A stretch of 64,000 bases of DNA, taken from IMG/VR virus record IMGVR_UViG_3300029288_000110, positions 1 through 64,000 of that record. The stretch is one strand, 5' to 3'. This DNA comes from a virus (taxonomy: Duplodnaviria; Caudoviricetes). The translations under genes were made by a program, and so were the position numbers. This document shows, in pieces, positions 1 to 64,000 of this stretch. The notes below the pieces were generated by a model, which had not been told where the DNA came from, searched no databases, and saw nothing but the letters and a program-made list of their open reading frames with translations. Numbering within the stretch: the stretch's first letter is position 1; each line of letters begins with the position of its first letter.

Positions 1-117
1 ACTACACGCGAAAAATCGCAGGTTGGGCAGGGGGGGGATTCATGCGCGGGCGGAATTAAGGAAATTTGAGGTCGTAAAAGGCCTTGAAAAAACAGCGAAA
101 AATGCCAAAAATTCAGG

Positions 118-687
118 GTGGTAGCTTTGATGCCAGGTCCAGCAAAAAAACCAACTAAATTAATGCAACTGGAGGGAAATGCTGGAAAGCGTCCATTGCC
201 GGCCAACGAGCCGCAGCCCGAAAGGGATGTCCGCGTTCCGGTGTGCCCCGCTTTCCTCAAGGGGACGGCGCGGCTGGAATGGAACCGCGTGGCGCCGGAA
301 CTTTACCGGCTAGGGCTTTTGACGAAGGTGGACCATGCGGCGCTGGAAAGTTATTGTTCCTGGTATCAGACGGCGGTGGAAGCAGACCAGGAAATAGCGC
401 GGCTGCGGAAACTGCACCGCGAATACAGGCGGAGCAAGAAAAAGGACGAACGCGCCACCCTGCCATCAAATGGGATGGTGATGTATACGGCAGCCGGCAA
501 TGTGATTATGGAGCCGATGCTCTCCGCGCGGAAACAGGCTTGGGAGATGGTGAAGGTATTTGCGGGAGAGTTCGGGATGACGCCGGCGAGCCGGGCAAGG
601 ATAGCCGGAGGCGGCGCCAGGAAGGCCGATGCCGGGAAATCCGCGATGCAGAGGTTTATGGATGCCAAGCGGGAAATCTCGAATTAA
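118..687 (+). CDS. terS: phage terminase small subunit, P27 family
   Basis: GPAKKPT..LEGNAGKRPL N-terminus, FGMTPASRARI motif, upstream of terL; true start may be ATG 130. Confidence 0.9.
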   Translation: MVALMPGPAKKPTKLMQLEGNAGKRPLPANEPQPERDVRVPVCPAFLKGTARLEWNRVAPELYRLGLLTKVDHAALESYCSWYQTAVEADQEIARLRKLHREYRRSKKKDERATLPSNGMVMYTAAGNVIMEPMLSARKQAWEMVKVFAGEFGMTPASRARIAGGGARKADAGKSAMQRFMDAKREISN

Positions 688-698
688 GGAGTTGGCCG

Positions 699-971
699 AT
701 GAAGGAAGAGATAATCGCTTTATTGAATGAGATAAACGAACTTGACCCCAGTGTGCTGCCGGCGTTGATAGAGCACCGTGTTCCATGTAATCAAAAACTA
801 GCAGATCACCCCACAGTACAGGTAGGAAAAACCTCAGACGGTTATGAGGTCGGTTTGCTGGGGATATTGAACGGTTTATGCGGAGTGAAAGAAGACAGCA
901 CCGGATACATCGGCGCGCGGTATAAAGACGAAGAACTAAACTGCATCGAGCGGTTTGAACTGCTGGTCTAA
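699..971 (+). CDS. hypothetical protein inserted between terS and terL
   Basis: ATG 699 after AAGGAG; 3' part of track ORF 243..971; AT-richer than neighbours. Confidence 0.7.
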   Translation: MKEEIIALLNEINELDPSVLPALIEHRVPCNQKLADHPTVQVGKTSDGYEVGLLGILNGLCGVKEDSTGYIGARYKDEELNCIERFELLV

Positions 972-2708
972 ATGGTTACTCGCAAAACTAAAAAAAAGGC
1001 GGGTAAGAAAAAGAGAACATCCGCTAATATATACCAGCCCGGGGTAAAGCAAAAGATACCGCGGGGCTGTTACTTCGATGAGAGGGCGGCGCAGGACGCG
1101 GTTGATTTTATCCAGGCACTGAAGCATACGAAAGGGAAATGGGCCGGGCAGCCGTTCATCCTGCTGCCGTGGCAACTCGCCATCGTGCGGGATATCTTCG
1201 GGTGGAAGCGTCCCAACGGCAAAAGGCTATATAAAAAGGTCTACATCGAGATACCGAAGAAAAACGGGAAATCGGAACTCGGGGCGGCAATCGCCCTCTA
1301 TCTGTTATTCGGTGACGGGGAAGCGGGGGCGGAGGTCTACAGCGCGGCGGCGGACAAGGACCAGGCGAAAATCGTATTCGACGTGGCAAAGGACATGTTC
1401 GAGATGGAGCCGGCGCTGCAATATGATAGGGACGGCAATTTACGGGGGAAGAGAATCCCCTCTACATACCGGATTGTCAATTACGAGCTGGGAGGATTTT
1501 ACCGGGCGCTATCGAGCGAGGTAGCGGGAAAACACGGTTATAACGTCCACGGGGTAATCTTCGATGAACTGCACGCCCAGCCGGACCGCCGGCTTTACGA
1601 CGTTATGACCTACGGCTCGGGGGACGCGCGGGAGCAGCCGCTGTTCATCTTCCTCACCACGGCAGGCATTGACCGGAACTCAATATGCTGGGAGGTCCAC
1701 GAATACGCGCGGCAGGTCATCGCCGGCATCATCGAGGACCCGGAATTTTACGCGGTATTCTTTGGTTTGAGCGATGAGGAAGACCAGGCGGACCCGGAGG
1801 CGTGGGGGCGGGAAGAGACGTGGCGGCGGTGCAATCCATCGCTGGAGGTAATCGTCCCCCTCGAGATAGTGGCCAAGGAATACAGGGACGCACTCAATAA
1901 TCCGTTCCTGGAAAACCAGTTCCGGCAGATGCGGCTCAACCAGTGGGTGAAGAGCAACATCAAACCGATACCGCTGCGGGACTGGGACGCCTGCGCGGGG
2001 GTTGTGCATAAGGATAAGCTTTTGCATAAAGTTTGTTACGGAGGCCTCGACCTGGCCAGCAAAATCGATATGGCGGCGCTGGCATTAATCTTCCCGGACG
2101 ATAAGCAGCCGCCGGGTTATGATTTGCTGCTGCGTTACTGGATACCTTCCGACAATATCCGGGACCCGCATAACAAAAACCGGGAGCTGTACCTCAAATG
2201 GGAGAAGAAGGAGCTGGTAACGGCCACACCAGGAAACGTCATCGATTACGATTACATCCTGGACGAGCTGGATGGGATGAGGCTCGATTACGAATTACAG
2301 GAACTTGCCTACGACCCGTTCGGGAGTTGGGAAATAATCCAGGAACTTCAGAAGCGGGGATTCGTCCTCGAGGAAAAAGCGGCGGGGTACGGGCATCCGC
2401 TATTGGTGACCTTCCGGCAGGGCTGGAAGACGATGAGCGCGCCCACGAAGGACTTCATCGCCATGGTAGTCGACCGGCAGAACCGGGGACGGTTCCGTCA
2501 TGGGGGCAATCCGGTTTTGCGGTGGAACGTGGATAACCTGGTGCTGTGGCAGGACAAGGCGGGAAACGTGACGCCGGACAAGGCTAAGAGCAGCGAGAAG
2601 ATAGATGGCGTGGTGGCGAGCATCATGGCACTGGACAGGGCGCTCAAGCACCAGGGGCCGGGGAAGAGTGTTTATGAAGAACATGGGCTGGATTCAATTG
2701 ACCTTTAA
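972..2708 (+). CDS. terL: phage terminase large subunit
   Basis: Walker A IPKKNGKSEL, Walker B VIFDELH, nuclease GGLDLA and KIDGVVA motifs. Confidence 0.97.
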   Translation: MVTRKTKKKAGKKKRTSANIYQPGVKQKIPRGCYFDERAAQDAVDFIQALKHTKGKWAGQPFILLPWQLAIVRDIFGWKRPNGKRLYKKVYIEIPKKNGKSELGAAIALYLLFGDGEAGAEVYSAAADKDQAKIVFDVAKDMFEMEPALQYDRDGNLRGKRIPSTYRIVNYELGGFYRALSSEVAGKHGYNVHGVIFDELHAQPDRRLYDVMTYGSGDAREQPLFIFLTTAGIDRNSICWEVHEYARQVIAGIIEDPEFYAVFFGLSDEEDQADPEAWGREETWRRCNPSLEVIVPLEIVAKEYRDALNNPFLENQFRQMRLNQWVKSNIKPIPLRDWDACAGVVHKDKLLHKVCYGGLDLASKIDMAALALIFPDDKQPPGYDLLLRYWIPSDNIRDPHNKNRELYLKWEKKELVTATPGNVIDYDYILDELDGMRLDYELQELAYDPFGSWEIIQELQKRGFVLEEKAAGYGHPLLVTFRQGWKTMSAPTKDFIAMVVDRQNRGRFRHGGNPVLRWNVDNLVLWQDKAGNVTPDKAKSSEKIDGVVASIMALDRALKHQGPGKSVYEEHGLDSIDL

Positions 2709-2730
2709 AATATTTGGCGGGGAGAAATAA

Positions 2731-4059
2731 ATGGCAAATCCCATTAAGCAGGCAATTAAAAACACCCTGAAGGGACTCTCGATAACGCTGTCTAATGGTG
2801 CCCAGTTATTGAACCGCGGCTATAACGGCGATTTTAAGACATTTTTTACCGAAAATATATATTCCGATTCTGATGCCGGAATCAGCGTGACAAAAGAAAA
2901 AGCCCTGAATTATACCGCATTCTGGAGTTGCGTAACACTGCTGGCGGGGACAATCGCGTCTCTGCCGTTCCATTTAAAACAGAACACCGGGGATAGGAAC
3001 ACAATCAATGCTGTAAATCATCCTCTTTACAAACTGCTGCATGACGAACCTAATCCGGAGATGGACAGCTTTTCATACATGGAAACCCTGATGTACCATC
3101 TCGGCGCGGCCAACGGCAATGCCTATTCCTTCATCGACTGGGATTCCGATCGTACAACCATCAAGGCTTTATGGCCGATGGACCCGGACAGGGTTACCAA
3201 AGTGCGTGGAGGGAACAACGAAATCGTTTATCTTTACCAGTCTGATGGCGGGCAATTTCTGCTGCCGGCATACCGCGTCTGGCATATACCCGGATTCGGG
3301 TATGACGGATTGATCGGCTATACACCGCTGACCCATGCACGTAATTTGATCGGGAGCGCGTTGGCGGCGGAAAAAATGGGCACCAAGATATTTACTAACG
3401 GTCTGACTTTCGGCGGGTTTTTGAAAAGCTCGAAGATATTAACCCAAGATGCCAGAGACAATCTTAAAAAATCAATCAAAGAAGGTCATGAAGGTGTAGA
3501 AAAAGCACAGAGGCTTTATATTCTGGAAGATGGATTATCATATGAAAAAAATAATATCTCCCCGGAGGATGCTCAAATGCTCGATACGGAAAAGCATCTT
3601 TACACCAGGATGGCGGGTTTTTTCCACATTCCGCCCCATATGATAGGAGACCTGGAAAGGGCGACCTTCAGCAATATCGAAGAACAGAATATTTACTTCG
3701 GCGTGCATAGCATCCGGCCGTGGTGCGTGCGCATCGAGAGGTCCGGCAATCGCCAATTACTTATCGATAGCGAAAAGGACAGCTATTTCATGAAACTGCT
3801 GATTGACGGCCTATTAAGGGGCAATACGGAATCAAGGTTCCGGTCTTATGCCATCGCTAGGAACTGGGGCTGGATGAGCGCCAATGACGTGCTTGAATTG
3901 GAAGACAGGAACGGTATAGGGGAACAGGGAGATATTTATATGGCGCCATCGAATATGGTACCTGCGGATAAGTTCAATCAGATGATGCCGGCAGCCGCTC
4001 CATCAAACCAGCCGGCTAATAGTAAAGATGAACTTATTCTTCCTCGTCCAGTTTTTTAA
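2731..4059 (+). CDS. HK97-family portal protein
   Basis: LLHDEPNPEM, WHIPGFGYDGLIG, IPPHMIGDLERATFSNIEEQ motifs. Confidence 0.96.
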   Translation: MANPIKQAIKNTLKGLSITLSNGAQLLNRGYNGDFKTFFTENIYSDSDAGISVTKEKALNYTAFWSCVTLLAGTIASLPFHLKQNTGDRNTINAVNHPLYKLLHDEPNPEMDSFSYMETLMYHLGAANGNAYSFIDWDSDRTTIKALWPMDPDRVTKVRGGNNEIVYLYQSDGGQFLLPAYRVWHIPGFGYDGLIGYTPLTHARNLIGSALAAEKMGTKIFTNGLTFGGFLKSSKILTQDARDNLKKSIKEGHEGVEKAQRLYILEDGLSYEKNNISPEDAQMLDTEKHLYTRMAGFFHIPPHMIGDLERATFSNIEEQNIYFGVHSIRPWCVRIERSGNRQLLIDSEKDSYFMKLLIDGLLRGNTESRFRSYAIARNWGWMSANDVLELEDRNGIGEQGDIYMAPSNMVPADKFNQMMPAAAPSNQPANSKDELILPRPVF

Positions 4060-4092
4060 AACTCAGATATTTCACGCGAAATAAACTTAAGC

Positions 4093-4120
4093 CTCGGGAA
4101 AACCCGTGGCTTTTTTATTG
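4093..4120 (+). terminator. intrinsic terminator-like hairpin after portal
   Basis: AAGCCTCGGG-AAAA-CCCGTGGCTT followed by TTTTATT. Confidence 0.55.
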
Positions 4121-4130
4121 GGAGTGTAAA

Positions 4131-5048
4131 TTGCCGATACCGAAACCAAGAAATAATGAAAGCGAAGATGAATTCATCAGCCGGTGCATGGGGGATGATG
4201 TGATGAATCAGGACTATCCAGACGAAGACCAGCGCGCCGGAGTTTGTTATACGCAATGGGAAAACCGCGATAAGGGAGAAAACGCTATGGACGCAAAAAT
4301 TCAACGTAAATCTTTTACCGGCATCGAATTAAAAAAAGATAAACCCGGCGCTTTTACGGCCAGAATCGCCACGCTAAAAGTCATTGATAAAGACGGCGAT
4401 GTGACGCTACCCGGCGCTTTTCCCGAAGGAAAGACCATATTGATTTCCGCCTACCAGCATGGCAGCTGGATGGGCGAATTGCCGGTAGGAAAGGGCATCA
4501 TCCATGAGGTCGAAAACGAAGTGCTGGTGGAAGGCGAATTCAACTTGAAATCAGAAACGGGGAAAGAACATTACGAGACAATCAAGTTCGCGCCGGATTT
4601 ACAGGAATGGAGCTATGGCTTCAAGGTCATTGACGCAGAAGAAGATACCGAATATGAGGGCAATCATGTCTGGCGCATTTTGAAAAAAGTGGATGTCTTT
4701 GAAGCTTCACCCGTATTGCGCGGTGCCGGCATGAATACTGCCACCCTGGCGATAAAAAACGAAAAAGAACAGGGAAAAACCTTCGCAGCTCAGGCGGAAG
4801 CGGCGCTTGCCGCCGTTAACGGCCTAGTGGCCCGCGCGAAGTCGCTTGCTGACTTGAGGCGGAAGGAAGGGCGGAACCTGTCCATATCCGGCAGGGAGGA
4901 AATAACCAAGCTGCAAAAAGGGCTTGGGGAGATAGAGGTCGAGATTAAAAACCTGCTGGAAAAACCGGAGGACGCATTGAGCGGCAGCGTCCAGACTGAA
5001 CTCAAACGGTCGCTCATAACCATCAAAAATATTTATGGGAGGAAATGA
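4131..5048 (+). CDS. HK97-family prohead maturation protease with small N-terminal domain
   Basis: DKDGDVTLPGAF, QH, WSYGF, EASPV motifs; TTG start after GGGAG; position portal-protease-capsid. Confidence 0.92.
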   Translation: MPIPKPRNNESEDEFISRCMGDDVMNQDYPDEDQRAGVCYTQWENRDKGENAMDAKIQRKSFTGIELKKDKPGAFTARIATLKVIDKDGDVTLPGAFPEGKTILISAYQHGSWMGELPVGKGIIHEVENEVLVEGEFNLKSETGKEHYETIKFAPDLQEWSYGFKVIDAEEDTEYEGNHVWRILKKVDVFEASPVLRGAGMNTATLAIKNEKEQGKTFAAQAEAALAAVNGLVARAKSLADLRRKEGRNLSISGREEITKLQKGLGEIEVEIKNLLEKPEDALSGSVQTELKRSLITIKNIYGRK

Positions 5049-6328
5049 ACATGAGTGTGAAACTCAAGACCAAATATAGCAACATCAAGGACCTGCGCGG
5101 CCGGCAGGAAGAAATCGGCAAGACCATCACAAAGGTTTTTGAGGAAGCCGAGCAGGAAGGCAAGGACATCGATTTCAGCCGGGTGAAGTGTCTGGAAGGC
5201 GCGGACACCGCCGCCAAGCTGGCCGCGCTGAAAGCACTTAATGACGAATCCGCCGACATCCATGACGATATCAAGGCGCTGGAAGAGGCGGAGCAGATCA
5301 TCCGCAAGGCGCGGCAGGCAGCCGATGAGGCGGCCGGGTTCAAAGAGACAGACCTGCGCGAACAGCCCGGGAAAAAGGCAACCCAGAACAAATCCCTTGG
5401 CGAGCAGTTCCTGGAAAAGAAGCTCAATAAAAAGAATGCCACCGGCGAGCTCGATATCGACCTGAAGACCATCGTGCAGACCGGCGCCGGCTGGGCCCCG
5501 GAATCCATGCGGCTGCCCAGGGTCGAGCTTTACCCGCTGCGCGCACTGCGCGTGGCCGACGTTTTCCCGACCTACACCACACAGAACTCCGATATCAAGT
5601 ACATGGAAGAGACGACCCATACCAACAATGCTGCGGAAATCGCGGAGGAGACCGATGCCTCCAGCCCCACAGCTTATGGTGAAGCGGCTATCGGCATGAC
5701 GGAACGCTCCGTGCCGATTGAAAAGATCCCGGTATGGATTCCGGTCACCGAGGAACAAATGGATGATGTGGTCGGCTTCGGTGAATTCATCAACAACCGC
5801 CTGACTTATATGGTTAGGAACCGCCTCGATGGGCAGCTTATCGCCGGCGATGGCTCGACGCCCAACCTCCGTGGCGTGCTGAACGCTTCCAATATCCAGA
5901 CCCAGGCCAAGGGCTCTGACCCGACTCCCGACGCTTTCTTTAAAGCGATGACACTGGTACGTGGCTACACGGCCGGGACCGGCTTCGCCGAGCCTTCCGC
6001 CTGCTTTATTCACCCGCTGGACTGGCAGGACATCCGCCTGCTCCGGACGGCTGACGGCATTTACATCTTCGGGAATCCGACCGAGATGGGGCCGGAAAGA
6101 CTCTGGGGTGTCCCTGTAGTAGTGACTCCCGCGGAAACGCAGAATACCGGCGCGGTTGGCGACTTTATAAACTATGCCGCCCTGTATGTCAAACGCGGAC
6201 TTTCCATCGAGACCACCAATAGCCACGGCGAATTATTCGCCTCCGGCGTCCTGGCTATCAAAGCCACAATGCGCTGCGCGGCAGTGTATTTCCGCGGTTC
6301 TGCTTTCTGCAAGGTCACCGGAATATAA
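5045..6328 (+). CDS. HK97-fold major capsid protein
   Basis: coiled-coil delta domain, GDGSTPNLRGVLN, RLWGVPVVVT, VGDF motifs. Confidence 0.95.
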   Translation: MNMSVKLKTKYSNIKDLRGRQEEIGKTITKVFEEAEQEGKDIDFSRVKCLEGADTAAKLAALKALNDESADIHDDIKALEEAEQIIRKARQAADEAAGFKETDLREQPGKKATQNKSLGEQFLEKKLNKKNATGELDIDLKTIVQTGAGWAPESMRLPRVELYPLRALRVADVFPTYTTQNSDIKYMEETTHTNNAAEIAEETDASSPTAYGEAAIGMTERSVPIEKIPVWIPVTEEQMDDVVGFGEFINNRLTYMVRNRLDGQLIAGDGSTPNLRGVLNASNIQTQAKGSDPTPDAFFKAMTLVRGYTAGTGFAEPSACFIHPLDWQDIRLLRTADGIYIFGNPTEMGPERLWGVPVVVTPAETQNTGAVGDFINYAALYVKRGLSIETTNSHGELFASGVLAIKATMRCAAVYFRGSAFCKVTGI

Positions 6329-6367
6329 GAAAGGTCGAGCAAAAAGTAAAAAGTAACGAGGTGAAAA

Positions 6368-6769
6368 ATGCCTATTATCGAAGGCGCAGTACAGCGCGGA
6401 GTAGCTAAATTCATTTACGATTTCGCAGCGCGTGGAGGTGCAGCCGGAGACATCGTGCTTGCCGGGGAGCCTCTACCCAAGAATGCCATTGTCTGGGATG
6501 GGGTGGTAGATGTAATCACGCCACTGACCGGCGGGGCCGGGGCGACGGCGGCAGTATCCACCGCGCAATCCGCCAACGACCTGATAGCGGCGGCAGACAT
6601 AACCGGGGCCCCATGGTCCACGGCGGGGTCTAAAGCAATCGTTCCGGTGGGGGATGCCTCTCATAGCATCAAGATGACGGCAGACAGGGCCCCGAAGCTG
6701 GTAATCGCGACCAATGACCTGACGGCCGGCAAATTCAACCTGTTCATCGAGTATTACCTTTCCGACTAA
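6368..6769 (+). CDS. putative capsid decoration/cement protein
   Basis: directly after capsid gene, beta-rich, ends LTAGKFNLFIEY; RBS GAGGTG. Confidence 0.55.
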   Translation: MPIIEGAVQRGVAKFIYDFAARGGAAGDIVLAGEPLPKNAIVWDGVVDVITPLTGGAGATAAVSTAQSANDLIAAADITGAPWSTAGSKAIVPVGDASHSIKMTADRAPKLVIATNDLTAGKFNLFIEYYLSD

Positions 6770-6829
6770 AAGAATATCCCGGTAAATCTAAAGCTGCCGG
6801 GATAAAACAAAAAATAACAAGGAGAAAAA

Positions 6830-7522
6830 ATGGAAGGATTAGTTCAGCAGGCAGAAAAATATATCATCCCTGACGGCTCGGCAAACCGTCCCTACATGTC
6901 CCGGCGCGGTGAATTATTCACCCAGGACTGGATCCAGGCGGCCATCCTGGAAGGTTACGGTTTCATCGCCAATGTCGGCGCATTATCCACCCCCGTAGTG
7001 GGAGGCGGCGCCGGCACGGTGGTGGACCTCGACCAGCCGGAATTCGGCATGATCATCCCGGACGGAAAGACCATCATCCCGATCCGTCTGGCCATCCAGC
7101 TCACCACACCGCTTCTGGCCACCGATGCCGATGAGGTAGAAGCGCTGGCCTTCGTCGATACGACCGCGGCCACCGTAGCGGCAGCCCTTGACGGGACCTG
7201 GGCCAATACCATCACTCCCAAAAACATGCGGATTGCTCTCACCAACAGGAAGAGCTCGACCTGCACGGTAAAAAGTGTCTGCTCCGGAGATACCACCGAC
7301 CCGACAGAGAGCATCGACCTGGCGCACATCCAGCTTACCGGCGATGTCCAGGGCACGGCGGCCACCGCATTGTGGACCAAGAACGAGTTGCTTTACGAAC
7401 CGAAGAATCCGCCCCTCATCGTGGGCCCGGCTTCTCTGTTCGCTTACTGGGGCGGCACGGTAGCCACCAGTGCCTTCATGCAATTCTTCTGGATTGAATT
7501 GCCCAGCACCCAGTTACAGTAG
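6830..7522 (+). CDS. putative virion structural protein
   Basis: RBS AAGGAG; beta-rich Ala/Thr/Gly composition within head module. Confidence 0.55.
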   Translation: MEGLVQQAEKYIIPDGSANRPYMSRRGELFTQDWIQAAILEGYGFIANVGALSTPVVGGGAGTVVDLDQPEFGMIIPDGKTIIPIRLAIQLTTPLLATDADEVEALAFVDTTAATVAAALDGTWANTITPKNMRIALTNRKSSTCTVKSVCSGDTTDPTESIDLAHIQLTGDVQGTAATALWTKNELLYEPKNPPLIVGPASLFAYWGGTVATSAFMQFFWIELPSTQLQ

Positions 7523-7629
7523 ATTGACGCCCGCCCTTCGGCAAGGCGGGGAAAAGGCCGGGGGTGGTTCGGCTCCTCCTTTCCACCCCCGGTACATTTT
7601 TAAGGAGGGCATTAGAAGGAAGGAATATT

Positions 7630-7797
7630 ATGAAATGCAAACATCCTTATTACCATTATGTTGATGGAGTTTTGACCTGTGTACAATGCGGCCAGCCATC
7701 ACCGAAATTTAAAAGCCCGGATATCGAGGACAAAGCATTCCGGCAGCATGAATCCAAACCACTGACGGCGGGAGAGAAAACCGCAGCAAAAAAATAA
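7630..7797 (+). CDS. small Cys/His zinc-binding hypothetical protein
   Basis: MKCKH...CVQCG after AAGGA RBS; 3' part of ORF 7564..7797. Confidence 0.55.
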   Translation: MKCKHPYYHYVDGVLTCVQCGQPSPKFKSPDIEDKAFRQHESKPLTAGEKTAAKK

Positions 7798-7845
7798 TAA
7801 AAACCCCTTAAATCCCCCTTTATGAAGGGGGAGATGGAGTCATTT

Positions 7846-8943
7846 ATGTCCCTTAAAATAAAAACTCCGCCGGCGATAGAGCCGATTTCCCTGGTGGAAG
7901 CCAAGGCGCATTTAAGGCTCAACGGCCTGGCGCTGGAGGACAGCATCACCACAGAGCAGAGCATAGCCCCAGGAGCGCACGTAATCGCCGCCAGCTACTC
8001 GCTGGAGGGAAACGCAGTAGAAGTATCCGGGTATGAAGCCATCGTCAACCTGGTGGCCGGGACGAACGGGGCCGGGGGAACGGTGACGGTAAAAATCCAG
8101 GAGCGGGAAGACCTGGTGACGGGGGCGTGGGTGGACTGGGGAACGGCGTTCACGGCGGTGACGGAAGCTAACGATAACGCGACCTATGAAAAGGCATATA
8201 CCGGGAGCTGCCGGTACATCCGGGCGGTGGCCACGGTAGCCGGGGCGACATGCTCGTTCGGGGTGGATGTGGTAAAGATGGCGGGCCCGGCGGCGGAAGA
8301 CGACGCTATCACATCCTACATCAAAGCGGCGCGGCATTACGCGGAGTGGACACTCGCCTGGCGGTCCTACATTACACAGACGCTGGAGCTGTGGCGGGAT
8401 GACTGGCCGGAGGAAGATTTTATCAAACTGCTCCAGCCGCCGGTGCAGGAGCCGGCGATAACAGCGGGGAGCTTTGCCATTGGAACAGTATACCGTATTT
8501 TGACGGTGGGGACGACGGACTTCACGCTCATCGGGGCGACGAGCAACACGGTGGGGGCAATCTTTACCGCGACGGGGGCGGGAAGCGGGACGGGAACGGC
8601 CACGGCCAGCGGCATCGTCAGGTATTATGGCACCGATGACACGGTATATTACCTCGACGGCAGTGTTTACGGCCTGGCCAAAGAGGACCAGTACGCGCCG
8701 AAAATCGCATTAAAGTACGGGCAAAGCTGGCCGAGTACCACGCTGCGGCCATATCAGGCCATATGCATAACCTATATCGCGGGTTACGGGGATGCGGCAA
8801 CGGATGTACCGCCGGATGTGATTAACGGTCTGAAGCTCCTGATATCCGACGCTTACGAAAACAGGGGGGACATCATCACCGGGACCATCAGCTCGAATCT
8901 AAAACGGGCGCAGGACCTGATATGCGGCGCCAAGGCGTATTAG
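7846..8943 (+). CDS. head-tail connector (gp6/gp15-like) with inserted domains
   Basis: EPISLVEAKAHLR, YIKAARHYAE..RSYITQTLEL, ITYIAGYG..VP..YENR motifs. Confidence 0.85.
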   Translation: MSLKIKTPPAIEPISLVEAKAHLRLNGLALEDSITTEQSIAPGAHVIAASYSLEGNAVEVSGYEAIVNLVAGTNGAGGTVTVKIQEREDLVTGAWVDWGTAFTAVTEANDNATYEKAYTGSCRYIRAVATVAGATCSFGVDVVKMAGPAAEDDAITSYIKAARHYAEWTLAWRSYITQTLELWRDDWPEEDFIKLLQPPVQEPAITAGSFAIGTVYRILTVGTTDFTLIGATSNTVGAIFTATGAGSGTGTATASGIVRYYGTDDTVYYLDGSVYGLAKEDQYAPKIALKYGQSWPSTTLRPYQAICITYIAGYGDAATDVPPDVINGLKLLISDAYENRGDIITGTISSNLKRAQDLICGAKAY

Positions 8944-8962
8944 CGGAACAGGAAGGAACGGC

Positions 8963-9289
8963 ATGACAAGGGCAGGAGAATTCAGGACGCCCATCGCCTG
9001 GTATAAAGACATTCACGTTACGGACCCGGCGACTTTAGAATCGGTGACGGATTACGCTTTGGTGGGGACGGACTGGGCGGCGGTGGAGTGGGCAAGCGGC
9101 CGGCTTTATGAGGAGGCCAAGCAGCTCAACAGCGAGGTGCAGGGCGTTATCAGGACGCGGTACCGGCGGGACGTTCAGCCGGCATGGCGTATAAAGCTGG
9201 GGCGGCGGTGGATACAGATAATTTCCGTCTCCAATTACAAAGAGCAGAACCGGGAGCTATGGCTTGATTGCAAAGAGGCTTTGGATTAA
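8963..9289 (+). CDS. head closure protein (SPP1 gp16-like)
   Basis: RAGEFRTPI, WAAVE..SGR, IRTRYRRDV motifs; synteny. Confidence 0.85.
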   Translation: MTRAGEFRTPIAWYKDIHVTDPATLESVTDYALVGTDWAAVEWASGRLYEEAKQLNSEVQGVIRTRYRRDVQPAWRIKLGRRWIQIISVSNYKEQNRELWLDCKEALD

Positions 9290-9585
9290 TGAACGCTTAT
9301 GAAATACTGGAAATAAAATACAACGCAGATAAAGAAGAAATACAAAAAGCCTATAGGTCACTGGCTAAACGATTTCATCCGGATATTTGTAAAGAACCCG
9401 GAGCGGTAGAAAAGATGAAACTCATTAATGCTGCCTACGACCTTTTAATGAAACCACAGCCTGCCCAGCCAGTAATACATCGGCAGGGAATGATGGTAAG
9501 AGAGGTCAAGATATATCAATACGGATGGCAGAGTACTGATAGCTGTACCGCTGATTCTTCATATACTACCGGATATTATTATTAG
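9289..9585 (+). CDS. DnaJ (J-domain) protein
   Basis: YEILEI..EIQKAYRSLAKRFHPD..INAAYDLL with intact HPD. Confidence 0.88.
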   Translation: MNAYEILEIKYNADKEEIQKAYRSLAKRFHPDICKEPGAVEKMKLINAAYDLLMKPQPAQPVIHRQGMMVREVKIYQYGWQSTDSCTADSSYTTGYYY

Positions 9586-9612
9586 CCCAAATATTTCACA
9601 TGGAATATCGGA

Positions 9613-9640
9613 AGCCCTGGGAAACCGGGGCTTTTTTATT
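9613..9640 (+). terminator. intrinsic terminator-like hairpin after J-domain gene
   Basis: AAGCCCTGG-GAAA-CCGGGGCTT followed by T-run. Confidence 0.6.
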
Positions 9641-9651
9641 TGGAGAGATGA

Positions 9652-10119
9652 ATGGCGACAGGCGTATCGATTTATTTAAAAGGGCTTGATGAGCTGGAGA
9701 AGACCTGCAACAGGGCAGTCAAATACATGGACGCCGGTAAAACCAAGCTCCTGCTGGAACAGGCGAATCTGGTCAAAGCCCGGATAAAAGACCTGGCGGC
9801 AACACAGCAGAAGGGCAGTGTTAATCACAGCGCGCAGAAAGCCGCCTACGCAGCAGCCCAGTCCTCCACCACGGTTTACCCAACGGTAGCTTATGCCGGC
9901 ATCCGCCCGAGGGCAATGCCCCACGCTCATCTGGTAGAAGAAGGGCACGGCGGTCCGCATCCGGCGCCGCCTCATCCCTTCGTGCAGAAGGCCTGGCAGG
10001 AAATGAAGCCAGTGGTGCGGCAGAACATCGAAGGCAAAGCGGGTGCGATTGTGGATGCGGCATTCAGCCAGGCCAAAGGTAATGCTGTAAGCGGCCCCAT
10101 AGGGTTCACCGAAGTGTAA
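9652..10119 (+). CDS. HK97 gp10-like neck/tail-completion protein
   Basis: KGLDELEK start, HAHLVEEGH and PPHPFV motifs; synteny. Confidence 0.8.
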   Translation: MATGVSIYLKGLDELEKTCNRAVKYMDAGKTKLLLEQANLVKARIKDLAATQQKGSVNHSAQKAAYAAAQSSTTVYPTVAYAGIRPRAMPHAHLVEEGHGGPHPAPPHPFVQKAWQEMKPVVRQNIEGKAGAIVDAAFSQAKGNAVSGPIGFTEV

Positions 10120-10135
10120 CGGGAAGCAGAAGTTT

Positions 10136-10534
10136 ATGGAAATAGAAACGGCCTTAAAAGCGTTCTTATTAACGCAGACGGACCTCACTGGGAAAGTGGG
10201 GGAGCGGATATATATACTTCAGGCCCCGCAGACGGCCGCCAAACCGTACATCGTTATCGAGCGTGCGGGGGACCCCGGGGTCCATACCTCGGACGGGCCG
10301 GTGGCGGTTGGGGATACCGGCGTCATCATCGGGTGCTACGGGACAACCTGGACATCGGCGCGGGAAGTGGCGGTCCTGGTCAAGGCGGCGCTCAACGGGA
10401 AAACGGGTGTAATTGGCGGGGCAAGCGGCGTCACCGTCAACCCGGTTTTTTATGACGACGAGGGGAGCGGCTTCGATACCAATGTCAGCCTGTATTACGT
10501 CGACCTTGAATTTACCTGCCAGACGGAGGGATAG
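10136..10534 (+). CDS. tail terminator (DUF3168-like)
   Basis: VGERIY..APQ..PYIV motif; synteny before tail tube gene. Confidence 0.8.
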   Translation: MEIETALKAFLLTQTDLTGKVGERIYILQAPQTAAKPYIVIERAGDPGVHTSDGPVAVGDTGVIIGCYGTTWTSAREVAVLVKAALNGKTGVIGGASGVTVNPVFYDDEGSGFDTNVSLYYVDLEFTCQTEG

Positions 10535-10544
10535 AAAAAAATGA

Positions 10545-11003
10545 GGTAAATATCCCTTGACGACCCATAGGAGAGTAGAGTGAAAAAATATCTACAAACA
10601 ATCATTGATTCTAAAAAAGGAGATTGCTTAGAAGCATGTATTCGGTGTTTGCTCGAAGATGAAAGTGTACCTCCTTTTAAAGATGGCATTCATGATTGGT
10701 ATTATATGGCTAACGAATGGTTGTCAAGATACAATTTGCAACTTGGATTTGTTGGCTATGGTGCAATGCCGCTACCGCGTGGTAATTTTATATTTTGTGT
10801 GAAATCAGCTTTATTTGAAGGTACTACTCATGCTGTTATTGCACGGGAAAATCCTGAAACTGGGCTGCCTGAAGTTATCTGGAATCCAAACCCTCAAGAC
10901 CCACGCGGTATAAACATTGACCCTAAACAAGGGTCGCATATTTACCTGTTAATAGTGCTCGACCCTTCAAAATTAAAATACGGGTTATGAAGGGATAGTT
11001 ACG
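10545..11003 (+). mobile_element. non-autonomous single-gene insertion cassette (MITE/MIC-like)
   Basis: left end GGTAAATATCCCTTGACGACCC; right end reverse complement CGTAACTATCCCTTCATAACCC; flanks AAAAATGA (10537-10544) and AAAGATGA (11004-11011), 7/8 identical. Confidence 0.75.
10580..10990 (+). CDS. hypothetical cassette passenger protein (GDC..ACI, HAV motifs; possibly Cys-protease-like fold)
   Basis: AT-rich ORF filling the IR-bounded cassette; GTG start after AGGAG. Confidence 0.7.
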   Translation: MKKYLQTIIDSKKGDCLEACIRCLLEDESVPPFKDGIHDWYYMANEWLSRYNLQLGFVGYGAMPLPRGNFIFCVKSALFEGTTHAVIARENPETGLPEVIWNPNPQDPRGINIDPKQGSHIYLLIVLDPSKLKYGL

Positions 11004-11007
11004 AAAG

Positions 11008-11223
11008 ATGAAATGCCCTAATCCGGAATGCGTCAACGGGAAGGTAAAAATCGAAAGCCCTATTACATCCGATGTAATGGGAGAGGAAGAAATTGGCTGC
11101 GAGGTCTGCCACGGCGCGGGGGAGATTACGGAAGACCTGGCGCCGCTGATATATAACGCGCTTTACCGGGCAGTGGAACTGCTCGAATCAATAAACGAAA
11201 AATTGGGAGGAATAAAGAAATGA
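11008..11223 (+). CDS. small zinc-finger protein
   Basis: CPNPECVNG...CEVCHGAG. Confidence 0.7.
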   Translation: MKCPNPECVNGKVKIESPITSDVMGEEEIGCEVCHGAGEITEDLAPLIYNALYRAVELLESINEKLGGIKK

Positions 11224-11936
11224 CAGCAACACCTGGCTACAAAGGATTCGGGACAGCGGTATCGTTCGGGGGAACGACGATCGGCTACACGCGGGACAAG
11301 CCCTTTCCCAGTAAATCGCGGGACGAGATTCCTTTAGACAACAGCGATTCCCCTGATGAATGGGATGAATCTTTACCGGGGATGAAGCACGGCGGGGACC
11401 TTGCTATCGACATGATATTCGTGCCCGGGGACGCAGGGCAGGCAGCGATGATCGCGGCCTTCGATGCCGGCACGGTAGCGACGCTGTTACTGACGGCGCC
11501 CGCGGCGGTAGGGGTAACAGTTTCCATGTCCGCCTGGGTGAAGAGCATGGGCGGGTCCTTCCCGTACAAAGGGGAAATTGTCCAGACGGTGACATTCCAT
11601 ATCACCGGGGCGGTAACCTATTCCGCCGCAGCGTCCACCGGGCTGACCACGCCGTTTTTCTCCATCAGTGAGAGCGCGGTTATCACGCCTGACCCGGCCG
11701 GCGATGAATATGATTACGTCGCCACGGTACTCACCGGGGTGGAATCGGTCACGGTCACGCCCACGGCCACGGCCGGCGTCATCACGGTAGACGGCAACAC
11801 GGTAGCCACCGGGGAGGCGTCCAGCGCCATCACACTCGGGGCGGCCGGCAGCGTAACGACGGTCACGGTGGTGGTCAAGGAAACGGGCAAGACGGCCAAG
11901 ACCTACACCATCAGGGTCGTTCGCGCCGCAAGCTAA
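11220..11936 (+). CDS. major tail tube protein with C-terminal cadherin-like beta-sandwich
   Basis: WDESLPGMKHGG tube motif; SVTVTPTA..ITVDG..KTYTIRV C-terminal domain. Confidence 0.85.
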   Translation: MTATPGYKGFGTAVSFGGTTIGYTRDKPFPSKSRDEIPLDNSDSPDEWDESLPGMKHGGDLAIDMIFVPGDAGQAAMIAAFDAGTVATLLLTAPAAVGVTVSMSAWVKSMGGSFPYKGEIVQTVTFHITGAVTYSAAASTGLTTPFFSISESAVITPDPAGDEYDYVATVLTGVESVTVTPTATAGVITVDGNTVATGEASSAITLGAAGSVTTVTVVVKETGKTAKTYTIRVVRAAS

Positions 11937-12009
11937 AGCCAAGACAGGAAACAGGGCTGGGGGAGGGACTTATTTTCCCTCCCCCTCTTTATTTGAATGA
12001 GGGGAAGTT

Positions 12010-12681
12010 ATGCCTGACAGAGCCAACCCATCCGTGCCTGTAAAGCTGGGGGGTAGAACTTGTAATTTAAAATGCACGCTGGGAGCGGTCCACGAGTTCC
12101 AGGAGATGACCGGGCAGGATATCTACCGGGACGGGCTGAACGTGCTGGAGATGCACGCGGACAATTTCCGCAAGCTCGTCTGGTGCTGCCTGGTGCCGGG
12201 CGGGGGCCGGCCGTTTACGCTGAAAGGCGTGGGGCGGCTGGTCAACAAAAAAACGATTTTAACCATCTTGCCTTTTGTCCGGCTGGCTTTGGGTTTATCC
12301 TGGCCGGAGGCGGAAAAAACAGCCGCGGCTAAAGATGAAAAAATGCCGACGGACTGGGTAGGATTGTGGTCGTTCGGGCGGCAGACGCTAAAGTTAGGCG
12401 AAGCGGAGTTCTGGGGGCTGACGCTGGCGCAGTTCCTGGCGTTAAGGAAACGCTGGGAAGGGGAACAGGAAACGCTCGATTACCGGACAGGCGTTATCGC
12501 CAGCAGTGTCTTAAATACTATTCCGCGCACGGAAGAAACCAAAGACAAAATTTTTACGGCGGCGGATATCTATCCGCATTATAGCTGGGGAGAAGAGGGC
12601 GGGGAGCTCAACGAAGACGATATACGCAATCATTTCCGGCAGTGGGCGCTGACGGAAGACGCGCATATTACGGAGAATTGA
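12010..12681 (+). CDS. tail assembly chaperone (G- and T-like parts in one frame)
   Basis: between tail tube and tape measure; EFWGLTLAQF motif in C-terminal half. Confidence 0.75.
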   Translation: MPDRANPSVPVKLGGRTCNLKCTLGAVHEFQEMTGQDIYRDGLNVLEMHADNFRKLVWCCLVPGGGRPFTLKGVGRLVNKKTILTILPFVRLALGLSWPEAEKTAAAKDEKMPTDWVGLWSFGRQTLKLGEAEFWGLTLAQFLALRKRWEGEQETLDYRTGVIASSVLNTIPRTEETKDKIFTAADIYPHYSWGEEGGELNEDDIRNHFRQWALTEDAHITEN

Positions 12682-12682
12682 T

Positions 12683-14956
12683 TTGGCTAAAGGTAAAGAA
12701 ATATCAACCCTGTTCATAACCATCGGCCTCGACGATAAAGATATGACGAAGGGCCTGAACAAAGCGCAGAAAGAAATCAAGGTCTGGAGCAAAAATTTCG
12801 CCATCGCCGGGGCCGCTATTACCGCGGCGCTAGGACTGGCTACTAAGGCGGCTCTGGAGGAAGAGGTTGGCGTCAACCGCCTGCGCAATGCCTTGAAGAA
12901 CGCGGGGTCCGATTATAATACATTATCCGGGGAGATAGAAAAGAATATTGCGGCGATGCAGGCCTCTACTAATTTCTCGGACAGTGAACAAAGAGACGCC
13001 CTGACCAATCTTATCGGGATACTGGGGAGTTATGAAAAGGCCGCTGCCGCTTTACCGGCAGCTTTGGATGCGGCAGCGTTTTCCGGACGGAATTTGAGCA
13101 GTGTGGTCTTTACGCTTGGGCGCGCCCTGTCCGGTGAGGTCAACACCGCGGAGAGCGTAGGGATAACCTTTAACGAAACAGCAGATTTCGGCACCCGTCT
13201 GAAGCAGGTTCTAGAACGGGTGGGTGGTTCCGCCAAGGCATCGGCCGACCCGTTAACACAGTTAAAGAACGTTACCGGAGATTTGGTGGAGGCGATAGGG
13301 GGATTTCTTGTTCCCATCCTCCGCACGCTGGTAGAAAAAATAATCCCAATTATTAAAGGTGTGCAGGATTGGATAGAGAAAAACGAGGGGTTATCGAAGG
13401 CATTAACAATAAGCGCGGCGGCGGCAGGCATATTTTTAGGCGTTATGGGCTCGCTCGGCATGATAATGGCGCCTCTAGCTAAGGGATTAACCCTTGTCAT
13501 TGTAACTTTGGGATGGTTGTCCAGAACATATTTGGGACTCATGGTTAGAGCCATTGCCTATAACGTGATACTCGTAGCACAGACAGTGATCGCTAAAGCA
13601 GCCGCTGCGGCGATACGCTTCTTGAGTCTGGCCATGATAACAACTCCCTGGGGAGTTGTCATCACGGCAGTACTGGCGCTGGGATATGCCGTTTACGGGC
13701 TGGTGAAACTTTTTCAATCGAATACGGATAGCGTAAACAAGAACGCCGCGGCCACGCGGCAGCTCACCGCGGAGCAGAAAAAGCTCAATGATGAATACCA
13801 GAAGCTCAACGAGGCGCAGCGGAAAAACGAAGCGTCATTAACCAATATCCAGAACGCCTACAATGCCACCAAAGAATCAAATGCCGGCATGAACCGCGAG
13901 ATTGAGAACACGGAACATGCGCTGGCTAACAGCCGTTACGAACTCGGCAAAGCCCGTGACGCCCTGGATGCAATACAGAAAAGCTATGACAACGCAGCGC
14001 AGCAGGTCAATGAATTCGAGAGCGCTATCAGCGATGCTAACCGCGAGCTGGAAAAACTTACCAACCCGCGCCTCGAGGGGATGCAGGAATTCGAAGACCA
14101 GATACAAACGCTACAGACAAAAATAAACGATCTTGAAGTAAAGCGGGCGGAAATCCGTGTAAAGGGCGGGGACACCGAAAATATAGACAAAAAAATTGAA
14201 GAACTGCAAAACCAGATAGACCTGCTGGAGGCAAAAGAAACCGCCGCATTCGACGATATACTTTATAAAACCAAGGAATCCGTGGAAACAATCCAGGGAT
14301 TAAATGAAGAAATTGCGCCGGAGGCGGTTACCGAACGCGTATCCGAACTCGGTATTCTATTGCAGGGGCTGGCAGCCGGGCGGCTAGCGGCGCAGGTAAA
14401 TCTCGACGCGCAAACGGTAGCCTTGAACAATCAGAAAACGGTGGTGGCGGAACTCGAAGCGCAGGAAGCCGAACACCAAGCCAGGCTGGAAGAAATAAAA
14501 AACTACGTAGAAAACATACTCTGGTCTTATCAGATGCAGATACGCGCCACGGAAGATATCATAAACAATACCAATACGGAAATAAGCCGGGTGGAACAGC
14601 TCAAGGCGGCGGCGGATAAAACGCTGGACGGCATGCTCGAGGATTCCATCCTGATAAAAAACAATCTCGCCAATACCGGCGTCAATCCCGTCAGCAATAC
14701 ATTGACAATACCCTCTTATGCCGGCTGGGAAGGCCCGGTCCCCGGCCCGGTGGGCAAGCCTTATCTGGCGATGGTTCACGGCGGGGAAATCATCAGCCAG
14801 AGCGGCGCCGGCGGAATCACCAATGATGCGTCCGCTATTCGCAGCGCCATCAGGGATGGCCTGGCCGGTATGACAATCACCGTGAATGTGGGCGGCAAGG
14901 ACGTGGCGGCGGTTATCAGCCGCGAACAATATTCCAAAAAACAGCAGAGGATTTAA
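12683..14956 (+). CDS. tail tape measure protein
   Basis: long helical/coiled-coil protein with hydrophobic segments; C-terminal GPVG..AMVHGGE. Confidence 0.88.
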   Translation: MAKGKEISTLFITIGLDDKDMTKGLNKAQKEIKVWSKNFAIAGAAITAALGLATKAALEEEVGVNRLRNALKNAGSDYNTLSGEIEKNIAAMQASTNFSDSEQRDALTNLIGILGSYEKAAAALPAALDAAAFSGRNLSSVVFTLGRALSGEVNTAESVGITFNETADFGTRLKQVLERVGGSAKASADPLTQLKNVTGDLVEAIGGFLVPILRTLVEKIIPIIKGVQDWIEKNEGLSKALTISAAAAGIFLGVMGSLGMIMAPLAKGLTLVIVTLGWLSRTYLGLMVRAIAYNVILVAQTVIAKAAAAAIRFLSLAMITTPWGVVITAVLALGYAVYGLVKLFQSNTDSVNKNAAATRQLTAEQKKLNDEYQKLNEAQRKNEASLTNIQNAYNATKESNAGMNREIENTEHALANSRYELGKARDALDAIQKSYDNAAQQVNEFESAISDANRELEKLTNPRLEGMQEFEDQIQTLQTKINDLEVKRAEIRVKGGDTENIDKKIEELQNQIDLLEAKETAAFDDILYKTKESVETIQGLNEEIAPEAVTERVSELGILLQGLAAGRLAAQVNLDAQTVALNNQKTVVAELEAQEAEHQARLEEIKNYVENILWSYQMQIRATEDIINNTNTEISRVEQLKAAADKTLDGMLEDSILIKNNLANTGVNPVSNTLTIPSYAGWEGPVPGPVGKPYLAMVHGGEIISQSGAGGITNDASAIRSAIRDGLAGMTITVNVGGKDVAAVISREQYSKKQQRI

Positions 14957-16357
14957 ATGTCAAACAGCATTAATTATAACGGCACGGATTTAAGCGCCTA
15001 CGGCCTGAACCTGCTCAATTACGATGAAATCTTTGAGCAGCTGACGGAATCCGCGCAGTTGAAAAACCAGGCTTACCAGCTGGGGAAAGTGCGGCCCGCC
15101 AGGATAATAACGCTGGATGTGAAAATCATCGCTGCCAACCTGGCCGACCGTCAGTCTTATCTGGACAGCATCAAAGGCGCGCTCAACGTCAACGAGCCGG
15201 CGGTACTGAAAATAAATTCCATCACCGACCGTTACTGGCTGGCCGTGGGCATAATAAGCGGGGCGCCCGTTTCCGCGAGGGTCTGGTCCGGCACGATAAT
15301 ATTTACCTGTTTTGACCCGGACGCCTACGATAACAGCGAGACCACGAGCTCGCACACCATAGATGATGACCCGGAAAACTTTAACGAGGTGGTAGGCGGC
15401 ACGGCGGAAACAAAGCCGGTTTATACCCTGACCAAAAAAACAGATATTTCCCTGGATTTTGACGGCGTGGATGACTATGTAAATGTTCCCCATAATGCCA
15501 ATCAGTTATTAACTACAGGCGGCACAATCAGAGCATGGGTGCAAGTTGAAGGGTTGGGAGAAAATAACGCAGGAATGATTGTAGATAAATCCACCGGAAC
15601 AAATGGTCAGAATGGTTTTTATTTACGCGTTGCCGCTACTAATAAATTTGCCTGTGTTATTAACAACGGAACGATTAAATATTCCGCCGAGAATTCATTT
15701 ACCCCCGGCGATGGTATTTGGCACCATGTGGTTGTCACCTGGGATGCTACCGGTTTGGTCACATTCTATGTTGACAGTGCTCAATCCGGTACACCCGGTA
15801 TTTCCGCTGACCCTGCGGGTATCACTACCACCAACGATTTGAGAATAGCCAACCGTTCCGGTGCGACTGACAGGACTTTTAACGGCAGGATAAAAGGTGT
15901 CTATATCGGTTCCGGACAATGGTCGGCGGCGGATGTGGCAGCGGATTACGCGCAGGGACATCAAGGTTCGCCCACCCCTTATAACATTACCGGCATCGTT
16001 GGCCTGTGGCAACTCGATGATAATACCGGCACGACTGCGGAAGATAGTTCCCCCGCAGGTAATGACGGCACTATCAGCGGCGCAACCTGGGTGGATGTCT
16101 CGCCGGAGGGTGCTGCCACCGTTATCATTAATAACACCACCGCTGAAGAAGAATTCTCCTGCACAGTCACGCTGGTAGCAGATGACATTCTTGTGATTGA
16201 TACCGAGACGATGGTGGTCACGCTCAATGACACGGAGGTCATGAATAGTGTACCTGTCACTAGCCAATGGCCGCGGCTGCTGCCCGGCACGAACTCCTTT
16301 ACGGTAGAAGGATTCAGCGGAACGATGGCTACGGTTTACCGGAAACGATATCTATAA
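14957..16357 (+). CDS. distal tail protein (Dit) with LamG-like insertion
   Basis: DRYWLA, FTCFDP, WPRLLPGTN..YRKRYL Dit motifs around LDFDGVDDYV..WHHVVVTWD LamG domain. Confidence 0.85.
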   Translation: MSNSINYNGTDLSAYGLNLLNYDEIFEQLTESAQLKNQAYQLGKVRPARIITLDVKIIAANLADRQSYLDSIKGALNVNEPAVLKINSITDRYWLAVGIISGAPVSARVWSGTIIFTCFDPDAYDNSETTSSHTIDDDPENFNEVVGGTAETKPVYTLTKKTDISLDFDGVDDYVNVPHNANQLLTTGGTIRAWVQVEGLGENNAGMIVDKSTGTNGQNGFYLRVAATNKFACVINNGTIKYSAENSFTPGDGIWHHVVVTWDATGLVTFYVDSAQSGTPGISADPAGITTTNDLRIANRSGATDRTFNGRIKGVYIGSGQWSAADVAADYAQGHQGSPTPYNITGIVGLWQLDDNTGTTAEDSSPAGNDGTISGATWVDVSPEGAATVIINNTTAEEEFSCTVTLVADDILVIDTETMVVTLNDTEVMNSVPVTSQWPRLLPGTNSFTVEGFSGTMATVYRKRYL

Positions 16358-16368
16358 AGAGGTGAAAT

Positions 16369-17343
16369 ATGGTTGAAGAGAGTCTGAAAATAACAGAACT
16401 ACCACAGCATACTACGCCAGTATCAGCGGATAAACTGGCTATAGTTGATAGCGTACTGGGACCAACTAAATACATTACTTATGCTGATTTAACAAAGAAT
16501 ATACGTTTAATACATGCCAACGCAGTTACCCCGCAAACAGCGACTACAAACACAGTATTACACATTGCGCAGGCTGATGCTGCCGTAGGCAGGTTGCTGG
16601 TAGATGTTTATGGCACGAGCACGTGCGCGGTATTTGAGGGACGGGCTGCGAGAGGTACGGCGGCATCTCCTTCAGCATTGCAAAGCGGCGACCAGATAAC
16701 AGAGATATCAGCTCACGGTTATGGAGCAACGGGGTATGCTCCATCGGGAAGAGGTCATGTCCGCTTTGAAGCTGATGGTAATTGGACAGATACCAGTAAC
16801 CCAACAAGATTATATATTGATGTTACCCCCAATTCGTCAACTGTTCCTGTAGAGGCCATGCGTATCACTAATGCCGGATGGATAGGTATAAATCAAAACA
16901 CTCCAGTCTGCCGTGTCCATATAGTAGGAACGCACGTTGGAGGCACAGGCATAACAAAATTCCAAGGGACGACACACGCGTTTATTTCCCTTGATTCGGC
17001 CACTGGAAGTGATACGGGAATTATCTTTAAAGAAAACAATACATCCCGTGCTCAAATAGCCGTACCGACAGGGAATAATTTTATTGAGTTCAACGTAACT
17101 TCTTCATATACAAAAGCTGCACGTGTTGATACGAAGGGTATCACTTTTGTCACAAGCATAGATTCGGGGGCCGTAGCAGATCAGGTGTCAATCTGCGGTT
17201 ATGATATTTCCGCAGGCCACAGGGCTCTATCTCTTTCGTGCGAAGAAGTGGTTGTTACGGAAGTGGACGAAACTAAATTCTCCCACAAATTACCAGTGAG
17301 AATCAACGGAGTTACCTATAACATCATGCTCTGTGCTACTTAA
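16369..17343 (+). CDS. tail fibre / receptor-binding protein
   Basis: KITELP N-terminal anchor, MRITNAGWIGINQNTP fibre repeat, position in tail-tip module. Confidence 0.7.
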   Translation: MVEESLKITELPQHTTPVSADKLAIVDSVLGPTKYITYADLTKNIRLIHANAVTPQTATTNTVLHIAQADAAVGRLLVDVYGTSTCAVFEGRAARGTAASPSALQSGDQITEISAHGYGATGYAPSGRGHVRFEADGNWTDTSNPTRLYIDVTPNSSTVPVEAMRITNAGWIGINQNTPVCRVHIVGTHVGGTGITKFQGTTHAFISLDSATGSDTGIIFKENNTSRAQIAVPTGNNFIEFNVTSSYTKAARVDTKGITFVTSIDSGAVADQVSICGYDISAGHRALSLSCEEVVVTEVDETKFSHKLPVRINGVTYNIMLCAT

Positions 17344-17350
17344 GGAGTTT

Positions 17351-17557
17351 ATGAACGAAAACGAAAAAAACGCTTTGATACTTTTAACCCAATTATGCCA
17401 GGAATCTCAAAACGAACTTAACGCCCGTATAGCTTCTAGGCAAAGTTTTATAGAGTTATTGGAAACAAAATACAATTCCAAATTTAACCCACAAACAGGC
17501 GAGTTTGTAAAATCAGTTGACGGACATCCTGACAAATCCGTTCCTGTCAACCCATAG
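17351..17557 (+). CDS. small hypothetical protein (possible fibre chaperone)
   Basis: ATG 17351 after AAGGAG, directly after fibre gene. Confidence 0.55.
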   Translation: MNENEKNALILLTQLCQESQNELNARIASRQSFIELLETKYNSKFNPQTGEFVKSVDGHPDKSVPVNP

Positions 17558-18031
17558 ATAGCCGGGCTTATGCGGGTCTGATTTCGGGAGATTAGGCATT
17601 TCAATATTACCATCAGAATGAATTATAAAACGCCTTTCAGGGGATAATGATCCTTGAGCGGTGGTATCAATAAATACACAAGTGGGCTGGCTTTCATCCG
17701 TCCAGTCCTCTTCTGCCTCAATAGCAACATGGGCAACACCGTGATTACCATATCCTGTAAGCCCGTATCCGTGTGCTGATATTTCGGTAATTCTATCGCC
17801 CTTTTTCAGCGGTGTTTGAATTTCCTGCGTGCCGTTTGCCCGGCGGCCGGTGAAAGCCGCACACCCGCCGTAGGTATCCAGCGTTATACGGGCATCCGAA
17901 TTATCATTCCCCTGCACATAATCAACGGTATAAAGAGGCCCTGTATTTTTCATAGATTGAACGCTAGTAGCGCAGGACGAAATAACCAGGATTGCCATGA
18001 TTAAAGCCATTAACCAATATTTCATATTCAT
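17513..18031 (-). CDS. lipoprotein paralogous to the tail fibre domain (moron)
   Basis: signal peptide MKYWLMALIMAILVISS-C (lipobox); shares ITEISAHGYG and surrounding ~100 aa with ORF 16369..17343. Confidence 0.8.
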   Translation of the reverse strand: MNMKYWLMALIMAILVISSCATSVQSMKNTGPLYTVDYVQGNDNSDARITLDTYGGCAAFTGRRANGTQEIQTPLKKGDRITEISAHGYGLTGYGNHGVAHVAIEAEEDWTDESQPTCVFIDTTAQGSLSPERRFIIHSDGNIEMPNLPKSDPHKPGYLWVDRNGFVRMSVN

Positions 18032-18060
18032 TACCTCTTGCCTGTTTAACTTTTGAAATC

Positions 18061-18069
18061 ATTATACCA
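18061..18069 (-). promoter_or_regulatory. extended -10 promoter for the lipoprotein gene
   Basis: TGGTATAAT on - strand ~30 nt upstream of the ATG, then GAGG RBS. Confidence 0.5.
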
Positions 18070-18100
18070 TTTTTGTCAATTATATTAAGGCGGTTAATTC

Positions 18101-20470
18101 ATGCCTGATTATCTCTTAAAAGAAGATGGCGGATATCTGCTTAAAGAAGATGGCGGAAAAATAATTCTCAACGGCGCTTTCGCCCCGCCCCCAACGGGCG
18201 TCACCGCTACGAAAGGCACATATACCGATAAGGTCGTTATTACCTGGACGAAAAGCACTGGCGCCACCGGCTATAAGGTATACAGGGGAGCGGTACTGGT
18301 TGACACTCTGGGAGACGTGGCGACTTATGACGATACCGGCGCGGACGCGCCGACAATTACACCCGGCACGGCATCAGCGACAGACGGCGATTATTCCGAT
18401 AAAGTCGTCTTAAGTCTGGCCGGTGAATCGGTCGCCAACGGCACCACGCACACCTATACCGTTATAGCGGTCAATGATGAAGGGGAGAGCGGGCCGAGCG
18501 AATCCGATACCGGCTACCGCGGGCACGGCTCGCTAACTTACCAATGGCAGCGCAGCGCGGCGGATAGTGACGCTAATTATTCTAATCTTACCGGTGCCTT
18601 GACCGACCCTTATAATGATACCACCGGGCCCGGTGACGGCACCGGAAGGTATTACAGGTGTGTGCTTAACGCTACCGGCGCGACGGAGGAAACGTCATCC
18701 AGCGACCGAGGTATCCGCGCCCATAAACTAAAGCCACGCAATATCTCGCAGGTGGTAGTGGTAAACCCGGACGGAGAGGTATTAAGTTTTTGTCCCAATG
18801 CCTGGGGTATCAGCCCGGAAACCCGCGTTAACGAGCTGGACTCGTTAACCTTTTGCCTACCAACAGACAGCCATGCCGAGCCCTATCTGGAATACCCCAA
18901 CGAGGTCTGGCTGGTCAAAGATGGAATTCTCAAAAACGAATATAAAATATTTGATGTGGAGCGGATATTGGCGGGCGGCGCAGCCTATTTGAAGGTCACC
19001 TGCAAACATTACGGCTATGTCCTCGTCAAGGACAAACCCATCCTCTCGTACAATAAAACAATCGCGGATGGCATAAATACTACCGGCCATCTGACGGCGT
19101 TCCTTGCCTATCAGGAAACGGCGAGGGTGACGCTCGGCGGCGTCAGCCCTTTCCTGGAAAAAATCATTGCGGTTAACATCGCCAGCGTCACCGATATCTG
19201 GGAGGCCTTCAAGCTCATTCGGGATACGGTCGGGGGGTATTTATACTGGGAGATAAACCCGGCCACGCCGCTGGTGCGTAAAATCTGGCTGTTGAATGAT
19301 ATCGGCGTCAACACCGGCCAGGAAATTAGAACAGGCAAAAATCTCTTCAATATAAACCATAAAACATCGTACGATGATTTTTATAACCGGCTATATGCCA
19401 CCGGCAGCAGTGTGACTTTAAGCGGCAAAACTTTTACCAAGGTCAGCATGGAAAAATCCTCCGACGCCACTTATGGTTACCTCAAATTATTAGAGCAGTA
19501 TGGGGCCTATAAAGGCTGGACAGGGTTGGGGAATGCGCTTCCCACCGGCATGTATATCTATAAGCCTGGCGGCACCTGGAATAATCCAAGTTCTATAGTC
19601 TCCGCTATTGGCTGGGCGCATCCCTCATATGCTATCGATAATAATGAGTCCACCATAGCCTCCTATCCAAAGTGGACAGCATATTCATGGTCATCTTATC
19701 TTGAAGTTGCCATTACGTCTACTGTTTCTACGCAGGTTAAATGGTATCACAATCATTATTTCAGCGGCGGGCTACCGCAATCATTTTTATATGAAGTAGA
19801 TATTTATTATGGCGGCGCCTGGCATAATATTTATACCGGCGCACCCGGTGTTGATGACGGCTTTACAACTACCACCTTCGACCAGCAGACCATTACCGGC
19901 GTGCGTATGCGTGCCTATAACATGGGCATGGACGCCGGAGAATATTGTGCCGTTAAAGAGATTTATGTCTGGAATACCAGCGGTTATATCGATGAGACCT
20001 CAAAATTCGTACAGGGCGCGGATGAAGCCACTGTCCGCTGCGCTATCGCGGATTATGACGCTTCCGCGCCATACGTGATTACCTACTACCATGCAGATTA
20101 TCTGATCGACCTGGAGAGCGTGGACGGGCACGATACGCTGGCTGCCGGCTGGCGCAGTAATATCATCACCGGCAATGAAGCATTTTCCGCCACGGATGTA
20201 GATGCCTTGCTATCACTAGGCAGAATAGAACTTACAGAACGGAAGACACCGCGCGTCTCTATTGATATCAACGCCATTGACCTCTCGGTAGAAGAAGGGC
20301 TAGAGTTCGAGGAGCTGGCGTTGGGCAACACCGTAAAAATCATTGCGGAGGAAATTAATGTGGCGGAGACGCAGCGCATCGTCGGTATCATCAAGCCGGA
20401 CCTTGACCACCCTGGCAAGGTAGAAATAGATATCGGAAATAAGACCCTGGATATTATCGATGAAATTTAG
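18101..20470 (+). CDS. tail tip / Tal-like protein with N-terminal FN3-like and internal binding domains
   Basis: PTGVTAT..ITWTK..GYKVY FN3 pattern; IRTGKNL..NRLYATG and LGNTVKII tail-endopeptidase-family motifs. Confidence 0.75.
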   Translation: MPDYLLKEDGGYLLKEDGGKIILNGAFAPPPTGVTATKGTYTDKVVITWTKSTGATGYKVYRGAVLVDTLGDVATYDDTGADAPTITPGTASATDGDYSDKVVLSLAGESVANGTTHTYTVIAVNDEGESGPSESDTGYRGHGSLTYQWQRSAADSDANYSNLTGALTDPYNDTTGPGDGTGRYYRCVLNATGATEETSSSDRGIRAHKLKPRNISQVVVVNPDGEVLSFCPNAWGISPETRVNELDSLTFCLPTDSHAEPYLEYPNEVWLVKDGILKNEYKIFDVERILAGGAAYLKVTCKHYGYVLVKDKPILSYNKTIADGINTTGHLTAFLAYQETARVTLGGVSPFLEKIIAVNIASVTDIWEAFKLIRDTVGGYLYWEINPATPLVRKIWLLNDIGVNTGQEIRTGKNLFNINHKTSYDDFYNRLYATGSSVTLSGKTFTKVSMEKSSDATYGYLKLLEQYGAYKGWTGLGNALPTGMYIYKPGGTWNNPSSIVSAIGWAHPSYAIDNNESTIASYPKWTAYSWSSYLEVAITSTVSTQVKWYHNHYFSGGLPQSFLYEVDIYYGGAWHNIYTGAPGVDDGFTTTTFDQQTITGVRMRAYNMGMDAGEYCAVKEIYVWNTSGYIDETSKFVQGADEATVRCAIADYDASAPYVITYYHADYLIDLESVDGHDTLAAGWRSNIITGNEAFSATDVDALLSLGRIELTERKTPRVSIDINAIDLSVEEGLEFEELALGNTVKIIAEEINVAETQRIVGIIKPDLDHPGKVEIDIGNKTLDIIDEI

Positions 20471-20487
20471 CGCGGGAGGGTTTTGAT

Positions 20488-20853
20488 ATGGCTGTTTGGA
20501 TAGGCGTTTCGATAACGGTATTACTCTTTATCGCGGCGGTAATCGGGTTTTATACACGGGAAAAGCAATGGCAGACCCGGCAGGAAGCCCGTGATAAGGC
20601 CCTCGATAAAAAAATCGATAACAAAATAGACGGCCTGGCGGCCACCGTCGAGCTGAAAATTACCGGCATCCGTGAAGATATGGACGAGGTCAAACAAATC
20701 CTCGGCAACGGGCACGGCCTCCGCCATGATGTTAACGCGATGAAGACTTTATGCGCCGGCCAGACCGCCACCATCCACGGGGAAATCAAGGAAATTCGCA
20801 CACGCCTTTCCGCCCAGCAGCACGAGATTGATGAAGTCAAGGGGAGGAAATAA
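20488..20853 (+). CDS. membrane-anchored coiled-coil protein (lysis region)
   Basis: single N-terminal TM helix then coiled coil. Confidence 0.6.
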   Translation: MAVWIGVSITVLLFIAAVIGFYTREKQWQTRQEARDKALDKKIDNKIDGLAATVELKITGIREDMDEVKQILGNGHGLRHDVNAMKTLCAGQTATIHGEIKEIRTRLSAQQHEIDEVKGRK

Positions 20854-21650
20854 TGATGGACTATAAACTTGGTAAGGCCCCGGCCAGGCGGGACCCGCGC
20901 ACGCTCAAGCTCAAAACAGTTTTAAAAATCAGGCTGCCCTCCATCCCGGCGGCGTTCGATATCGATAAAGCCCTGGGGCTGGAAATCCCCACTCCCATGT
21001 ATGCCAATGACCGGTACGGAGATTGCGTCATCGCCGGGCGCGCGCACCAGACGCTCCGCCTGGAAGGTTACGAGCAAAACAAAATCCTCCCCATCCGTGA
21101 ACAGGACGTGACGGAGGAATATTTTATCCAGACCGGCGGCGCGGATAGCGGGCTTTATCTGCTGAACTCGCTTAACGATTGGCGCAATGACGGCTGGGAA
21201 GCGACCAGCGAGGTTAAGGTATCCCGGAAGATTCTCTGCCTGCCCAGCACCACTAAATATATCCGGCGCCGGTACACTATCTATGCCTACGGCGCCGTCG
21301 ACCCCAAAGACCAGGACGATGCGAGAGCCTGTATTTATCTGCTCGGCGGGCTGTATACCGGCCTGCTGCTTCCCTTATCCGCGCAATCGCAAGCCGTCTG
21401 GGATGTTGACGAAAGTGAAAACGGACGGCCCGGGAGCTGGGGCGGCCATTGCGTCTACATCATGGCCTATGACGAGCAATATCTCACTTGCGTAACCTGG
21501 GGCTATAAACAGAAAATGACCTGGGAATTTCTCATAAAATACTGCGATGAAGCCTTTGGCGTCATCGATAACAAAGATAACTGGCTGGGGGATGCATCCC
21601 CGCTCGATATTCCGCTGCTGGAAAGCTATCTGGAAAGCATTAAAAACTAA
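20853..21650 (+). CDS. papain-like (C1-type) cysteine protease at endolysin position
   Basis: NDRYGDCV (Cys), GGHCVYIMAYD (His), VTWG. Confidence 0.75.
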   Translation: MMDYKLGKAPARRDPRTLKLKTVLKIRLPSIPAAFDIDKALGLEIPTPMYANDRYGDCVIAGRAHQTLRLEGYEQNKILPIREQDVTEEYFIQTGGADSGLYLLNSLNDWRNDGWEATSEVKVSRKILCLPSTTKYIRRRYTIYAYGAVDPKDQDDARACIYLLGGLYTGLLLPLSAQSQAVWDVDESENGRPGSWGGHCVYIMAYDEQYLTCVTWGYKQKMTWEFLIKYCDEAFGVIDNKDNWLGDASPLDIPLLESYLESIKN

Positions 21651-21663
21651 AAAGAGGGGCATT

Positions 21664-22164
21664 ATGAATGACTGGTACAAATCGAAATTGTTCTGGCTGG
21701 GTGTGCTGCAAATCCTGGTAAGCGTGGGGGAATATTTGGCCGGGGTGCCGGCCGGGACATCGCTAATTACCGTGGCCACCGGCATCATTACCATCGTGCT
21801 CAAGTTCCTGCAGCAGTCCTCCGCCGCTGGTGCGTTGACGCTGGCGGATGCGGCGCGGTTGAACTGGCTGGAAAGGCTGTACGCTAAAATCTGGTTCAAT
21901 GTGGAGGCGCTCTGGATAAAGAGCGCGAGCCTGCGGCGGCCGTTCACCTACATGATGCGGGACTTTATACTGGAGCATAAAGCGTGGAGTGCCGTCATCA
22001 TCGTGATGGAAATAGTGGGGTTAATGTTCCTGACCCGGTGGAACTGGGTTGGGGGATTCTTCGCCACAGCTATATATTTTCTGGTGCTGGGTCACCTCGT
22101 GTGGGGCACGCCCATGGTCCACGGGGAGCAGGAATATCCGGAATATACCGATAATATATACTAG
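21664..22164 (+). CDS. holin-like multi-pass membrane protein
   Basis: WYKSKLFWLG holin-type start, about four hydrophobic segments; RBS GAGGGG. Confidence 0.65.
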   Translation: MNDWYKSKLFWLGVLQILVSVGEYLAGVPAGTSLITVATGIITIVLKFLQQSSAAGALTLADAARLNWLERLYAKIWFNVEALWIKSASLRRPFTYMMRDFILEHKAWSAVIIVMEIVGLMFLTRWNWVGGFFATAIYFLVLGHLVWGTPMVHGEQEYPEYTDNIY

Positions 22165-22198
22165 CAGTAGATACCCAAAGCGAATATTACCGACGGAA

Positions 22199-22236
22199 AC
22201 GGGGAGGGGCTAAAACCCTTCCCCGGCTTTTTTATT
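22199..22236 (+). terminator. terminator ending the late operon
   Basis: CGGGGAGGGG-CTAAAA-CCCTTCCCCG followed by T-run. Confidence 0.7.
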
Positions 22237-22296
22237 TGGCAATATTTGTTTATCACTAGCCCATTTATCTCCCTAAAAATATTTCTTGTAAAAGTA

Positions 22297-22324
22297 TTGA
22301 CAAATAGCATAAAAGGATTATAAT
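22297..22324 (+). promoter_or_regulatory. sigma70-type promoter
   Basis: TTGACA-16 nt-TATAAT. Confidence 0.7.
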
Positions 22325-22330
22325 GATATT

Positions 22331-22498
22331 ATGACCTACAAAATTGCAGACAAGAAAAATAGAAACAAAAGGATTAGAGAATACGCTAAGAACCACCCTG
22401 ATATGACGCAGAATTCTATTGCTAATATCTTCCATATTTCACAGGCAAGAATATCACGTATCTTAAGCAAATCCGGCCAGAAGGAGGAAGCGGTTTGA
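22331..22498 (+). CDS. small HTH regulator (Cro-like), 55 aa, not in the ORF track
   Basis: hand translation MTYKIADKKNRNKRIREYAKNHPDMTQNSIANIFHISQARISRILSKSGQKEEAV. Confidence 0.75.
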   Translation: MTYKIADKKNRNKRIREYAKNHPDMTQNSIANIFHISQARISRILSKSGQKEEAV

Positions 22499-22763
22499 TT
22501 TAGATTCCCGGGGCGCACAATATATGAACTGCTTGAGTTTATAATTGAGTCTATAGCAGACATAATATTGTAACCTTAATCTCAAGCCGCTATAACAGCA
22601 TTGTTAAATAGATTATTCAAACTAAAGTTCTGGACATTTGGTTCTGTTCAGGACTTTTTTATTGGCTGGGTAGTGCCAATAGTACTTAATCCTTATGCTT
22701 TTTGCTTGTAATCTCTGGTCAAAAGGCATATAACTATGGCACTAATCTCGTTAGGAGGAATAT

Positions 22764-23153
22764 ATGGGGCAATCATTAGAAAAGAGATTAAACGGTAATT
22801 GGCAGGAGGTGGTCCAATATGCCAGAGCATTCGGTGAAGAAGCCACCATGCGAGAGTACCACATCGCTGAATATGTCTCCTTACGCAACTATCTTGAGCT
22901 TCATGCGCCGGGTGAGAAATTCCGTTTTGCCATGCCCGAAGCTGACGACTTTACTGACACGAGAGCTTTTGATAACTTGGTCGAAGCTTTCATTCGCAAG
23001 ATTACGAATATGCAGTCTCAATATAACGATGCTCTGGCGAAGATTGAACAATTAGAATCCCAATTGGAAAAGGAAAGTAAAGCACGTTGGAAAAGAACCA
23101 GGCCGGCCATTGAGACCTTAATGAATCTTTGTAATTCCGCTGAAGAACGTTAA
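22764..23153 (+). CDS. hypothetical coiled-coil protein
   Basis: RBS AGGAGG, 129 aa. Confidence 0.7.
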   Translation: MGQSLEKRLNGNWQEVVQYARAFGEEATMREYHIAEYVSLRNYLELHAPGEKFRFAMPEADDFTDTRAFDNLVEAFIRKITNMQSQYNDALAKIEQLESQLEKESKARWKRTRPAIETLMNLCNSAEER

Positions 23154-23171
23154 ACAAATAAGGAGGGGAAC

Positions 23172-23375
23172 ATGAAAATATTTAACATTATCCTGCTCGC
23201 TGTCCTATTCGCCATGGCTATCATCGGCGGTTTTCACATCAATAATCTGAACCGCGACCTGGACAAAGCCGATACTACCATCGCTTCTCAATCTGTTGAA
23301 CTGGAAGCTGCCCATAGCTACATCAAAAAACAGCACCAGGAAATCACTCGGCTGGAAACAGAACTGGGTAGGTAG
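23172..23375 (+). CDS. small membrane-anchored protein
   Basis: RBS AGGAGG, N-terminal TM helix. Confidence 0.65.
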   Translation: MKIFNIILLAVLFAMAIIGGFHINNLNRDLDKADTTIASQSVELEAAHSYIKKQHQEITRLETELGR

Positions 23376-23442
23376 AATTCTGGAAAAAAAGAGAGGGGAG
23401 CGGCCGGCCAGCGCGCCTAAGCTCCCCGGAAGGGGGCAACCA

Positions 23443-23883
23443 ATGAACATGATTGTAATTTCCGGTAAAGGACGGGATTTTGCGGATGCCCTGAAAGAAT
23501 TGCTGATAGCGGTAGAGGTGGGCTGCGTTATCTACTTCGGGGCAAAAACCTTAAGTGGGGAGACTATCGTTAAGCGGGCGGAAAAACACGGCCGTAACAT
23601 AGGCGACCTGACCATCCGCGATATACAGCCCGGGGAAAGCGCCGGGGTCTATCACTTCTCTAATATTTTCGATTGGGGGAATTGGTCCGCCTCTGCCACG
23701 CAACTATCCCTGGCATTGCTCTATGATGCCACCGGTGACAAGGAAGCCGCCTACCGGCATTGCAAGGATTTCACGGACCGTCTCGTCTCCACCTGGGGCG
23801 TAAGATGGAGCATCCACCGGGAGCAGATCAACCGCTGGCTGTCTTTATGGGAAAGCAAGCAGAACGGCGGCGCCCATGACTAA
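23443..23883 (+). CDS. DUF6166-like protein
   Basis: HFSNIFDWGN..QLSLALL motif. Confidence 0.6.
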   Translation: MNMIVISGKGRDFADALKELLIAVEVGCVIYFGAKTLSGETIVKRAEKHGRNIGDLTIRDIQPGESAGVYHFSNIFDWGNWSASATQLSLALLYDATGDKEAAYRHCKDFTDRLVSTWGVRWSIHREQINRWLSLWESKQNGGAHD

Positions 23884-24334
23884 GCCGTTCGATGAAGCGA
23901 TAAAGCTCAAGGGTATCTGCCGGTTCTGCATTGTCCGTGACGGTGACATAAAATATTTCCATTGTAACCGCGCCGACCTGGGCGAATTCCTGGAGTACTG
24001 TACCAAAGAAGATTATCTGGCCTGCCCCTTTAATGAGGTGCATATGAGGGAGATGCCCCAGCTGCCACCTAAACCCAAGCCGTCAGTCTTCAACAAAACG
24101 CCGGTACCGGGGTCGTCCAGCTACATCGATGATTTAAAGAAGCTCGTTTTTGCTAACGACGGCCAGTTGTATTACTCCTGCTACAGATATTTTGACAAGC
24201 TCAAAAAAGACGTCGAGCCGTTGCTCAAAGACTATGATCTGTCCAAAGAGGCAGACAGGAAAAACGCCTGGCTAAGGCTGATAGATTATTACGCGCCGCC
24301 GCCGGACACTGGTATGGATACAAAAAGCAGATAA
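23876..24334 (+). CDS. hypothetical protein
   Basis: start overlaps upstream ORF; Cys-rich N-terminus. Confidence 0.6.
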   Translation: MTKPFDEAIKLKGICRFCIVRDGDIKYFHCNRADLGEFLEYCTKEDYLACPFNEVHMREMPQLPPKPKPSVFNKTPVPGSSSYIDDLKKLVFANDGQLYYSCYRYFDKLKKDVEPLLKDYDLSKEADRKNAWLRLIDYYAPPPDTGMDTKSR

Positions 24335-24343
24335 GGAGGTAAC

Positions 24344-24601
24344 ATGGCCGGAATCAAAATAGTTATCGAAAGGGTGGAGGGGCTGGATATCAAATTCAAA
24401 AAAGACTCGGACGTGCTGGCCCTCGAAGCGCATTTAACATCGGAGGACATCGCCCGCCTGCACAATCTCTCCAAACAGGGGGTGCCGCTCCAGGTCACGA
24501 TAGAAAGCCCCCAGGCGGAAATGGACCTGCGTATCGAGAAAGTCAATGCTACCACCGGCGAACTCTGGACGCCCAAATTCAAGCCGGACGCCAGGGATTG
24601 A
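24344..24601 (+). CDS. hypothetical protein
   Basis: RBS AAGGAGGT. Confidence 0.7.
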   Translation: MAGIKIVIERVEGLDIKFKKDSDVLALEAHLTSEDIARLHNLSKQGVPLQVTIESPQAEMDLRIEKVNATTGELWTPKFKPDARD

Positions 24602-24891
24602 CCGACGGTTAAAATAGAACCCATATTGGTTGCCGGCAGCGGAGTGGAAAAGGGTATAGGTGGCTGACTGCCAAATCAGTCAGACGAGACTCGCGCTAAC
24701 CAGCACCGGCACATAGCGAAAAGGGAGTGGGGGTGTGGCGAACGATTCCTGGCCGTCCATCGGTCGGAGGACACCGAACCGAGCCCCCGCCTCGGTAAAA
24801 AAAGGAAGGTTCTGTTTTGACGCAACGCCTGTTAGTTGGGAGGGAAGGACAGAATAAACCTCCCCATAAAAAAGGAGGAACGGAAAGAAAA

Positions 24892-25122
24892 ATGGGGAAA
24901 CTCAAGGTTGCCAAACGCCATATCATTGCCAACGCGGAAACCAAAAACTCTCATTCTTTTGTGGAATTTCGTGCCGAGGAAGCTTTTTCAAATCAGGCAG
25001 AAGCCGCTTTGCTCAAGGCGGCGGGAAACTGGATTGGAAAGCACGAGGATTGGGGTTTAATCGGAATGCAGCTGGAACACCGGCCTGATTACACTCTTTT
25101 TTATATTTTCTTAGAACAATAG
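24892..25122 (+). CDS. hypothetical protein
   Basis: 3' part of ORF 24817..25122 with purine-rich leader. Confidence 0.5.
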   Translation: MGKLKVAKRHIIANAETKNSHSFVEFRAEEAFSNQAEAALLKAAGNWIGKHEDWGLIGMQLEHRPDYTLFYIFLEQ

Positions 25123-25158
25123 AGAACTCAACCAAAACCAAAAAGGAGAGAGAAAATT

Positions 25159-26265
25159 ATGCCCAACATCATTAACGTACCCCTGTCCGCCCTGCGCCCC
25201 AATCCCTACCAGCCCCCCGGCCGCCTCGCCATGCCGGAGGAGCAGGCGCGGAAGGGCGGGGAATCCATCCTCCGCAGCGGCCTCATCCAGATACCCGTCG
25301 CCAGAGGCAAAGACGGGGTCTATGAAATCGGGGACGGCTGGCAGCGCAAATGCTGGTACGAATGGCTAGTGAAAAACGGCCATCCGGAATTTGACAGCCT
25401 CCCCGTCGACCTGCGGGAACTCATCGACGAGCAGATGGCTGACCTCATTGAGGAGACGGACGAAAACAAACAGAACATGACCGTCTTCGATAGGGCCTGG
25501 CTCTGGAAAAAGCGCTTGGCCGATTTTCCTAAAATCACCCAGAAAGACTTTGCCGCGCGGCGCGGCATCAGCCAGGGGGAACTTTCTAACACCATCCGTC
25601 TGCTAGACCTGCCGGAAAAAGTCCAGGCCATGATTATTTCAGGTGAAATATCAGAAAGCCACGGCCGGGCGCTGCTGGCGCTGAAAGAGCCCTCATTGAT
25701 ATTTGGCTTCGCTACTCAAATAGAACCTACGAAGATGAGTGTCACTAAACTTGAGGATGAAATTAAAGAATACCTCAACCGGCAGAAGCCAAAGTTGAAA
25801 GAAACGCCGCCGGAAGAAGACATCGCCGAAGGCGATACGGAAGAAAATATCGAGACCGCCGCGGAAGCGGTTGAAGAGGAACTCACACAGCTGGAACGGG
25901 AAGAACAGACAATCGTTAGTGAGAAGCCTGATAACATTAGTGAAGAAGCCCAAACAGTAACAGAAAAAGCCGGAGAACTCGCGGTAGAAATTGTGCAAAA
26001 CACCTTTGGTAAAAAGCCGGCCGCGCAGAAAACTCCTCCCAAACCCCCGGCCGCCGCGCCGCTGCCTCCCGCCCCTCTGGCAAAGCCCAATTGGAGCCGC
26101 AAGATCATTATTGAGGAAAAACAGGATTACTGCATAGCGTCCTGTATGAAAGCCGGCGGTGTTCCGGTCGCTAAAAAGATGGATGGAGATTTCCACCACG
26201 CCGTCGCCGCCGCCCTGCAATGGGTGGAAGAGCTGGAAGAGCAATGGAACAAGGAGGGTAAATAA
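25159..26265 (+). CDS. ParB/Spo0J-like protein (PRTRC ParB)
   Basis: LRPNPYQP, SILRSGLIQIP, HTH TQKDFAARRGISQGELSNTIRLL, ISESHGRALL. Confidence 0.88.
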   Translation: MPNIINVPLSALRPNPYQPPGRLAMPEEQARKGGESILRSGLIQIPVARGKDGVYEIGDGWQRKCWYEWLVKNGHPEFDSLPVDLRELIDEQMADLIEETDENKQNMTVFDRAWLWKKRLADFPKITQKDFAARRGISQGELSNTIRLLDLPEKVQAMIISGEISESHGRALLALKEPSLIFGFATQIEPTKMSVTKLEDEIKEYLNRQKPKLKETPPEEDIAEGDTEENIETAAEAVEEELTQLEREEQTIVSEKPDNISEEAQTVTEKAGELAVEIVQNTFGKKPAAQKTPPKPPAAAPLPPAPLAKPNWSRKIIIEEKQDYCIASCMKAGGVPVAKKMDGDFHHAVAAALQWVEELEEQWNKEGK

Positions 26266-26266
26266 T

Positions 26267-26644
26267 ATGGCCAGGAAATTTTACTTTAACGGGTTGGAAC
26301 TGCCGGACCCTGACCCCGCCATGAGTATTGACGAGGTGAGACTGATGCACGCGGCGTTAATGCAGGAGCTTTCCAATGCGGAGACCTCCACCAAAAAAGA
26401 TGGGGAGGATACCGTCATCACTTTCATCAAGCGGGTGGGGCAGAAGGCGGCAAAAGTCAAAGTCGAGGTAGAAATACCGGACGGCAAATTTTGTAATCCA
26501 GAAAAAGGCCCCTGTATTTTCTATTGGGAAGATGAGGATGGCTATACGGGATGTTCTTACCTTAAAAAAGATTCCTTTATCGAAGGATTTCAGCCTGAAT
26601 ATTACTCCAAAATGGATGGCTGTCCTAATCCGGAGAAGAAATAA
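26267..26644 (+). CDS. PRTRC system protein C (ubiquitin-like) with C-terminal Cys-rich extension
   Basis: RKFYFNGLELPDPDPAMSIDEVR..ELSNA..F.KRVGQK signature. Confidence 0.8.
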   Translation: MARKFYFNGLELPDPDPAMSIDEVRLMHAALMQELSNAETSTKKDGEDTVITFIKRVGQKAAKVKVEVEIPDGKFCNPEKGPCIFYWEDEDGYTGCSYLKKDSFIEGFQPEYYSKMDGCPNPEKK

Positions 26645-26889
26645 TGACCGCCCTCTCGTCCAAAGACTTTATCCGGCTGGCAAGCGCGGTACCGGAAAAG
26701 AAACTCCGGCTAATCCTGCTGGCGCAATCGCTCATCAAAGCGGACGGCACGCTGGACTTTAAAGCCGCCCAGTCCCGCCAGCCGGAACTCCATCTGGCCT
26801 GCGCTGAGGCTCGCGCCTACGTAACCGATGTCAGGACCGTCTTGAACGCGCTCAAGAAAATCAAACCGGTGCATGGGGGCGCTTTGTGA
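26644..26889 (+). CDS. hypothetical protein in PRTRC operon
   Basis: translationally coupled on both sides. Confidence 0.65.
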   Translation: MTALSSKDFIRLASAVPEKKLRLILLAQSLIKADGTLDFKAAQSRQPELHLACAEARAYVTDVRTVLNALKKIKPVHGGAL

Positions 26890-27821
26890 ACGGCCTGATG
26901 TTCCTTGATGCCCTGGCGCAAAAGCTCGCCTGCCCCCTTCCGTCCCTGAAAGAGGTCGAGCACCTGCTCTCCTATGGGGAGTTGCCCGGAACGGATGACG
27001 ATGAAAACAGCGAGATGACGCCGGAGGAAATGACCCGCTTCACCGAACTGGTGCGGGAATACATCCCGGAGCGCGCGGACAAAATCCGCCGGGAACCATA
27101 CTTCAACGAAAAGATCGGCTGGTTCTTCCACTATTTTCAGCAAAAATATTTCCCGCTGGATGATTATTACGTCCAGACCGCTTTTGAAAACGGGGAAGAT
27201 ATGCTGGATTGCCTCACGTACTTTATCCCGGTGCAGTACCAGGCGTTTGAAGAGGATTACTACCACGAATCGGGAGAGATGCGGGAAGGCTTCAGGCTAA
27301 TGCTGGCGCTGCTGGTCTGCCCCATTGATTCCGAGGGCGCCAAGGGCGCCGTCCTGGATGGGGCGAAGGAACTCGTGGGGGAGGAGCTGCCCGCCCTTAT
27401 TCCGCCCCTGGGCTGGACGATAAGGGAAATAGAAAAGCTGGTAACCGGCACGCCCTACGCCGGCCTCGATGACTTTGCGCGCTGGGTCAACCATGAGACC
27501 GGCTGCCAGATGCTGGATACCACCCAGGAAGAAGCTACCTTCGATAATCCGTCCTGGACCCGGGGAGAGGTGGAACGCCTTACAGCGGAATGGCGCCGCG
27601 CCCGTGTCATCCAAAAACGTTTTGAAAAACTGGCGGACTGGCTGGAAGAAAAGCCATCCAAACATTTCCGCTTGTTGCTGGGGCATCTCTTGGGCAAGCC
27701 GCTCCCCATGCCCCTGGCAGAAGTCTTTGATAAGGAGGAAACCGATGCCGCGAAAATCAAAACCGACCCGCGTCTCCGCCCGGCCACCCGCGCGGACCTG
27801 GCCGCCATCGGGCGTTTTTAA
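26886..27821 (+). CDS. PRTRC-associated protein (position of protein F)
   Basis: acidic helical protein upstream of E2-like gene; call by synteny only. Confidence 0.5.
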   Translation: MNGLMFLDALAQKLACPLPSLKEVEHLLSYGELPGTDDDENSEMTPEEMTRFTELVREYIPERADKIRREPYFNEKIGWFFHYFQQKYFPLDDYYVQTAFENGEDMLDCLTYFIPVQYQAFEEDYYHESGEMREGFRLMLALLVCPIDSEGAKGAVLDGAKELVGEELPALIPPLGWTIREIEKLVTGTPYAGLDDFARWVNHETGCQMLDTTQEEATFDNPSWTRGEVERLTAEWRRARVIQKRFEKLADWLEEKPSKHFRLLLGHLLGKPLPMPLAEVFDKEETDAAKIKTDPRLRPATRADLAAIGRF

Positions 27822-28566
27822 CCTGGCCCTGCCGGAAAAGCTGGGCATCAGCCCGGACCCGCTGCGCCTGCGCCTGGACTTTCACGAGCAGCTGGCCATG
27901 ATGACCGTTTTTGAAGGCGATATCGCGCAGGTCAAATGCGTGGCAGTCGCGGACGTGGCCCATGCCATCGCGGACCAGCTCAATTTTGCTACCGGAATAT
28001 TACCCGGCGACGGAGACAGCCCCAACGCGCTCTGGTGGGCGAACACCCCGGAGGGCCCGCTGACGGCGTTATACGAGCCGCCCCGGGTCCGCCGCATTGC
28101 CCTGGCGCAGGAGGTGCCGGCGCCCCGCCGCTTCAACATCCCCCTGCCGGGCTTTATTTTCCTCTGCCGCCCGTCAAAACCGCCGGCGGTCTACGCCGTC
28201 AAAGAACGTCCCGCCGGACCGGGCACGGAGATTTTCCACGCCCCGCTCTGCAACGTTCACCCGGCGGGGAATTCCTGCGGCGGCAGCCACCATTACCCGG
28301 CGGACGTGGGGCGGATACCGGCGGACTTCTTCCTCTGCTACTTCGCGGATGACGCGGTCACCCGGCACGATGTCTCGAAGAAGTTCCAGGGGGACATCGT
28401 CAAATTGTGGGAAAGCCTGGAGGGGAAAAAGAGATACCCGCTCGATGACCTTGTCCGCTTCGGGACGGTAAAAGACCTGACCGGCTCCGTGGCATCGGAA
28501 AACGTTCCGGATGATGATGACGACTTTGACGACGAAGACGAGGAGGAATTCCCCGATGATGAATAA
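27745..28566 (+). CDS. PRTRC system protein B (prokaryotic E2 family D-like)
   Basis: IPLPGFIF, VYAVKERP, FHAPLCNVHPAGNSCGG; ATG 27745 after TAAGGAGG. Confidence 0.8.
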   Translation: MPRKSKPTRVSARPPARTWPPSGVFNLALPEKLGISPDPLRLRLDFHEQLAMMTVFEGDIAQVKCVAVADVAHAIADQLNFATGILPGDGDSPNALWWANTPEGPLTALYEPPRVRRIALAQEVPAPRRFNIPLPGFIFLCRPSKPPAVYAVKERPAGPGTEIFHAPLCNVHPAGNSCGGSHHYPADVGRIPADFFLCYFADDAVTRHDVSKKFQGDIVKLWESLEGKKRYPLDDLVRFGTVKDLTGSVASENVPDDDDDFDDEDEEEFPDDE

Positions 28567-29245
28567 CCTGGTGGGATATATGGTGAACACGATCATCGCC
28601 CAGGAAAACCGGATACAGCACGCCGGGTCGGCATATACCTATGTCATGGCGGGAAACGGCAACTGGATCGTCGCGGAAAACACTCACATTTTTGCGCGTA
28701 TTCAAGTGTCGGAAGTAAATATCCGCGGACTGATGCCGCTCACCCCTTCATTTTGGTTAAAGCACGGCCGCATCCCGCAGCGCTTATGGGACCTCGCCCT
28801 GTCCGTCCTCCTCGCCCACCCGGAAGAAGAGCGTTACGTGGGCATCCGCTGGAACAGCGGCGCGGCCTATGATATTTTTTACCCCGCCCAGGACGGCCAT
28901 GAGGCCAGCCTGACTTATGATTGCGGCCAGGACATTGTCTTTGAGATACACAGCCACCCCGGCATGAAGCCCTTCTTTAGCGGGCCGGCCTCCAGAGAAG
29001 GCACGGATGATCACGATGAGCAGGGATTGAAGATCTACGGGGTGGTGGGGCAGGACATGATTGAGATTGAGCACATATTACCTGATCCCGATCCCTCGAT
29101 ACTCGAATCCGGCTCACTCGCTGTCAACCTGCGTATCGGGGTGTATGGCTATTTCCACCCGGTCAAGTGGACGGATGTGTTTGAGGGAAGCTTGGGGGAC
29201 GTTATCGATGTTAACAAGGAGAACGAAGATGCCGAAGAAGAATAG
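28556..29245 (+). CDS. PRTRC system protein A (JAB/MPN metalloprotease)
   Basis: YVMAGNG, EIHSH..FFS...TDDHDE, RIGVYGYF. Confidence 0.85.
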   Translation: MMNNLVGYMVNTIIAQENRIQHAGSAYTYVMAGNGNWIVAENTHIFARIQVSEVNIRGLMPLTPSFWLKHGRIPQRLWDLALSVLLAHPEEERYVGIRWNSGAAYDIFYPAQDGHEASLTYDCGQDIVFEIHSHPGMKPFFSGPASREGTDDHDEQGLKIYGVVGQDMIEIEHILPDPDPSILESGSLAVNLRIGVYGYFHPVKWTDVFEGSLGDVIDVNKENEDAEEE

Positions 29246-30062
29246 CCCGGCGCGCTGGGTTGTAGCCAACAAAAACTTCCGGCAGGAACCGGAGATCATC
29301 ATCGCGGGGTGCGGGGGGACGGGCGGCTTTATCGCGGAGGGGCTGTGCCGGCTATTCACGGGCCGGGCGGCGCGGCTCGCCTTAATCGATATGGACACGG
29401 TGGAGGAGCGCAACCTGTTACGGCAGAACTTCTTCCCGGAGGATATCGGCAAGTTCAAAAGCCAGGCGCTGGCGGAGAGGCTGGCGCGGCGGTACGGGCG
29501 GGAGGTCGTTTACTCCGTCAACGAATACCGCGGGGAGATGCTGGGGGCGTCCTGGGGCGAGGGCATGAACGAGGTTCTACGCGGGGATATCGTCATCGGG
29601 TGCGTGGATAATGCGGCGGCGCGGCGGAGCATCGCTAAAAGCATCAAGCATAACTGGTGGCTGGACACCGGCAACGGGGAGCATTACGGCCAGGTGCTGC
29701 TGGGCAACGCGGCGGGGCAATCGCTCAAAGGCTGCCTTAAAAAAGACGGGACAGTATCATATCTGCCGCTGCCCACGGTGCAGGAGCCGTCATTACTGAT
29801 ACCGGCCCCGGCCAAAAAGCGCGGCCCCACCTGCGCGGAGGCGGTGGAGCTGGGGGACCAAAGCCCGGCGGTCAACCAGGTGATGGCGTCCCTGGCGGTG
29901 GAGTTCGTGCGGCGCATCATCGGGGGGACGCTGGAATGGATGGGTGTTTATATCGACCTGGATACGATGACGATGACCCCGGTGCCTATCACGCCGGCGG
30001 CGATCGCCCGGATGAGCGGCCTGAAAGCGGCGGAAATATTGGAGAGGGGGAAGGGCAAATGA
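29229..30062 (+). CDS. PRTRC ThiF-family (E1-like) adenylyltransferase
   Basis: GCGGTGG, DMDTVEERNLLRQNF, GCVDNAAAR, WLDTGN, TCAEA. Confidence 0.92.
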   Translation: MPKKNSPARWVVANKNFRQEPEIIIAGCGGTGGFIAEGLCRLFTGRAARLALIDMDTVEERNLLRQNFFPEDIGKFKSQALAERLARRYGREVVYSVNEYRGEMLGASWGEGMNEVLRGDIVIGCVDNAAARRSIAKSIKHNWWLDTGNGEHYGQVLLGNAAGQSLKGCLKKDGTVSYLPLPTVQEPSLLIPAPAKKRGPTCAEAVELGDQSPAVNQVMASLAVEFVRRIIGGTLEWMGVYIDLDTMTMTPVPITPAAIARMSGLKAAEILERGKGK

Positions 30063-30535
30063 AAGCATTATCCGTTAAACAGCCGTGGGCGTATTTACTC
30101 TTTGGCCCTAAAGACATCGAGAATCGGAACTGGGCAGTCGGCAGAAGCCCTCACCATGGACCGTACCAGAGCCAGCAGGCAAATTTCAGTTTGGCTCTCC
30201 CATCGAGGATTTACATACACGCCGGAAAATCCAAAGACGAAATGACCAAGGAAACAATCGCCTTCATTTTACGGCGGCTGGATGAAAAAGAAGCGGCGTA
30301 CTTCATGATCCATTATGAAAAGCTCTATTTCGGCGCGATCATCGGGGAGGTGGACATCATCGCCTGCGTCACGGAATCACCATCGCCCTGGTTCACAGGA
30401 AAATACGGCTTTGTCAGAACTAATCCCAAACTCTATAAAGTTCCGGTTTATTGTCCAGGCCAACTTGGCTTCTTTGAGGTTGGGGCGGAAGTGGAATACC
30501 GGATAAAAATGCAAAATACGGAGGCCTCGCGCTGA
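30059..30535 (+). CDS. ASCH domain protein
   Basis: MKALSVKQPWA..KDIENR..IYIHAG..GQLGFF. Confidence 0.9.
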   Translation: MKALSVKQPWAYLLFGPKDIENRNWAVGRSPHHGPYQSQQANFSLALPSRIYIHAGKSKDEMTKETIAFILRRLDEKEAAYFMIHYEKLYFGAIIGEVDIIACVTESPSPWFTGKYGFVRTNPKLYKVPVYCPGQLGFFEVGAEVEYRIKMQNTEASR

Positions 30536-30897
30536 TGGACTGGCCGGAATTCAAAGGGCAGATAAAGCTCGTGATATTGCGGCATCCCGGACGGGAGAAC
30601 GCTATCACGGGCGGGGAGATCGCCCTGGGGTTCGGACTGAAAGACGATAGGAAAGTGCGGCTGGCGATAGACGAATTGATTGACGACGGCTTTCCGGTCT
30701 GCTCGGCCACGGACACGGACAAACTGAAGGGATGGAAGCCCGGCTATTTCTTCCCCCGGACGCTGGAGGAGGCCCGGGAATGTTACGGCAAATGGCGCCA
30801 CCGCGGGCTGGATGTCTGCGTACGGGCGCGGAAGATGCTCAAAGCGGCCAGGCTCTACCACGAGGGTGCCCGGCAGCTGGAACTGCTGGCGGTATAA
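30535..30897 (+). CDS. winged-HTH protein
   Basis: AITGGEIA..DRKVRLAIDELIDDGFPVCS..GYF. Confidence 0.7.
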   Translation: MDWPEFKGQIKLVILRHPGRENAITGGEIALGFGLKDDRKVRLAIDELIDDGFPVCSATDTDKLKGWKPGYFFPRTLEEARECYGKWRHRGLDVCVRARKMLKAARLYHEGARQLELLAV

Positions 30898-30908
30898 GGG
30901 AGGCTGAA

Positions 30909-31826
30909 ATGAACACAAAGTCATACTCGCCTGACAGGAAAAAGAAGTATATCGATTCTATTGCTGGCGATGTTTGCGGCATAACGGGGCAGGGGCACCA
31001 GTGGGACTGCCAGCCTTACTGCCGGGGCATATCGAGGGGAACTTGCGGATGCGGCGCGGTCAGATTCTTCGCCACCACGCTTTACTACCCGGAAGCGCAA
31101 AAACTCCTCGACCATTATAACGCCAAACACGGACGGCCCGGCAAGGCCTATGGAGGGCCGCCAATCATTAAAAATATTCCAAAAAATATTCCACAAGAAA
31201 TAAAAAAGGAGGAAAAAATGACAGCACAAATACCTGCCAAAGAATTACCCCCGGACATGAAAGAAAAACTCGGCATCAACAAAACCGGCACGGCGCTGGC
31301 GGAGCCGCCCCCGTCCCATGCGGTAACGCCCCGGAAAGACGGCGCTTACAGCCGGGAGGAAAAGAAGCTCATCGCGGAGGAGGGGCGCGCCTGCGCCAGC
31401 AAAGCCGCCCGTAAAGTGATTGCGGATTTTTACGGTATCACGCCCATGAGTCTCCACGGCTGGTACATGGTTTATGTCATTAATGCGAATAAAGAAAGGA
31501 AATTGACTCCTGCCAGGCTGGAGCAGCTCGCCAAAGCCCGCGCGGCACGCGGCAAGAACAAAGACGCAGCGCCCATTGCCCCCTCTGCGCCGCCAATACA
31601 AACCGGTGTTGATAACGACGCAGTGCCCGGGCCGGATAAAACCGTCGTCACTCTCACCATGCGCCTCGACAATGACCAGCTGGATAAAGACATCGCCGCC
31701 GCCCGGGAGAAAGTCGAAGAATTAAACCTGCTCAAGCTCTCCATCCTCCCCAAGCCCCGCTGGTGGTGGACGCAGAAAACCCTGCGCTATTACATGGCCA
31801 CGGTGGAAAGGCTTATCGGTAAATGA
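30909..31826 (+). CDS. hypothetical protein
   Basis: ATG after GGGAGG; long open frame. Confidence 0.65.
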   Translation: MNTKSYSPDRKKKYIDSIAGDVCGITGQGHQWDCQPYCRGISRGTCGCGAVRFFATTLYYPEAQKLLDHYNAKHGRPGKAYGGPPIIKNIPKNIPQEIKKEEKMTAQIPAKELPPDMKEKLGINKTGTALAEPPPSHAVTPRKDGAYSREEKKLIAEEGRACASKAARKVIADFYGITPMSLHGWYMVYVINANKERKLTPARLEQLAKARAARGKNKDAAPIAPSAPPIQTGVDNDAVPGPDKTVVTLTMRLDNDQLDKDIAAAREKVEELNLLKLSILPKPRWWWTQKTLRYYMATVERLIGK

Positions 31827-32158
31827 AAACGGGCGGCTGCTCCAAATGCGGCGGGGATACTTATTATGAGATTGAAATTTATGGCATCGAGGAAAAGTGC
31901 CTCCAATGCGGGTTTGCGGTCAAGAGCGTTGAGGTAAAGCGCTACCGGACCGCCCCCGCCGAGCCCACGCCGGAGCAGAAGAAAACCGCCCGCCGGGCCG
32001 CCACCGATGCGCGCAACAAAGAAATCCTGCGCCTGGCGGACGAAGAAAAAATGACCTACGGAGCAATCGGGTTCCGCTATAGGCTGGCAAAGTCGACGAT
32101 TAGACTAATATGCCAGATGGAACGGTTAAAGGAGGAGAAGATATGTCCAACAAATTAA
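31823..32158 (+). CDS. zinc ribbon plus HTH protein
   Basis: CSKCGG..CLQCG; RNKEILRL..TYGAIG. Confidence 0.7.
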   Translation: MKTGGCSKCGGDTYYEIEIYGIEEKCLQCGFAVKSVEVKRYRTAPAEPTPEQKKTARRAATDARNKEILRLADEEKMTYGAIGFRYRLAKSTIRLICQMERLKEEKICPTN

Positions 32159-33126
32159 TCAGGCTCGGGCCCACCGGCATCGAATACGGTGATTACGCCT
32201 GGAATTTTTACAGCGGCTGCCGGCACCACGAAGAGGGCAAGTGCGCGGCCAACCCCTGCTGGGCGGAAACGTTCGTAAAAAGGTTCCCCAAGGTCTATCC
32301 CAACGGCTTTGCTCCGACTTTCCACCCGGAGGCGTTTTTATCCCCCCTCGCTCTCCCCAAAAAGAAAGCCTTCAACCGGGTCGATGGCAAACCCCGCGTC
32401 CTGGTGAACTTTATGGGGGATATGTTCGGGGACTGGGTGGACCCGAGACAAAAATTTCCTCTCGACTTAGGTTATGCGAAATTTGATGAAATGCTCTATA
32501 TAACCATCAAAAATACCATACTAAAACGCCCCGACTTAACCTTCGTTTTCTGTACCAAGAATCCGGCCGGGATGCAGTCCTGGGGCAAGTTCCCGGACAA
32601 CTGCGAGGTAGGCTTTAGCCTCACTGATTCAGAGGAATTCCTGCCGCGCTTTGAAGCGATGGCCGAGGTAAACGCGAGGGTTAAGTGGATAAGCATCGAG
32701 CCGCTGTTAAAATGGCGGGAAGATTTTTACACAGACGCCTGGAAGGAGTTCGACTGGGTGGCTTTGGGGGGGCTGACGGGGGCGCGGGGAGACCTCGACC
32801 GCGTGATAGGTGATTATCCCAAGTTGCGCTTCCGGCATCTATCGGAAAAAGGCAACCGCTATGTCCTGGCGCCGCCGGTAGCCTGGCTGAAAAACATCGT
32901 TAGCCAGTGCGATGCCGCCGGCACGAAGGTCTTTATCAAAGACAACCTCTCGAAATGGCTGACCGATTATGATTTTGAGACTCACATGGCGGACCACGAC
33001 CTGTTCTTTGAAACGATGAGCGGACTCCGGCAGGACTGCGGTGGGCGGATATCGGAGACGGTGCGGGTGACGGAACCTAACGATGGGGAGTTTTATCAGG
33101 AGCCAGAGGTGCAGGAGGAATCATGA
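32143..33126 (+). CDS. DUF5131 (Gp37/Gp68-like) protein
   Basis: IEY..WNFYSGC..C..CWA, MGDMF, TKNP, WISIEPLL, DWVALGG, VFIKDN. Confidence 0.85.
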   Translation: MSNKLIRLGPTGIEYGDYAWNFYSGCRHHEEGKCAANPCWAETFVKRFPKVYPNGFAPTFHPEAFLSPLALPKKKAFNRVDGKPRVLVNFMGDMFGDWVDPRQKFPLDLGYAKFDEMLYITIKNTILKRPDLTFVFCTKNPAGMQSWGKFPDNCEVGFSLTDSEEFLPRFEAMAEVNARVKWISIEPLLKWREDFYTDAWKEFDWVALGGLTGARGDLDRVIGDYPKLRFRHLSEKGNRYVLAPPVAWLKNIVSQCDAAGTKVFIKDNLSKWLTDYDFETHMADHDLFFETMSGLRQDCGGRISETVRVTEPNDGEFYQEPEVQEES

Positions 33127-33302
33127 TGAAAAAGAAGATTTTATTATCGCTATTAGGCTTCGCCATATTGAATGGAGCGTTTTCAATCTACTCATTTATT
33201 CAATCGGGTAACTGGTGGATAGGTCCGGTGATAGTAACAGCCTTCCTTTTTGTAGTTTTCTCTTTATGGTGGATAGCTATCAAGATATTTTTGGAGGATT
33301 AA
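33123..33302 (+). CDS. small two-TM membrane protein, not in the ORF track
   Basis: hand translation MMKKKILLSLLGFAIL...WWIAIKIFLED after GGAGG. Confidence 0.55.
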   Translation: MMKKKILLSLLGFAILNGAFSIYSFIQSGNWWIGPVIVTAFLFVVFSLWWIAIKIFLED

Positions 33303-33319
33303 ATAGGAAAGGACACGCC

Positions 33320-33499
33320 ATGCTTGAGACAACCGAAGGTAGGAAGGTGCGAATAAAACTCGTCAGGAATTGGGTTTGTTTAATATTACGTCATCGGTGG
33401 AGTAAGTGGCACAAGAGTCAACTTCAACCGTTAAATGATTTTAGATATTGCTCCCGGTGCGGATGCGAGGAGCACAAAAGAGTGAGAAATTATGCCTAA
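33320..33499 (+). CDS. small Cys/His protein (DUF1660-like)
   Basis: CLILRHRW...CSRCG. Confidence 0.55.
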   Translation: MLETTEGRKVRIKLVRNWVCLILRHRWSKWHKSQLQPLNDFRYCSRCGCEEHKRVRNYA

Positions 33500-34211
33500 A
33501 CGCGGCAGCCAGAGCGTCAGGGAGCAGAATTACAAGTGGCTGGCGGCCACCTGGACGGAGCGCTGCATCCTGAATCCGGAGCATTTGCCCCCGCCCGGCG
33601 GCCGGCTGGATATAGACGAGATCAGCTACGCCCCGGAGCATTATGACGACCCGGCCAACCTCTCCCTGGTCTGCCACAGCTGTAACTGCTTCCTGCGCGG
33701 CCAGCCGGAGGAAGTCCACCGCCGCATCATCGTTAACGCCCGCCGAAAACGGCGGGAGCTAATGGCGCAAGAGGAAAAGGGGAGGTCGGCGGCAGCTATC
33801 GGGGATAAAGGGGAGGAGGGGAGGCTCGCCAGGCAGCTCAAAAAAGCCCGGCGGCAGACCGGCATCGATACCCCCCTCCCGGACACGGAATTTAAAAAAG
33901 GGGTGCTGGATTATTTCAACGGCTCGTCGGAGATGAAGGCCAACGCCAAGTTCTACCCGGCCTTCGCGCTCGTGGCATGGCAGACGCTGATGGAACGGGG
34001 GCCGGTGGCGGAGGACGACCTGCTGGACATCGGGGCGCTATTGACGAAGGCCAACCAGACGACGCTCAAGCGGTACCTGAAGGGCTGGTGCGCGCCCCAC
34101 AAAGACGCGCCGCTGACGCGCACGGACGAGGGCGGGCGATGGATGATTTATTTTAAGAACCCGGCGCAGGCAAAGCGGGCCGGAGGGAAAAGGAGATGCG
34201 ATGATTATTGA
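33492..34211 (+). CDS. degenerate HNH-like protein with C-terminal domain
   Basis: LDIDEI...NLSLVCHSCN. Confidence 0.55.
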   Translation: MPKRGSQSVREQNYKWLAATWTERCILNPEHLPPPGGRLDIDEISYAPEHYDDPANLSLVCHSCNCFLRGQPEEVHRRIIVNARRKRRELMAQEEKGRSAAAIGDKGEEGRLARQLKKARRQTGIDTPLPDTEFKKGVLDYFNGSSEMKANAKFYPAFALVAWQTLMERGPVAEDDLLDIGALLTKANQTTLKRYLKGWCAPHKDAPLTRTDEGGRWMIYFKNPAQAKRAGGKRRCDDY

Positions 34212-34497
34212 AGGTTATATTTACTACGACGGCAAATGCTATGACGATGATGGGCACTGTGATGAATTTGATTTGATGTTTTGCCGCAGCGATACCGGCG
34301 GTGAACTGTGCCTGAACGATTTTGCAAAAGACCTATTTCCCCAGGGCGTTGTAGGTGATAGTTTCATGGGCCCGATGTCCATCAATGATAAAATGCACGT
34401 TAAACTTCACCTTGATATTGATAAGCTGCAAATCATTTATCCAACAATCGCCATTCCAGACGATGGAACGGGGGGAAAAGGGGGTAAAAGATGGTAA
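34201..34497 (+). CDS. hypothetical protein
   Basis: RBS AGGAG; coupled ORF. Confidence 0.6.
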   Translation: MIIEGYIYYDGKCYDDDGHCDEFDLMFCRSDTGGELCLNDFAKDLFPQGVVGDSFMGPMSINDKMHVKLHLDIDKLQIIYPTIAIPDDGTGGKGGKRW

Positions 34498-34748
34498 AAA
34501 AATGGCGTCCGGAGGGGTGGGAGAAAATCAAGAACGATATACTTTACGAGCCTAATGGAATGGATAAATTTTCAGACTCTTACGTTGCCGACCCTGCTTT
34601 TGAGGCCGGCGCGGACGCCATGCTGGAAGCGTTGAGGAAAATGGGTGTTACCGCCAGAGGAAACGATGGGGATACCCGCGTATGGGGAATAGAAGTCTTT
34701 ATTCCGGACGATGCTGCCAACGGTCAGCCGGAGGAAGACAGTAAATGA
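34491..34748 (+). CDS. hypothetical protein
   Basis: WRPEGW..FEAGADAMLEAL; coupled ORF. Confidence 0.65.
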   Translation: MVKKWRPEGWEKIKNDILYEPNGMDKFSDSYVADPAFEAGADAMLEALRKMGVTARGNDGDTRVWGIEVFIPDDAANGQPEEDSK

Positions 34749-34948
34749 ATCCCGTTGACCCGGAGCTGGCCTGGGACGGGCACGCCTCGGTCACGCCGAA
34801 TACGCCGGTCTATCTCTACCGCTGCGGCAGTAAAAAATATTACCGCCTCTCCCCCAAGGGGGCGGAGGCGGGGCGGATAAAGCTGGCGGAAGAGCTGCGC
34901 AAACCCGTCAGCGAGGTAGTTATTTTAAACGGAGGGCATATAATTTGA
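34745..34948 (+). CDS. hypothetical protein
   Basis: ATGA overlap coupling. Confidence 0.55.
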   Translation: MNPVDPELAWDGHASVTPNTPVYLYRCGSKKYYRLSPKGAEAGRIKLAEELRKPVSEVVILNGGHII

Positions 34949-35133
34949 CGCTCATCAACCTCGACCTGCTGCGCCTCCAGGCGGAAGTGGAAGCCGGGAG
35001 ACTGCGCGAGGGCAAAAGCGCGGACTGGCTGGAAGGCTGGGAAGAGGCTTTGAGGTTCGTCAGCGATTATTTTGCCGCGCGGGATAAAGCGGTAATGCAG
35101 GATTTAAATGCAGAGCGGGAGGAGCCGTTATGA
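34945..35133 (+). CDS. hypothetical protein
   Basis: TTG start after GGAGG; coupled. Confidence 0.5.
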   Translation: MTLINLDLLRLQAEVEAGRLREGKSADWLEGWEEALRFVSDYFAARDKAVMQDLNAEREEPL

Positions 35134-35711
35134 CGCGCCGCTATTTAAGGGATGATGTCATCGGGCGGGAGTACCTCGCCTATGTGTCGCCGGGCAGCGT
35201 CCGTTATGATACGGAGGATATCGTTTTCCTTTTCCCCTGGCTCAAAGCGATGCGGGAGGGCATCGGGCCCGCCGACCCCCAATCCTCCCGGAGCGTCTCG
35301 CGCCGCAGCAAAGACTACGCCCATTACGAGGCCTGGTGCAAGGTGGCCGCAGAGATTGACCGGCGGCTGGAAAGATGCCACGAGGACCGGCTCATCGCGG
35401 AGCGCTATCTGGACCACCTGGACGGCCTCGCCCGGCCGGAAAGCCCGGTGGAATATGATGAGGTCATGGCGCGCATCGCGCGGGAGATCCACCGGGACAC
35501 GCGCAAAGTCCATCGCGCCCTCCAGAGCGTCCTCTCCTATATAGCCAGCGGTCCTTGCCCGCGCTGGCTGGCCTGCGTTGACTGTGACGCCTGCCATACC
35601 TGCCGCAAACTGGCGGAGATGGAGCGGACGGGCAAAAAGCGGGACGTCTGCACCTACGAGGAGTGGAAAGGGCACCGCCGCAACAAGCCCACCGGAGGAG
35701 AGCCAAAATAG
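35130..35711 (+). CDS. hypothetical protein, possible late transcription regulator
   Basis: last gene of accessory arm; helical HTH-like segment and Cys cluster. Confidence 0.5.
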   Translation: MTRRYLRDDVIGREYLAYVSPGSVRYDTEDIVFLFPWLKAMREGIGPADPQSSRSVSRRSKDYAHYEAWCKVAAEIDRRLERCHEDRLIAERYLDHLDGLARPESPVEYDEVMARIAREIHRDTRKVHRALQSVLSYIASGPCPRWLACVDCDACHTCRKLAEMERTGKKRDVCTYEEWKGHRRNKPTGGEPK

Positions 35712-35755
35712 CCTCCGCGCCGGGGGCGGGTAGTTAGTGAAGCTACCCGAAGCCA

Positions 35756-35785
35756 AGTAACTATCCCATGACATACAGTAGGAGG
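35756..35785 (+). repeat. orphan RBS-bearing cassette end
   Basis: AGTAACTATCCCATGACATACAGTAGGAGG, similar to reverse complement of 39398-39425 and 43142-43169. Confidence 0.65.
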
Positions 35786-35790
35786 CTAAA

Positions 35791-36111
35791 GTGACAGAGA
35801 CTAAATATAGAGCTAAGAATATCAAATCTGGCGAATGGGTTTATGGGTGTTATGTTTATTTTGGTGTAAAACCTGCGTTTATATATTCTGCTATTGGGGA
35901 ACGGATAGAGGTTGAACCTCTTACAGCAAGAAGATTTACCGGCCTCAAGGATAAGAACGGCAAGGAGATTTACGAGGGGGATGTGCTTCAAGCAACATCA
36001 ACTGGCGGGAATATATTATCTCAAAATCCAAGATGGAGGGCAAAGGGCTATCTGCGGTTTATGCGCTCGACGATGGACTTCATCAGCCCTCCATCCGCTA
36101 CGTCTTTTTGA
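35791..36111 (+). CDS. YopX-family protein (C-terminus possibly degenerate)
   Basis: KYRAK..GEWVYG, FTGLKDKNGKEIYEGDVL. Confidence 0.8.
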   Translation: MTETKYRAKNIKSGEWVYGCYVYFGVKPAFIYSAIGERIEVEPLTARRFTGLKDKNGKEIYEGDVLQATSTGGNILSQNPRWRAKGYLRFMRSTMDFISPPSATSF

Positions 36112-36188
36112 ATTGATAAAAGTAAATTAGATTGGCTATTCGGCAAACTGTATAGAAACAGTATAGCATAATATTGTTGTACAGGGTA

Positions 36189-36217
36189 TTGACAAATAGG
36201 CAAACAGTGTGTATAAT
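36189..36217 (+). promoter_or_regulatory. consensus sigma70 promoter inside ISL3 left end
   Basis: TTGACA-17 nt-TATAAT. Confidence 0.75.
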
Positions 36218-36245
36218 AGGGTTAGAAAGTAAAGAAAAGGGGGAC

Positions 36246-36368
36246 ATGAAAATGCAATGCCCAACCTGCGGTAAAACCGCTAAGAGGATTAAGAGCAAGA
36301 AGTTCCCCGGCTGGTATTATTGCAATAACCCATCTTGCAATACAACCGCTTTTGAAAATAAGTCATAG
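36246..36368 (+). CDS. small zinc-ribbon passenger protein
   Basis: MKMQCPTCG..YCNNPSC after AAGGGG. Confidence 0.55.
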   Translation: MKMQCPTCGKTAKRIKSKKFPGWYYCNNPSCNTTAFENKS

Positions 36369-36380
36369 GGAGGTAACATC

Positions 36381-36746
36381 ATGGGAATACGAGGACAAGG
36401 TAAGTTCACCACAAAGGCATCACGAAAACAAAACGATAAGTTCTTAGAGGAGTTCAAAACTCACCAATCAACATTCAAACAAGCCGATGTTGTACAAGTA
36501 GTCACTAAAGGTTGCGGGACATTCCCCGGACTTATTGTGGCTCGCATTTCAGTAATGAGCGGGGAAACTGTCTATTCCGTAGCTGTTACACGCTATGGTG
36601 GTCTCTGGATTAAGGGCGACTGGGTTATAGATACCTACTGGAACCCGATTGGAGACAAGGCACTTGAGCAAGATTATCCCGGCACGATGGAAGAGATTTT
36701 GAGCAAGTTACCAGTAATCAAAGCGTGGCAGGCGTCATTGCAATGA
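36381..36746 (+). CDS. hypothetical passenger protein
   Basis: RBS GGAGGT. Confidence 0.65.
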   Translation: MGIRGQGKFTTKASRKQNDKFLEEFKTHQSTFKQADVVQVVTKGCGTFPGLIVARISVMSGETVYSVAVTRYGGLWIKGDWVIDTYWNPIGDKALEQDYPGTMEEILSKLPVIKAWQASLQ

Positions 36747-37039
36747 CAGACAATCAAAAGCAGGAAGTCATTAAATTACTAATCGGCTATTATCCTGCTG
36801 GTACATACCATGCAATACCAGAAGCCCTATTCCGGCTTGTCCGGCTACATGGCTTATCCCTAAAGAAAGCCAAAGAGTTGCTATTAGAGGTTATACGACA
36901 AAACGGCTGGAGCATGTGCCCTAGTTCAATAGGAGCAATGACACTAGGAAATGTTAATGGAATGAGGGGCGAAAAGCGGATATTACAGTGGTACATACGG
37001 ACTGATTGCTATTACACTCATTTTTATATCCTTAAATAG
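36743..37039 (+). CDS. hypothetical passenger protein
   Basis: ATGA overlap with upstream gene. Confidence 0.55.
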   Translation: MTDNQKQEVIKLLIGYYPAGTYHAIPEALFRLVRLHGLSLKKAKELLLEVIRQNGWSMCPSSIGAMTLGNVNGMRGEKRILQWYIRTDCYYTHFYILK

Positions 37040-37062
37040 GGTATCATAAAGGAGTCTTAAAA

Positions 37063-37248
37063 ATGTCTTCACCAAGTAACTACCCTCCCGGAGTATCAGG
37101 GTTTGAATTTCAAGTGAACCCGCCAGAGCGCTTACCCAAAGAACCTAGTAAAAGACTCAAACCATGCAGTCATGCTATTAGCATTCCATATTGTTCTCAT
37201 AGAACAACATCTGGTCTTTGCAGAGTAAGATGGTGCGATAAAGCGTAA
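37063..37248 (+). CDS. small passenger protein
   Basis: RBS AAGGAG; SNYPPGVSG start. Confidence 0.55.
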   Translation: MSSPSNYPPGVSGFEFQVNPPERLPKEPSKRLKPCSHAISIPYCSHRTTSGLCRVRWCDKA

Positions 37249-37715
37249 CTTATTATGCAGGGGGTGACCCCATGCGGGGTAAAATAGATACGAATTTAGG
37301 GTGGTTACGAGTGGTCAAAACCAGACCAGTTAGCTACGGATGGTCAAACCGATACCAGACCGCATTAGCTTTGGTGGTCAAACCGCTTAAAACCAGTCTA
37401 GACTTGATGGTTAGCCGGATAGCTTTTTGGCTGACCATGTTTACAAGACTGATTGTATCAGGGGGAGGGTTACCCTCTACCCCCCGACCCTTAAGCGTAA
37501 AAAGTGGGAGAACGTATTTGCTAGGTGCGTATGTGCTGGCAGTAGAAAACCCGTATTTGCTGGAAGTGAGAGCTAGTGAAAACCTGTAAAGAGCTAAAGT
37601 GTGTCTGCTTTGAGTGTCAGACACGGAAGAAAGACAGACCGAAATGCGGTATGTGTCCTGGGAGAATCGCCAAACCGGATTGTACAGGGCTTACCGTTTG
37701 CATTAAAGGGGATAA

Positions 37716-38996
37716 ATGAACATCTTGAACTTGCCCGACTGGGAAGTCATAGAGCTTAAAGAGAGCGAGTACGATTACGCTATCCATGCCAAGTACACGC
37801 CGGAGCCGACCGCTTGTATCCGATGCGGGGTTATCGGGCAACTATACCGGCATGGTATCAAGAGGCAACGATTCATGGACTTACCAGTTCACAACAAGCG
37901 TGTTGGCTTGATAGTGCATCGGCAGCGTTACCTTTGCCGAGCCTGCAAAAAGACCAGCTTTCAACCATTGCCGGATGTGGCTGACCACCACTCGTCAACC
38001 AAGAGGCTTTTAGCCTACATCGGCAAGGAATCCATGAAGCGTACCTTTGTTGGGGTAGCCGATGATACCGGAATCCATGAGCGGACTATCCGGCGTTTAT
38101 TCGCTATCGAGGTAGCCCGATTAGACCAAGAGGTCAAATTCGAGACACCCCGATGGTTGGGGATTGATGAAGTTCACCTTGTAAAGAAGGCAAGGTGTCT
38201 CTTGACCAACGTGGAGCAACGGACTGTCATTGATATGCTGGCAACCAGAACAAAAGACGTGGTTAGCCGATACTTGTACCGGATGCCCGACCGCCAGTAC
38301 ATCGAGCTGGTGGCTATGGATATGTGGCAACCCTACAGGGACGCAGTAAGGGATATTCTACCGCAAGCCACAGTGGTCATAGACCGCTTTCACGTTATCC
38401 GGTTAGCCATTCAGGGCATGGACACGATACGAAAGGATACCAGGGCGAGCCTTACGGCACGTCAAAGCCGGACACTCAAGCGTGACCGCTATATTCTTTT
38501 CCATCGCCGGAGCGACCTTGACGAACAAGACCAGTTCATACTTGACCTGTGGTTAGGGCAGTTCCCTATGCTTGGCAAGGCGTATCAGTTCAAAGAGGAC
38601 TTCTGTGACCTCTGGATGGTCAAGGACAGGCAAGAAGCCATAGAGCGGTATGAAAACCTTAAGGCGAGCATCCCGACCGAGCTACAGCCCGCCTTCAAGC
38701 CTCTGACAACGGCTGTAGGCAACTGGACAGGCGAGATATTCGCATGGTGGGACCATCCGGTAACAAACGCTTATACAGAGGCCATAGCAGGGCTTGTGAA
38801 GCTAACCAACCATGCAGGCAGAGGGTATTCGTTCAAGGCGATACGGGCAAAGTTGCTTTACTCTAACCTGCCGACCCCTCACAGACCAGTGTTTGACAGG
38901 TCATTGAAAGAGCGACCGCCCTTCATGCCACTGGAAGAAATTATAGATTACGGAGTTAAGTTTTCCACACTCCGCATAATGTTGGAAGGGGGATAG
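37716..38996 (+). CDS. ISL3-family transposase
   Basis: zinc finger CIRCG..CRAC, LGIDEVH, VAMDMWQPY, IDRFHV, TNAYTEA, GRGYSF. Confidence 0.96.
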   Translation: MNILNLPDWEVIELKESEYDYAIHAKYTPEPTACIRCGVIGQLYRHGIKRQRFMDLPVHNKRVGLIVHRQRYLCRACKKTSFQPLPDVADHHSSTKRLLAYIGKESMKRTFVGVADDTGIHERTIRRLFAIEVARLDQEVKFETPRWLGIDEVHLVKKARCLLTNVEQRTVIDMLATRTKDVVSRYLYRMPDRQYIELVAMDMWQPYRDAVRDILPQATVVIDRFHVIRLAIQGMDTIRKDTRASLTARQSRTLKRDRYILFHRRSDLDEQDQFILDLWLGQFPMLGKAYQFKEDFCDLWMVKDRQEAIERYENLKASIPTELQPAFKPLTTAVGNWTGEIFAWWDHPVTNAYTEAIAGLVKLTNHAGRGYSFKAIRAKLLYSNLPTPHRPVFDRSLKERPPFMPLEEIIDYGVKFSTLRIMLEGG

Positions 38997-39034
38997 TTTG
39001 TTTGAATGCATTACACATCATACGCCGGAAAGCC

Positions 39035-39329
39035 TCTCTTTCTTGATAGCATTGGTTACTCGCCATAGGTCGGCGGCATCCGCATTAAGGGCACTTTCGG
39101 CTTTCATGGCTCGCTCTGCCCATCGGTGTCTATTCCCTACCAGACAGGGGATACATTCATACATTGTGCCGACTTCAAGGTAGTCTGGTGGTTTGCCAGC
39201 TTGTGGATGTGGATTCTTAGACATCTGCAACCCACATTTGGCACATAGTTTTGGCTTCGTTTCCACGCCCTTCGCCGAATTATCATTTTGTGTGTTCATT
39301 TGCTCTTTCCTCCTGTTTGCCGAATAGCC
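39035..39329 (-). mobile_element. truncated second ISL3-type end with one passenger ORF (ATG 39299)
   Basis: GGCTATTCGGCAAAC on - strand from 39329, 15/15 identical to 36134, followed by AGGAGG and a Cys-rich ORF that stops inside the ISL3 right end. Confidence 0.6.
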
Positions 39330-39397
39330 CATAAATTTCCCCTGGGTACATTCGCAAAAGACCATATTTTGACAATTTGGTTTTATGTTTCATCTTA

Positions 39398-39425
39398 ACC
39401 TCCTACTGTATGTGGGATACTTACC
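39398..39425 (-). repeat. orphan RBS-bearing cassette end
   Basis: 39398-39426 identical over 29 nt to 43142-43170; passenger ORF from ATG 39393 interrupted at 39329. Confidence 0.8.
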
Positions 39426-39561
39426 TGCTTTCTTTATATTGGCCTGTAGCTTCTTGGACTACCCTAAAGGCATTGACCGCAAAATCGTGTTCCTTTTTCT
39501 TAGTCATACTACACACTACCTCATTAACTGGCAACCGCTTTACTTCATGATTTGTGTCCAT
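39421..39561 (-). pseudogene. small basic protein truncated by the cassette end
   Basis: MTKKKEHDFAVNAFRVVQEATGQ resembles the N-terminus of small basic proteins seen beside IS elements; stop codon lies inside the cassette IR. Confidence 0.4.
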
Positions 39562-39585
39562 ATCTCACCCCCGATAGTTTATTCC

Positions 39586-40179
39586 CTAAATTACTACCCC
39601 ACTTGGTTCAGCGACAAAACCAACCAGCATTAGCTTATCTCCATCTGGATTTTCCACATCTGATGTGATATCTACGCAAATCTGGTCGTCATGGCTAAAA
39701 ATAAAGGGGTTGGGAAAATAGCCCTCAGCAACCAAATTCGAGATATCACCGAATATTTGCTTAAACTCCCTCTCTATATAATCTGATACCTTCCAGTCTT
39801 TAATAACTTTCAATATAGGGATAAGCATATAAAGCTCCGTCAATTCAACTGCAAATAACGGGTGATTTTTCATGCGGAATGATAAAGTGCTTACTTTCGG
39901 CTCGGTAGAGAGCTGCGCTATTTTGTAGAAACAATAGAACCTATTGATTTCTACTTCCTTCTCAAACCATACCGAAGAGGTATGGGCAAGCTGCGGCGGT
40001 GTCCTCCAGGAAGAAATGCCCATATCATTCGACATTATTTTCCTGACCGATATTTGTTGCGGTGGATAATGACAAATCTGACAAGCACGGTCAATTAAAG
40101 ATTGTAAACAAGATTTTCTAAACAATTCCCTTTGATGAAGGGAGTTTTCCCAAGAAGGTATCAAATACTTTAACTCCAT
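39586..40179 (-). CDS. hypothetical protein, possible single-jelly-roll capsid homolog
   Basis: RBS AGGAGG; EGYFPNP.. and C-terminal DKLMLVGFVAEPSGVVI pattern. Confidence 0.45.
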   Translation of the reverse strand: MELKYLIPSWENSLHQRELFRKSCLQSLIDRACQICHYPPQQISVRKIMSNDMGISSWRTPPQLAHTSSVWFEKEVEINRFYCFYKIAQLSTEPKVSTLSFRMKNHPLFAVELTELYMLIPILKVIKDWKVSDYIEREFKQIFGDISNLVAEGYFPNPFIFSHDDQICVDITSDVENPDGDKLMLVGFVAEPSGVVI

Positions 40180-40193
40180 ATTGTTCCTCCTGC

Positions 40194-40427
40194 TTATATA
40201 AACGCCGGATGTTTTCTTACTGTAACAGCGGGGCGGCTGCCTCTTTCATTAGCAAGAACTTGGTCCATAGTAGCGCTTCCCGTTTCGGGTACTTGAAATT
40301 CAAATACCCGATAGGCTTCCTTCCTTGCTTCGGCCAAGGCGTCCTTGATATCATCCGTATTAGTAAGCACAATATATTCAATCGTGTCGCCCTGATACGT
40401 TGCTCTTGCTTCCCACAGCATATCCAT
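40194..40427 (-). CDS. hypothetical protein
   Basis: ORF co-oriented with block. Confidence 0.6.
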   Translation of the reverse strand: MDMLWEARATYQGDTIEYIVLTNTDDIKDALAEARKEAYRVFEFQVPETGSATMDQVLANERGSRPAVTVRKHPAFI

Positions 40428-40448
40428 TCTTCTATTTCCCCCCTCATT

Positions 40449-40844
40449 TTATGGCCGGTGGCCCCAATCAACTACTATCACAAACTGGTCATTATCTTCC
40501 CGGACGTGTCCGCCGAAAAGATACTTCCCATCCAATTCAACGCCTTTTTCCACGGCTATGTAAATCCCTTCCTTCGAGGAGTAAACATCAAAGTGCTCGA
40601 AAATAGGCAGCATCAAAACTATACCATCGTCAATATAGAGCGGAATGAAAAAATCCAGCTTTATATTATCGTTTAAATACTGGTCAACAGTAAGCAGGAG
40701 CTGCACCTTCCCATCGACACACTGCGGCGCCTGGTCAGCCGTTATTTCCACATACGGCGCCCTGCAATCCTGGACTATGAAACCGACACAAACAACCAAT
40801 ACAGCGAAGAGTGCGACCGCTATAATTAACAGAGTCTTTCCCAT
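40449..40844 (-). CDS. membrane-anchored hypothetical protein
   Basis: N-terminal TM helix; RBS GGAGG. Confidence 0.65.
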   Translation of the reverse strand: MGKTLLIIAVALFAVLVVCVGFIVQDCRAPYVEITADQAPQCVDGKVQLLLTVDQYLNDNIKLDFFIPLYIDDGIVLMLPIFEHFDVYSSKEGIYIAVEKGVELDGKYLFGGHVREDNDQFVIVVDWGHRP

Positions 40845-40876
40845 TCAGCCTCCACGGTGAAAAATTACCGCCTAAT

Positions 40877-41059
40877 CTATTTACTCCTGACGGGTTCTAA
40901 ATATTCGATTCTCCAATAAGTTACGGCATGTGGCTGGTCGGGAGTATATTTTAGATTTGTGATAATACTCCCCTCGGGTAATTCCAAATGAGGGATTTCT
41001 TCCTTGGAATAAAATGTTTTTCTTTCATATTCTACAGAGTTAATGATTATTTTATCCAT
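40877..41059 (-). CDS. hypothetical protein
   Basis: RBS AGGAGG. Confidence 0.6.
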   Translation of the reverse strand: MDKIIINSVEYERKTFYSKEEIPHLELPEGSIITNLKYTPDQPHAVTYWRIEYLEPVRSK

Positions 41060-41085
41060 GAGTTTTCCCTCCTGACAGTATTACT

Positions 41086-41592
41086 TTACTGTCCCACCGA
41101 CTCAAAACGATATTCTTTTGTTTCTATCATTTGAGCCCTTACATTTATTCTCAAATCAGATTGGTAAACTAGCACAGCTCCACAAAATGGACAATAGTTC
41201 AGTGTTGGTTTTCCATACCCACCCTAGGCAAATTCGATGGCTTTCATGCCGAACCTCAATAAAGAGGATGCTCCAAGTGCCTCTTTTAATTTGTCGCAGC
41301 AATAAGAAGGCTCTTTACCTACTTTTGTCCCATCTCTATGTTGCATAGGCTCGACAAATGTACTCCCCACCGAGGGCCAATCATCGCATGAGACGACAGT
41401 TGCGAAATAAACTATACATGCCTTATTCATTATATCCTCCGTACAGTACCCTAGACCTTTAGGCATTAAGTGAGCATGTCTATTGTTGAGTAGCCAGTAA
41501 TGATATCCGCCCTTTTCCGGGAGACATTCGTTACAGTATTCCCACCGACCGAAGCGAAGCCATTTTAAAAATCGATAAAACCTTTCTTTCAT
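41086..41592 (-). pseudogene. Cys-rich protein with one in-frame TAG at 41224-41226
   Basis: YCCDKLKEAL...FA*GGYGKPTLNYCPFCGA continues 45 codons in frame. Confidence 0.6.
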
Positions 41593-41599
41593 ATCGGCC

Positions 41600-42454
41600 T
41601 CACTCCCAGTCCTTTAAAAACGGATGGTATTTGAATATTTCTGCATCAACCTCCGGCATCCGGGGAGTGGTGTAGATATTCATCATTCCGCCGCCGGCCC
41701 ACCGCAAGAACTGATACACCCTTGTCTGGTCCAGGATACGCTTCCCATCCGCCCCCCTTAACTCATCCAATACCGTCGCCAGGCCATGGCGGACACCGTG
41801 GTAGCATTTTTTAGGAACGAATTTCACCCCGGCGACATTAGCTATCTCATGAAAAATGGAGAAGCGGCGATTATACCCCACGGGAGGATAAGTGTATTTG
41901 AACACAAAGGGGGCGATTTGCTCCGGCACGTCATGCTCCCGCAGCATACCGCCTTTCTCCGTATGGATGATGATGGTTTTCTTATACGGATGAATATCTT
42001 CCGACCGGACGCCAAAAAGTTCTCCGACCCGAAGGCCATATGTTGTCGAGAGCGCTATGGTGTTCAACCACTGGGGATTGGAGCTCTTCTTGGCAGTCAG
42101 TATGAGCGCCCGGATTTCTTCCGCACTGTAGGAAAAGCGTGAGGCGAGGTCAATCATCTGCCGGTTCACCTTGGGCAGCTTCACCGGCACCCTTAGCCCA
42201 TACATGCGGAAGAGGCAGCCTATCGGACCCCTGATGATGTAGTTTACATACGTTTGGTCTCGATTCTTCTTCAGATAGTCGAGATAGGTATAAAGCACAT
42301 CACGCTCCTGCCAGTTCTTTCCCTTGAGCCAGGTGAAGTAATCATCCACATGCGCCCTGTACTGGCTCTTGGTCGATTCGCTATAGTACTGGATTTCGTG
42401 CTCTAGCTCTTTAAATATGGACTTCCTGTCTGTTGGTATTTTTTCCGTAGTCAT
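41600..42454 (-). CDS. tyrosine recombinase/integrase
   Basis: YGLRVGE (R), EKGG (K), HGVRH (HxxR), LRW, IY catalytic set. Confidence 0.88.
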   Translation of the reverse strand: MTTEKIPTDRKSIFKELEHEIQYYSESTKSQYRAHVDDYFTWLKGKNWQERDVLYTYLDYLKKNRDQTYVNYIIRGPIGCLFRMYGLRVPVKLPKVNRQMIDLASRFSYSAEEIRALILTAKKSSNPQWLNTIALSTTYGLRVGELFGVRSEDIHPYKKTIIIHTEKGGMLREHDVPEQIAPFVFKYTYPPVGYNRRFSIFHEIANVAGVKFVPKKCYHGVRHGLATVLDELRGADGKRILDQTRVYQFLRWAGGGMMNIYTTPRMPEVDAEIFKYHPFLKDWE

Positions 42455-42470
42455 TACTACTCCTCTACCC

Positions 42471-42683
42471 TCAGCGTTTAAAAGTCTTCCTCTCATGCGG
42501 TTTCTTCCGCTGGTAAGTAGCCTCCAAGGAAGTCATCTTGGGATTCCAGTGATAATCAATCACCATCACATCACAACCCAGTTTCTTCCTGATAGCGCTT
42601 GTAACAGCGGAGGACCCGCACCCGGGCGCCTCATCAAATTCCTCCATGGTTATAGTTATCTTTTCCGTATCAATATATTTCAC
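42471..42683 (-). CDS. hypothetical protein
   Basis: GTG start after GGGAG, downstream of tRNA. Confidence 0.5.
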   Translation of the reverse strand: MKYIDTEKITITMEEFDEAPGCGSSAVTSAIRKKLGCDVMVIDYHWNPKMTSLEATYQRKKPHERKTFKR

Positions 42684-42695
42684 TTTTCTCCCTTT

Positions 42696-42783
42696 TGGCG
42701 GAGCGGGAGAGATTTGAACTCCCGGGAGCAGGCCCCAACGGTTTTCGAGACCGCCGCCTTAAACCAGACTCGGCCACCGCTCC
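42696..42783 (-). tRNA. tRNA-Ser(CGA)
   Basis: GGAGCGG/CCGCTCC-GCCA acceptor, anticodon arm CGGT-CTCGAAA-ACCG, long variable arm, GTTCAAATC T-loop. Confidence 0.93.
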
Positions 42784-42793
42784 AATATTCTTT

Positions 42794-43169
42794 GGTAAGT
42801 ATACCTTCATCTACAGTATTTCTTGAAATTGGCCATAATCCTCATCTTCAAGTTCTGCCATCTCTGAATCAGTCTCGAATTGGCAATTTTCGCATAGTCC
42901 ACTTTTGTTGAAATCGAAAAATTCGTTGCCGCCCCAAAACTCACCACACATCCAACAAAAGCCCTCTGAATGGCAATGTTCGCCGCAATACCAAGATATA
43001 TCATATGGCTTTTCGCTTGATTCCCAATCAACTAACCTACATTGGATGGTATCAAAGGAGCTGCAACCTTCATGTTCACAACGATGATTGACTTCAACTA
43101 ACTCTCTCTGAATCATATCGCCAATTTCTTTAATCATTTCGACCTCCTACTGTATGTGGGATACTTACC
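42794..43169 (-). mobile_element. non-autonomous single-gene insertion cassette (MITE/MIC-like)
   Basis: ends GGTAAGTATACCTTCATCTACAGTA and reverse complement GGTAAGTATCCCACATACAGTA; perfect 8-bp duplication TATTCTTT at 42786-42793 and 43170-43177. Confidence 0.88.
42811..43137 (-). CDS. Cys-rich zinc-binding cassette passenger protein
   Basis: CEHEGC, CGEHC, CWMCG, CENC; fills the cassette. Confidence 0.75.
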   Translation of the reverse strand: MIKEIGDMIQRELVEVNHRCEHEGCSSFDTIQCRLVDWESSEKPYDISWYCGEHCHSEGFCWMCGEFWGGNEFFDFNKSGLCENCQFETDSEMAELEDEDYGQFQEIL

Positions 43170-43197
43170 TATTCTTTTAGCCTCTCTCTAATCCTTC

Positions 43198-43608
43198 CTA
43201 GATTACCAGATGAATGTCAAATAATTGTCCGAGTGTCGGCGCTCCTACCCATTCCTTGATAACATCGCCAGATTTGTTTGTGAGTTCGGTAGTAATTTTT
43301 ATGTAGTGGCCTCCCTCTCCCGGAAGTTTTACCCTCTCAGAGTAGGATATTAACGTAAAACCACGGTTCCATAATTCAAACGGGAGACTACCCGTTAAAT
43401 CATTATGTGTTCCCAGGCCAGGATGAGCGTCTAAAATGGAGTTGATTTCTCTTTTTAAGGAGTTTTCATCACTATCAAGCTCTGCGAGTTGAACTTCAAG
43501 AGTGACACGTTCCTCTCTGATACTTTCTATATCTGCCTGGAGAGAATCAAGTCTTTTAACCGCCTCGCTATGAGAAAGTTCTTTGATAACCTGTGTTTTT
43601 TCTGTCAT
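43198..43608 (-). CDS. hypothetical coiled-coil protein
   Basis: RBS GAGG. Confidence 0.65.
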   Translation of the reverse strand: MTEKTQVIKELSHSEAVKRLDSLQADIESIREERVTLEVQLAELDSDENSLKREINSILDAHPGLGTHNDLTGSLPFELWNRGFTLISYSERVKLPGEGGHYIKITTELTNKSGDVIKEWVGAPTLGQLFDIHLVI

Positions 43609-43724
43609 ACAAATCCTCTCCTATAGCCTTATTTCCGTTACTGGGGGGTTAGCTTTCGTCATCATCTTCCTCTTCGTAACCGGCGCATAAACAACCATCT
43701 ACAGAGCAAGAGCCACTAGGTTTA

Positions 43725-44132
43725 TCATGGTCTTCCGGTGCGTGTCCGCAAGTACAAGCCATCGCCTATTCCCCCTTCTTCTTTTCTTGCTTCTTCAATG
43801 GACTTTTGATTTATTGCTCTTTGGTAGGTGTAAATCTTAGATAAAATGCCATTTGCATCCTCATAGGCATATTTTTTCAACCATTCAGGTGCCTTAGACC
43901 ATGACTCAAAACAGTTGTCTGAATAGCTATATTTATATCTATCCCAAATATGTTTAGCAATCTTTTCCTTCACCTTTTTATCTATTGGTCGTTTAGTTAG
44001 AAACGTTAAAAACATCTTTGAATACTTTTGGTAATAGGAAAAATCTTCACAGGAACTAGTACAAAACTCCCACGAATTTTTACAGTTATTACAAGGACAA
44101 CATTCTTTGGCTAAATCATCTTTTAATGTCAT
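43725..44132 (-). CDS. hypothetical protein
   Basis: AT-rich ORF, Cys-rich N-terminus. Confidence 0.6.
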   Translation of the reverse strand: MTLKDDLAKECCPCNNCKNSWEFCTSSCEDFSYYQKYSKMFLTFLTKRPIDKKVKEKIAKHIWDRYKYSYSDNCFESWSKAPEWLKKYAYEDANGILSKIYTYQRAINQKSIEEARKEEGGIGDGLYLRTRTGRP

Positions 44133-44251
44133 ATTGTTACTACCTTTCTTTTAGAATTTCTTTTAGACGCTCTGCTAAGTCATTCCAATTAGGGATATCA
44201 CTTCCCCAAGCACATTCACTTTGTAACTTCTCTAACAATTCAGGGGTAATT

Positions 44252-44488
44252 TTATTTTGTTATAGGTTCCCCGCAATGTGGACAAAAATCCCAAGCGACA
44301 TGAATATAATATCTTCTGCTACTGGGAGTACCATCATTTTTCACAGTATTAAATGTGACCTCAGTATTCCCCCAATCAGCATAACCAGATACGACAGTGC
44401 TATTTCCATACCTATTAGTGTAAACTTTACCGGATTGTAGCCGTTTTAGAGCTTTATCTATTACTTTTGTGTTCTTGCAATCACACAT
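44252..44488 (-). CDS. small zinc-ribbon protein
   Basis: MCDC...FCPHCG. Confidence 0.65.
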   Translation of the reverse strand: MCDCKNTKVIDKALKRLQSGKVYTNRYGNSTVVSGYADWGNTEVTFNTVKNDGTPSSRRYYIHVAWDFCPHCGEPITK

Positions 44489-44679
44489 ATCTCATTCCCC
44501 TTTCAGTGGTTTACTTGAGACTACCGCCCAAATTTACGAGCAACTTCGACAGGTCTTGCGTTGTTACTCACGCTTTCATCTCAAGCAATCTGGCTCGGAA
44601 GCTTACGCCTATCCTCTCCAATTACTTGGAGGTTCCGATAGTTTTCTACAAGGACACCAGCATTTAGTTCGTTATTCTT

Positions 44680-45168
44680 TTACCCTTTCTTGTAGAGTTG
44701 CCCCATCAAATTCTCCAGCTCTGCTATGCGGGGAAGGAACCAGGGAGGATTGAAGGAAAGAGAAATCTTCTTCAGCTGGTCAATGAGGACATGCGTCTTT
44801 TCCGCCATGCGGTTGGCCCGGTTGAGTCGGCCTTCCTCAATGTGCTCTTTTATCGTGTATAGCCGTTGCTCGATTGTCGCACAGCGGATGTGTAGATGCT
44901 CTTCGTATTTGAACTGGATTTCCAGGGCTTTTTTCTCATCGTGTTGCTTAGACACCCAGACGACGGCATGGCCCTTGGAAGAGATTTCGTTGGCCAGGTT
45001 GAAAGAGGTCTCACTGAAAGGAACGAGGTAGCAGGACTGCGTATAAGCGACGGCGCCGATTGCCGCCATGGTCTTCAGAACCTCTTTACGGAGCTTGCTG
45101 TCTGCTGCGGGAATATCATACGTAATAAGCACATAATCCTGTGTAATTACCTTCACTTCGCCCTTCAT
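44680..45168 (-). CDS. hypothetical protein with PaaX-central/ChrB-N/Cas2-like ferredoxin fold
   Basis: VLITYDIPA...LRK..L..IGA...QSCYLVP. Confidence 0.5.
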   Translation of the reverse strand: MKGEVKVITQDYVLITYDIPAADSKLRKEVLKTMAAIGAVAYTQSCYLVPFSETSFNLANEISSKGHAVVWVSKQHDEKKALEIQFKYEEHLHIRCATIEQRLYTIKEHIEEGRLNRANRMAEKTHVLIDQLKKISLSFNPPWFLPRIAELENLMGQLYKKG

Positions 45169-45181
45169 AAAATGCCCCCTT

Positions 45182-45376
45182 TTACGTACCGATGAAATAA
45201 TGCTTGCATTCGTTACAATAGGCATAGAGGATATCACCAAGAACAACTACCATCGCAACCCCGCAGTGCGGGCAGGTAGCATTTTCAACATCCACCTCTT
45301 TCCACACCGGTCGCTTCCAGTCCCCATTGCCGTTCTTGTCCTGGAGTTTAAATGTCAGCTTCGCCTGGTCGTCCAT
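45182..45376 (-). CDS. zinc-ribbon protein
   Basis: CPHCG..CNECK; first gene after consensus promoter. Confidence 0.65.
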   Translation of the reverse strand: MDDQAKLTFKLQDKNGNGDWKRPVWKEVDVENATCPHCGVAMVVVLGDILYAYCNECKHYFIGT

Positions 45377-45415
45377 ACATTTCCCCTTCAGCCATGATGA
45401 AAGATAAACTACTAC

Positions 45416-45444
45416 ATTATAGTAATATTACTACAGTTTGTCAA
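45416..45444 (-). promoter_or_regulatory. consensus sigma70 promoter with palindromic operator
   Basis: TTGACA-17 nt-TATAAT; TAGTAATATTACTA palindrome overlapping spacer and -10. Confidence 0.75.
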
Positions 45445-45549
45445 TATCCCAATGCCACGTTTTTTATCCGGCGGATAAAAGAAAGAAGCCGCCTGAGAGA
45501 TTCCCCCCAGATGGCTTCTTCCCTGTGTTTCCACAACCCTATTTATGTA

Positions 45550-45690
45550 TCACTTTTTTTTATCGTTCTTGTCTTTGAGCTCCTGGCCGACTTCTTTCAT
45601 GACCTTAATACCTTCAACAACTTTAACGAGGCCAGTTTCAATGTCTTCCGCTGCCTTCGCCAGTTTCTTCCCGAGGTTTGTTTTCATCAT
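45550..45690 (-). CDS. small helical protein, not in the ORF track
   Basis: hand translation MMKTNLGKKLAKAAEDIETG...KKK, coupled to upstream gene. Confidence 0.5.
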   Translation of the reverse strand: MMKTNLGKKLAKAAEDIETGLVKVVEGIKVMKEVGQELKDKNDKKK

Positions 45691-45938
45691 ACCCCCTTGA
45701 GCTTTTTAAAAGCCGTTGTGAGAGCATTGAACATTTTGTCCCGTTCCGTTTCCATGGAGCGTTGGCAGTTATGGAACCCGTTGTTTTTTTTTGTCTCGCA
45801 AAAACCGTTCCCCTGAGAATAAAGCTCGGCGCCGAGGATGACGAGGGTAGCGAGCTCTTCCGGGTCCGAGGTGTGCTTGATTTCATCCAGAACCTCTTCC
45901 AGGTTATTTACAACGGCCTTTTCTGTCGTAGCGGCCAT
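45687..45938 (-). CDS. hypothetical protein
   Basis: RBS AGGAG. Confidence 0.6.
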   Translation of the reverse strand: MAATTEKAVVNNLEEVLDEIKHTSDPEELATLVILGAELYSQGNGFCETKKNNGFHNCQRSMETERDKMFNALTTAFKKLKGV

Positions 45939-45940
45939 GA

Positions 45941-46423
45941 TTAGCTCCTATTCTTTAGCTTTTCCATGAAGGCGGCATTAAGAACGATGCCCTTCTTGGC
46001 CGCTAATTCTGCCATTTTGCTTGCCACGGGAGAAACATCGGGAGCCGTATGGCCATAGAGCGCTGGTCCCTTATATTCGTACACCCTTCCCTCGGTGCCA
46101 TCGACAACGACCTGCTGGCCATCCTTTAATTCGGTGGTGGCATTGAAGCCCTCACTCATCGTACCGGTGATGCAGGGAACCTTCCACTCACGGGCCACAA
46201 TGGCCGCATGAGATAGCTTGCCGCCGACATTGGTAATAAATGCGCCGGCTTTTTTCATATAGATATCATGCTCCGGGCGGAGCTTATCCGCCACGATAAT
46301 ATCGCCAGGCTGCACCTTGGCTATCTTGTCCTCATCCCCATTTACCACACGCACACGACCAACAACGACACCATTGGATGCTCCGATGCCATAAATTAAA
46401 ACTTTACCCTTCATTTCCGTCAT
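45941..46423 (-). CDS. stand-alone PEP-utilising enzyme mobile (phospho-His) domain
   Basis: GIGASNG..GRVRVV, GGKLSHAAIVAREWKVPCITG, VVVDGTEG. Confidence 0.9.
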   Translation of the reverse strand: MTEMKGKVLIYGIGASNGVVVGRVRVVNGDEDKIAKVQPGDIIVADKLRPEHDIYMKKAGAFITNVGGKLSHAAIVAREWKVPCITGTMSEGFNATTELKDGQQVVVDGTEGRVYEYKGPALYGHTAPDVSPVASKMAELAAKKGIVLNAAFMEKLKNRS

Positions 46424-46713
46424 GATGCTACTCCAATCTGGGGCTCGCATTCGGGCAACTGTCCCAGCAATTCTATGAGCAAATCACCCACGTTGTCGCC
46501 TATAAATTCGGGTTTAACACTTTTTACGAGCCGAATAAAGCACGGATTAAAGCAGGCTTTTCCGGCTTCGGCAGGCACCACTGTTTCCACAGGCTGCTCC
46601 ACTGGTTTTTTGGCAGGCTTCTCCTCGGACTTTATCGTTGTCTGTCCCTTTTGCACCGGCTTTAGTGTCTTTTTAAAAGCCGCAAGCTGCGAATCAATCT
46701 CAGAAAGTTCCAT
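46420..46713 (-). CDS. hypothetical protein
   Basis: coupled ORF. Confidence 0.55.
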   Translation of the reverse strand: MELSEIDSQLAAFKKTLKPVQKGQTTIKSEEKPAKKPVEQPVETVVPAEAGKACFNPCFIRLVKSVKPEFIGDNVGDLLIELLGQLPECEPQIGVAS

Positions 46714-46728
46714 CGGATAAATCTTAAT

Positions 46729-47334
46729 TCAGTATGTATGTTTTGTCAAGATAGGCACGGAAGCAAAGGGTTGCATAAAAGACTGGCCGGTTTGCTTCGC
46801 CAGGTTAAACTTATCCAGATTCTCTGCCGTTTGACCAGATTTTATTTCAAACAATAGCTTTGTCACTATCTTATGACATTTCACACATAAGGGAAGAAGG
46901 TTCCACCATACGTTGTAAGGAGTGACAACCCTTTTTGAGCCTTCGAGCGGAATGATATGATGCACCTCAAGGTTGGTGCGGAAATGATACCTATCAAGTT
47001 GTACTTCCTTTTCCTCTTCTCCGCAGAACGCACAACGGTAACCATATCGCCGGAGAGCCCACCTGGAAGCATCGCTCCACCAGAAGAAAAGGTTATAAAA
47101 TCTTGAACAGGAAATATAATCCCCATGGGACTTTTCCGGGCAATATCTTCGGGCGTAATTACTGCTGGGAAAAGGTTTGCCGCACCAAAAGCAACCTCCC
47201 TGGCCTTCAAACCCGGTAATGATAGAGAATTTCCCGTATCTGTCTTTTCCTTCGGCTATAGGCCATTTGACAAGTTCCACTACGCTCCGAGGGTAATTCC
47301 CTTCAATGGACTCTAAATCTACCGGATAGTTCAT
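46729..47334 (-). CDS. HNH endonuclease
   Basis: CAFCG..LEVHHIIP..NLLPLCVKCH. Confidence 0.88.
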   Translation of the reverse strand: MNYPVDLESIEGNYPRSVVELVKWPIAEGKDRYGKFSIITGFEGQGGCFWCGKPFPSSNYARRYCPEKSHGDYISCSRFYNLFFWWSDASRWALRRYGYRCAFCGEEEKEVQLDRYHFRTNLEVHHIIPLEGSKRVVTPYNVWWNLLPLCVKCHKIVTKLLFEIKSGQTAENLDKFNLAKQTGQSFMQPFASVPILTKHTY

Positions 47335-47831
47335 ATCTCACCTGCCTGATATTTCACTAAGGGGACATCATAAGCGATATAAAGTGGATGCTTCGGCTGA
47401 CCGTCAGCGTTAGTCCCTAGGCAATATGGTTCTTTGAGCATCTGGAAAACCGCCGGCGCCCGTTTTTTCACCGGCTTAAACGAGCCCCATCCGCAGAGTT
47501 GGAGGTCCGACATCTGTATCATCAAGTGGAGGAAAGAATCGTTATACTCCCCAACGGCATCAGGTTCGACAAGAAGCACCTTTGGGTCGCTAGACACTAA
47601 AGCATATAGGTTGGCCATGAGGAGGCCGCCAAAACCCATCCTGTCGGCTCTCACCACAACCCGGGTAATCGTTGGGTCTGTTTTCACCTCATTGGCCGTT
47701 GAAGGATTAAGACCGATGACCATCAGGACGGGCCGGATGGAACTCCACATACGCCAAAGGGCATAGCGGTATTTCCTGTCATCGGAGAAAACGGCACCCT
47801 GGGGAAGGGTTAAATCAATACCTCTCATCAT
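47331..47831 (-). CDS. DUF1643 protein
   Basis: YRYALWR, GLNPSTA..DPTI, NLYA, PKHPLY. Confidence 0.9.
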   Translation of the reverse strand: MMRGIDLTLPQGAVFSDDRKYRYALWRMWSSIRPVLMVIGLNPSTANEVKTDPTITRVVVRADRMGFGGLLMANLYALVSSDPKVLLVEPDAVGEYNDSFLHLMIQMSDLQLCGWGSFKPVKKRAPAVFQMLKEPYCLGTNADGQPKHPLYIAYDVPLVKYQAGEI

Positions 47832-48031
47832 CCCATCACATTTTTCTCTGTTATTTCGTCATTATTAATGTGTTCCTCAATATGGCGGAGCAGTGGGTAG
47901 GAAGAAAAAGGACCTGCTAACTGCTCGGTGTGCCCACAATGAAGACAAGTGGCTTTTTCATCCTCCACCTTAACCCTGTATTTCATGGCCAATTTGAAAA
48001 GATTCCGGTATCCTTTAATGTTAGATTTCAT
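47828..48031 (-). CDS. small Cys/His protein
   Basis: CLHCG..HIEEH; coupled. Confidence 0.55.
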   Translation of the reverse strand: MKSNIKGYRNLFKLAMKYRVKVEDEKATCLHCGHTEQLAGPFSSYPLLRHIEEHINNDEITEKNVMG

Positions 48032-48924
48032 ACTGAGTTCCTACCCTCCTCAATATTCCATACAGATTGAGAGCATCTTTTGGCAGAAAGCTCTGCATAT
48101 TTCTTACTTAACTCAATCCCGATACACTTCCGACCTAACTTTTTAGCTACTAAAGCCGTGGTGCCTGAACCAAGAAAGGGGTCAAGTATAATAGCATTGC
48201 TGCTACTAGCGAATATTTTTATTAACCTTGAGGGTATTTCTCCTGGAAATACCGCAGGGTGGTATTTATCTCGGCCCGGCTCCACAAACCAGACATCTTT
48301 TGTTTCATCTGCAAAAGGCACGGCTTTCTTTCCTCTTCTCCCAGTCCCGCCGGAATGAAACCATTGGTATTTTGAACCTAGAAGTATTATCTCGTGTGCA
48401 GGACGCATATAAGGGTCGGAGTCACATCCCATAGCGCAAGTTGTAGTTAATCCTATAGCTCCCTTCACCCATACGATTGGCTCCCGAACATGAGCATCTA
48501 ATTCCATCATCATTGAAAATAGGCGGAATCCTAAAGGTTCAAGCCTTGCTTTTCCTTCCGTCTTCTCTTCTTTACGATGACTTTTGTAAGATGCATCATA
48601 TCCGAACCAGGTATTAGCATAAAGATGGTCCCGTTGCCACCGGACAACGAGAGGAACATTTATTCCAATCGTACCCCCTTTAACTAAAACCCGATAACAT
48701 TGTTTTAAAACAATGTTCATCTTTTGATAATATTCCGCCCAAGATAATTGGTCACGAAAGCCACTATATTTCATCCGGGTGTTATACGGAGGAGATGTCG
48801 GTATTAAATCTATACAATCGGGTGGGATGGCGGGCAATATTTCCGTAGCATCACCATGTATGATATAAACGAATTCATCCGAATATATTGCGGAAGGAAG
48901 GTCAAGACTATTCCAAATTGACAT
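48028..48924 (-). CDS. N4-C/N6-A DNA methyltransferase (beta class)
   Basis: TSPPYN before HPAVFP and ILDPFLGSGTT. Confidence 0.92.
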   Translation of the reverse strand: MSIWNSLDLPSAIYSDEFVYIIHGDATEILPAIPPDCIDLIPTSPPYNTRMKYSGFRDQLSWAEYYQKMNIVLKQCYRVLVKGGTIGINVPLVVRWQRDHLYANTWFGYDASYKSHRKEEKTEGKARLEPLGFRLFSMMMELDAHVREPIVWVKGAIGLTTTCAMGCDSDPYMRPAHEIILLGSKYQWFHSGGTGRRGKKAVPFADETKDVWFVEPGRDKYHPAVFPGEIPSRLIKIFASSSNAIILDPFLGSGTTALVAKKLGRKCIGIELSKKYAELSAKRCSQSVWNIEEGRNSV

Positions 48925-49902
48925 TTATTTCTTCACCTCCGGCTCTCCGCACCGCAGGCACTCTCCGTCAATGAAGAGGTGACCATAGACGCTGCATGTC
49001 ATCACCACTTGGCCTTTAAATATCATCTGGCAGGGTTTGAGTTTCGTTATAACCGGCTCCGTGGAGGCAAAGTCCACTCCCTTCAACACAGCCGATTTGA
49101 CATCCCGGAGGAAGACGCCGCCCATCACGCTGGGTTGATTGAGCTTTTCTTCCCATTCTATCCAGCGGTCATAATGGTGGGGAAAGACTCGCAAAACCTT
49201 CTGGTAGATGTCCGGTCCATAAAAGGGGCACCAGCTACATCCACTCACACCGAAATCCCGATAGAGGTTCTCCAGCGGCGAAAGCCCAGACATAGCAAGA
49301 TAATTTGTAACGTCGCCATCTGTCCAGTTAATAATCGGGAAAACTTCAAACGAGCCCGAATGTTCCTTGTCGGGCCGGATGGGTTTTCCAGTGTAGGCTT
49401 TATAAATCGCCATCCGCCGGGCACTCTCCGCACGCCTTATACCTTCCAGCTTGTAAAACACCCCTTTGCCGAATGTCTTCGCCAGGAGTTTCTTCTGTGG
49501 CCGGAGTTTGAGGTCCCGGCAGCACCAGAGACGCTTTCCGCCGCCGTTGAATGAGCCCAGATTGGGGAATGATTGAAACCTCTCAATGCGCTTGAAGATA
49601 TTACCCTTGTGCATGGAGGGATTGGACACGAGGAGACGGACGTTAAGCTGGGCACATGTCTCTCTTACGGTTTTTACTACCCCGGGAAATTCCGTGCCGG
49701 TCGCCATATAGGCGCAAACAAAATTGTCCGTCACCTCCCTCACCAGGCCAAGAAGGGCGAAGGAGTCACGCCCACCGCTGAACTGGATAATTAGCGGCAT
49801 TTCGGAGCGGCGGAGGACCGCTCGCACGACTCTCCGGCTCTCTTTTAACCGGACTTTAAGAAAATAACTATCAATGCCTGGAAGCGTCGTCTGATTGACC
49901 AT
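48925..49902 (-). CDS. PAPS reductase family (PP-loop) protein
   Basis: FSGGRDS, WCCRDLK, GIRRAESARR, GCSWCP. Confidence 0.9.
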   Translation of the reverse strand: MVNQTTLPGIDSYFLKVRLKESRRVVRAVLRRSEMPLIIQFSGGRDSFALLGLVREVTDNFVCAYMATGTEFPGVVKTVRETCAQLNVRLLVSNPSMHKGNIFKRIERFQSFPNLGSFNGGGKRLWCCRDLKLRPQKKLLAKTFGKGVFYKLEGIRRAESARRMAIYKAYTGKPIRPDKEHSGSFEVFPIINWTDGDVTNYLAMSGLSPLENLYRDFGVSGCSWCPFYGPDIYQKVLRVFPHHYDRWIEWEEKLNQPSVMGGVFLRDVKSAVLKGVDFASTEPVITKLKPCQMIFKGQVVMTCSVYGHLFIDGECLRCGEPEVKK

Positions 49903-50137
49903 GTTCCTCCATCCTCCTTTGCTTGTTGCGTTCTCTCGATACGGAGCTGTAGCCGCAGATGGGATTGGTACAAAACTCGTAAGCGCTGCATCCGTGGAAG
50001 ATAATCTGCGCCTCTTCCCCGGCTTGGTTCACCGTATCTAAAATACGTATAGGGCCAACAATCGCTCCTACTGTTTTCTCCACCCCATTGTGGAGATGAT
50101 GTTTGCACTCAAATGCGATAAAACCAAGCTGAAGCAT
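49871..50137 (-). CDS. small Cys-rich protein
   Basis: ATG 50137 after GAGGGG. Confidence 0.55.
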   Translation of the reverse strand: MLQLGFIAFECKHHLHNGVEKTVGAIVGPIRILDTVNQAGEEAQIIFHGCSAYEFCTNPICGYSSVSRERNKQRRMEEHGQSDDASRH

Positions 50138-50151
50138 GTTCCCCTCCTCTT

Positions 50152-51978
50152 TTAAGCGGCCAATTTCGATATCGTAAAAATCTCCCTTACCAGTGCTTCG
50201 GCAAGGCAGCACGGCACGGAGTTACCAATCTGCTTTGTTACCTCTGCCTTATTGCCTACGAATTCATAAGTCATTTCCTCGTCGTCAAAACTGTGCGCCC
50301 GGGCAAGTTCACGGTTATCCAGCATACGGAATCTTATATCGAGGATATACCAAACGCCATCGATATTTACCAAGCGCTCAGGAGCAATATCTTCCCCGCC
50401 GGCTTCCCGGAGCATCGGCTCAGCGATACCGATATTACGTTTAGTCGTAATCGTTCCGATTGGTCCATCTACCCCTTGTATGCGGTTATCCACATCCCCA
50501 TCCGTATGATTAACCTGTATCATCACCGGTTCCGCTAGGCCAGTATTTTGTCTTGGAACAATAGTCGGCAACGGCTCAGAGGGCGGGTACGCATACTTTC
50601 CGTTACCTCCCGTCTGGTCGGTTTGCACAATGACGGGTTCCATGAGGCCAAATCTAGCCTTTGTCGTCAGTGTGGAAAGCGGCTTGTCGATAGGTTCGGT
50701 ATCAGCTTTCGTCCCATAGTATTTCAGGAGCTGCGGGCTCATCAGGGCAACGTGCGCTTTTGTCGGCAGCGCCGGAACGGGCTTGTCCACCGGGCTCGTA
50801 TTGCTGGCGCCATGGAAAACAACGAGCTGCGGTGCTAAAAGGGAGATAGCGCCGCCGGTCGATATCGTCATCAGTGGTTGATTAAGGTTCCGGGCGGCGG
50901 AACAACTCTGCTGACCGAAGATAAAAGGCTCCACCAGGTAACCTGCACCCCGGCAGTCGGCAGTCGGTATGGGTTTGTCTACCCCATGCGCCCGGGTCCC
51001 GCCGTTTTCGCCATGGCGGCTAAGGATAAAAGGGTTCGCCTGTGGCATTATCAGCCAGGGGTGTCCGCTCGTGGTGAGTGTCTGGATGGGCTTATCCACA
51101 GGGCGGAAGGCCGGGCTGTGGCCTTGCTTCCCCATGACAAAAGATTTCGGTGTGCCGCTGCCGCCCGCTTCAGGTTCCAGTCCGAGGAGGTTGATGTATA
51201 ACGGCGCCAGCTCGCCGCCGTATTTCTTCAACCCCCGGGCGATGCGCCTCCGGGTGTTAATCGCCAGCGGCTTTTTCTTATACTTCGGGTCGTCCAAGAG
51301 GGAGCGCCCTTTTATATTCCAGTCAATGATTTCCTTGGCTGCCCGCCACTTCAGGCGGCTCCCTTCCATACTGTCGTCTTTAAAATGCGTTGGGGCCGGC
51401 CATCTAACCGGTATGCCATCCTTCCTCGCAATGAGGAAGAAGCGGCGGCGGGTCGTGGCGTCGCCGTAATCGGCGGCGTTGAGGAATCTCCATTGGAGCT
51501 CGTAACCCAATCCCCAGATAGACTTTATCCAGGATTCAAAATAAACACCCTTCTTTTCCGGGATAGGATGTCCATCATCGTCCAGCGGACCCCAGGATAT
51601 AAATTCCGGGACATTTTCCACCAGGAGGCACCTTACATCGAGGTCGGTAAGCCATCCGTTGATTGCCCATGGATTCATACGGGATTGGTCGCTCACTGGC
51701 TTGCCTCCTCTCGCCCGGCTGAAGTGCGTGCATTCGGGCGATGCCATGAGAAGGTCCAGGTAACCTTCCGGTACGAGTTCCTTCGGTTTGGCTGCTTGCA
51801 CGTCCGCTATATAGTGCCGTGCGGTCGGGTGGTTCTTCTGATGCGTCTTGATTGCCACAGGCCAGTGGTTAACACAGACCAATATCATCGTGGCGCCCAG
51901 TGACCTTACGGCTCTTTCCGCCCCAGTCGAGCTGCCGCCGGCGCCGCAAAACAAATCTGCTACTAAAAGTTCTTCCAC
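50152..51978 (-). CDS. C5-cytosine DNA methyltransferase with repetitive variable region
   Basis: DLFCGAGG, SPECT, VENVPE, RRRFF, QIGNSV; repeated P.PT.T units. Confidence 0.95.
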   Translation of the reverse strand: MEELLVADLFCGAGGSSTGAERAVRSLGATMILVCVNHWPVAIKTHQKNHPTARHYIADVQAAKPKELVPEGYLDLLMASPECTHFSRARGGKPVSDQSRMNPWAINGWLTDLDVRCLLVENVPEFISWGPLDDDGHPIPEKKGVYFESWIKSIWGLGYELQWRFLNAADYGDATTRRRFFLIARKDGIPVRWPAPTHFKDDSMEGSRLKWRAAKEIIDWNIKGRSLLDDPKYKKKPLAINTRRRIARGLKKYGGELAPLYINLLGLEPEAGGSGTPKSFVMGKQGHSPAFRPVDKPIQTLTTSGHPWLIMPQANPFILSRHGENGGTRAHGVDKPIPTADCRGAGYLVEPFIFGQQSCSAARNLNQPLMTISTGGAISLLAPQLVVFHGASNTSPVDKPVPALPTKAHVALMSPQLLKYYGTKADTEPIDKPLSTLTTKARFGLMEPVIVQTDQTGGNGKYAYPPSEPLPTIVPRQNTGLAEPVMIQVNHTDGDVDNRIQGVDGPIGTITTKRNIGIAEPMLREAGGEDIAPERLVNIDGVWYILDIRFRMLDNRELARAHSFDDEEMTYEFVGNKAEVTKQIGNSVPCCLAEALVREIFTISKLAA

Positions 51979-52028
51979 GATATTCTCCTCAATTTACATT
52001 TTAATCTTTTCGCACTTACGAAATTGTT

Positions 52029-52925
52029 TCATTTCCGCTCCATCTTGGCCTGCCGCATCCGGGCTATCTCCGGGCGATAATCTGTTGTCTTCTCTATCAC
52101 CACAACCTCACCCTCAAGGAGCCGGCTGCTTATGCGGTGCTCTAATACATCGGGGTCGAGGTTGGTAGCAAAGAGAGTAGCAAGGTTATGGAAATAACGG
52201 TGATTGATAATGACATCAAAGCGCTCCAGCGCCCATACGGTTTCTTTCTCCACGCCGAGGTCGTCGATGACAAGCAGAGAAGCATTCTTTAAGAGGTTCA
52301 TCTTCAAGTCAAACGCATCTTTTTGCGTCGGGTCGGTGATATGAAAACCGGACTTCAAATCATCCAGAAGGTCGGCGGCTGTCTCGTAGTAAACAACGGG
52401 CCTCCAGTACTTCTTTAGCCAAGCCCAGGAAGCGGCCACCAGCAGGTGGGATTTTCCCACGCCCTTTGTTTCACAAGCCAACGTGAGGAAGTGGTGTGGC
52501 CGGTCCTCTACAAACCGCATTACCGACGCCAGCGCATCAGCCGTACTCTTATTCCTCTTGATGAAGTTATCAAAGCGGTATTTTTGCTCGGTAAAAGGCG
52601 GTAATTTGGAAAGGCGGATGAGGGCGTTCCTATCCTCTTGAACCCATAGTTTACGTCTTTCCTCCTCCTCCCGCTTTTGTTTGAGGTCAAAGGCCGCCGC
52701 AACCTTCGTCACACATGCGGGGCAATAAGGGACCGGGATATAGGCGTGTTCCACTTTATTTTCTTCATTGAGAAACGCCGTATGGGTTATCCTGCCGGTG
52801 AATGTCTCGCCGCAATCCTTGCAGATACAATCACCATCCGTCGAGTCCACAATTTTATACTTCTTTTTCTGCCCCTGACTTTCAAGGGCCCCGATAGTCT
52901 TACCGACATTTTCCAATTCAGCCAT
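52029..52925 (-). CDS. DnaC/IstB-like helicase loader ATPase
   Basis: GVGKSHL, LLVIDDLG, FATNL, RISSRL; two CxxC pairs. Confidence 0.9.
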   Translation of the reverse strand: MAELENVGKTIGALESQGQKKKYKIVDSTDGDCICKDCGETFTGRITHTAFLNEENKVEHAYIPVPYCPACVTKVAAAFDLKQKREEEERRKLWVQEDRNALIRLSKLPPFTEQKYRFDNFIKRNKSTADALASVMRFVEDRPHHFLTLACETKGVGKSHLLVAASWAWLKKYWRPVVYYETAADLLDDLKSGFHITDPTQKDAFDLKMNLLKNASLLVIDDLGVEKETVWALERFDVIINHRYFHNLATLFATNLDPDVLEHRISSRLLEGEVVVIEKTTDYRPEIARMRQAKMERK

Positions 52926-52944
52926 TATTCTATCCCCCAGGTTT

Positions 52945-53328
52945 TTATCTTGGGCCTTGCCGCCTGGGCATCTGCTGGAATTGCACAGGCATTTCCTGCT
53001 CGCTGATTTCAAATTTAGAGCAGTAAATAGCGCCGCATTCCGGCCCGGCGCAGACCTCCAGGTATATGCCGACAATCGGGACCTTGACCGTGTTGGAAAG
53101 CACCACGGGCGGGCGGCTCGGGTCAAGCAGCGGCGTCTGCATGACGATACCTTCCGGGAATGACTGGGCGGCGATTTTCCCTTTAGAGCGCAGTTCGTCC
53201 ATCGCTTTCTTAACCAGCCCCTCTTTATTGCCGCAAACGGGGCATTTGTCATGAACCACTGGCAGGTTGGTCTTGTTTGGTGTTATTTCCTGGTTCTCCG
53301 GGGTCGCTTGCATTTCCATTTTCTTCAT
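52945..53328 (-). CDS. zinc-binding hypothetical protein
   Basis: CPVCG..CAGPECG; start overlaps end of rep gene. Confidence 0.6.
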   Translation of the reverse strand: MKKMEMQATPENQEITPNKTNLPVVHDKCPVCGNKEGLVKKAMDELRSKGKIAAQSFPEGIVMQTPLLDPSRPPVVLSNTVKVPIVGIYLEVCAGPECGAIYCSKFEISEQEMPVQFQQMPRRQGPR

Positions 53329-54187
53329 CTCCTTTACCTTTATTCCATTTTTTTACGAAAGTGCCCTCATCGAGCGGTAATGCTTTTTGTACGGACTTTT
53401 TCTTTGGAAACTTCTTTTCATTTTCAGCCCAGTTGCGGAAACGGTTTTTCCACAAGCCTTTATTCTTGGCGGGTTTCTCCGCATAATAGTCGGAGCATTT
53501 CTTTAAAACAAGGATATCAACAAATGGATATTCCGCCAGATATTCATAGGCCCAATTTATGTCGGAATTGTCCTCTTTCCAATTAACCAAGCCCCATAAA
53601 ATATCAATAAAAGTTGCACATTTATTTAATTTTTCAGGGCTTATCTCTTTATATATTTCTTTAATAGTTTTTTTTATAATATTGTACTCATGTGTAGTTT
53701 TGGTTACGTCGGGGGTAGTAGTTTTGGTTACGGGTAGTAGTTTTGGGGTGTGTAGTTTACTACTACCCTCGTTCTTTACTTCTACCCCTGTAGTTTCGGT
53801 ATGCTCTAGTAGTTTAAGGGTTTTCTTGTCAATAATTTTACCGTTCCATTGGGCGATATTGGTGTTGATATGGTAGATGTAGCCCTTACCCTGCCCGATG
53901 TCCCTGCGGATGAGCACCTTGTTCTCTGAGAGGGCTTTTAATGCGGAAAAAACCGCCTTGCGGGTAATATGCAGAGAATCTGCCAAGTCCTGCTGGGGAA
54001 GCGGCGCCTCTTTCGGCCTGGTGTCTCCCACGAGCCATCCGTAAGTTATCCGACAGAGGTAAAGGACAATTCCTTTCTCCGAGCCGGATAAAGAGCTTAT
54101 CGCTATGGCCGTCAAGAGCAGGTGTGCAATTGGCGTGGTGCCGTCCTCTGGGTCAGCCTTCAGTTTGAACTTGTCACCCTTGGGCAT
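53249..54187 (-). CDS. lambda-O-like replication initiator
   Basis: KADPEDGTTPIA, LCRITYGW, wHTH, INTNIAQW; internal iterons; upstream of DnaC. Confidence 0.85.
   Translation of the reverse strand: MPKGDKFKLKADPEDGTTPIAHLLLTAIAISSLSGSEKGIVLYLCRITYGWLVGDTRPKEAPLPQQDLADSLHITRKAVFSALKALSENKVLIRRDIGQGKGYIYHINTNIAQWNGKIIDKKTLKLLEHTETTGVEVKNEGSSKLHTPKLLPVTKTTTPDVTKTTHEYNIIKKTIKEIYKEISPEKLNKCATFIDILWGLVNWKEDNSDINWAYEYLAEYPFVDILVLKKCSDYYAEKPAKNKGLWKNRFRNWAENEKKFPKKKSVQKALPLDEGTFVKKWNKGKGDEENGNASDPGEPGNNTKQDQPASGS
53600..53820. repeat. putative replication origin: iterons plus AT-rich tract
   Basis: GTAGTTTTGG at 53694, 53718, 53737; GTAGTTT at 53752, 53790, 53809; AT-rich 53600-53690. Confidence 0.75.
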
Positions 54188-54222
54188 ATTACTCCTTCAG
54201 TTAAAGTGATTTATGCCCGGTG

Positions 54223-55455
54223 TTAGAACGGCAATTCTTCTTCTTTTATAAGCTCCTGCGAAGACTCTTGCGGAGGCTCCTGCGGAGGCTCCTGCGGAGG
54301 CTCCTGCCTCGTATCTCTTATTGATTGGAATGCCGCCCAGGGAGTGCAGACTGCGGCATCGACAAAATTCTTTTTATTCTTGTAGCCGAGTTCATTATAG
54401 ACTGCGGCGGCTTCGATGCCCCAGAAGAGTTTGGCATATTGTTCCAGCGCATCGGTATCCGGCACTTGTTTCTCCGTGATATCCGTCGGATATATCTTGG
54501 GTTTTTCCTGCGGCGGATTGGTTTGTTGCCCCTGCCCGGATGTGGTCACGGTCGGCTTTGCTGAAGCCTTAGTGGGATGAGAGGTTAACTTGCGCAAAGT
54601 ATCGGTGAGCTTCTTACCGATGAGAATCAGAGCTTCATCCAGGGTGTGGCCGTTGCCTGTCCATTCCTTCATGGATTTCACTCCGAGTGCCCGATGGGCG
54701 GAGTCTTCGTTGACGCCCATGCCTTTGACAATGGACCAGAAGCGTTTGTAATCTTCTCCTTCGGGTAGCCCCACCCCCATACCTTTGGAAGGCTTTACAG
54801 AGAAGAGCTTGCGAAGCGCCGAGCCTACTCCGGGGAGAGTTTGGGCGGCATCGGACTCCGCACGCTTGGCGGCCATCTTGAGGATGGTATTACCCAAATC
54901 CTGCACATCGGGGTTTTCAATACGGTACTGAATGACATTCTTGTTGTCGCCCACCTGGCGGGTGCGGAGGTTCGGGATTTCTTCAGCCGGCACGCCCCAT
55001 TCTGCCGGGTTAGTCACCCAGCGGAAGCCGTATTTGGTTTCCAGCGTAGAACATCCGCCGACGCCGGTGCCGACGAGCTGACCGGTTTTCCGGTTTATCA
55101 GTTCCACATGGATAAGGTAGGATACAATCTCATCGTTCTCTTCCGAATGGATGATTGTATGGCGGGGATAGGTATTGAAAGCATTGAGGATTTTTGACGC
55201 CCCCGACTCTCTGAGCGCCATAGTGGATGTTCCCGGATGAATCCCGTAGTCAACGTCTTTTTCCAGGACAGATGTGACTAATTCTTCCGCCATGGCGATA
55301 TTTGTCGCCGTAATGGCAATCGCCTGCCGGGATAGTTGCAACATCTCCGGCCTATCCTCGGTCACATAACGTACCGCCACTTCCTTTTTTTCGACGGCTA
55401 GACCTTTTTCCTGAGTGTTTCCCTGAGTTTCGTTTTCATATTCCATTTGATTCAT
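54223..55455 (-). CDS. phage protein, possible recombination/strand-annealing function
   Basis: DVDYGIHPG, GVGGCSTLE, NTILKMAAKRA; acidic EELPF tail; upstream of rep. Confidence 0.5.
   Translation of the reverse strand: MNQMEYENETQGNTQEKGLAVEKKEVAVRYVTEDRPEMLQLSRQAIAITATNIAMAEELVTSVLEKDVDYGIHPGTSTMALRESGASKILNAFNTYPRHTIIHSEENDEIVSYLIHVELINRKTGQLVGTGVGGCSTLETKYGFRWVTNPAEWGVPAEEIPNLRTRQVGDNKNVIQYRIENPDVQDLGNTILKMAAKRAESDAAQTLPGVGSALRKLFSVKPSKGMGVGLPEGEDYKRFWSIVKGMGVNEDSAHRALGVKSMKEWTGNGHTLDEALILIGKKLTDTLRKLTSHPTKASAKPTVTTSGQGQQTNPPQEKPKIYPTDITEKQVPDTDALEQYAKLFWGIEAAAVYNELGYKNKKNFVDAAVCTPWAAFQSIRDTRQEPPQEPPQEPPQESSQELIKEEELPF
54270..54307. repeat. 12-bp tandem repeat x3 encoding QEPP
   Basis: GCGGAGGCTCCT repeated. 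Confidence 0.85.
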
Positions 55456-55481
55456 ATCCTCCTGATTATAAAAATAGCAGC

Positions 55482-55709
55482 CTACGCTGCTTCTTCTGCT
55501 GGAATTGGTTCAAAGGTGTAGAGAACGCCGTCGAATCCGTTATACTGCGCTACGGCCCGGTAGGTGTGGACATATTCCTTCACTGATAGTCCGGCTTGCT
55601 CAGCGTTCTTCTGGATTACTTCCTGGGGAATGTAGACTGTGGTGTATTTACCCTCACGTCCCTGCGGCACCATGCGGTATCGCTTCTTGTACGTGACCTT
55701 CTCAGCCAT
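55482..55709 (-). CDS. small AbrB-like/hypothetical protein
   Basis: YTTVYIPQEV; first gene after tRNA. Confidence 0.5.
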   Translation of the reverse strand: MAEKVTYKKRYRMVPQGREGKYTTVYIPQEVIQKNAEQAGLSVKEYVHTYRAVAQYNGFDGVLYTFEPIPAEEAA

Positions 55710-55733
55710 ATCATCAGCCCCCTAAAATTCACT

Positions 55734-55808
55734 TGGTAGCGGGGGGAGGACTCGAACCTCCGACCTCCTGGTTATGGGCCAAGCGAGCTGCCTCTGCTCT
55801 ACCCCGCA
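55734..55808 (-). tRNA. tRNA-Met(CAT), initiator-like
   Basis: T-GCGGGG/CCCCGC-TACCA acceptor with unpaired 1:72, CAT anticodon, GTTCGAGTC T-loop. Confidence 0.9.
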
Positions 55809-55909
55809 ATACTTAATTCACCAATAAGTATTTATCGCAACGGTAGATATGATATTACAGGTAATAGTACGTTGTCAAGTGGGCAGTGGCACTTTTAAGA
55901 AAATATATT

Positions 55910-56173
55910 TCAAGCCGGGGATGGCTCGCCATTAGGGCAGCTCACAACCAGGCTGCCTTCTTTGATTGATAATTCGCATACCTGGCTACCTTTCATCGCC
56001 GTTGGGACTTTACCCAGGCCCATTTTCTCGATATAGGGGAAACCTTCCTTTGTCTCCACATCGATTACTTTGACATCTTTGACGTTTATCCTCCCTTCCT
56101 TCACGAGCTTTTTCACGTTCTGGCAGGGGGGGCAGGAACCGGCGACGTAGAGGGTAATGCTATCTTCAGCCAT
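55910..56173 (-). CDS. glutaredoxin/thioredoxin-like protein
   Basis: LYVAGSCPPCQ, VPT cis-Pro motif. Confidence 0.8.
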   Translation of the reverse strand: MAEDSITLYVAGSCPPCQNVKKLVKEGRINVKDVKVIDVETKEGFPYIEKMGLGKVPTAMKGSQVCELSIKEGSLVVSCPNGEPSPA

Positions 56174-56189
56174 TTGATTCTCCTTATAG

Positions 56190-56223
56190 AAAAGGGCGGG
56201 GTAGTTAACCCCCGCCCCTTTTA
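56190..56223. terminator. bidirectional terminator-like hairpin
   Basis: AAAAGGGCGGGG-TAGTTAAC-CCCCGCCCCTTTT. Confidence 0.65.
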
Positions 56224-56405
56224 GTTCCGGGAATGTGGCTTGCGCTTAGTGCTTGCGCTTCCGGCTTTTCTTAGCCCTTCCCCGCTTGGGGCAGAGCAGG
56301 ATACAGCCGGTGATTTTCACGTTACGAGCTCTCATGGTCTTCACCTCCGTGCTGGTAGCTATGAGTAGAGAAAAATTTCTACTAAAGCCTTTGCCCTTAT
56401 TGGCC

Positions 56406-56774
56406 TTACTTGGACCTGCTGGGCTTTTCAACCTTCGTGTTTATTTTAGAACTGGAAGGTGGGTTTGTCAAGTAGGTATTCCATTCGCCGCAACCACGGC
56501 ATTTGACATTGATGGCGCCGTCGGTAACGGCGGCGAGATAAAGAAATCGCCCGCAGTTATCGCATCTGACCTCAGTGGCCGTAAGAACGCCCGTATCCTG
56601 GGTGAAATTGAATTTAAGGTTTGTGGTCTTACATGAGTGACATTTTATACTGATGAGGCCATTGGTAATGCGGGCATAACCGATGAATTTGTTGCAATCT
56701 TCCGCTGAACAATGAAGCTCTTCCATTCCTTTCGTTTCAGGAACGGTGGCCTTACTCTGGGCCTTGGTCGTCAT
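56406..56774 (-). CDS. tandem Mu Com-like zinc-ribbon protein
   Basis: two copies of E..C..C..F...IKC..C...N. Confidence 0.7.
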   Translation of the reverse strand: MTTKAQSKATVPETKGMEELHCSAEDCNKFIGYARITNGLISIKCHSCKTTNLKFNFTQDTGVLTATEVRCDNCGRFLYLAAVTDGAINVKCRGCGEWNTYLTNPPSSSKINTKVEKPSRSK

Positions 56775-56788
56775 GGCTTTCGCCTCCT

Positions 56789-57070
56789 TTAAATTTCCAT
56801 ACCGGCGCCGCCAGCTATTTCATAACCGTCAGGTATCTGGGGCGGTCCGTCGTCCGGGTCGTAATATACGTGCTTCGACCGGGCGGCCTTCGGTGCTTTT
56901 GGGGGTTTGGGCAAGGCACACTGGCGTTTCGCTTCCTCGATGGTAGAGGCTTTGCCCGAGCAGAGCTTGGCGCCCTCACAAAATTTTTCCTTGCGCTCTT
57001 CCTTGGGAATGCCCTTCGGTATGGCCCTCATCTTCCCGACCATACAGGTTTTATATGATGATTTACTCAT
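56789..57070 (-). CDS. small basic Cys-rich protein
   Basis: RBS AAGGAG. Confidence 0.65.
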   Translation of the reverse strand: MSKSSYKTCMVGKMRAIPKGIPKEERKEKFCEGAKLCSGKASTIEEAKRQCALPKPPKAPKAARSKHVYYDPDDGPPQIPDGYEIAGGAGMEI

Positions 57071-57518
57071 GGCTAATCTCCTTCACAAGTATTTTTTGAT
57101 TAAATTTCTTTTCAAAAGCCCAATCCTTTTTATCATATGGTCGTTTGGGTCCTCTTGCCCTATTTTTGTATCTCATTCGATATTCACAGTAATCAATAGC
57201 TATTTTAGCCTTTTCCCTTTTTATAATTAGCCAGGGAGATATTGCTTTTAAGAATTCATAAACTTTGATTATGCCATATACTTGCCATTGATAGGCTCGC
57301 TTTACTCTGGTTGGGCCCCTTTTTTCTATGATTGAACCACCTACTAAATTAGTTATTTGATGTAAAAATTCAAGATTTGTATTGGTGATTCCTACTCTTA
57401 AAGCCAGATATTTATGACCAGTTTTAAACAAAGAAATGTGACCTTCAGTATCCAACGCACAGGCAAGCCAACATGCTTCAATGGGTGTGAGAATCATTAG
57501 TTTAAAAGTAGTATCCAT
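57063..57518 (-). CDS. free-standing LAGLIDADG homing endonuclease-like protein
   Basis: WLACALDTEGHI, ITNTNLEFL, PWLIIKRE; markedly AT-rich. Confidence 0.85.
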   Translation of the reverse strand: MDTTFKLMILTPIEACWLACALDTEGHISLFKTGHKYLALRVGITNTNLEFLHQITNLVGGSIIEKRGPTRVKRAYQWQVYGIIKVYEFLKAISPWLIIKREKAKIAIDYCEYRMRYKNRARGPKRPYDKKDWAFEKKFNQKILVKEISHE

Positions 57519-57529
57519 AAAACACTTTC

Positions 57530-57721
57530 TTAATAAACGCTTGCGTTACAAATTGCCCACGGATTGACTTTCTTTTTATTTCTCCCGAGTTTATTCTGGC
57601 ACTTCACTGCGAGGATACACCGCTCTTTCCGGGCCTTGATTCCCTGTCCCTTGGGGAGGGGCTTGCCTTTATTCATCTTTATCATGCAGGTATTTAATTC
57701 TTTTTGCCTTTTCGTAACCAT
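57530..57721 (-). CDS. small basic Cys-rich protein
   Basis: ERCILAVK..NPWAICNAS; RBS GAGGTG. Confidence 0.6.
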   Translation of the reverse strand: MVTKRQKELNTCMIKMNKGKPLPKGQGIKARKERCILAVKCQNKLGRNKKKVNPWAICNASVY

Positions 57722-57725
57722 AGTC

Positions 57726-57851
57726 TCACCTCTTCTTCTTGAAGATAAATATGAGGATAGCAAATGCGGGTATGCTTATCATCGCAGCTAAACCCAATGC
57801 GTTACCGACTTTCTCTTCAGCTGACTGCTTTCTGTGTATTCTTATAGCCAT
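57726..57851 (-). CDS. 41-aa single-TM protein, not in the ORF track
   Basis: hand translation MAIRIHRK...GLAAMISIPAFAILIFIFKKKR. Confidence 0.5.
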   Translation of the reverse strand: MAIRIHRKQSAEEKVGNALGLAAMISIPAFAILIFIFKKKR

Positions 57852-57852
57852 A

Positions 57853-58167
57853 TTACTTCATTAAGCCAGCTAATGTCCTAGCGGCCTGCGCTACCTCATC
57901 TTCACCCTGAGACAATAGGTATTCTTCCCGGGGAGATAAGCGTTTGAGAAGGGCTTGAAATTCACCGACGTGGACTATCTCTTCGTCAGCGATGGAGCGG
58001 AGCACTTTCCGGGCCAGGGGGTCATCGGTCGCCTCCGCATGGGCGGTATAAAGGTGTGTGGCATCTTCCTCGGCAGCCAGGTCAAGGCGGAGAGCCCGCA
58101 AGAGCTGCTCTCGATTCATTTTCTTACCCGGGACCATACCGGGGAAGGGATTAGTAAATTCAGGCAT
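57853..58167 (-). CDS. ferritin-like (EncFtn/rubrerythrin-type) protein
   Basis: LAAEEDATHLY..IADEEIVHVGEF. Confidence 0.88.
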   Translation of the reverse strand: MPEFTNPFPGMVPGKKMNREQLLRALRLDLAAEEDATHLYTAHAEATDDPLARKVLRSIADEEIVHVGEFQALLKRLSPREEYLLSQGEDEVAQAARTLAGLMK

Positions 58168-58174
58168 TGGTCTC

Positions 58175-58543
58175 CTATTTCCCTCCAACTGTATCACATC
58201 GGGGCAAATGTCTCAATACCAAATAACCGCCAAACTCATCGGCGCAAATAAGGCGTGGATTGTTTCCGAGTTCCACTTCGGCAAGAGACTCTTCCCCGGT
58301 GTCTCCCTCGGACAAATAAATTTTCGCATCCCTCTTTGATTTTGTTACCCAAACGACATCATCATGTGAGAAATCCTCCAGCGACTTCAAGTCTTTTGGG
58401 GAAACTTTCATCTCATTGCCCAGCTCGTCTCTTTCATAGCGCACGATATCCGCTGCGGTCGTTTTACTCGGTGCCGGGTCACCGTAGTCAACCCTCCACC
58501 CCTTTCCCTTAAAAGGAGTGCCGATTTTGCTCTGGTCCGCCAT
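58175..58543 (-). CDS. hypothetical protein
   Basis: ORF co-oriented with block. Confidence 0.6.
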   Translation of the reverse strand: MADQSKIGTPFKGKGWRVDYGDPAPSKTTAADIVRYERDELGNEMKVSPKDLKSLEDFSHDDVVWVTKSKRDAKIYLSEGDTGEESLAEVELGNNPRLICADEFGGYLVLRHLPRCDTVGGK

Positions 58544-58586
58544 GAGCTTCTTTTACCGGGTGATTTCTTTTAAAGTGCATTTCATC

Positions 58587-61500
58587 CTATGTCTTCACTT
58601 TCTTGGCGGAGCAAACTAGCTCATCCCATTCTTTAGTGGTATTGGGATAGACTGGTGTTAGAAAAGCATTATTTGCTACTCCCTCGACCTCTGCTCCCTC
58701 GACCTCTGCGTACATCTTTGCATGAGCGATGGCCTTGGGAACGCACGTGGGGGGCAAGAGAGGTATTTTATCGATAGAGGAGAGGAATATTGCCGCCTGG
58801 CGGATGCGGGAGGCGTCAGTGTCTCTCAGTCCATTTTTGTCACCCTTACGGTTTATACCACAGCTCATATCGAAACCATTATCTTCACAATCAAAATCCC
58901 AAGAGGTGAGGGTCTTCTTAGCTCCTTTCAGAGTCTTTGACCAGTTGCCATGTTCCTTGGGCAGATAGTGGAGCCGGACAGCTGTTACGCCGGCGGTGAT
59001 ATCACTGATGATTTTTATCGTCTGGGCATCTGTTTTATGTTCAACCACAGTGCCGTAGGCTTTGATGTTGGCATCTGCCCTCTCGCCTGCCGGGGCCTTC
59101 ACGCCTTGGCAGTATGCTACCGTGGCGCCGTTGAGCGCCGTGAGCTTTGTCTTTACCTTACATCCCCCGATGCTATCCCCGATGCCAAGTATCTTGAAGG
59201 CGCCGACGAGCTCTTCGATGGTAGGCTGCGTTGTTTTTGATTCTTTCTTAGGCTCCGTTTTCTTTAAGCGCCAGCCCTTGGTATCAGAGTCAGAATCGAT
59301 TACTCCGGCGGCTACCAAGTCTTGAAGGACTGGGATGATAGCGTCATCCTGCGGAACCTCATAGCCCTTATCGTGTATAGATTTCTTCACGCCATGGAGG
59401 GTTATCCAGGCATATCCTGGTTCCTCTGTAAATATCTGCGTGATGACGGACTTCAACTCTTTCGTACTCTTAATCTTTTTCCCCGGCGGTATGCCAGTTT
59501 TTTCCGCTTCGATGAGCTCCTGAGCATATTGGGAAAGCCAGGTTATATTGGGAAGACCGTCAGGATTTATCACATATATTGATTCGATGTCGGAGATTAT
59601 CTCATATCCAGTTTTACTGCCGACCTGGGAGTAGACGTATTTAGCTATTTCCTCCTGCTCTTTAAGTGTGAGGTTTTGCCAGAGTTTGAGCTTCGGAGCT
59701 ATATCAACGCACTGTTTTTCGTAAATATTCGTGAGGATGCCCTTCGTCATGGTCCCAAATTCGACATGGGGATGTGTTTTGGCAAACCAGTCGAATATCT
59801 CAACTAAGGAATTTCCCTGCTTTTTCATCATACACACCATGCCGAGGATGGATGATTGAACTGGGTCGGGAAGGGAAGAGAAGGGGATTTGTTTCACCTC
59901 TCCCGCTACCGGCTGGTAAGGATTCCACTGATAGGTTTTCTTCTCTGTCGCATAAACGATGACGTGGCCGGATTTAACCAGTTCGGTCAGTATTTCATCT
60001 ACTTCAGCCTCTGTAATATCAACCCCTTTGGTATTCAAAATGGTAATATAAGCCATTGCGGCGGTGAAGGCTACTTCGGGATTGTTCTTAAGCAGTTCCA
60101 TCAGGTAATGTGAGAGGGAGAAATCATCCTTCTTGGCGCCTCCCCAGGAAGATTCGGCGATTATCTTCTTTGCCTTTGCAGGTTTCTTCTTGGCATATGC
60201 CTTATTAATTAAGTCATTTAACGTGGGATTGTCTGGTGCAAGGTTATACGCTTCCTCAAGGTATATGAGAAGTTCCTGTTTGGTCGTGCCAACACTTACC
60301 GCCTTCGCAATATCCGCATCGACCTGGGGTTCGTCTTCACTGGAAAGGTCGGAATAGTCAATGAGACCTTCTGAGATATCAGAATCAACCTGCTCCTCCT
60401 CTTCCTCTTGGAAAGTCTTAGGCTTCTCGGACAGCCCGACAACGAGATTCATGAGGGCATCATCAATGGCGAGTTCATCCGTATCGTTGAGATATTTGAG
60501 CACTTCGGCCTCAGAGGCGCCGCCGGCCAGGGACGTGGCTATGTCCTTCTTTATCTGCTCCAGCTGGTCCGGTGAAAATGTTGTAATGCTAGTTTTATCG
60601 GATTCCTCAGACCCTGCTTCTTTGACGTAGTATTTATCTTTTATAAGCCCAAGCTGACCTTCCTTCAGAAGGAAATCCATAGCGGTCTTTATTCCATTCA
60701 GACTCACATCCCAGCCCTTTGCGGCTTCGTTATACATTTCCTCCACTGTCCAGCCGCTGTGGTCTCCGGTTGCGAAGGTGTTCATTATGAACTGTTCTAT
60801 CTCAAGCGCAGAGGGAACGTGCATCTCCTTCTTCTTACCCTTGGCTTTAAGAGGTTTGGCGGGTGATAACATCGTAAAGAGCATCCCGGTTTCATCCGTC
60901 ACGACTTCACCTTGTGCCTGGAGCTTTTTTAAAGCCGCCAGTACTTCTTTGTGTGATGGCTCTCCCCAATTGGAAAGTTTTTTATCCTGCATCCAGAGGT
61001 CGATAACCGCATAGGGTGAGAGCGCTTCATCCAGATTTTTTCCCATCAGCTTCTTAACGCCTTCGGCTATGATTTGAGAATCATCTTTTGGCTCTTCTTC
61101 AATCTCCTCTTCCTCTTCTTCAGATGATTCGCCATCGTACTCTTCGGATTTTTGAGTTATAAAATCGATGAGGGCTTGTGTTTCAATTAGCCCGTATTTC
61201 TTTTTAATCCTATTGGCTGTGTTTTCCACATCCCAACCCTCTTCAATGTCCGAGATAATGGAATCCTGAACTTCACTAAGTTCTGCCCCCTTCAAGTTTT
61301 GGAAGAATTTTGCAGGCTTTTCGCCCTTTTCTTCCGGCAACTCACCCTTGCGTATCTTATTCTTCTTCTCAATTTCCAGTTGGAGCTTAACCTGGAGTGG
61401 TGTGAGGTTGGGGAAGGTTTTAATGACTACCTCTGTGACCGTATTCAGCGTATCGTTAAAACTCTTTCCATTCTGGTGGTCATTGAGCAACTGGAGGTTC

Positions 61501-64000
61501 ATGTTAGCATGAATGAGGTCTTTGCATTTCTGCGGCAGGTTCTTATAAGCCTTAGCTGCCTTGCATTTACTTAACAGTTCTTTATCATGCTGAACCTCAT
61601 CTCCGAGATTATAATAAAGAGTCTTTTGTTCTAAAATCAGCTGACTTATATCGGTGCTGGGTTGCTCTTTAATTCCAAATATAGCCATACCCTGGGATTC
61701 GATTAAGCCTTCATTCTTGAGCTGGTCAATGGCCCATGACACCGTTCCCTCCGTCCCTACAACTCCCTTCGGTAGGGTATAATTAACCTCAAGAGCTTTA
61801 AACAGACCGGTTATATCCGTCGGTCCTGATTGTTTGAATATAGAATAAATCTCATTCTTCAGGGCTTGCGGAGATAGCGAAGGCTTCTCCTCCACCTCCA
61901 GTTCGTGTGTCTTCAGGTCTGGATGTAGGGCGTAGCACTCTCCCAATTCCGCAGTTGAATGAATGAATTCCAGATAGTGCTCGGTATGTAGCTGGTCAAT
62001 GGCCAAAGTCACATCCGCAAAGTCAACGGAGTAATCTGAAACGAGATGGTCGTAAAATCCCTTCTCGCAGATTTCCTCATCCTCATTAGATGTAAGGGTG
62101 TTCTTTATCAGTTCCTTTATATTAGCTACGGTGAGTTTGTCTGACGCCCTTTTCTTTTTCTTCATATGGGCGTCTTTTACTACCTGGGCCAACATGGGGG
62201 AATCGATAAGACCGAAATGCTCCATTACATCTGCTAATATGAGTACGTCATTTTCATGGGCATCAATGAAGTCATGTACTGCCTGTTTCTCATCCGGGCT
62301 GAGGTCCCCGTATTTTTTACTCACGACCTGGCCGGATTCCGCCGGCAGGTATCCCTTACGAATGAGTCTCTTCTTCTCAATTTCTGTCTGGAGTTTGACC
62401 ATCAGGGGGGTGATGGGTATGAGCGGCTGAGCTTTTGTTATGAAGAATTGGAGCTCCTCTAATGTTTTATCGAATGATTGCCCCGTTATCTCTCCATCGA
62501 GGAGGTATTGCTCCATAAGGGCGTGGAGATAAGCCTTACCCTTTTGGGGCAGCTTCTTATATTCCTTCGTAGAGTTCAGCTTTTCTATTTCGGATTTGCT
62601 CATGCTCGTATAGAGCTCCTGGGCCTTTTCAGCGGCTTTGAACTGCAAATCTTTAATATCGGATTTGGCTTTTGTTCCGGCCTTAACTAATATTTTCTCT
62701 TTCCATTCTTTGTAGCACTTTGCCCAGAGCTGTTTCAGATTACTTCCACTGATTCCATATTCATTGGCCTGTGAGGCTATCCAGTCAGCTGATGGGTAGA
62801 GCTCCATAAGACCGGCGGCTTTATCCACATTTGAGGAAGCGAGGAGAGCGACTTCATGGGCAAAACAATGAGCGATATCCGACCCTTTGAGAACCGCATG
62901 GAGATTCTTCATATTATATTTCCACGGATGCGCAACCATATCCGCCTCTTCAATCTCTCCGGCGTCTTTCTCCTCGGCGGTTGCGGCCTGTACTTCCTGC
63001 ACGCATTCGTTCCAAATCATCTTCAGTTTATCAACGGTCATATTATGCGCAGATAGCCATTCGTTATTTGCAACGAAATAATCCGTAAGTACTAAATTGC
63101 CATAGCCAGTCAGTTGGGCAATCTTTTCTTTAAAGCATTTGTGATAAGGCTCTATGCCGGGTACTTTTTGTTGAATTTTGCTGTAATTCCATGGAGCCGC
63201 CAAAATATCATCTAGAGATGGATGAGTAATCCCAGTCGTGGGCATAGTCTCTTTTTCATACCACCAAAGGTTAGGGACTTCGTGAACATCATGTTTGATT
63301 TTTCCTTCAGTTACGAGCTTCTTCAGTACGGAGTAAGCAGTGTTCTTATATCCCGCTGCGGAGATATATTTCTGTATTTCGTCGGTTGTAATTTTCTTCA
63401 CATTGGGTTGTCCCAATAAAGCCAGGACAAATTCATCTACGGTAAGAATTTTGTCTTCTGGTTTACTCGGTACGCCGCAGACTTCATCATTCCATTCGGT
63501 TACTGTGGCTGGATAGATGGGAGATATCTGCATCGTTTTAGCTTGTTTCCATGCGACCTCAACAGCTTTCTCCTGGCAATCCTTTGGGAGTTTGTGAACA
63601 TTAGCCAGTCGAGAGAGGAAAAGCGCTGCCTTAGGAATGCTACCACTGTATTTATTATAATGCTTCTCGAATGTATAATGCCCAGAGGATAAAAGTTTAA
63701 ATCCACACCCGCTAGAGGGCGAATACTCCGAATTCGTTAGGTGTGTAATCACATTAGGTAGCTCGGCAATTTCTTCAGGTATGGTGATAGTAAGGTTAAA
63801 GCCCTTAGAACTGAAGACAACATTACCATTTCCAAATATTGAATGCCAGTTATCAATCCAACCGAGCTGAGCAACATGAGGATATGTTTTTTCCTTCGTT
63901 TCCGTAAGTATACCAGCGCAGTAAGCTGCTTTTGCCTGTGATAGCGGTTTACTGTTTATCTTTACGCATCCCCCTATGGTGAGGGGAAGTAGGCCTTTTG
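58587..64000 (-). CDS. giant modular protein (>1800 aa, 5' end outside window)
   Basis: frame stays open upstream of GTG 63752 to the window edge; several internal repeat families. Confidence 0.85.
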   Translation of the reverse strand, partial: KGLLPLTIGGCVKINSKPLSQAKAAYCAGILTETKEKTYPHVAQLGWIDNWHSIFGNGNVVFSSKGFNLTITIPEEIAELPNVITHLTNSEYSPSSGCGFKLLSSGHYTFEKHYNKYSGSIPKAALFLSRLANVHKLPKDCQEKAVEVAWKQAKTMQISPIYPATVTEWNDEVCGVPSKPEDKILTVDEFVLALLGQPNVKKITTDEIQKYISAAGYKNTAYSVLKKLVTEGKIKHDVHEVPNLWWYEKETMPTTGITHPSLDDILAAPWNYSKIQQKVPGIEPYHKCFKEKIAQLTGYGNLVLTDYFVANNEWLSAHNMTVDKLKMIWNECVQEVQAATAEEKDAGEIEEADMVAHPWKYNMKNLHAVLKGSDIAHCFAHEVALLASSNVDKAAGLMELYPSADWIASQANEYGISGSNLKQLWAKCYKEWKEKILVKAGTKAKSDIKDLQFKAAEKAQELYTSMSKSEIEKLNSTKEYKKLPQKGKAYLHALMEQYLLDGEITGQSFDKTLEELQFFITKAQPLIPITPLMVKLQTEIEKKRLIRKGYLPAESGQVVSKKYGDLSPDEKQAVHDFIDAHENDVLILADVMEHFGLIDSPMLAQVVKDAHMKKKKRASDKLTVANIKELIKNTLTSNEDEEICEKGFYDHLVSDYSVDFADVTLAIDQLHTEHYLEFIHSTAELGECYALHPDLKTHELEVEEKPSLSPQALKNEIYSIFKQSGPTDITGLFKALEVNYTLPKGVVGTEGTVSWAIDQLKNEGLIESQGMAIFGIKEQPSTDISQLILEQKTLYYNLGDEVQHDKELLSKCKAAKAYKNLPQKCKDLIHANMNLQLLNDHQNGKSFNDTLNTVTEVVIKTFPNLTPLQVKLQLEIEKKNKIRKGELPEEKGEKPAKFFQNLKGAELSEVQDSIISDIEEGWDVENTANRIKKKYGLIETQALIDFITQKSEEYDGESSEEEEEEIEEEPKDDSQIIAEGVKKLMGKNLDEALSPYAVIDLWMQDKKLSNWGEPSHKEVLAALKKLQAQGEVVTDETGMLFTMLSPAKPLKAKGKKKEMHVPSALEIEQFIMNTFATGDHSGWTVEEMYNEAAKGWDVSLNGIKTAMDFLLKEGQLGLIKDKYYVKEAGSEESDKTSITTFSPDQLEQIKKDIATSLAGGASEAEVLKYLNDTDELAIDDALMNLVVGLSEKPKTFQEEEEEQVDSDISEGLIDYSDLSSEDEPQVDADIAKAVSVGTTKQELLIYLEEAYNLAPDNPTLNDLINKAYAKKKPAKAKKIIAESSWGGAKKDDFSLSHYLMELLKNNPEVAFTAAMAYITILNTKGVDITEAEVDEILTELVKSGHVIVYATEKKTYQWNPYQPVAGEVKQIPFSSLPDPVQSSILGMVCMMKKQGNSLVEIFDWFAKTHPHVEFGTMTKGILTNIYEKQCVDIAPKLKLWQNLTLKEQEEIAKYVYSQVGSKTGYEIISDIESIYVINPDGLPNITWLSQYAQELIEAEKTGIPPGKKIKSTKELKSVITQIFTEEPGYAWITLHGVKKSIHDKGYEVPQDDAIIPVLQDLVAAGVIDSDSDTKGWRLKKTEPKKESKTTQPTIEELVGAFKILGIGDSIGGCKVKTKLTALNGATVAYCQGVKAPAGERADANIKAYGTVVEHKTDAQTIKIISDITAGVTAVRLHYLPKEHGNWSKTLKGAKKTLTSWDFDCEDNGFDMSCGINRKGDKNGLRDTDASRIRQAAIFLSSIDKIPLLPPTCVPKAIAHAKMYAEVEGAEVEGVANNAFLTPVYPNTTKEWDELVCSAKKVKT

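What the first reader, a model, noticed from the sequence alone, without database searches (positions are those of the whole stretch)
16369..18069. Antisense lipoprotein made from a copy of the phage's own tail-fibre domain: candidate receptor-masking exclusion factor
Seen: ORF 17513..18031 is the only credible minus-strand gene in the late operon. It has a lipobox (ISS-C), its own extended -10 and an RBS. By hand alignment it is about 48/103 identical to the middle of the fibre gene (GDRITEISAHGYGLTGY vs GDQITEISAHGYGATGY; WTDESQPT vs WTDTSNPT), with synonymous sites diverged. Established: phage lipoproteins such as Cor and T5 Llp block receptors, but are not known to me as paralogs of the fibre. 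Inference: a membrane-tethered mimic of the binding domain occupies the receptor, or acts as an adhesin, in infected or lysogenic cells.
Basis: partly seen in the sequence, partly recalled or inferred. Interest (0 to 1): 0.8.

Follow-up and report, generated by a model that had tools for sequence, protein, structure and literature searches.

The report
Lipid-anchored mini tail fibre in phage
A phage carries, next to its tail-fibre gene and on the opposite strand, a conserved gene for a membrane-anchored protein built from one unit of tail fibre. It may work as a shield against further infection, but that function is untested and only two copies are known.

Summary
ORF 17513..18025(-) is a real gene of 170 aa (the second ATG is the likely start). 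It has a lipobox (VISS|C), an SD site and a TG-extended -10 promoter. It is 43% identical over 126 aa (E 2e-26) to residues 62-187 of the neighbouring 324-aa fibre. Third codon positions are near saturation.

The shared part is a widespread trimeric beta-helix fibre module, with about 2,200 relatives. Solved relatives are the Bdellovibrio MAT fibres (8OML, 8OL4) and the phage T5 pb1 receptor-binding "bullet" (4UW7/4UW8). The lipoprotein is a short linker, one module and an end cap. It is predicted to form an intertwined homotrimer.

It is an old paralogue, not a recent copy. One ortholog fragment (75-77% identity, dN/dS about 0.1) lies in the same arrangement (fibre, small ORF, antisense lipoprotein) in a phage with a different upstream structural gene. 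In this phage the three genes are a low-GC3 cassette in the slot between Dit and Tal. A close relative holds a single, different fibre gene there.

Receptor masking is plausible but unproven. The module serves as a shaft unit in MAT fibres, and the fibre has 135 more distal residues. No co-variation is visible and no expression data exist. The host is probably Dehalococcoidales. This scan had not noted the gene before.

The parts
16369..17343 (+). 324-aa tail fibre / receptor-binding-type protein in the slot between Dit and Tal. It has an N-terminal anchor of about 45 aa, a beta-helix module, and about 135 aa of distal sequence of unknown fold.
   Evidence: ORF. PHROG tail fibre hit. Homologs P0003-P0005 are 57-61% identical. 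The N-terminal anchor is shared with the 563-aa protein in the same slot of relative L063. PDB hit to 8OML over residues 66-187, E 6.5e-9.
16534..16929 (+). The trimeric beta-helix module of the fibre (residues 56-187). This is the part shared with the lipoprotein.
17333..17557 (+). orf74, a small helical protein of unknown function. Its 3' end overlaps the 3' end of the lipoprotein gene by 45 nt, convergently.
   Evidence: It has an ortholog, orf63 (about 43-45% identity), in the same position in L028/L029. No family hit.
17513..18025 (-). Lipoprotein gene: 170 aa plus stop. An upstream in-frame ATG at 18031 would give 172 aa.
   Evidence: dN/dS about 0.11 against ortholog fragment P0042.
17972..18025 (-). 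Signal peptide with lipobox V-I-S-S|C (Cys18).
   Evidence: Sequence read. It is the only lipobox among the query and its 150 best relatives.
17588..17944 (-). The single beta-helix fibre module of the lipoprotein (residues about 28-146).
   Evidence: AF2 model with pLDDT 82.5. Foldseek hits to 8OML, 8OL4 and 4UW7. PDB profile hit E 1e-33. Homotrimer model scores 0.97 against a best control of 0.00.
17516..17587 (-). C-terminal cap (residues 147-170), a motif of the form PNLP..DP..GYLWVD..G.VRMS. It is conserved in the ortholog and absent from the neighbouring fibre.
   Evidence: By eye it resembles the C-terminal ends of several fibres of the family.
18061..18088 (-). Promoter-like site TTAATA-16-(TG)n-TATAAT for the lipoprotein gene.
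18033..18039 (-). Shine-Dalgarno AAGAGGT, 7 nt before the ATG at 18025.
14957..16357 (+). Left flank: distal tail protein Dit with a Laminin_G_3 insertion.
18101..20470 (+). Right flank: tail-associated protein Tal. Homology to relative L063 resumes exactly at its start codon.

Best explanation
Shown:
- The minus-strand ORF is a real gene under purifying selection.
- Its product has a signal peptide with a lipobox, then a linker of about 10 residues, then one copy of the trimeric beta-helix fibre module, then a short end cap.
- Models predict an intertwined homotrimer. That makes it a three-fold lipid-anchored 'mini fibre' whose free end points away from the membrane, with the polarity a fibre has on a virion.
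- It lies in a three-gene cassette (fibre, orf74, antisense lipoprotein) that occupies the exchangeable fibre slot between Dit and Tal. The same arrangement recurs in a phage whose upstream structural gene is different.

Inferred:
- The gene is transcribed from its own sigma-70-type promoter, against the late operon. It would therefore be made early in infection or in a carrier state, not with the virion genes.
- The protein is lipidated by the host's Lgt and LspA and sits in the envelope.
- There it acts as a superinfection-exclusion or receptor-interference factor tied to the specificity of the fibre it travels with. It would engage the same envelope ligand that modules of this clade bind, so that further virions, or progeny on cell debris, adsorb unproductively.
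For: Gene reality:
- Homology to the fibre at E 2e-26 with saturated third positions.
- An ortholog fragment, P0042, is 75-77% identical, with dN 0.16, dS 1.5 and dN/dS about 0.11 over 74 codons.
- SD site, TG-extended -10 promoter and lipobox.

Fold:
- The profile matches 8OML at E 1e-33 and T5 pb1 (4UW8) at 2e-11.
- The AF2 model has pLDDT 82.5, and its top Foldseek hits are 8OML, 8OL4 and 4UW7.
- The homotrimer scores 0.97, best of 3 controls 0.00. In the tool's calibration 20 of 30 proteins solved as pairs of one chain reached the mark, against 1 of 23 solved as single chains. The runs share at least 98% of contacts and the partner's pLDDT is at least 94. Like trimers are solved, so the pass may reflect likeness only.

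Linkage to the fibre:
- Both known copies lie convergent to a fibre of the same clade with the small ORF between. L028 overlaps L029 by 231 identical bases.
- Cassette GC3 is 0.37-0.44 against 0.56-0.59 in Dit, Tal and TMP.
- Relative L063 (Tal 66% identical) has one different fibre gene in the slot and only 8 bp before Tal.
- Eleven residues are shared by lip and the fibre clade yet occur in under 20% of the family. A Cys aligned by BLASTP and absent from other relatives may be a twelfth.

Precedent:
- T5 Llp is encoded adjacent to the pb5 gene, and cognate exclusion lipoproteins sit beside RBP genes in many siphophages (PMC9586334).
- Soluble pb1(970-1263), of the same fold family, inhibits T5 infection by competition (PMC4690869).

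Host machinery: Lgt and LspA are present in genomes of the candidate host order.
Against:
- The module is a generic fibre unit. It serves as shaft in MAT fibres, where the tips carry the specificity (PMC10769870).
- The neighbouring fibre continues for about 135 residues beyond the module, and these may be its real tip.
- Most lip-fibre identities are family consensus.
- Lip sits on a long branch with changes at loop positions that are otherwise conserved in the family.
- Lip and lip' show no closer match to their own fibre than to other fibres of the clade.
- Fibres P0003 and P0005 have another gene downstream and no lipoprotein in the DNA available.
- If the ligand is an abundant surface glycan, stoichiometric masking by a lipoprotein is unlikely.
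- The host envelope type is only inferred.
Confidence: 0.4

Rival explanations
1. It is a conversion or 'moron' surface protein. In this reading the lipid-anchored mini fibre is an adhesin or envelope-modifying factor that benefits the carrier cell, for example by attachment to partner cells, particles or polysaccharide. It would play no role in excluding phages, much as lambda Bor is an antisense-oriented lipoprotein gene in a late region.
For: It has its own promoter on the opposite strand, a lipobox, and a trimeric fold used by adhesive fibres of cells as well as phages (PMC10769870). ParB and other accessory cargo on the record suggest a carrier lifestyle.
Against: Both known copies are tied to a fibre gene of one clade, in phages whose upstream genes differ. 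A general adhesin need not be. No full integrase was found, so lysogeny is unproven.
Confidence: 0.2
2. It is an entry blocker that does not touch the receptor. Like Ltp of Streptococcus phage TP-J34, which targets the tape measure protein, it would sit on the membrane and engage a part of the incoming tail tip or the DNA-entry machinery. The fibre-like fold would serve only as a stable trimeric scaffold.
For: In a monoderm host, as suggested by the Dehalococcoidales links, a lipoprotein lies on the outer face of the cytoplasmic membrane, exactly where the tail tip arrives. The lipoprotein's loops and end cap differ from the fibre's yet are conserved in the ortholog.
Against: There is no sequence or family similarity to Ltp, Sie or HK97 gp15-type proteins. 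Linkage to the fibre, rather than to TMP or Tal, is not explained.
Confidence: 0.15
3. It has a role in the producing cell, not in defence. For example it could be a membrane anchor that helps fibre or virion maturation or release. Or it could be a partner of orf74, with which it always co-occurs and overlaps convergently.
For: orf74/orf63 co-occurs with the lipoprotein rather than with a particular fibre C-terminus. The fibre here and P0003 share the C-terminus, but only this phage has orf74 and lip.
Against: The fibre folds in the cytoplasm and the lipoprotein is exported, so the two should not meet. Antisense placement would lower its expression when the late genes are read.
Confidence: 0.12
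4. It is a relic: an inverted, decaying fragment of a fibre gene, or the alternative arm of an invertible fibre segment as in Mu or P1, with no function of its own.
For: It is fibre-derived sequence on the opposite strand next to a fibre gene.
Against: The frame is intact, dN/dS is about 0.1 against an ortholog and synteny is conserved. It has its own start, SD site, signal peptide and promoter. No flanking inverted repeats beyond chance 15-mers were found, and no invertase was found. The homologous part is the middle of the fibre, not an exchangeable C-terminus.
Confidence: 0.03

Closest known systems
Phage T5 Llp (and Cor of T1/phi80/N15): receptor-blocking exclusion lipoproteins
   Same: It is a small phage lipoprotein encoded right beside the receptor-binding protein gene and exchanged together with it. 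Llp is 'adjacent and downstream to pb5', and cognate SE lipoproteins lie next to RBP genes in many siphophages (PMC9586334).
   Different: There is no sequence or family similarity. Llp and Cor are unrelated to their RBPs, and Llp acts from the periplasmic side of FhuA by allostery. Here the protein is a paralogue of a fibre module and is predicted to be a trimer. The host is probably not a proteobacterium. Function is untested.
[quoted passage not shown]
   Same: It belongs to the same sequence family and predicted fold and is predicted to form an intertwined trimer. Soluble pb1(970-1263) competes with T5 for the receptor (PMC4690869).
   Different: Those are long fibres of 1,000-1,400 aa with many modules, a virion or cell anchor, and either a separate tip or an S74 chaperone. 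This is a single module on a lipid anchor with no S74 domain. Only 1 of the 151 sequences inspected (the query and its 150 best relatives) has a lipobox.
Ltp of Streptococcus thermophilus phage TP-J34 (superinfection-exclusion lipoprotein of a Gram-positive host)
   Same: It is a prophage-type lipoprotein placed on the outer face of the membrane of a monoderm host. That is the likely topology here if the host is a Dehalococcoidales bacterium.
   Different: No homology was detected. Ltp has helical repeat domains and targets the tape measure protein (from my own knowledge of Bebeacua et al. 2013, not checked here).
Receptor interference by retroviral Env (for example Fv-4, enJSRV)
   Same: This is a conceptual match only: a membrane-anchored copy of the virus's own attachment protein expressed in the cell blocks entry of related viruses.
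   Different: It is a eukaryotic system with no homology, cited from general knowledge. No equivalent fibre-derived factor turned up in the phage papers searched.

Membership tests
Bacterial lipoprotein (Sec/SPII substrate) | N-terminal signal peptide with a basic n-region, an uncharged h-region and a lipobox [LVI][ASTVI][GAS]C, with the Cys at position 15-35 | tested here: met
   MKYWLMALIMAILVISS|C with Cys18 was read and checked by pattern. No SignalP run was possible.
Bacterial lipoprotein (Sec/SPII substrate) | The host has Lgt and signal peptidase II | tested here: met
   PF01790 (Lgt) was found in the Dehalococcoidales MAG G001. PF01252 (signal peptidase II) was found in 5 of 5 genomes of that order. 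The host assignment itself is only probable.
Bacterial lipoprotein (Sec/SPII substrate) | The lipobox is conserved in orthologs | not testable with these tools
   The only ortholog is a C-terminal fragment on a 639-bp contig.
Trimeric beta-helix fibre module (MAT fibres / T5 pb1 bullet domain) | Significant sequence match to solved members | tested here: met
   The profile matches 8OML at E 1e-33 and 4UW8 at 2e-11. The lipoprotein alone matches 8OML at E 4.5e-4. There are 2,217 relatives at E<=1e-3.
Trimeric beta-helix fibre module (MAT fibres / T5 pb1 bullet domain) | Same fold | tested here: met
   The AF2 model has pLDDT 82.5. Foldseek gives 8OML at E 1.7e-7, 8OL4 at 1.2e-5 and 4UW7 at 4.9e-5, all with probability 1.00.
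Trimeric beta-helix fibre module (MAT fibres / T5 pb1 bullet domain) | Intertwined homotrimer | tested here: met
   This is a prediction only. The score is 0.97 against a best control of 0.00. In the tool's calibration 20 of 30 proteins solved as pairs of one chain reached the mark, against 1 of 23 solved as single chains. Like complexes are solved, so the pass may come from memory.
Trimeric beta-helix fibre module (MAT fibres / T5 pb1 bullet domain) | Part of a long fibre attached to a virion or cell by an N-terminal anchor domain | tested here: not met
   It has a single module of 170 aa, and a lipobox replaces the anchor.
Llp/Cor-type receptor-blocking exclusion lipoproteins | Small lipoprotein gene adjacent to the RBP gene | tested here: met
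   PMC9586334 for the T5 arrangement.
Llp/Cor-type receptor-blocking exclusion lipoproteins | Sequence homology to Llp or Cor | tested here: not met
   No such family appears in Pfam, PHROGs, NCBIfam or PADLOC; the only PHROG match is a tail fibre family.
Llp/Cor-type receptor-blocking exclusion lipoproteins | Binds and inactivates the phage's receptor and excludes superinfection | not testable with these tools
   This needs an adsorption or plating assay. Host and receptor are unknown.
Invertible fibre segments (Mu G / P1 C type) | Flanking inverted repeats, an invertase, and alternative fibre C-termini without their own start | tested here: not met
   Only chance-level 14-32 nt inverted repeats were found. 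No resolvase or invertase was found. The ORF has its own start, SD site and signal peptide.

The most novel reading that the evidence does not exclude
A phage of an uncultured, probably peptidoglycan-less Dehalococcoidales host protects its cell with a lipid-anchored trimer derived from its own fibre lineage. The trimer would occupy the fibre's envelope ligand. That would be a bacterial-virus counterpart of retroviral Env-mediated receptor interference. It would be inherited as a swap-in 'fibre plus antidote' cassette.
Probability: 0.3. Interest if true: 0.8.

Novelty: new variant of a known kind. Interest (0 to 1): 0.55.

Why it matters
If the lipoprotein really interferes with adsorption, it would be the first phage exclusion factor I could find that was made by recycling a fibre module. 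It would also show that fibre and exclusion specificity can be exchanged together as one cassette.

That would give a sequence-based way to pair attachment proteins with their exclusion factors in uncultured phages. It would also provide a soluble probe, the mature trimer, for the unknown receptor of phages of Dehalococcoidia, organisms that matter for organohalide bioremediation.

If it is not an exclusion factor, it is still a rare case of a virion building block turned into a cell-envelope protein.

Tried and rejected
Searches for more copies of the lipoprotein:
- The word-indexed protein search at near and shorter lengths returned only the protein itself and P0042.
- IMG/VR, JGI metagenome and GTDB genome scans, with the protein and with alignments, found nothing new.
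- GenBank phages gave no DNA match and only 24%-identity hypothetical proteins.
- 201 Dehalococcoidales genomes gave no match.
- The records holding five fibre relatives contained only the fibre of G202.

Searches on orf74: the IMG/VR scan and the Atlas gave nothing usable.

Structure: the single-sequence fold was useless, with pLDDT 38. It was replaced by the alignment-based model.

Family libraries gave no name for the lipoprotein, only a PHROG tail-fibre match for it and for the fibre. A weak VirB7 hit (E 0.08) covers only the signal peptide.

Readings considered and rejected:
- Invertible segment, DGR or recent duplication. There is no DNA-level repeat between the two genes, third positions are saturated, and there is no invertase.
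- A heterotrimer with the fibre as a poison subunit. This was not modelled, because the fibre folds in the cytoplasm while the lipoprotein is exported, and a pass would reflect homology only.

Literature: two searches found no phage exclusion lipoprotein described as fibre-derived. This is absence in the library searched, not proof of absence.
Full report
**1. What is there**

The window is the first 64 kb of a 101,758-bp IMG/VR virus record. Positions 1-22 kb are a siphovirus late operon on the plus strand. It runs terminase, portal, major tail protein, tape measure (12683..14956), Dit (14957..16357, with a Laminin_G_3 insertion) and Tal (18101..20470).

Three genes lie between Dit and Tal:
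- a 324-aa fibre (16369..17343, +);
- a 74-aa ORF (17333..17557, +);
- the ORF of the finding, on the minus strand (17513..18031).

The second ATG, at 18025, lies 7 nt after the SD AAGAGGT and gives the 170-aa product that gene callers report. The N-terminus (MKYWLMALIMAILVISS|C) fits the lipobox rule. Upstream is TTAATA-16-TATAAT preceded by TG. That scan finds no more promoter-like sites than shuffles do, so it is supportive only. The ORF fills a gap between plus-strand genes. The other minus-strand ORFs of the region are antisense frames inside long genes.

**2. The similarity is real and reflects selection**

BLASTP of lipoprotein against fibre gives 43% identity over 126 residues, E 2e-26. 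Identity by codon position is 57/59/34%, with pN 0.42 and pS 0.74. There is no DNA-level inverted repeat between the two genes.

An exhaustive HMMER search found one ortholog, P0042. It is an 86-aa call on a 639-bp ENA contig and is 75% identical over residues 95-170, including the C-terminal tail that the fibre lacks. The first ~105 bp of that contig are a hairpin assembly artefact, because the same peptides are read from both strands.

Over 74 codons dN is 0.16, dS is 1.5 and dN/dS is about 0.11. The two fibres differ by dN 0.35. The relic reading is therefore rejected.

**3. What the shared domain is**

The lipoprotein has 2,217 relatives at E<=1e-3. Nearly all are long proteins with two to six copies of the unit.

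A profile of 32 relatives matches solved structures:
- Bdellovibrio MAT fibres Bd1334 (8OML, E 1e-33) and Bd2439 (8OL4);

With that alignment AlphaFold gives pLDDT 82.5. The best Foldseek hits are the same entries.

In Bd1334 the matching part is the 'full beta-helix' domain that precedes the adhesive tip (PMC10769870). In T5 pb1 the matching part lies in the intertwined 'bullet' that is the receptor-binding domain. As a free trimer that domain inhibits infection by competition (PMC4690869).

A three-copy model of residues 30-172 scores 0.97, with the best of three controls at 0.00. In the tool's calibration 20 of 30 proteins solved as pairs of one chain reached the mark, against 1 of 23 solved as single chains. 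The runs agree in at least 98% of contacts and the partner's pLDDT is at least 94. Because like trimers are solved, the pass shows likeness rather than proof.

The protein is thus a short linker, one module and a ~25-residue cap. By eye the cap resembles the C-terminal ends of several fibres of the family. Its polarity, with the anchor at the N-terminus and a free C-terminal end, is that of a fibre on a virion. Among the query and its 150 best relatives it is the only one with a lipobox.

**4. Relation to the neighbouring fibre**

Per-domain scores put the fibre clade among the nearest relatives: P0004 93.7 bits, P0046 91.6, P0005 83.8 and this phage's fibre 82.4.

In a tree of 71 modules, lip and lip' form a clade (100/98) on a long stem. 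The fibre clade is separate, and their sister relation is unresolved.

Of the ~48 identities, about 37 are family-wide consensus. Eleven are residues rare in the family but shared by lip and the fibre clade, for example E-x-S-A-H before GYG, and WTD-x-S-x-P-T where the family has G. A Cys aligned by BLASTP may be a twelfth.

So common ancestry with this fibre clade is likely. The split is old, predating the divergence of the two phages, and it is not a recent copy. Lip and lip' are no closer to their own fibre than to the others. With two cases, co-variation cannot be shown.

**5. The cassette**

L028 overlaps L029 by 231 identical bases. Together they read: a 540-aa-type structural protein as in L003, then fibre P0004, orf63 and lip' convergent. 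The same three-gene order therefore sits next to a different upstream structural gene.

In this phage the three genes have GC3 of 0.37-0.44, against 0.56-0.59 in Dit, Tal and TMP.

A relative with 66%-identical Tal (L063) has a plain 244-aa Dit. It then has one 563-aa protein with the same ~45-aa N-terminal anchor but an unrelated body, followed by Tal after 8 bp. DNA homology resumes exactly at the Tal start codon.

The Dit-Tal gap is thus an exchange slot for attachment proteins, and the lipoprotein and its promoter came in with this fibre type. Fibres P0003 and P0005 are followed by an unrelated ~108-aa ORF, and no lipoprotein is seen in the DNA available. orf74/orf63 co-occurs with the lipoprotein rather than with a given fibre C-terminus.

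**6. Host**

The evidence is weak but consistent:
- The ISL3 transposase of the record is 90% identical to one on a Dehalococcoidales MAG contig.
- The portal has 44-48%-identical relatives in genomes of that order.
- Tal has a 42%-identical, near full-length relative in genome G188 of that order.

Lgt and signal peptidase II are present in these genomes. No clear integrase was found, only a sub-threshold match at 41.9 kb, but ParB is present. The lifestyle is therefore open.

**7. Mechanism**

I take the structural reading as well supported (about 0.9).

Function is inferred. The best reading (0.4) is an envelope exclusion or receptor-interference factor coupled to the fibre. The grounds are:
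- the linkage to the fibre gene;
- independent, opposite-strand transcription;
- the envelope location;
- the Llp precedent for gene placement (PMC9586334);
- the pb1 competition result for this fold (PMC4690869).

Against it:
- The module serves as a shaft unit in MAT fibres.
- The fibre has about 135 distal residues of unknown fold.
- The lipoprotein's loops have diverged.
- Two related fibres lack the lipoprotein in the DNA available.
- Masking an abundant glycan would be stoichiometrically hard.
- There are no expression data.

The rivals are a conversion adhesin (0.2), an Ltp-like entry block (0.15), a role in the producer cell with orf74 (0.12) and a relic (0.03).

**8. Novelty**

I found no family name for the lipoprotein in Pfam, PHROGs, NCBIfam or PADLOC. 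Two literature searches turned up no described phage lipoprotein derived from a fibre module. I class it as a new variant of a known kind, the RBP-linked phage lipoprotein. It is rare, with two copies in the databases searched.

Noticed in passing
window 15460-15940 (Dit residues about 169-328); L003:7397-10240: The Laminin_G_3 insertion in Dit is closely similar in sequence to the N-terminal part of a 947-aa protein beside fibre P0005 in L003. It is absent from the 244-aa Dit of the close relative L063. Carbohydrate-binding modules thus seem to be exchanged among these phages along with the fibres.
   Followed up: partly
L063:3301-4992: In the relative phage the Dit-Tal slot holds a 563-aa protein. 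It has the same ~45-aa N-terminal anchor motif but an unrelated body, which I did not identify.
   Followed up: no
window 17164-17340 (fibre residues about 266-324): The last ~60 residues of the fibre (ending ...NIMLCAT) are conserved at 60-80% identity on at least 25 viral contigs, at the ends of fibres with quite different middle parts. This is a conserved C-terminal module of unknown fold with no PDB relative.
   Followed up: partly
window 18110-18157: A tandem 24-nt repeat at the start of Tal encodes YLLKEDGG twice. The relative L063 has the same duplication.
   Followed up: no
L028:1-105: The first ~105 bp of this ENA contig are the reverse complement of bases about 130-250 of the same contig. 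This is a hairpin assembly artefact that creates a false start for P0042.
   Followed up: yes
window 37716-38996: The ISL3 transposase is 90% identical to one on a 3.8-kb contig of a Dehalococcoidales MAG. Its first 30 residues are identical to a stretch in an Omnitrophota MAG. This is a useful but weak host clue.
   Followed up: partly
window 17513-17557: orf74 and the lipoprotein gene overlap convergently by 45 nt here, and by 4 nt in L028. No terminator-like hairpin was found on either strand. Late-operon readthrough must therefore run antisense across the lipoprotein gene, which suggests mutual transcriptional interference.
   Followed up: no
window 41600-42496 (-): The only recombinase-like signal on the record is a sub-threshold Phage_integrase match (E 1e-4, 18 bits) in a 298-aa ORF. 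It lies outside the siphovirus block.
   Followed up: no

Follow-up and report, generated by a model that had tools for sequence, protein, structure and literature searches.

Architecture of the 376-bp unit

The locus lies in a 64-kb window, the whole stretch of DNA that was analyzed, which forms the first part of a 101.8-kb virus contig; positions outside the window are given as contig positions. At 42794-43169 the virus carries a 376-bp element (c2) with a single open reading frame (ORF) and inverted ends of about 25 nt, flanked on both sides by the target site duplication (TSD) TATTCTTT, whose copies at 42786-42793 and 43170-43177 are identical (8/8), the former abutting the terminal GG of the element. 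The 3' terminal inverted repeat (TIR; 42794-42818, minus strand, nhmmer E 2.7e-4) reads GGTAAGTATACCTTCATCTACAGTA on the plus strand and TACTGTAGATGAAGGTATACTTACC on the cargo strand. The cargo ORF (42811-43137, minus strand) encodes 108 aa, starting at the ATG at 43135-43137 and ending in a TAG stop (42811-42813) that falls inside the 3' TIR. A Shine-Dalgarno sequence, GGAGG (43143-43147, minus strand), directly follows the 5' TIR, 5 nt before the ATG at 43137. The 5' TIR (43148-43169) reads GGTAAGTATCCCACATACAGTA on the minus strand, which is the family consensus minus the three nucleotides TTG. This consensus, GGTAAGTATCCCTTGACATACAGTA, is the perfect 25-nt end of an autonomous element in another contig (L052), of the type carried by c2, and the c2-type 3' end ATGAAGG[G/T]ATA[C/G]TTAC[C/G] is also present in other virus contigs.

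An earlier, sequence-only reading of this DNA had described a 376-bp unit with one ORF, inverted ends and a perfect 8-bp duplication, the ribosome binding site (RBS) lying at the upstream end and the stop codon within the downstream end, and all of these features were found where it had placed them. Its ends of 12 plus 7 nt had been drawn too short.

The insertion point is located 2 nt upstream of a tRNA-Ser gene of the virus, and this tRNA was the sole match in an Rfam search. Between 42500 and 43700, no terminator-like site was detected in or beside c2, and the best sites in a promoter scan matched 9 of 12 consensus positions, four such sites being present compared to 2.1 expected from shuffled sequences. 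The possibility that TATTCTTT is the att core of the neighboring integrase was rejected because its copies directly abut the inverted ends and are just 8 bp long. The c2 cassette had no match among 50,697 GenBank phage records.

The cargo protein is Cys/His-rich with an acidic tail, and 12 of its Cys/His positions are invariant among homologues. Homologues with 62% and 57% identity are encoded by ordinary operon genes that lack cassette ends; the C-terminus of the c2 protein, FQEIL, is the preserved counterpart of their natural FQDLL. Searches of Pfam, PHROGs and the ESM Atlas returned no family match and no function, and the structure predicted from a four-sequence alignment had a mean pLDDT of 46, too low to support a search by fold.

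Other cassettes and solo ends on the contig

A profile built from 55 ends was searched against the contig with nhmmer and returned exactly eight ends (E 2e-6 to 0.07), which correspond to three complete cassettes of 376-531 bp (c1, c2 and c3) and two solo 5' ends (at 35756 and 39425). That exactly eight matches were obtained in 101.8 kb, and that 27 of the 43 candidate end pairs in all DNA collected carry an 8/8 TSD (about one third of the pairs elsewhere have none), indicates that the ends on this contig are not chance occurrences.

Cassette c1 occupies 10545-11003 on the plus strand (10537-11011 with its duplications, AAAAATGA and AAAGATGA, which agree at 7/8 positions), between the gene for the tail-completion protein gp17 and the next gene of the tail operon. 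Its ORF (10580-10990, plus strand, 136 aa) belongs to phrog_5845, for which the ESM Atlas hinted weakly at Peptidase_C39 (15% of the members of one cluster) and at nothing else. Cassette c3 (contig 100371-100901) is complete, has a perfect TSD (TTATATAT, 8/8) and carries a DUF1643 cargo. The first solo end, together with its YopX ORF, covers 35756-36111 on the plus strand; the stretch 35756-35785 is a family-typical 5' end (35756-35780, AGTAACTATCCCATGACATACAGTA, E 1.5e-4) followed by GGAGG, and the ORF (35791-36111) starts at element position 36 and is truncated, matching YopX at 1.2e-10 over profile positions 1-79 of 128. The second (39283-39425, minus strand) consists of an end at 39404-39425 and a 36-aa ORF at 39283-39393. 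This end shares its RBS and its 3-nt-deleted form with c2, so that the TTG deletion is found twice on the contig; 39390-39426 and 43134-43170 are 92% identical over 37 nt, the last 28 nt being identical. The profile search of the contig found no 3' partner for either solo end.

The related ends that had been proposed at 10545/11003, 39425 and 35756 are thus real, and the four loci counted within the window all stand, to which c3, outside it, adds a fifth. The cargo genes have a GC content of 0.39-0.44, lower than their surroundings. None of c1, c2 and c3 contains a transposase ORF, and a six-frame search of the whole contig with PF12762 gave no match, i.e., no IS1595 transposase. The description of the cassettes as transposase-free therefore holds for each of them; an ISL3-family transposase gene at 37716-38996, in an element whose ends are unrelated, had been overlooked.

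A family of elements with the same ends

At least 27 elements with the same ends and perfect 8-bp TSDs were found in other virus contigs and in MAGs of Chloroflexota, Acidobacteriota and Verrucomicrobiota, and the TSDs of the family are 89% A+T. Amongst its members are autonomous elements of 1.5-2.8 kb that encode IS1595 transposases (Pfam PF12762, 6e-47; NCBIfam NF033547, 1e-61 to 7e-66). Ends of the form GGTAA[G/C/T]TATCCCTTGACA..GTA surround transposase genes in L052, L069, L030, L012, L061, L046 and L011 and in at least 20 MAG elements. The exact TACAGTA-type end of c2 occurs in L052 and L069, the nearest relatives coming from MAGs of Dehalococcoidales and Anaerolineales, and the CCCGTA-type end of c1 and c3 is matched by L046 and L011. 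Further end pairs with 8-bp duplications and transposase-bearing elements with matching ends, both of which the sequence-only reading had sought, are therefore at hand, and its guess of an IS1595-type enzyme proved right.

The autonomous relatives (L030, L052, L069, L046 and others) combine a Zn-ribbon and DDE_Tnp_IS1595 transposase with one to three passenger ORFs. Some virus contigs hold autonomous and non-autonomous members together (L005 with L052, and both kinds within L011), DNA-methylase passengers are found in autonomous elements (L069, L082, L083) as well as in cassettes (L011, L044), and the passenger-side end of L069 agrees at 85-91% with the first 46 nt of the cassettes. The two ends of an element agree at 9.79 of 13 positions between positions 13 and 25, compared to 8.42 of 13 after shuffling, and none of 10,000 shuffles reached the observed value in this test, which ignores kinship among elements; judged by this agreement, the two ends appear to behave as functional pairs.

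The passengers encountered were the Cys/His-rich protein, phrog_5845, DUF1643, YopX, N6_N4 and Dam-like methylases, and phrog_3193. The layout of TIR, GGAGG and start codon is repeated in other cassettes, most of which place the start codon at element position 35-36. An intact cargo ORF is present in 12 of 13 cassettes, the exception being the one in L056, and all 12 stop within 29 nt of the 3' end. As had been proposed from the loci in the window, the cassettes are co-oriented with their operons: all eight for which both flanks run one way share that direction. In L044 and L046, cassettes are adjacent and nested. Searches of the 50,697 GenBank phage records recovered three distant IS1595-like matches only (~31% identity).

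Evidence of movement

The virus contigs L044 and L046, which are 98.8% identical, carry reciprocal filled and empty alleles of one autonomous element and one cassette, and deleting either element along with one TSD copy restores identical sequence. Near-identical contigs that differ by single insertions show recent activity of the cassette family in viruses. The site of c1 is empty in the related phage L101, where the gp17 stop and the ATG of the next gene are 11 nt apart, and the methylase cassette of L011 has an orthologous empty site in L031. The same element was also found at different sites, as with a 1672-bp IS in L011 and L046 and a 427-bp cassette in L040 and G002.

The empty sites anticipated by the sequence-only reading thus exist for L044/L046 and for c1, and none was found for c2. 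Of the outcomes that it had named as refuting, each was checked and none spoke against its interpretation, which is supported. The empty c2 allele would read ...CTCCAATATTCTTTTAGCC...; a gapped pattern for this junction had no match in metagenome contigs, the neighboring 136-aa protein has no relatives in viral contigs, and the integrase neighbor led to one 1.4-kb metagenome contig with a different context.

Probable origin and proposed mobilization of the cassettes

Altogether, these observations suggest, with a probability that we put at roughly 85%, that the 376-bp unit is a non-autonomous derivative of the IS1595 family, a mobile insertion cassette with TIRs of ~25 nt, one passenger gene and no transposase. 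This virus contig has gained accessory genes through three cassettes of the kind, c2 among them. An 8-bp TSD and a transposase that combines a Zn ribbon with a DDE domain characterize the IS1595 elements (PMC8101967). The cassettes have the duplication and the TIR type and carry no Zn-ribbon and DDE transposase of their own; since this ORF is absent, c2 is classified as a derivative of the family and not as an IS. Their ends also appear to fit GGnnATTAT, which we take to be the consensus of the ISNwi1 group.

In the mechanism that we propose, an IS1595-type DDE transposase supplied by an autonomous relative elsewhere in the cell, either on the host chromosome or on a co-resident virus, would bind both ends of c2 and, 2 nt upstream of the tRNA-Ser gene, insert it into an intergenic, AT-rich 8-mer that would be duplicated in the process. 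The 5' end of the cassette corresponds to the passenger-side end of autonomous elements, with the RBS immediately after it, and the 3' end contains in-frame stop codons. Because c2 lacks its own promoter and terminator, its transcription would most likely occur by read-through from the surrounding operon, whose orientation it shares. Mobilization in trans and read-through expression are what we infer, and any benefit of the cargo to the virus would be an inference of the same kind. For mobilization in trans there is indirect evidence in the filled and empty alleles and in the contigs on which autonomous and non-autonomous members coexist. The 3-nt loss in the 5' end of c2 alters the spacing between terminal and subterminal motifs and might impair recognition.

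This last point bears on a second explanation, in which the insertions are genuinely IS1595-derived and are now fossils, ancestral and immobile (c2 by its 3-nt end deletion), that are kept or are decaying as ordinary genes. The contig has no cognate transposase, two of its five loci are solo ends without a 3' partner, the TSD of c1 has already diverged by one base, the YopX cargo is truncated and, elsewhere, the L056 cassette lacks an intact ORF. We nevertheless consider this explanation unlikely, if worth serious attention: c2 and c3 are flanked by perfect TSDs, the family has been active in viruses recently, as single insertions that set near-identical contigs apart show, and the 3-nt-deleted end must have been copied at least once, since it is present at two loci with 28 nt identical.

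Far less probable is that the contig's own ISL3 transposase moves the cassettes. This gene, which lies between cassettes in the window, is intact and has a second copy at contig 99019-100299, the two being 99.9% identical; c3 and both solo ends lie less than 400 bp from ISL3 ends (370 bp from the right end of the element for the one at 39425), and ISL3 elements also generate 8-bp duplications. The ISL3 element ends, GGCTATTCGGCAAAC and GGCTTTCCGGCGTAT, however, have only GG in common with those of the cassettes, and every transposase found between cassette-type ends is of the IS1595 family, with ISL3 in none. Derivation of the cassettes from the ISL3 family was likewise rejected, as that element terminates in GGCTATTCGGC and GGCTTTCCGGC, which do not match the GGTAAGTATCCC of the cassettes. 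The repeated ISL3 element also concerns the contig itself, which comes from a metagenome assembly and may be a join of two viruses at this repeat; when the junction expected for the tailed-phage part without ISL3 was searched for in viral contigs, nothing matched. A third alternative, that the ends are conserved modules for regulation or recombination (intergenic repeats with an RBS, comparable to the promoter-stem-loop cassettes of T4-type phages) between which genes are shuffled by homologous recombination, would account for the RBS and TTGACA hexamer in the 5' end, the intergenic, operon-oriented positions and, through recombination between copies, the end pairs without duplications, but is highly improbable given that the ends are inverted rather than direct, surround IS1595 transposase genes, flank 27 elements with perfect 8-bp duplications of differing sequence, and delimit filled and empty alleles that differ by exactly the element plus 8 bp.

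Wider implications

Precise intergenic gains of single phage genes, such as morons, anti-defense genes and methylases, are mostly ascribed to illegitimate recombination. The IS1595-derived one-ORF cassettes, with translation signals within their ends, make a concrete vehicle for such gains visible, and they are present in unrelated viruses and in host genomes, with cognate transposases identified and recent filled and empty alleles available. If the cassettes are active, they would account for some of the mosaicism in the accessory genes of environmental phages, such genes could be found from their flanks alone, and a compact natural insertion module would be available as a possible tool for adding genes to the operons of phages in laboratory strains.

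A more tentative reading, which we favor less than its contrary, joins these observations into a transposon-based counterpart of the integron that serves viruses. It would draw on a shared pool of promoter-less cassettes whose ORF is fitted end to end, with ends that may have evolved for insertion into operons without polar damage (the RBS after the 5' end, and stops in two frames along with a GAAGGG in the 3' end able to serve the displaced downstream gene). Through IS1595 transposases, cassettes would then travel between viruses that are unrelated (in this case a tailed phage and an apparently tailless second virus) and the host chromosomes of Chloroflexota and other soil or sediment bacteria, and each cassette would be paired with its own transposase lineage by subterminal "address" motifs (TACAGTA, ACAGGTA, CCCGTA, CACGTA).

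Comparison with known systems

Classical morons bring their own promoter and terminator. The label "moron", used in the sequence-only reading, suits c1 in that it adds a gene between two neighbors that adjoin each other in L101, and the cargo GC content is below that of the surroundings. An extra gene between otherwise adjacent neighbors was found for c1 and not for c2, and the term fits the cassettes only loosely because they bring an RBS and stop codons without a promoter or terminator.

Integron cassettes carry an attC site and are inserted at a single attI by IntI without target duplication. The cassettes described here resemble them in forming a pool of units with one ORF each, mostly without a promoter, that rely on external transcription and can be stacked in arrays (L044, L046). 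In contrast to attC-, IntI- and attI-specific integration, their insertion appears to proceed by DDE transposition, with a TSD, at many AT-rich sites. An integron-like system was rejected, since the ends are inverted and are accompanied by 8-bp duplications at AT-rich sites that are many and different.

The mycobacteriophage elements MPME1 and MPME2 are 439 bp long, with inverted repeats, one small ORF and varied sites in close phages (PMC3029335). The cassettes share with them the ultra-small size, the inverted repeats, the single small ORF and the different sites in closely related phages; all MPME copies hold the same ORF and have a 6-bp addition at IR-L (PMC3029335), whereas cargo and length vary amongst the IS1595 cassettes and an 8-bp duplication is formed. 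For MPME no cognate transposase family is known, whereas the parent IS family of the cassettes has been identified. Identity with MPME was rejected, given the differing cargo and length and the 8-bp duplications.

The closest likeness is with mobile insertion cassettes (MICs), which are described along with IS carrying passenger genes in PMC3129680, citing Siguier 2009. As far as that account goes, the type example is MIC231 of IS231 in Bacillus cereus (De Palmenaer et al. 2004, cited in PMC3129680), in which IS-type ends surround a passenger unrelated to transposition, no transposase is present, mobilization is thought to occur in trans by the cognate IS, and the target duplication is typical of the parent IS. 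Our cassettes likewise have IS ends around unrelated passengers without a transposase, and a cognate autonomous IS exists off this contig. Relative to MIC231 as portrayed there, the parent is IS1595 instead of IS4/IS231, the elements are carried by viruses whose uncultured hosts are probably Chloroflexota, the cargo is fitted almost exactly end to end (RBS after the 5' end, start at 35-36, stop in or at the edge of the 3' end), and the cassettes have no promoter and follow the direction of the operon. The IS1595 "transporter IS" (Siguier, Gagnevin and Chandler 2009, cited in PMC3129680; family traits in PMC8101967) have ends starting in GG and an 8-bp TSD, like the cassettes, which differ in having lost the transposase gene altogether. 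The cassettes are therefore of a known kind, the mobile insertion cassette, and what is new here is an IS1595-type variant.

Cassettes on the viral contig

The window is taken from the start of one IMG/VR virus record of 101,758 bp (CheckV completeness 97%), of which it covers 64 kb, and the whole contig was scanned with a profile built from 55 ends gathered outside it. Eight ends (terminal inverted repeats, named 5' or 3' relative to the cargo) were recovered at E values of 2e-6 to 0.07, the next best match having an E value of 1.7, and these ends make up three complete transposase-less cassettes and two solo 5' ends. Cassette c1 (10545-11003, plus strand) is flanked by the target-site duplication (TSD) AAAAATGA/AAAGATGA and carries a 136-aa cargo (phrog_5845), c2 (42794-43169, minus strand) is flanked by TATTCTTT, and c3 (contig 100371-100901, plus strand) is flanked by TTATATAT and encodes a DUF1643 protein (2.7e-30). 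The solo end at 35756 precedes a truncated YopX gene with its start codon at element position 36, while that at 39425 has an identical 28-nt stretch in common with the c2 end, in which both lack the same 3 nt of the family consensus. The related ends that the sequence-only reading had placed at 10545/11003, 35756 and about 39425 were all recovered, and the passengers of these loci and of c2 differ (phrog_5845, the c2 cargo, the YopX remnant and the 39425 remnant). The GC content of the cassettes (0.39-0.44) makes them AT-richer than much of the contig.

In cargo orientation, c2 consists of the first TSD copy AAAGAATA (43177-43170), the 5' end GGTAAGTATCCCACATACAGTA (43169-43148), the RBS GGAGG (43147-43143) five bases before the ATG (43137-43135), an ORF of 108 codons, and the 3' end TACTGTAGATGAAGGTATACTTACC (42818-42794), within which the TAG stop lies (42813-42811), followed by the second TSD copy AAAGAATA (42793-42786). 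Re-reading of the ends, TSD, RBS and stop found every detail of the earlier description of this 376-bp unit to be correct. The minus strand is also the orientation of the surrounding genes. The insertion lies 20 nt downstream of the preceding gene's stop codon and 2 nt from the 5' end of a tRNA-Ser(CGA) gene (42696-42783), on its upstream side, and a search of c2 and its flanks revealed no convincing promoter and no terminator-like site. The complete tRNA-Ser(CGA) gene is adjoined by a tyrosine-recombinase-like gene (41600-42783 for the pair), with a Phage_integrase match of 8e-5 that is below the cut-off. A second tRNA gene (Met), located at 55734-55808, has an 80% look-alike at contig 101382-101456.

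The end family in other genomes

Patterns of the 3' end and of the 5' end were each run against IMG/VR. Total matches to the 3' pattern were near the estimated chance number; many of them have a 5' end as partner at a distance of some hundreds of bases and show a perfect 8-bp flanking duplication. The DNA fetched contained 43 candidate end pairs in all, of which 27 had an 8/8 duplication and one had 7/8, so that further end pairs with 8-bp duplications, as expected by the sequence-only reading, do exist. The duplicated 8-mers are all different, are 89% A+T in the 13 short cassettes and typically (e.g., TATATATA, TAAAAAAA and AATCTTTA) lie between a stop codon and the RBS or start of the next gene.

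Each end measures about 25 nt and has a terminal 12-mer that hardly varies, a block reading TTGACA or TTCAT, and a subterminal motif that closes with GTA and whose types are TACAGTA, ACAGGTA, CCCGTA, CACGTA and CAAGTA. Paired ends of the same element agreed at 9.79 of 13 positions in the variable part versus 8.42 for shuffled pairings (0 of 10000 shuffles reached the observed value), an indication from sequence that the two ends of an element match, to which no probability is attached since related elements share ancestry.

A Dehalococcoidales MAG contig (L133, G002:C13:12000-28000) holds four small cassette-type end pairs within 5.5 kb (5259-10728), delimiting units of 232-427 bp. None of these four pairs has a matching 8-bp duplication, which suggests either that copies have rearranged with each other or that virus-derived DNA was binned with the MAG.

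Cassette architecture, cargo and orientation

Architecture was compared in 13 short cassettes. The start codon lies at element position 36 in seven of them (c1, c3, L005, L011, L040 and both cassettes of L044, the L-numbers being comparison loci), at position 35 in L053 and at position 33 in c2, which becomes 36 if the 3-nt deletion is undone; the remnants have it at 36 (YopX) and 33 (39425). Where the cargo ORF is intact (12 cassettes), the stop codon lies 13 nt from the 3' end in five (TGA in TTATGAAGG), 17 nt from it in three (TAG in CTGTAGATGAAGG) and 26-29 nt from it in four. The thirteenth, a 593-bp cassette in L056 (6712-7304) with good ends and the perfect duplication AGTTTATA, lacks an intact ORF downstream of the RBS and ATG, and its cargo appears to have decayed.

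The cassettes carry diverse genes of kinds usual for phage accessory genes, including DUF1643, YopX, two N6_N4 methylases, a Dam-like methylase, phrog_3193, phrog_5845, several small Cys-rich proteins and unknowns, and this cargo may benefit the virus. Homologues of the c2 cargo are ordinary operon genes without cassette ends, and their C-termini (...EFQDLL) correspond to that of the c2 cargo (...QFQEIL); the cassette therefore contains a complete gene whose last two codons and stop fall within the end. In this small protein family, 12 Cys/His positions are invariant and the tail is acidic, and structure prediction for the c2 cargo gave no usable model.

The sequence-only reading had described the cassettes as co-oriented with the local operon. 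This holds in all eight cases in which both flanking genes share a direction (c1, c2, L005, L011, L031, L040, L044 and L053), an outcome expected once in 256 under random orientation, in a small sample with crude ORF calls at the foreign loci; in the remaining informative cases at least one neighbour runs the same way as the cassette. Co-orientation fits promoter-less cassettes that depend on read-through, by which they would be expressed, or selection against antisense insertions. At several loci (window 11004-11030 and the 3' flanks in L011, L031 and L044), GAAGGG(A) in the cassette 3' end lies 10-25 nt before the start of the displaced downstream gene, for which it may serve as a substitute RBS; at c1 the original GGAGGGATAG is replaced by GAAGGGATAG.

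Movement of family members

Family members have inserted recently in viruses. Virus contigs L046 and L044 have flanks that are 98.8% identical; L046 carries a 1672-bp autonomous element (TSD ACCTATTA) that is absent from L044, L044 carries, 6 bp further on, a 1438-bp transposase-less cassette (TSD TATATATA) that is absent from L046, and removal of either element with one duplication copy yields the same sequence, GTTACGACCTATTATATATAAAGGAAAG. In a related phage (L101; 60-82% protein identity over three neighbouring genes), 11 nt separate the gp17 stop from the next ATG exactly at the site of c1, whose duplication includes the ATG of the gene after gp17, and L031 has an empty site where L011 carries its methylase cassette. 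Empty sites, which had been proposed as a check, are thus found for several family members; a search for an empty allele of c2 itself found none. Another virus contig begins with part of a c2-like cargo and its 3' end, a second copy whose flank is different.

Additionally, the 1672-bp IS occupies different sites in L011 and L046 (91% identity), a 427-bp phrog_3193 cassette occupies different sites in virus contig L040 and a Dehalococcoidales MAG contig (84.5% identity), and one cassette is nested within another in L044. The L044/L046 region (100-1700 and 1-1800 of IMG/VR 3300031651_000030 and 3300031654_000174, respectively) is a hot spot of stacked elements, where 697-bp methylase and 320-bp cassettes lie inside the 1438-bp cassette, a cassette 3' part is repeated 14 nt upstream of a full copy, and the autonomous IS of the sister contig sits at a neighbouring 8-mer.

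The cognate transposase

No IS1595 transposase was found on the contig in any frame, and c1, c2 and c3 were presumably mobilised in trans. Every one of the longer family members (1.5-2.8 kb) encodes a protein of about 290-310 aa. The sequence-only reading had guessed at an IS1595-type enzyme, and transposase-bearing elements of this type with matching ends exist: the ends of L052 (1903 bp, TSD TAAATTAA) are perfect over 25 nt (GGTAAGTATCCCTTGACATACAGTA) and of the c2 type, and L011 and L046 (1672 bp) have CCCGTA-type ends as in c1 and c3, one end of L046 closely resembling the 5' end of c3. The nearest bacterial-genome relatives of the L052 enzyme are in MAGs of Dehalococcoidales (81%) and Anaerolineales (74%), with remoter ones in other Chloroflexota, Acidobacteriaceae and Verrucomicrobiota, and most lie between ends of the same kind with perfect 8-bp duplications. 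At least one end occurs in 19 of 301 sampled genomes of the class Dehalococcoidia, versus 0 for a reversed-pattern control.

As read from the sequence, one end of the autonomous elements forms a good sigma-70-type promoter for the transposase, in which the TTGACA of the end is the -35 element and TATAAT or TATACT follows 16-17 nt on; next to the other end come an RBS and the passenger gene or genes. The first 46 nt of the cassettes match the passenger-side end of L069 at 85-91%, and DNA-methylase passengers are present both in autonomous elements (L069, L082 and L083) and in cassettes (L011 and L044). The simplest origin of the cassettes is a passenger-carrying IS that lost its transposase half. 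Beside the transposase gene, a conserved ORF of 62-70 aa (...KEFEKLL.KASQPL...) occurs in L011 (881-2552), L046 (99-1770) and L052 (2236-4138), across two end types, and could encode an accessory or regulatory protein of this IS1595 lineage.

The contig also carries an ISL3-family element of 2901 bp, with five small ORFs upstream of a 426-aa transposase, in two direct copies that are 99.9% identical (window 36134-39034 and contig 97437-100337). ISL3 is not the mobilising enzyme, since the ends of this element (GGCTATTCGGC and GGCTTTCCGGC) are unrelated to those of the cassettes and no ISL3 gene lies between cassette-type ends in the elements found. The 8 bp to the left of the first copy (ATTAGATT) equal those to the right of the second, whereas the inner flanks TTAGTTTC and TCTCTTTC differ, so that the contig resembles two genomes connected through the IS, one a tailed phage (about 40 kb; 1-36133 plus 100338-101758) and the other about 61 kb in size (39035-97436 plus one IS copy). 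Such a junction could reflect a true co-integrate, or the assembly could have passed through the repeat. The ISL3 left end (GGCTATTCGGCAAAC) recurs as an exact reverse complement at 39315-39329, 281 bp past the right end of the element and inside small ORFs downstream of the solo end at 39425; this copy could belong to a mini-element or serve as an alternative outer end.

Comparison with known systems

Amongst known systems, c2 does not belong with ISL3 derivatives, integron cassettes or mycobacteriophage mobile elements (PMC3029335). It is not itself an IS, as it contains no transposase, and it fits the term 'moron' only as an extra gene between conserved neighbours. The IS1595 family is defined by 8-bp duplications and a transposase combining a Zn-ribbon with a DDE domain (PMC8101967). 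Members with passenger genes are established, as are the concepts of MITEs, of mobile insertion cassettes (MICs) and also of solo ends activated in trans, in PMC3129680 (with citations of Siguier et al. 2009 and De Palmenaer et al. 2004). Given the IS1595 traits and the known concept of MICs, c2 is a MIC of the IS1595 type.

The literature search returned no paper in which cassettes of the IS1595 type are described as carrying accessory genes of phages, and GenBank phage records contained nothing similar to the cassette. Altogether, the observation made from the sequence alone is confirmed, with the anatomy of the cassettes, their family, the cognate transposase-bearing relatives and recent insertions of family members shown, and its interpretation is supported in silico. 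The kind of element (a MIC or transporter-IS derivative) is known and the variant is new. What sets it apart is that its cargo ORFs reach from one end to the other, that the ends carry translation signals and fall into subterminal specificity types, and that it occurs in both the tailed phage part and the second virus part of the contig as well as in host MAGs.
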